Part shown: positions 1-12,958 of the stretch, piece after piece
How positions within the stretch are numbered: position 1 is the stretch's first letter
How the letters are laid out: the number at the start of each line of letters is the position of its first letter
Assembly: GCA_016839515.1 (NCBI GenBank)
Contig: JAEOUE010000089.1
Location: 1-12,958 of the forward strand
DNA length: 12,958 nt
Source: Candidatus Hodarchaeum mangrovi
GTDB taxonomy: Archaea > Asgardarchaeota > Heimdallarchaeia > Hodarchaeales > Hodarchaeaceae
Direction: 5' to 3'
Position numbers and translations under genes: made by a program
Notes under the pieces: model-generated
What the model saw: the letters and a program-made list of their open reading frames with translations, nothing else
What the model was told of the DNA's origin: nothing
The model's database searches: none

Positions 1-1143
1 CGCAGAGCTAAAGAAGCAGGTCAACTTGAAAATTTAATCAGTCAGCTTGATAAAAAGCAACCTGATTATATTAAGGATTTAAATTGGTTAATAAAACAAC
101 GTGACCAAGAAGCTTTCATAAGTATAGATAAATACCGAAAAAAAGTTTTAGGAGATAAATATAGCTCAACTTCATTTGATGACTCATTTGCTGTTACATT
201 AGAACTTTCATCCTGTCAATATTTCCCATTCTTAATAGTTGGAGCTAAACAGTCAGTTGAGAAAGAAGAGTTGATGCCTGGTCGAATCATCCGGGTTCGT
301 AGAATGAAAGAACAGGAAGAAGATGGAGATCTCCTTGCTATGGCAGCAGCTATGCAAATAATTGGGGCATCATACGTTGAAACTCTTGATACAAAAGGAA
401 CTGCACCTGGACCTGATGGTTTTCCCGTTAATATTCATCTCGGTGGTCCAGAAACGATTACGGGGTATTTTGGAGGGGTAGGCCAACCAAATAACTTTGC
501 CTTAAAATGGATAGAAGAGTTTTTATATTTCTACACAAAATATGGGGTAAAACAAGTCCTGAATATCAACCCAGGAACAGTCCTTCTAGGATATATGCTA
601 CATAAGCTTGGGATTGATAATGAGTTTAAAATCTCGGTTTTCATGGGTAATGATAATCCTTACAGCTGTTTATGGACCTTAATGACTGCAAAATTATTTG
701 CACGAAAAGATGGTACAAGTCCATTAATTGGCTTTAATCTTTCAAATGCTGTAAACAATACAACAATAGAACTTAGTGCTTATATTCGTAAAGAATTTGG
801 GCTCGAAAATATTGTACGACTCGAACATCATATCGTAGAAACCATCAAATCAATTGTTCGTCAACCATATGATCGAACAGAAGAATTAATAGAATTGGCA
901 AAACATTTAAAAAACATTTCAGCAAAACATGAGGGTGGTCCTGTGGAGATTGATAGTGTTCGGGAACATCCAACAGATATTCTTGATTATTTTAGAGCAA
1001 AAGATGAAATTATAAATGCAGGGCATTGGGAATATTTAAAGGTCAATTATCTTGATCGGCATGCTGCAGTAAACGAAACAGCAAAAAAATTAACTGAAAA
1101 TGGTATCAGTTTTGTTGCAGCTCAAAATTTACACCATCGATAA
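1..1143 (+). CDS. Uncharacterised soluble protein, probably an enzyme; 5'-truncated at the window edge
   Basis: Frame +1 is open from base 1 (RRAKEAGQLENLISQLDKKQPDYIKDLNWL...VTLELSSCQYFPFL...) with no stop before TAA at 1141-1143, so the TTG start at 271 in the ORF track is internal. It has Gly-rich, conserved-looking blocks (VETLDTKGT, NIHLGGPETITGYFGGVGQPN, FKISVFMGNDNP, LEHHIVET, SAKHEGG). I cannot name a family. Confidence 0.85.
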   Translation, partial: RRAKEAGQLENLISQLDKKQPDYIKDLNWLIKQRDQEAFISIDKYRKKVLGDKYSSTSFDDSFAVTLELSSCQYFPFLIVGAKQSVEKEELMPGRIIRVRRMKEQEEDGDLLAMAAAMQIIGASYVETLDTKGTAPGPDGFPVNIHLGGPETITGYFGGVGQPNNFALKWIEEFLYFYTKYGVKQVLNINPGTVLLGYMLHKLGIDNEFKISVFMGNDNPYSCLWTLMTAKLFARKDGTSPLIGFNLSNAVNNTTIELSAYIRKEFGLENIVRLEHHIVETIKSIVRQPYDRTEELIELAKHLKNISAKHEGGPVEIDSVREHPTDILDYFRAKDEIINAGHWEYLKVNYLDRHAAVNETAKKLTENGISFVAAQNLHHR

Positions 1144-1150
1144 CTACTAA

Positions 1151-2314
1151 GTGAGTATCATGATTGATTATAATGTCTTAAGAAAGACAGGTGCAGGGAT
1201 CTTCAAAGTCTTGGCTAAGGCTAAAGATCTAGAACAAGCAGGAAAAAAAATTCTTCATTTTGAAATTGGACAACCTTACGAAAATACGCCTGAACATATT
1301 AAACAAGCTGCAAAAGATGCTCTGGATGAAAACTTCACTGGATATGTGGAATCAAGTGGTATCCATGAGCTGAAAGAAGCAATTCGAGACGAAGTTCAAA
1401 ATACGCGTGGATTCAAGCCTTCTCTCAACCAAGTTTTAATACTTCCTGGTGCTAATTCTGGAGTATATTATGCCCTAAGAGCAGTAATAGATAATACAAA
1501 CCAAGAAATTATCTATCCAAACCCTGGATTTCCAACATATGGATCTGTAGTAAGTTATCTTAACGCAGGAGATAAAGCAGTACGAATAAAAGAAGAAAAT
1601 GAATTTCGTTTGAACCCAATTGATTTAGAAGACAAAATCACGATAAATACTAAAGTAATTATTCTAAATAGTCCACAAAATCCGACTGGATCAGTAATGA
1701 AAAAACAAGAAATTCAACGGATCGCGGAATTTGCTGAAGAACATAATTTCTATATCTTATCTGATGAAATTTACTCTAAAATGATATATGATGAAGAATT
1801 TTATTCCTGTTCTGTTCGGGATGAATGTAGAGAAAGAACTTTACTTCTTGATGGTTTTTCAAAATCCTATTCAATGACTGGATGGCGACTTGGGTGGATA
1901 ATCGCACCTGAAAAAATGATCGATCGAATGAACCTTCTTATTTCTATAGGTGTTTCTTGTACTTCCTCATTTATACAAAAAGCTGGTACAGCTGCTTTAA
2001 AAGGCCCACAAGATTCAATCCATGAGAATATGATAGAATATAGAAAACGTCGGGAGACAATTGTGAAAGGATTGAATGAAGTAAAAGGTTTCTCCTGTTT
2101 GACTCCTCAAGGAGCATTTTATGTGTTTCCAAATATCATTAAGACTGGAATGACCTCCCAAGAATGTGCTGATCATCTCTTAAATCACGGGATAGCCTGT
2201 TTACCTGGAACAGTATTTGGGTCAAATGGAGAAGGTTATTTACGTTTTTCATATGCAACATCAATTGAAACAATAAAAAAGGGAATTAAACTAATAAAAA
2301 ATGCTTTTGAATAA
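1151..2314 (+). CDS. PLP-dependent aminotransferase, class I/II (aspartate/aromatic aminotransferase-like)
   Basis: Motifs EIGQP, NPGFPTY, NSPQNPTG, SDEIY, PLP-lysine motif GFSKSYSMTGWRLG, PQGAFYVF and GEGYLRFSYA. Start is GTG 1151 or ATG 1160. Substrate cannot be determined from sequence. Confidence 0.93.
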   Translation: MSIMIDYNVLRKTGAGIFKVLAKAKDLEQAGKKILHFEIGQPYENTPEHIKQAAKDALDENFTGYVESSGIHELKEAIRDEVQNTRGFKPSLNQVLILPGANSGVYYALRAVIDNTNQEIIYPNPGFPTYGSVVSYLNAGDKAVRIKEENEFRLNPIDLEDKITINTKVIILNSPQNPTGSVMKKQEIQRIAEFAEEHNFYILSDEIYSKMIYDEEFYSCSVRDECRERTLLLDGFSKSYSMTGWRLGWIIAPEKMIDRMNLLISIGVSCTSSFIQKAGTAALKGPQDSIHENMIEYRKRRETIVKGLNEVKGFSCLTPQGAFYVFPNIIKTGMTSQECADHLLNHGIACLPGTVFGSNGEGYLRFSYATSIETIKKGIKLIKNAFE

Positions 2315-2334
2315 TTGTATCGGAAGTATTAACC

Positions 2335-3378
2335 ATGAAAGATATAACACGCATTTGTTTCATCGGATGGGGAGTAGTTGGTCAAGGTTTAACTGAAATT
2401 CTTCTTGAACAGAAAAGTGAATTGAAAAATAGATATGGTTTTCAATTTAAAGTTGTGGCTATTGCAGACAAAGTTAAGGGTTCTGTTTACGATGAAAATG
2501 GATTAGACCTTGCTAAACTTCTCAAAATAGTCAAGGAAACTGGAAAAATTAATGATTACCCAGAAGGAATAAAAGGCTGGGATAGTATTAAAACTATAAC
2601 GGAATCCAACGCTAATTTAGTAGTAGAAGCAAGCTGGACCGATATAAACACGGGAGAACCCGCTATAAGCCATGTTAAAGCTGCAATAAAATGTTACAAG
2701 CATGTAGTTATGACAAATAAGGGACCCATTGCTTTAGCAGCAAAGGATTTATTAAAAATGGCAGAGAAAAATGGTGTACAGCTTAAGTTTGAAGGGACGG
2801 TATTAAGTGGAACCCCTGCAATCAGCCTTGGTTTGAACAATTTAGCAGGTTCAAAGATTACAAAAATTATGGGAATCGTGAACGGAACAACCAATTATAT
2901 ACTTTCTGAAATGGAAAAAGGATTAGAATATGAAACCGCACTTAAGCAAGCTCAACAGCTTGGTTATGCTGAAGCTGATCCAACAGCAGATGTTGAAGGT
3001 TATGATGCACTTGGGAAAGTAGTGATATTATCTAATGTTATACTTGGGGCAAATATAACAAAGGATCAAGTTCCTTGTAAAGGAATTACAAAAATTACTT
3101 CAAAAGATATTGAGGAAGCCAAGAAAGAAGGAAAAAGATGGAAATTAATCGCTGGAGTAGAACTTAAGGATGATGGTTCAGTAGAGGCTTTTGTCAAACC
3201 TCAAAAGATCCCACTTGATCACCCTCTAGCATCCGTTGGAGGACCAATCAATGCATTGACATATACAACAAAATATCTAGGTGACATTACAATTGTAGGA
3301 CCTGGTGCTGGAAGAGAAGCAACTGGATATGCACTCTTAACCGATATCCTTGATATACACCGAAGTTTAACAAAGTAA
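2335..3378 (+). CDS. hom: Homoserine dehydrogenase (short form, no C-terminal ACT domain)
   Basis: Rossmann GWGVVG, HVVMTNKGPIA, FEGTVLSGTP, GIVNGTTNYIL, the signature AQQLGYAEADPTADVEGYDALGK, and C-terminal GPGAG. At 347 aa it ends right after the catalytic domain. Confidence 0.95.
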   Translation: MKDITRICFIGWGVVGQGLTEILLEQKSELKNRYGFQFKVVAIADKVKGSVYDENGLDLAKLLKIVKETGKINDYPEGIKGWDSIKTITESNANLVVEASWTDINTGEPAISHVKAAIKCYKHVVMTNKGPIALAAKDLLKMAEKNGVQLKFEGTVLSGTPAISLGLNNLAGSKITKIMGIVNGTTNYILSEMEKGLEYETALKQAQQLGYAEADPTADVEGYDALGKVVILSNVILGANITKDQVPCKGITKITSKDIEEAKKEGKRWKLIAGVELKDDGSVEAFVKPQKIPLDHPLASVGGPINALTYTTKYLGDITIVGPGAGREATGYALLTDILDIHRSLTK

Positions 3379-3412
3379 TATTCATGAAAAGAATTAATTG
3401 TGAAGTGTTATT

Positions 3413-5203
3413 ATGGGTTACATGGGAAAGTATTTAGATGTAGATTTATCCTCCGAAAAGTTGAACCAAGTTCCCACGGATCCTAAATTAACAGAACATT
3501 TTATTGGAGGGAAGGGATTGGGTGCAAAAATTCTATATGATTCTCTTGCAGCCAATGTTAATCCTTTGAGCTCAGAAAATATTCTCCTCTATATGACTGG
3601 TCCCTTGACTGGTACATCGGTTCAAACCTCTGGAAGGTGGTGCGTCGTGACCAAATCACCTCATACAGGAATTTTTTTAGATAGTCAGATAGGAGGTAAG
3701 TTTGGACATCGATTAAAACAAGCAGGTTATGATTATATCTTTGTTCATGGCAAATCAAATGAACCAGTTTATCTTGAAGTATCTTCTGAAAGAGTTGAAA
3801 TCCATTCGGCCCTTAAACTATGGGGAAAAGGTACCTATAAAACAGAAGAAATTCTAAAGAAGACCCATCCAGGGATGGAAGTTGTCTCAATTGGACCAGC
3901 TGGAGAAAATTTAGTAACATATGCCAGTATAATGACCGATAAAACCCATATGGCCGGCAGAGGGGGCGCAGGAGCAGTAATGGGATTCAAAAAACTTAAA
4001 GCTATCGTAACTGGTGGTACTAATGCGATAGAGACAAATAATACAGCCCAGTTCAAAGAATTAACTAGAAAATTTGCTAAGTCAGTTCGGGAAAATCTTG
4101 GTGTGAAACGAAGGCATGAAATTGGAACTGTAATGTGGGTGAAAATGGCTAATGAAGCTGGCTTTCTTCCAACACATAATTTTCAATCTGGAGTCTTCAA
4201 GGAAGCAGAAAATATCTCAGGGGAATATATGCGAGACAAATTTGTTGTAGGACATACTGCCTGCTATCGCTGTGCTATCGCCTGTGGTAAAACAACAAGA
4301 TTTAATGAAGGAAAATACAGTGGATTACAAGTTGATGGACCAGAATATGAAACATCAGCTCTATTAGGTGCAAGCTGCGGTATTGGTGACTTAGGAGCTA
4401 TTGCAAAAGGAAATGAAATCTGTGATGATCTAGGAATTGATACAATTACTGCTGGTAGTACGATTGCGTTTGCAATGGAATGTACAAACAAAAAAATCTT
4501 GAAACAGCAAGAAATTCCAAATCTCCATTTTGGTAACGCAGATGCGCAACACAAGCTTCTACATCAAATAGCATATCGAGAGGGAATGGGAGATTTATTT
4601 GCTAGTGGAACTTTAATTGCTGCTAAATCTTTAGGATTGAATTCCTCTGATTTTGCAGTGCAGGTAAAAGGTCTGGAACTGGCAGGAGTTGAACCCCGTG
4701 GATCTTTTGGAATGGCATTAGCTTATAGTACTTCCGATCGTGGTGGTTGTCATCAAAGATGTTGGACTCCAGGAGCAGAGCTTTCTGGTTCTCTTAAACG
4801 ATTTTCTTTCGATGGAGTAGCGAAATTTGTCAAAGAATCTCAAGATGAACGAGCTGTATGTTTTTCTCTTGTTCTTTGTGATTTTCTTCCATTTGAGATC
4901 CCTGAAATGGTCGAGATGCTTAATATGGCAACAGGGTTTAATTATACTCCTCAATCATATCTTCAGACAGGTGAACGAATTTGGAATCAAACAAGGCTAT
5001 TTAATGTCCGTGAAGGAATGACAGCCAAAGATGATATATTACCAAAGCGATTCTATACTGAGAAGGCTCCCGAAGGAGATCCAGAGGGACAATTGATAGA
5101 TAAAAATGCCTTTGAAAATGCAAAACAGGAGTACTACTCACTTAGAAATTGGGATTCACAAGGAGTACCTTCAGCAGCGAAGTTAAAAGAATTAAAACTT
5201 TAA
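3413..5203 (+). CDS. aor: Tungsten-dependent aldehyde:ferredoxin oxidoreductase (AOR family)
   Basis: Motifs FIGGKGLG, TGPLTG, KSPHTG, IGPAGEN, AGRGGAGAVMG, [4Fe-4S] cysteines CYRCAIAC plus SLVLC, GPEYET, CDDLGIDTI, VKGLELAGVEPR, DRGGCH, GERIWN, DDILPKRF and YYSLRNWD. Length is 596 aa. Subfamily and substrate are unresolved. Confidence 0.95.
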   Translation: MGYMGKYLDVDLSSEKLNQVPTDPKLTEHFIGGKGLGAKILYDSLAANVNPLSSENILLYMTGPLTGTSVQTSGRWCVVTKSPHTGIFLDSQIGGKFGHRLKQAGYDYIFVHGKSNEPVYLEVSSERVEIHSALKLWGKGTYKTEEILKKTHPGMEVVSIGPAGENLVTYASIMTDKTHMAGRGGAGAVMGFKKLKAIVTGGTNAIETNNTAQFKELTRKFAKSVRENLGVKRRHEIGTVMWVKMANEAGFLPTHNFQSGVFKEAENISGEYMRDKFVVGHTACYRCAIACGKTTRFNEGKYSGLQVDGPEYETSALLGASCGIGDLGAIAKGNEICDDLGIDTITAGSTIAFAMECTNKKILKQQEIPNLHFGNADAQHKLLHQIAYREGMGDLFASGTLIAAKSLGLNSSDFAVQVKGLELAGVEPRGSFGMALAYSTSDRGGCHQRCWTPGAELSGSLKRFSFDGVAKFVKESQDERAVCFSLVLCDFLPFEIPEMVEMLNMATGFNYTPQSYLQTGERIWNQTRLFNVREGMTAKDDILPKRFYTEKAPEGDPEGQLIDKNAFENAKQEYYSLRNWDSQGVPSAAKLKELKL

Positions 5204-5218
5204 ATTATTTTGATATGA

Positions 5219-6634
5219 TTAGCTTTTAAATTTCCATATTGTCCCTTCAGGTTTATCCTCAAGCTGTATTCCAATATCAATTAACTTTGAACGAATTTCA
5301 TCTGCAAGTTTAAATTGTTTTATATTCCTAAGGTCGTTTCGTAATACTATTATCAGACTAATTAATGAATGAAGTGGTATAACTCCCTGAACATCAGTTA
5401 TATGTAAATCTATCCCTAAAATTCCCATCAATGTAACAATTAGATCGCTTGCTTCAGCAAGAAGATGCCTTTCATTATCAAATGCATTATTTACTGATTT
5501 TACGAATTGCATAATAGCTTGAATAGCTCCAACTGTATTAAGATCATCATCCATAGCTTGGATGAAGTCAGTTGTAACTCGTGTGATGCTTTCACGGAGA
5601 ACTTTTTCTTTTCCACCATTAGCTTGTTTTAATGCTGCTAATGAGGTTCGAATACGATCCAAAAGGACTTGGTTTTGGCTAATTGCATCATTATTGAAAT
5701 CTACACTTTTTCTATAATGAGAATTAACAAGGAATAACCGAATAACCATAGGGTCAAATTCTTTAAAGAGATCTCGTACCAAAATAAAATTTCCCTTAGA
5801 TTTTCCCATTCTTTCCCCATTTACAGTCAAGAAAGCAGCGTGAATCCAATAATTAACGAATTTTTGGCCTGTTCGAGCTTCACTTTGAGCAATTTCATTA
5901 GGATGATGAAGATGTAAATGATCAATCCCTCCAGCATGAATATCTAAAGTGGTTCCTAAGTATTTCTGACTCATTACCGAGCATTCAAGGTGCCAACCTG
6001 GATAACCCATCCCCCATGGAGAGGGCCATTTCATCAAATGCCCCTCTGGAGCTTTTATCCATAAAGCGAAATCCCGTGGGTCTTTTTTCTCAGGATTGAC
6101 TGCTATTCGTGCTCCTACTGTCTCCTCAGAGTAAGTTGTTGGACTAAGTTCACCATAATTAGAAAATTTAGTAACATCAAAATAGATGGTTCCATTCACT
6201 TCATACGCATATTCTTTAGCAAGAAGATCCTTTACAAATTCAATCATCTCTGGTATTTCCCCAGTTGCACGGGGGTAAATATCTGCTCGCTGTATGTTTA
6301 GTTTATCCATATCTTCATAGAATTTTCGGATTTGTTTCTCAACTAGAACCATTGGTTGAATATCTTTAGCTATTGCGGTTTTAATTATTTTATCTTCACC
6401 AGTATCAGCATCATCAGTCAAATGGCCTACATCAGTAAAATTCTGAACCCAAAATACATCATATCCTCGCCAACGGAGATATCTAACTAAGACATCCCAA
6501 TAAGAGTACGTTCGGGCATTCCCAATGTGAGCATCTTCATAAACTGTTTGACCACATGAATAAAAACGCACTTTCTTCTTTTCAATAGGGATAAATTCCT
6601 CTTTTTTCCGTGTAAGTGAATTATAAAGTTGCAT
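5219..6634 (-). CDS. cysS: Cysteine--tRNA ligase (class I)
   Basis: LYNSLTRKKEEF start, CGQTVY, HIGH-type HIGNAR, DFALW, WPSPWGMGYPGWHLECS, DIHAGG, HHPNEIAQ, KMSKS-like RMGKSKGN, SHYR, AMDDDLNT and the anticodon-domain ADEIRSKL...LEDKPEGTIW. Confidence 0.97.
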   Translation of the reverse strand: MQLYNSLTRKKEEFIPIEKKKVRFYSCGQTVYEDAHIGNARTYSYWDVLVRYLRWRGYDVFWVQNFTDVGHLTDDADTGEDKIIKTAIAKDIQPMVLVEKQIRKFYEDMDKLNIQRADIYPRATGEIPEMIEFVKDLLAKEYAYEVNGTIYFDVTKFSNYGELSPTTYSEETVGARIAVNPEKKDPRDFALWIKAPEGHLMKWPSPWGMGYPGWHLECSVMSQKYLGTTLDIHAGGIDHLHLHHPNEIAQSEARTGQKFVNYWIHAAFLTVNGERMGKSKGNFILVRDLFKEFDPMVIRLFLVNSHYRKSVDFNNDAISQNQVLLDRIRTSLAALKQANGGKEKVLRESITRVTTDFIQAMDDDLNTVGAIQAIMQFVKSVNNAFDNERHLLAEASDLIVTLMGILGIDLHITDVQGVIPLHSLISLIIVLRNDLRNIKQFKLADEIRSKLIDIGIQLEDKPEGTIWKFKS

Positions 6635-6915
6635 ATAAATTAAGACTTCCGTTAAGAGTCAATTATTTGATACTTTCATCATTTTTTAAATTTCTACATT
6701 GCCTCTAATAATGTTTTCAATCGAGGTAAGTTACTCTCACTCCAAAGGATATCAAATAGAATAAGTTATATTACAATAATTTTTGTTATGAAAAATATAC
6801 TGATGTTATTTATTCCCAAATAAATTATTCACAGGTTCTCAAAGATCAAGAATTGTCTTTGTTTCAATAAAGTAAGTTAACTTTCCATTTCCGACATGAT
6901 CGATAGGTAAATAAT

Positions 6916-7170
6916 TCATTCACTGTCTTGAGGACCAGATTGAAAGAACTTATTTTGGACTTCTTGAAGTGCTTGAATCAAATCATTAAGGTCTTTTGGT
7001 CCTACTTGTGCAGACATTGCACTCCCGAATTTTGTGTTGTATTGTCGTCCATTAATAAGAGAGAGATCAAAATTTTTATATTGCCCTTTCTGGGTAACCG
7101 AAACAACGACTTTACTATCAAATCGTCCATTGATCCATTTTTTGAATAAAGAATTTGATTTTTCAGCCAT
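6916..7170 (-). CDS. Small hypothetical protein (84 aa), possibly PC4/PUR-like single-stranded nucleic-acid-binding fold
   Basis: ATG start with an RBS-like GGTG at 7177-7180 (- strand) and ordinary amino-acid composition. Beta-strand-like segments (KVVVSVTQKG, YKNFDLSLI) are followed by an amphipathic helix (VGPKDLNDLIQALQEV). The fold assignment is inference. Confidence 0.7.
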   Translation of the reverse strand: MAEKSNSLFKKWINGRFDSKVVVSVTQKGQYKNFDLSLINGRQYNTKFGSAMSAQVGPKDLNDLIQALQEVQNKFFQSGPQDSE

Positions 7171-7264
7171 AAATTACACCAAAACAGTCTATTTTATTTG
7201 ATGGAGACAAGATAATCAGCTTTTTATATTTTTAGCGGTTTAATGATGAAAAAAAAATTTACTC

Positions 7265-7318
7265 TATTCTTAGAATAATCTCATAAAAAAATAGTAATTA
7301 ATTTAAATTCTCGAGAAT
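7265..7318. promoter_or_regulatory. Two related palindromes (TATTCT-T-AGAATA, ATTCT-CG-AGAAT) in the divergent promoter region
   Basis: 7265-7277 is TATTCTTAGAATA and 7307-7318 is ATTCTCGAGAAT, a perfect 12-bp palindrome. Both lie in the AT-rich spacer between the 84-aa gene and the GTPase. Confidence 0.3.
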
Positions 7319-7414
7319 AGGAATACAAAAATTCCTTGTAAACTTTCAAGGAAAAATTATTCTCAATTACAATATTATTCTTATTCTTTAAATTTTTATA
7401 AAGGGGTTTAGGTT

Positions 7415-8047
7415 ATGTCAAGCTCAAATCTTTGGATAAAGATGTTGTTACTAGGTGATGGAGGAGTAGGAAAAAGTGCTTTTCGCCGAGCTTGGTTAGG
7501 AGAGACCTTTAAATCACAATATTTAATGACTTTAGGGGCAGATTTTGCATCAAAACAAGTTATATTAAATTATGAACCTACAGAGACAATATATAACATC
7601 AGATTTCAAATTTGGGATTTAGCAGGTCAACCACGCTTTAAAGATGTTGTAGATCTCTTTTATCGTGGAGCTGCAGGTGCTTTATGTTTTTTTGATATTA
7701 CAAATCAAGGTTCATTTAATGGCCTTCATAATTGGATAAATTCATTCTGGACATTAAATAGTCAAGGAAAACGACCAATTATTATTGTTGGTGCAAAGTG
7801 TGACCTAAAAAATGACCCAGAATTTAAAAGTCAAGTAACTACTGAACAAGGAATAGAATATGCGAAGAATTTAACGCGGATCATAAAAGAAGAAGCTGAT
7901 TTTACCGTCCATTATATCGAAACTTCAGCAAAAGAAGAAATTAATGTAGAAAAAACCTTTCACTTACTCGCTACAGAAATTATTTCTAGTGTTCATCTTA
8001 GAGAACAAATGAGACTCTCAGCATTAAGAAGATTAGACAATAATTAA
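7415..8047 (+). CDS. Ras-superfamily small GTPase, Rab-like (Asgard-type eukaryotic signature protein)
   Basis: G1 GDGGVGKS, switch I/G2 YLMTLGADF, G3 QIWDLAGQPRF, Rab-like FYRGAAGALCFFDIT, deviant G4 GAKCD, G5 ETSAK. The C-terminus (...ALRRLDNN) has no Cys prenylation motif. Confidence 0.93.
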   Translation: MSSSNLWIKMLLLGDGGVGKSAFRRAWLGETFKSQYLMTLGADFASKQVILNYEPTETIYNIRFQIWDLAGQPRFKDVVDLFYRGAAGALCFFDITNQGSFNGLHNWINSFWTLNSQGKRPIIIVGAKCDLKNDPEFKSQVTTEQGIEYAKNLTRIIKEEADFTVHYIETSAKEEINVEKTFHLLATEIISSVHLREQMRLSALRRLDNN

Positions 8048-8119
8048 TATATTTTCTAAAAAAATCTATTAATGCTATTAGTGCTTTTAATATATGGTAT
8101 TTTTCCGTTTTTAGTTTAA

Positions 8120-9358
8120 TTACTCATCTATAATTGCTTCAATAATTTTGATTGTCTGCCAGACCTCATTATAGGTATTATAAAGAGCTATTGGTGCTAT
8201 CCTTATTATATTAGGTTTCCGAAAATCTGTGATTACATTTCGTTTCATAAGTTCTTGATTAATTTTATCTGCTTTCTCGTGTTCCAAAGCAACATGACCA
8301 GATCTGTGTTGAGGAACTCGGGGGGTTCCAATAGTAAAACCCTTCTTAACCAAAATTTCATCAGCTAAATAAATCAAATAATCAGTTAATTTTATTGATT
8401 TTTCTCTAATTTTCTCTATTCCCACCTCATGAAACATTTTCAATGAGCCTTCTAAACTAGCGGAGCAGAGAATGTTTGAACTGGAGATCTGCCAACCACC
8501 AGCATGTTTTTCATGCTCAAAATTTAATAACATGTCAAATTGTTTGCTTTTAACGTAACCAAACCAACCTGATAAACCAGGTTCCATATCAAAGTGTTTT
8601 TCATGGATAAATAGAAAAGCTGTTCCACCAGGACCACTATTTAAATACTTATAACTACACCAGATAGCAAAGTCAACTTCCCATTCATGTAATTTGTGAG
8701 GAACGACTCCTACAGAATGAGAACAATCAAATCCAATTGGAATTCCTCTTGCATGAGCTGCTTGGGTTAATTTTTCAATATCTAATAACTGACCACTTCG
8801 ATATAATACAGACGGTAATAATACAAGAGCAATATCAGAGTTCATATAATCGATGATTTGTTGTTCATCCAGCATTCTTCCGTCTAGACTAGGGACGAAA
8901 ACAAGGTGTTTGTCTGGAGAAAGGCCTTTAAGTTTAATTTGACTTTCTAAAGCATAAATATCTGTAGGAAAATTTAATTCATCAGCTAGGATCTTATTTC
9001 TTTCTCCAGAAGGTTGAAAAAATGCACTGACTAATGTATGAAGATTCAGAGTTGTTGTTCCAGTAGCTATAACTTCTCTTGCTTTTGCTCCCACTAAAGG
9101 GGCCATCAATTCTCCGAAATATTCCCCGTAATGCCACCAATCTGGGTTACCATAAAACCAACCATTTATACCTAGATTTTTCCATTCAGAGATTGTTTTT
9201 AGTAAGGATTCTTCAGCGGGTTTAGATAATAAACCTAATGAATTACCATCTAAATAAATAGTATCTTTTGGAATGTAAAATAACTTACGATAACTTTTAA
9301 GGGGATCTGAATTATCTAATTTTAGGGCTGTCTCATGATTAACTGTATAAGTATCCAT
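8120..9358 (-). CDS. kynU: Kynureninase (PLP-dependent)
   Basis: IYLDGNSLGL, LVGAK.REV, TTLNLH, NFPTDIY, VLYRSGQL, FDCSHSVG, PLP-Lys motif WCSYKYLNSGPG, GWFG, GWQISS and DFRKPNIIRIAPIALYN. RBS AAGGAG at 9370-9375 (- strand). Confidence 0.95.
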   Translation of the reverse strand: MDTYTVNHETALKLDNSDPLKSYRKLFYIPKDTIYLDGNSLGLLSKPAEESLLKTISEWKNLGINGWFYGNPDWWHYGEYFGELMAPLVGAKAREVIATGTTTLNLHTLVSAFFQPSGERNKILADELNFPTDIYALESQIKLKGLSPDKHLVFVPSLDGRMLDEQQIIDYMNSDIALVLLPSVLYRSGQLLDIEKLTQAAHARGIPIGFDCSHSVGVVPHKLHEWEVDFAIWCSYKYLNSGPGGTAFLFIHEKHFDMEPGLSGWFGYVKSKQFDMLLNFEHEKHAGGWQISSSNILCSASLEGSLKMFHEVGIEKIREKSIKLTDYLIYLADEILVKKGFTIGTPRVPQHRSGHVALEHEKADKINQELMKRNVITDFRKPNIIRIAPIALYNTYNEVWQTIKIIEAIIDE

Positions 9359-9440
9359 TCTTGAAGTTACTCCTTTAGCAGATGTGAAAAAATCGAATAT
9401 AAAAAATCCTTTACTATCTATTACAAAATGGTTTTTCTTT

Positions 9441-10610
9441 TTATTTTTCTTGTTTCAATCTTGTCTTTATAGAACCATCACGAATCCATTTATGAGCACG
9501 GAACACTTCTTTACCATATCTATCTGCAAGTTTATCAAGCGATCTTGTTAAATCCTTTAAATCCATCGATTCTATCAATTCAAATGGCCCCAGTGGATTA
9601 TGGTAATGAAGTTTCATACCTGTATTAATGTCCTGAATAGAAGTGATTTTTTCCTCAAAAACCTTCACAGCTTCATTAACTTGAACTTTCATTAAAAGCA
9701 TCAAATCAAAGTCAGCTGGATTGGATAAATCAATATTTGGTCTTTTTCCATCAGAACCCCATTTATATATTCCTTCTCCAGTCTTTCTGCCTAATTTTTT
9801 TTCCTGTACCAACTTTTTTAGCCTTGGGACTAGGTTATAATCTTCAGAAAGATGCTCAGCTAAATAATTTGAACTATCAAAAATAATATCAAGTCCCAGA
9901 TAATCCATAAGTTCAAAGGGACCCATAATCATTCCTTGATTTAATGCTGCTGCATCAATTTGAGTGGGTAAATACTCATCGCGGTCGAAAATTAATTGCA
10001 TCAATAACATAGAGGGAGCCATAATTCGATTACAAATGAATCCAGGACTATCCTTTGAGATAATGTATTCCTTTTTCGTTTTTTTCACAAAATCGATGGC
10101 AAATTCCATCGTTTTTTCAGATGTTTTTTTTCCTCTAACTATTTCAATAACTTTTGCAAGTGGAGGTGGAGTTGGAAAATGCAGTCCTATTATTTTGTCA
10201 GGACGTTTAGTGACTTCGCCAATCTTTGAAATGCTCATGGTTGATGTATTTGATGCAAGGATTGTATTTTGAGGAGAAAATCTATCTAACTTTTTAAAAA
10301 TCTCTTTTTTTAGATCTAATTTTTCGGGAACTGCTTCAATACAAAGGTCAGTCGCTTTGGCGGCAGCTTCAAGATCAATGGTGAGTGTGAGTTTTTCCAT
10401 ACACCTCCGATATTCATTCTTATTGATGGAAGACTTTTCCACAAATTTATTCAATGACCAATCAATTAAAGATTTAGCTTCTTCCAATATTTCATCGTTA
10501 AGATCACATAGGTAAACAGAATATCCAGACAGAAGTGCTACTTCTGCAATACCATGTCCCATATGACCTGCTCCTATAACTGCAATTTTCTTTGGTTTTT
10601 CTCCATTCAA
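9441..10610 (-). CDS. 3-hydroxyacyl-CoA dehydrogenase with duplicated C-terminal (3HCDH_C) domain, no hydratase domain
   Basis: VIGAGHMGHGIA Rossmann motif, IEAVPEKLDLKKEIF, LASNTST, catalytic His...Glu (GLHFPTPPPLAKVIEIV), DSPGFICNRI, MGPFELMDYLGLD, LGRKTGEGIY, and a second repeat VNEA...DINTGM...PLGPFEL. TTG start with an AGGTTGA RBS-like element upstream. Confidence 0.92.
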   Translation of the reverse strand: MNGEKPKKIAVIGAGHMGHGIAEVALLSGYSVYLCDLNDEILEEAKSLIDWSLNKFVEKSSINKNEYRRCMEKLTLTIDLEAAAKATDLCIEAVPEKLDLKKEIFKKLDRFSPQNTILASNTSTMSISKIGEVTKRPDKIIGLHFPTPPPLAKVIEIVRGKKTSEKTMEFAIDFVKKTKKEYIISKDSPGFICNRIMAPSMLLMQLIFDRDEYLPTQIDAAALNQGMIMGPFELMDYLGLDIIFDSSNYLAEHLSEDYNLVPRLKKLVQEKKLGRKTGEGIYKWGSDGKRPNIDLSNPADFDLMLLMKVQVNEAVKVFEEKITSIQDINTGMKLHYHNPLGPFELIESMDLKDLTRSLDKLADRYGKEVFRAHKWIRDGSIKTRLKQEK

Positions 10611-10965
10611 ATCAAACTCAACCTTTTTAGTAATTAGTGGATAAAATAAAGTACTGGAAAATAGGGAAAGAGGGTAACTAATCCCATATTAGCTTTCAAA
10701 TTAATAGATTTTTTGATCAAAATTGAGTTGATCTCATTTATACTTTTTCTTCTATCTCCTGTTATTAAAAAAGGATAAAAAGAACCCGAACTTAACTTAA
10801 AGTACACTATTGCACTAATGTGCTTAAAGAAATACACGCAGAAAATTTGTTAAGATATTTATCTATAAAAAAGTGTGGGAATTATGAGGACAACATCTAT
10901 GAAAATTATCAAACTTTAATTTTTTAGAAATCATCATCCCTTAGATTTCATTTTGTGAATTATTT

Positions 10966-10978
10966 GGAAATATATATA
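10966..10978 (+). promoter_or_regulatory. Putative archaeal BRE/TATA box for the 11001/11034 gene
   Basis: Purine-rich GGAAA (10966-10970) directly followed by TATATATA (10971-10978). With typical archaeal spacing the transcription start would fall near 11000. Confidence 0.5.
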
Positions 10979-11006
10979 TGAACATTCGAACTTTGTTCAT
11001 ATGAAC
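10976..11006. promoter_or_regulatory. Operator-like nested inverted/direct repeat (ATATGAAC / GTTCATAT)
   Basis: ATATGAACA (10976-10984) and TGTTCATAT (10994-11002) form a perfect 9-bp inverted repeat with a 9-bp spacer. GTTCATATGAAC (10995-11006) is a perfect 12-bp palindrome. ATATGAAC occurs directly repeated at 10976 and 10999. Confidence 0.55.
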
Positions 11007-12770
11007 GTTACTTTTTTTGGTGGAAATTTTGTTATGTCTAACTCTGACCACGACTGGTATTCATGGAAATCTGATCGCCGAAAAACCGAAATTGTCAAAC
11101 GTCGTATAGCTAAACATTCTTTTGCCCAAATTGCTCGAGATCTCCTAGGTGATGAGAAAAAGAAGCCAACCATCTGGTCATGGGCAAAACGTAACCTTAG
11201 TGAATCTGAAATGTATCCTACTATGCGTTCTCTCCCTCAGGATCCCTATAAAAATTTTTCTGAGGTTGAACAATGGGTTATGTATGATATTCTCTCTTCT
11301 ATGTTTCCTCGTTTGGACGCTATCTCCCAACACATCATATTCGAGGTACAAAAAATCTTAAATGAACAACAAAAGAGCTTTTCTCTTACTGCTGGATTTC
11401 TTGATGAATTAGAACAGCGGGTTATTGAAGCAATACGTCGAAACACAGCAGTTCTTACTACTAGAGTATCCACACCCATTTCTGTTGTACCATCTGTTCC
11501 ACCCTCAGCTATTCCAAGAGCTCCTTCAATTGGTGCTACTTCTCCTCCACCACCGCCCCCTGGTTCATTACTTAGTCAAACTGTTGTTTCTCCTGGTACT
11601 ATGAGTGAATTACGTACTGATTTTGAAGAGATGTCTTTAGATGAAATTAATTCTCTTCCTCCTGATTTCCTTGAAGCTTTATCTCCTCTAGATAGAAACC
11701 GACTTCAAAATCGTGTCAAAGAACTCCGAATGATTGAAAAAATGACTCCAGATGAACGAGAAGCTTATCTCTTAAAGAAAAAACAAGAAAAAGAACGTAC
11801 AGAAGCCCAAGAGGGCCTTGGTTCTTCATTATCTGCGATGTTAGATGATTCTGATTCTCTATTTGCACGAATGCGTCGTGCTGCTGACGATTCACAGGTT
11901 ACGGGTACTGGAACTTTTGGTAAATTCACTACTGAGTATATATATTTTTATTGTTTTTCCTGTGGCAAGATGAATAGGTCTGAAGAGGAATTTATTGACG
12001 GCTGTGAATATTGTGGGGCTGAGGCTGAACTACTTGTGCTAGATGATGAAAAATCTAACTATTCTTACTGGGAATGTCTATCATCAAAAGTTAAAGAGCC
12101 TGTAGATCATTCTTATACTCGTGGTAACCAAATAGCTATCCGTTCTCGATGGAAAACTCCTATTGATAAAGAAAATGATCTACATGGATGTGATAAAACC
12201 CAAATCAGAGAGATTACAAGTTCTGTTGAAATAAAAGCTGACCCTGACAAACAATTCTCTCATTATTTAACGCTTTTAAGACTTTATACTCAGTTACCGC
12301 TTCAAGGGGATCTAAAAACCTATCTATTTGATTTAAATAATGATATCCAAAAAATAGCTGACATTGACTCAAAAGAAATGGGGATAATCCAGACTTTAGC
12401 TATTCTTGAACAACTTCGTTTTTTAATTAACTGGATTAAATCACGAGATTTTTTGGATAATCACCCTACTCGTGAAGATATCATCAAGCAGTTCGAAAAT
12501 CTATTAAAAGACATGGATCAAATGATTAACCCAGAATCTCCCCAGGATCTTCATAAATCTAGTGATATCGGTCAAATTAGTGGTAAAACTGAACAAATTC
12601 TTAATAGATTTACCTCTATACTAATTTTACTTGAATCTGAACTTCTACTTCCTACAAAATGGAAGTGTGGTGAATGTAATACTATTTTTGAAGTAAGGGA
12701 TCGTTTTAGTATTCCTGACAGATGTGCTTCCTGTGGAAAAATAATTGCTCGCTTAGATCAAGTTAAATAA
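11001..12770 (+). CDS. Uncharacterised multidomain protein: putative N-terminal HTH, Pro-rich/polyproline linker, helical repeats/charged helix, two CxxC-CxxC zinc ribbons
   Basis: 589-aa ORF. The real start may be ATG 11034, which has GGTGGA at 11019-11024 upstream; the alternative is a leaderless start at 11001. HTH-like segment 11076-11198 (HSFAQIARDLLGDEKKKPTIWSWAKR), PPPPPP at 11544-11561, CFSC-x13-CEYC at 11952-12014, CGEC-x15-CASC at 12666-12734. Confidence 0.88.
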   Translation: MNVTFFGGNFVMSNSDHDWYSWKSDRRKTEIVKRRIAKHSFAQIARDLLGDEKKKPTIWSWAKRNLSESEMYPTMRSLPQDPYKNFSEVEQWVMYDILSSMFPRLDAISQHIIFEVQKILNEQQKSFSLTAGFLDELEQRVIEAIRRNTAVLTTRVSTPISVVPSVPPSAIPRAPSIGATSPPPPPPGSLLSQTVVSPGTMSELRTDFEEMSLDEINSLPPDFLEALSPLDRNRLQNRVKELRMIEKMTPDEREAYLLKKKQEKERTEAQEGLGSSLSAMLDDSDSLFARMRRAADDSQVTGTGTFGKFTTEYIYFYCFSCGKMNRSEEEFIDGCEYCGAEAELLVLDDEKSNYSYWECLSSKVKEPVDHSYTRGNQIAIRSRWKTPIDKENDLHGCDKTQIREITSSVEIKADPDKQFSHYLTLLRLYTQLPLQGDLKTYLFDLNNDIQKIADIDSKEMGIIQTLAILEQLRFLINWIKSRDFLDNHPTREDIIKQFENLLKDMDQMINPESPQDLHKSSDIGQISGKTEQILNRFTSILILLESELLLPTKWKCGECNTIFEVRDRFSIPDRCASCGKIIARLDQVK

Positions 12771-12823
12771 TTTAAGGAAAATCAACAATAGATGTACATC
12801 AGAATTAGTCTTTTTACCCAAAT

Positions 12824-12958
12824 TTAGGAGAGAATTTTCATATTTTCATTTGAATTTTTCAGTAGATAATTCCATATTGAGCTCCAAAAACTTGTTAAAT
12901 ATATTAGAAGTAAAACAGCTCCTAATACAAGGTGTATGGTACTGATTGCTTCTTCTCC
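12824..12958 (-). CDS. C-terminal fragment of a membrane protein (possibly EamA/DMT transporter), running in from the right edge
   Basis: The - strand frame from 12958 reads GEEAISTIHLVLGAVLLLIYLTSFWSSIWNYLLKNSNENMKILS* with the stop at 12824-12826. It contains one hydrophobic helix, and GE-x8-LGA-x-LL resembles the last helix of EamA/DMT proteins. It is not in the ORF track. Confidence 0.55.
   Translation of the reverse strand, partial: GEEAISTIHLVLGAVLLLIYLTSFWSSIWNYLLKNSNENMKILS

Follow-up and report, generated by a model that had tools for sequence, protein, structure and literature searches.

What does a protein do that appears to join a DNA-binding head to a polyproline linker and zinc ribbons in an archaeon? 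The question is raised by a 12,958-nucleotide stretch of Candidatus Hodarchaeum mangrovi DNA (the window), in which an earlier note, made from the letters alone, had described an orphan, Asgard-specific modular protein that might couple DNA to protein partners such as the profilin/actin or ubiquitin systems. According to a passage of a recent preprint (10.1101/2025.02.26.640444), Hodarchaeales rank at present as the archaea most closely related to eukaryotes, and strains have of late been brought into culture. Here we describe the protein as conserved yet uncharacterized, specific to Hodarchaeales, and equipped with a probable DNA-binding head. Our tentative reading, to which we give somewhat less than an even chance, is that the protein is a DNA-binding scaffold that regulates itself and recruits a partner through its polyproline core.

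Results

Coding start and domain architecture

The listed ORF, as read from the sequence, spans 11001–12770 on the + strand and encodes 589 aa. Because its annotated ATG at 11001 falls within a conserved upstream DNA element (see below), the true start is probably M12 at nt 11034, the position at which most aligned homologues begin with MSN... or MT.... The start at 11001 is thus doubtful, a correction relevant to anyone expressing the protein.

An AlphaFold2 model based on 24 homologues bore out the order of domains given in the earlier note: HTH head, helices, PPPPPP linker, helical repeats, ribbon, bundle and second ribbon (Table 1). The head consists of three helices (residues 24–36, 41–49 and 52–65; pLDDT 82–88), and its best-conserved residues are located in helices 2 and 3 (I44, L48, G50, K55, I58, W61, R64 and N65). 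We take the spacing of the aromatic residues W19, F41 and W61 to be reminiscent of Myb repeats. The HTH segment at 11076–11198 in the earlier note corresponds to residues 26–66. In the long region that follows, helices 88–101 and 103–155 were modeled at pLDDT 56–69, and residues 88–155 form a putative coiled-coil oligomerization region. Disorder (pLDDT <50) spans residues 152–203. Motifs of the helical core are DFEEM, LPPDFLEAL, a hairpin (RVKEL...MTPEEREAYL.KK) and a LF.RM..A helix, and the first CxxC...CxxC zinc ribbon is made up of C318/C321/C335/C338. The C-terminal 279 residues adopt a confidently predicted fold (pLDDT 91).

Table 1. Features of the gene and its upstream region, in window coordinates; residues are numbered from the listed ORF.
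Feature	Coordinates	Strand	Basis and remarks
TATA-like ATATATATAT	10970..10979	+	sequence read; putative function; abuts half-site H1
Operator-like element, four half-sites	10978..11012	.	conserved upstream of orthologues
Half-site H1, ATGAAC	10978-10983		followed by 11-nt spacer
Half-site H2, GTTCAT	10995-11000		
Half-site H3, ATGAAC	11001-11006		
Half-site H4, GTTACT	11007-11012		degenerate here; GTTCAT in most orthologues
Shine-Dalgarno-like GGTGG	11019..11023	+	sequence read; putative function; 10 nt 5' of ATG 11034
Probable true coding sequence	11034..12770	+	578 aa; start is M12 of listed ORF
Three-helix HTH-like head, aa 17-66	11049..11198	+	AlphaFold2 pLDDT 82-88; invariant columns
Long helical region, aa 88-155	11262..11465	+	model, invariant columns; invariant motif TAGFLD.LE.R
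Pro/Ser-rich disordered linker, aa 156-203	11466..11609	+	pLDDT <50
Polyproline PPPPPP, aa 182-187	11544-11561	+	within Pro/Ser linker
Conserved helical core, aa 204-297	11610..11891	+	alignment, model; common to short paralogue
Pfam DUF7130 match, aa 284-347	11850..12041	+	helix, G.GTFG.F loop, first zinc ribbon
Beta-rich sub-domain, aa 345-410	12033..12230	+	invariant C359, C397, SRWK motif; long form only
Four-helix bundle, aa 416-550	12246..12650	+	
C-terminal zinc ribbon, C556/C559/C575/C578	12654..12764	+	missing in some orthologues

Family, fold and literature searches

The earlier note had recognized no named family in this architecture, and none was found, nor any solved fold, that spans the protein in Pfam, NCBIfam, Foldseek and PDB profile searches. 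Pfam DUF7130 (PF23458) covers 64 of the 589 residues, with a score of 40.2 bits against a gathering cut-off of 35 (E 3.1e-10, profile positions 22–85 of 89), and matches 21 of the 24 homologues at E<=0.1; a six-frame search of the genome gave this segment 30.3 bits, short of the cut-off. NCBIfam has no family for the protein, and ESM Atlas gave no usable match. Foldseek searches with the whole and C-terminal models, which effectively covered residues 416–550, returned nothing at E<=0.001 from either the PDB or viral models, and the structure matches of the C-terminal part were generic (a four-helix bundle and a rubredoxin knuckle). Profile searches of PDB sequences yielded no credible relative; the helical core matched the coiled-coil hairpin of Bacillus uS2 weakly (E 9e-5). 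At the C-terminal ribbon, Zn_ribbon_8 and HypA both matched below threshold, and a phage rubredoxin-domain protein aligned over 42 columns.

Two HTH families were followed individually. Pfam HTH_38 (PF13936; cut-off 27 bits) did not match the protein, and its own-genome search hit three other places; below the cut-off it matched one of the 24 homologues (E 0.034) and three of 19 distant relatives (E 0.0011–0.0035). Pfam Myb_DNA-binding (PF00249; cut-off 24.4 bits) had no match in the window in the own-genome search and matched a lone distant relative, P0085 (E 0.0052).

DUF7130 goes unmentioned in the article texts searched; catalogues of Asgard protein clusters in supplementary files may list the family. 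None of these texts brings together proline-rich, zinc-ribbon and helix-turn-helix features in an Asgard context, and in those joining Hodarchaeales with polyproline the latter term was confined to reference lists.

Relatives, conservation and gene neighborhood

The protein is not the orphan it had been taken for: the homologue search returned 58 relatives, and the DUF7130 match clears its cut-off. Its restriction to Asgard archaea holds and can be narrowed. All 21 other genomes of the genus encode it, as does one of two genomes of a sister family, and it was found in none of the 376 other genomes sampled in the phylum; among the Asgard archaea sampled, it is confined to Hodarchaeales-type genomes. 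Each of the 22 genomes of the genus has a single copy of the long form.

All four cysteines of the first ribbon and P182–P185 are invariant in the 24 aligned homologues, and P183 stays unchanged in all 26 sequences once distant forms are included; because orthologues are kin, these counts are not independent. Runs of at least five prolines are found in only five of 3351 ORFs of at least 100 aa in the genome, two of them being this gene and its paralogue. The invariance of P182–P185 and of the ribbon cysteines, together with the scarcity of polyproline runs, indicates that the layout is not a product of chance. Among eight orthologues the Pro codons of the run show synonymous variation. Invariant, rare and encoded by synonymously varying codons, the polyproline is, judging from these comparisons, under selection at the protein level. 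Identity between orthologues is 56–70%, versus 73–81% for the neighboring AsnRS, and the protein is reasonably constrained.

The recurring neighbors at nine loci are housekeeping genes only, with tRNA synthetases nearby; AsnRS is a neighbor in just five of the nine, and the neighboring genes lie on other strands. Neither an operon nor a conserved cytoskeletal neighbor gene was found at the orthologue loci.

A short paralogue retains the core without the HTH

The same genomes encode a short paralogue of 356 aa (G000:C120, locus L006 1468–2538) that is 37% identical to the long protein over residues 171–341 (E 7.7e-29). The two have in common the polyproline, DF..M, the helical hairpin, LF.KM and the zinc-ribbon core, whereas the paralogue carries an N-terminal CxxC...CxxC ribbon where the long form has its HTH, and is without the C-terminal bundle. 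The earlier note had described the protein as joining a putative HTH to a polyproline linker; homologues without the HTH do exist, in that the paralogue swaps it for a ribbon and retains the polyproline. By this comparison, what the family conserves as a unit is the core made up of polyproline, helical hairpin and zinc ribbon, with the HTH outside it. Because the paralogue keeps the core without the HTH, the central function of the family is not DNA binding in itself. The paralogue gene lies directly 3' of a same-strand gene of 203–247 aa in nine of nine loci. This partner gene matches no known family, and the ATGAAC element was not seen upstream of the gene pair at the two loci read.

A conserved palindromic element precedes the gene

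The four half-sites in front of the gene are visible upstream of nine of nine orthologues whose loci were inspected. A matrix was derived from eight of the nine sites and used to score 13 loci outside the matrix, against a null of 3000 segments of 260 nt drawn at random from the own genome (99th percentile 11.8, maximum 20.0). The 13 loci scored 26.8 (five loci), 26.4, 23.4, 18.5, 18.1, 14.9 (two loci), 14.4 and 9.4, such that 12 of 13 lay above the null's 99th percentile and seven above its maximum. The element is degenerate in one sub-clade, whose weakest locus (9.4) falls short of the 99th percentile. The distance from H2 to the codon for the conserved Trp varies from 60 to 133 nt, and one genome carries the element in inverted orientation with respect to the gene.

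When the whole 4.0-Mb own genome was scanned, the top matrix score (22.6) fell at the gene itself; the remaining high-scoring sites were mostly intragenic. In each of five other genomes the fewest-mismatch matches included the site in front of the orthologue, which was tied or beaten elsewhere in two. A second site common to two related genomes is located between the 3' ends of convergent genes. Genome-wide counts of the element were no higher than those of a reversed-pattern control. The element is thus all but exclusive to this gene, which is what autoregulation would predict. When an HTH gene has a site found only in its own promoter region, autoregulation is the usual reading. No wider regulon could be defined from the sites in the own genome and the five others.

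The presence of a conserved palindrome before the gene suggests self-regulation. With respect to the DNA binding proposed in the earlier note, the palindrome supports it indirectly and an HTH-like head is modeled, but membership in a curated HTH family did not reach threshold.

Discussion

Preferred explanation

Under the self-regulating scaffold reading, the N-terminal three-helix HTH would probably bind the four ATGAAC/GTTCAT half-sites before its own gene, and the long helix that follows would hold the head as a dimer or tetramer. A head bound at its own upstream element could control expression of the protein. The polyproline, the helical-hairpin/zinc-ribbon core and the C-terminal bundle with the second ribbon would together form a protein-interaction platform that brings a partner protein to the DNA-bound scaffold. 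The analysis establishes the architecture and its conservation, a paralogue, and a conserved, nearly unique DNA element; that this protein binds the element, oligomerizes, regulates through that binding and docks a partner on its polyproline is what we infer.

Alternative explanations

The element may instead belong to a different regulator, with the HTH having other targets or no sequence-specific DNA binding, in which case the scaffold would be regulated by another factor and not by itself. Two copies of a very similar palindrome, AATGA(A/G)CGTTCATT, precede a TetR-family gene elsewhere in the genome, and another factor with this specificity therefore exists. HTH family membership, moreover, was not demonstrable by Pfam searches. 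However, the TetR orthologue was found in just 11 of 22 genomes of the genus, and strong element scores were obtained where it was not found (G064, G065, G067, G068, G073 and G077), an argument limited by genome incompleteness. From this distribution a TetR-type regulator seems an unlikely competing binder, and the explanation as a whole is a minority possibility that we keep in view.

A function as a cytoskeleton adaptor, which would be compatible with DNA binding, is distinctly unlikely. The polyproline would dock profilin or profilin-actin, the next helices would contact actin, and actin assembly would be recruited to DNA or another anchor, much as by VASP, formin FH1 or WASP. The invariance of the polyproline run and its apparent selection at the protein level are in keeping with such a role, as is the actin encoded in the genome. 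Passages of PMC8410842 report weak affinity (Kd 0.3–3.3 mM) between a Heimdallarchaeota profilin and a VASP polyproline peptide and note that the native proline-rich ligands have not been identified; a passage of the preprint cited above (10.1101/2025.02.26.640444) reports actin filament-like structures in cultured Hodarchaeales. Against the adaptor, SH3, WW, GYF and UEV domains also bind polyproline, cytoskeletal genes are not conserved neighbors, and WH2, FH2, EVH1 and other actin-regulator families were not among the weak Pfam matches of the core or the whole protein, in a scan of 14 core sequences that went down to E 1 and in which short WH2 motifs are easily missed. The Pfam profilin model matches nothing in the genome, nor in any control genome, so its silence carries no information on profilin here.

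In a combined form, the HTH would hold the protein at a centromere-like or promoter element while the polyproline and helical core recruit profilin-actin or another proline-recognition machine. We regard this DNA-anchored polyproline adaptor as a long shot. If true, it would supply a native Asgard profilin ligand and a physical link between chromosome and actin cytoskeleton, and the HTH-less paralogue would do likewise from another anchor.

That the protein is RNA- or ribosome-associated, acting in translation or RNA processing and not on DNA, is very doubtful. Its two zinc ribbons, the automatic JGI name 'rRNA maturation endonuclease Nob1' on three relatives, the match of the core profile to the Bacillus uS2 hairpin and the tRNA synthetase genes close by would fit such a role. 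PIN and other Nob1 domains were, however, not found in the protein or its homologues with Pfam and NCBIfam; the uS2 match, limited to the charged helical hairpin and to a handful of Firmicutes sequences, probably reflects composition; and the orientation of the neighbors and the patchy presence of AsnRS described above speak against a functional grouping.

A rubrerythrin-like redox protein, with a di-iron four-helix bundle followed by a rubredoxin-like ribbon, is suggested by the automatic JGI name 'rubrerythrin' on six relatives and weak Foldseek rows to rubrerythrins (E 0.24–0.86). The di-iron ligands of rubrerythrin are paired E..H. The invariant or nearly invariant columns of residues 416–550 contain no His and a single Glu (E545), so these ligands are absent from the bundle, and with no Pfam rubrerythrin match on the protein or its homologues the idea is close to refuted. 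A remnant of a mobile element or virus, such as an IS30-like transposase HTH or a terminase small subunit, carries hardly any weight despite the sub-threshold HTH_38 matches in three of 19 distant relatives (E 0.001–0.0035): it is already unlikely given the steady single long copy in 22 of 22 genus genomes with partly conserved neighbors, no catalytic domain found by Pfam, no tblastn match in 50,697 phage records, and one weak PHROG match only, of unassigned function.

Significance and comparison with known systems

Taken together, the self-regulating scaffold remains the explanation we prefer. The family is present in every genus genome examined, is among the very few polyproline proteins of the proteome and is without a described counterpart, making the protein a specific candidate for the native proline-rich ligand still missing for Asgard profilin. 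The conserved operator and the protein constitute a defined putative protein–DNA pair that is testable in vitro.

The likeness to Pfam DUF7130, which is without functional annotation, comprises the helix, Gly-rich loop and CxxC...CxxC ribbon of residues 284–347, and the HTH, coiled coil, polyproline, hairpin, bundle and second ribbon lie outside it. Autoregulated HTH regulators, for example the TetR-type gene on C32 of the same genome, have a similar helical head, a probable oligomerization helix and a palindrome. Compared with them, the protein is far larger, with a disordered polyproline linker, a novel helical/zinc-ribbon core, and a bundle plus ribbon, and it is without the ligand-binding domain of any known regulator family or a curated HTH family in Pfam and NCBIfam. 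Ena/VASP, formin FH1 and WASP proteins likewise have at least six prolines in a disordered linker, short conserved helices and an oligomerization helix. Their EVH1, FH2, WH2 and acidic or central motifs were not detected in the protein, whereas its zinc ribbons and HTH are foreign to those families.

Architecture of the protein

The reading frame at 11001–12770 (+) runs for 589 codons without interruption. An AlphaFold2 model of the whole protein, generated from an alignment of 24 homologues (mean pLDDT 73), reproduces the order of parts set out in the earlier note, whose description was correct. Residues 311–589 modelled separately gave a compact, confident structure (pLDDT 91, pTM 0.84). Residues 284–347 score 40.2 bits with the Pfam family DUF7130, above its cut-off of 35, and 21 of the 24 homologues match it at E≤0.1.

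Features of the protein (residues) and of its upstream DNA (window positions)
Feature	Position	Basis or remark
Three-helix head	helices 24–36, 41–49, 52–65	AlphaFold2 model, pLDDT 82–88
Long helix	103–155	AlphaFold2 model
Disordered Pro/Ser stretch	152–203	AlphaFold2 model
PPPPPP, inside Pro/Ser stretch	182–187	nt 11544–11561
Helical region	204–297	AlphaFold2 model
First CxxC...CxxC ribbon	C318, C321, C335, C338	
Beta-rich piece		between first ribbon and four-helix bundle
Four-helix bundle	416–550	AlphaFold2 model
Terminal ribbon	C556, C559, C575, C578	
TATA-like run	10970–10979	
Half-site H1	10978–10983	read from sequence
Half-site H2	10995–11000	read from sequence
Half-site H3	11001–11006	read from sequence
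Half-site H4, degenerate	11007–11012	read from sequence

Relatives and range

A word-indexed search returned 59 proteins including the query at E≤0.001, the majority full length and 39–89% identical; with 58 relatives and DUF7130 above its cut-off, the protein is not the orphan it had been called. The sources list the relatives as Hodarchaeales, Hodarchaeota, Heimdallarchaeota, Promethearchaeota or Thorarchaeota 'hypothetical protein', with automatic JGI labels of 'rubrerythrin' (n=6) and 'Nob1' (n=3). The rubrerythrin label is unfounded because no His and a single Glu are conserved in the bundle. Foldseek against the PDB found nothing at E≤0.001 for the whole or the C-terminal (311–589) model, and searches for phage and mobile elements gave no signal. 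The core profile matched the coiled-coil hairpin of Bacillus uS2 (E 9e-5), which we regard as a compositional likeness between two charged helical hairpins.

Whole-genome searches located the protein in all 21 other genomes of the genus, in one of two from a second family of the order and in none of 376 others sampled from the phylum; the core profile covered the same range plus one marginal match (E 4.3e-4). Scanning the genomes of 185,579 species yielded 19 loci, all from genomes labelled Hodarchaeota, Heimdallarchaeota, Hermodarchaeota or Promethearchaeota.

A conserved core shared with a short paralogue

Searching 1.84 billion cluster representatives exhaustively with HMMER recovered 31 proteins, comprising orthologues and proteins of 340–410 aa that align solely to query residues ~130–340. 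In a joint alignment of 26 long and short forms, every sequence shares the polyproline run (P183 invariant; P182 and P184–186 in at least 90%), a DF..M motif, the hairpin '..R.KEL...E.MTPEERE.YL.KK', the segment 'LF.KM..A..S...G.GT.G' and a zinc ribbon; at the N-terminus some have the HTH and the others another CxxC...CxxC ribbon. Because the short forms share the core but carry this other N-terminal ribbon, the HTH is, as judged by the alignment, an accessory of a conserved module made up of polyproline, helices and zinc ribbon, and the existence of a paralogue without it makes the role of the core the central function of the family. The earlier note had set homologues lacking the HTH and polyproline elements against its proposal; relatives without the HTH do exist, and none without the polyproline was seen.

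The own genome contains one long and one short copy; across the genus, 19 of 22 genomes have this one-plus-one set. The short form is preceded directly, on the same strand, by a gene of 203–247 aa without a Pfam family in 9/9 loci; this two-gene unit (locus L006, 841–2538, contig C120) was kept in all nine genomes examined, and a ACCGCAAGGT-TAA motif is common to its upstream DNA in the two loci read.

At least five consecutive prolines occur in just 5 of the 3351 ORFs of at least 100 aa in this AT-rich genome, and two of the five are the long and short paralogues. The proline codons vary synonymously across eight orthologues, so it is the protein sequence and not the DNA that is conserved; orthologue identity is 56–70%, versus 73–81% for the neighbouring AsnRS. 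The other three such ORFs (contigs C34, C106 and C149) may also belong to a polyproline-recognition network.

The earlier note suggested the profilin/actin system as one possible partner of the protein. Actin is encoded in the own genome, and one Heimdallarchaeota profilin is reported to bind polyproline weakly, in a paper that names no native ligand (PMC8410842). The Pfam profilin model matched nothing in the own genome but equally nothing in any control genome, so that its silence is uninformative. WH2, FH2 and EVH1 were absent among Pfam matches of the core even at E 1. We give this partnership a low probability.

A palindromic element upstream of the gene

One and the same element, ATGAAC, 9–11 nt, GTTCAT-ATGAAC-GTTCAT, lies upstream of all nine orthologues read; in one genome it is inverted as a whole relative to the gene. 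Since the listed ATG at 11001 is that of H3, the majority of aligned homologues have their first residue where M12 stands, and GGTGG stands 10 nt ahead of the M12 ATG, the coding sequence most likely starts at 11034.

Eight sites served to derive a weight matrix, which was then scored on 13 loci outside that set, leaving out L016 (no upstream DNA on its contig) and an orthologue with 47 nt only. Five loci scored 26.8, two 14.9, and one each 26.4, 23.4, 18.5, 18.1, 14.4 and 9.4, whereas for 3000 random stretches of 260 nt from the own genome the 99th percentile was 11.8 and the highest score 20.0, some test regions having a slight advantage from lengths of up to 481 nt. All of the weaker scores belong to a single sub-clade that has lost the fourth half-site. 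Between the element and the conserved Trp codon lie 60 to 133 nt, depending on the locus, and the putative binding might either repress or activate.

The best score in the 4.0-Mb own genome is at the gene under study (22.6), followed by mostly intragenic matches (20.2, 19.7, 19.4 and lower). The second-best intergenic match (19.7; contig C258, 12990–13030) has several GTTCAT/GTGAAC half-sites in an intergenic stretch of 800 nt ahead of a gene for a 458-aa membrane protein. When an 18-mer was compared with five other genomes, the site preceding the orthologue was among the matches with fewest mismatches, except that another site has fewer mismatches in G064 and others tie in G071; total 18-mer counts there were not above controls. 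Because the site is all but private to the promoter region of the gene encoding the HTH, it is most simply read as one of autoregulation.

A 12-bp palindrome at up to one mismatch occurs 10 times per strand in the own genome, equal to the reversed control. Its sole exact copy precedes a TetR-family gene, with a near copy 39 bp off: locus L027, 1440–1520 (contig C32, 6886–6936), has two AATGA(A/G)CGTTCATT palindromes in the interval that separates this gene from a membrane-protein gene transcribed divergently. Of 11 orthologous loci, 3 also contain the exact palindrome, and the pair is probably the TetR operator. These palindromes resemble the element, so that another factor with a similar specificity does exist. 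The TetR orthologue was found in just 11 of 22 genomes of the genus, and the element is strong in several genomes without a detected one, although these are 70–94% complete, which weakens the contrast.

Genomic neighbourhood

Housekeeping genes on other strands surround the long form. AsnRS is nearby in 5/9 loci and a Ras-family GTPase paralogue within a few genes in 7/9, an association that may be due to chance because such paralogues are numerous in these genomes; the window's copy (7415–8047, +; Ras/Roc family) scores 135.7 bits with Pfam Ras. An 84-aa ORF (6916–7170, −) without a Pfam or NCBIfam family has a clear homologue in another genome (L024, 7495–7752), where it immediately precedes the orthologue and is encoded on the opposite strand. 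The window also contains a kynureninase (8120–9358, −; TIGR01814 at 389.7 bits, cut-off 246), which acts in tryptophan catabolism and is better known in eukaryotes and bacteria than in archaea, and an ORF open at its 5' end (1–1143, +; 380 codons) without a Pfam or NCBIfam family.

Taken together, the best-supported reading, which we hold tentatively, is a self-regulating, oligomeric DNA-binding scaffold: the HTH head would bind the element at its own gene and so regulate itself, and the polyproline and zinc-ribbon core would serve as a docking platform. The literature searched yielded no description of the family, the architecture or the element. HTH proteins with a palindromic site at their own gene are of a known kind; what appears to be new here is the joining of such a pair to an effector part that has no described counterpart.
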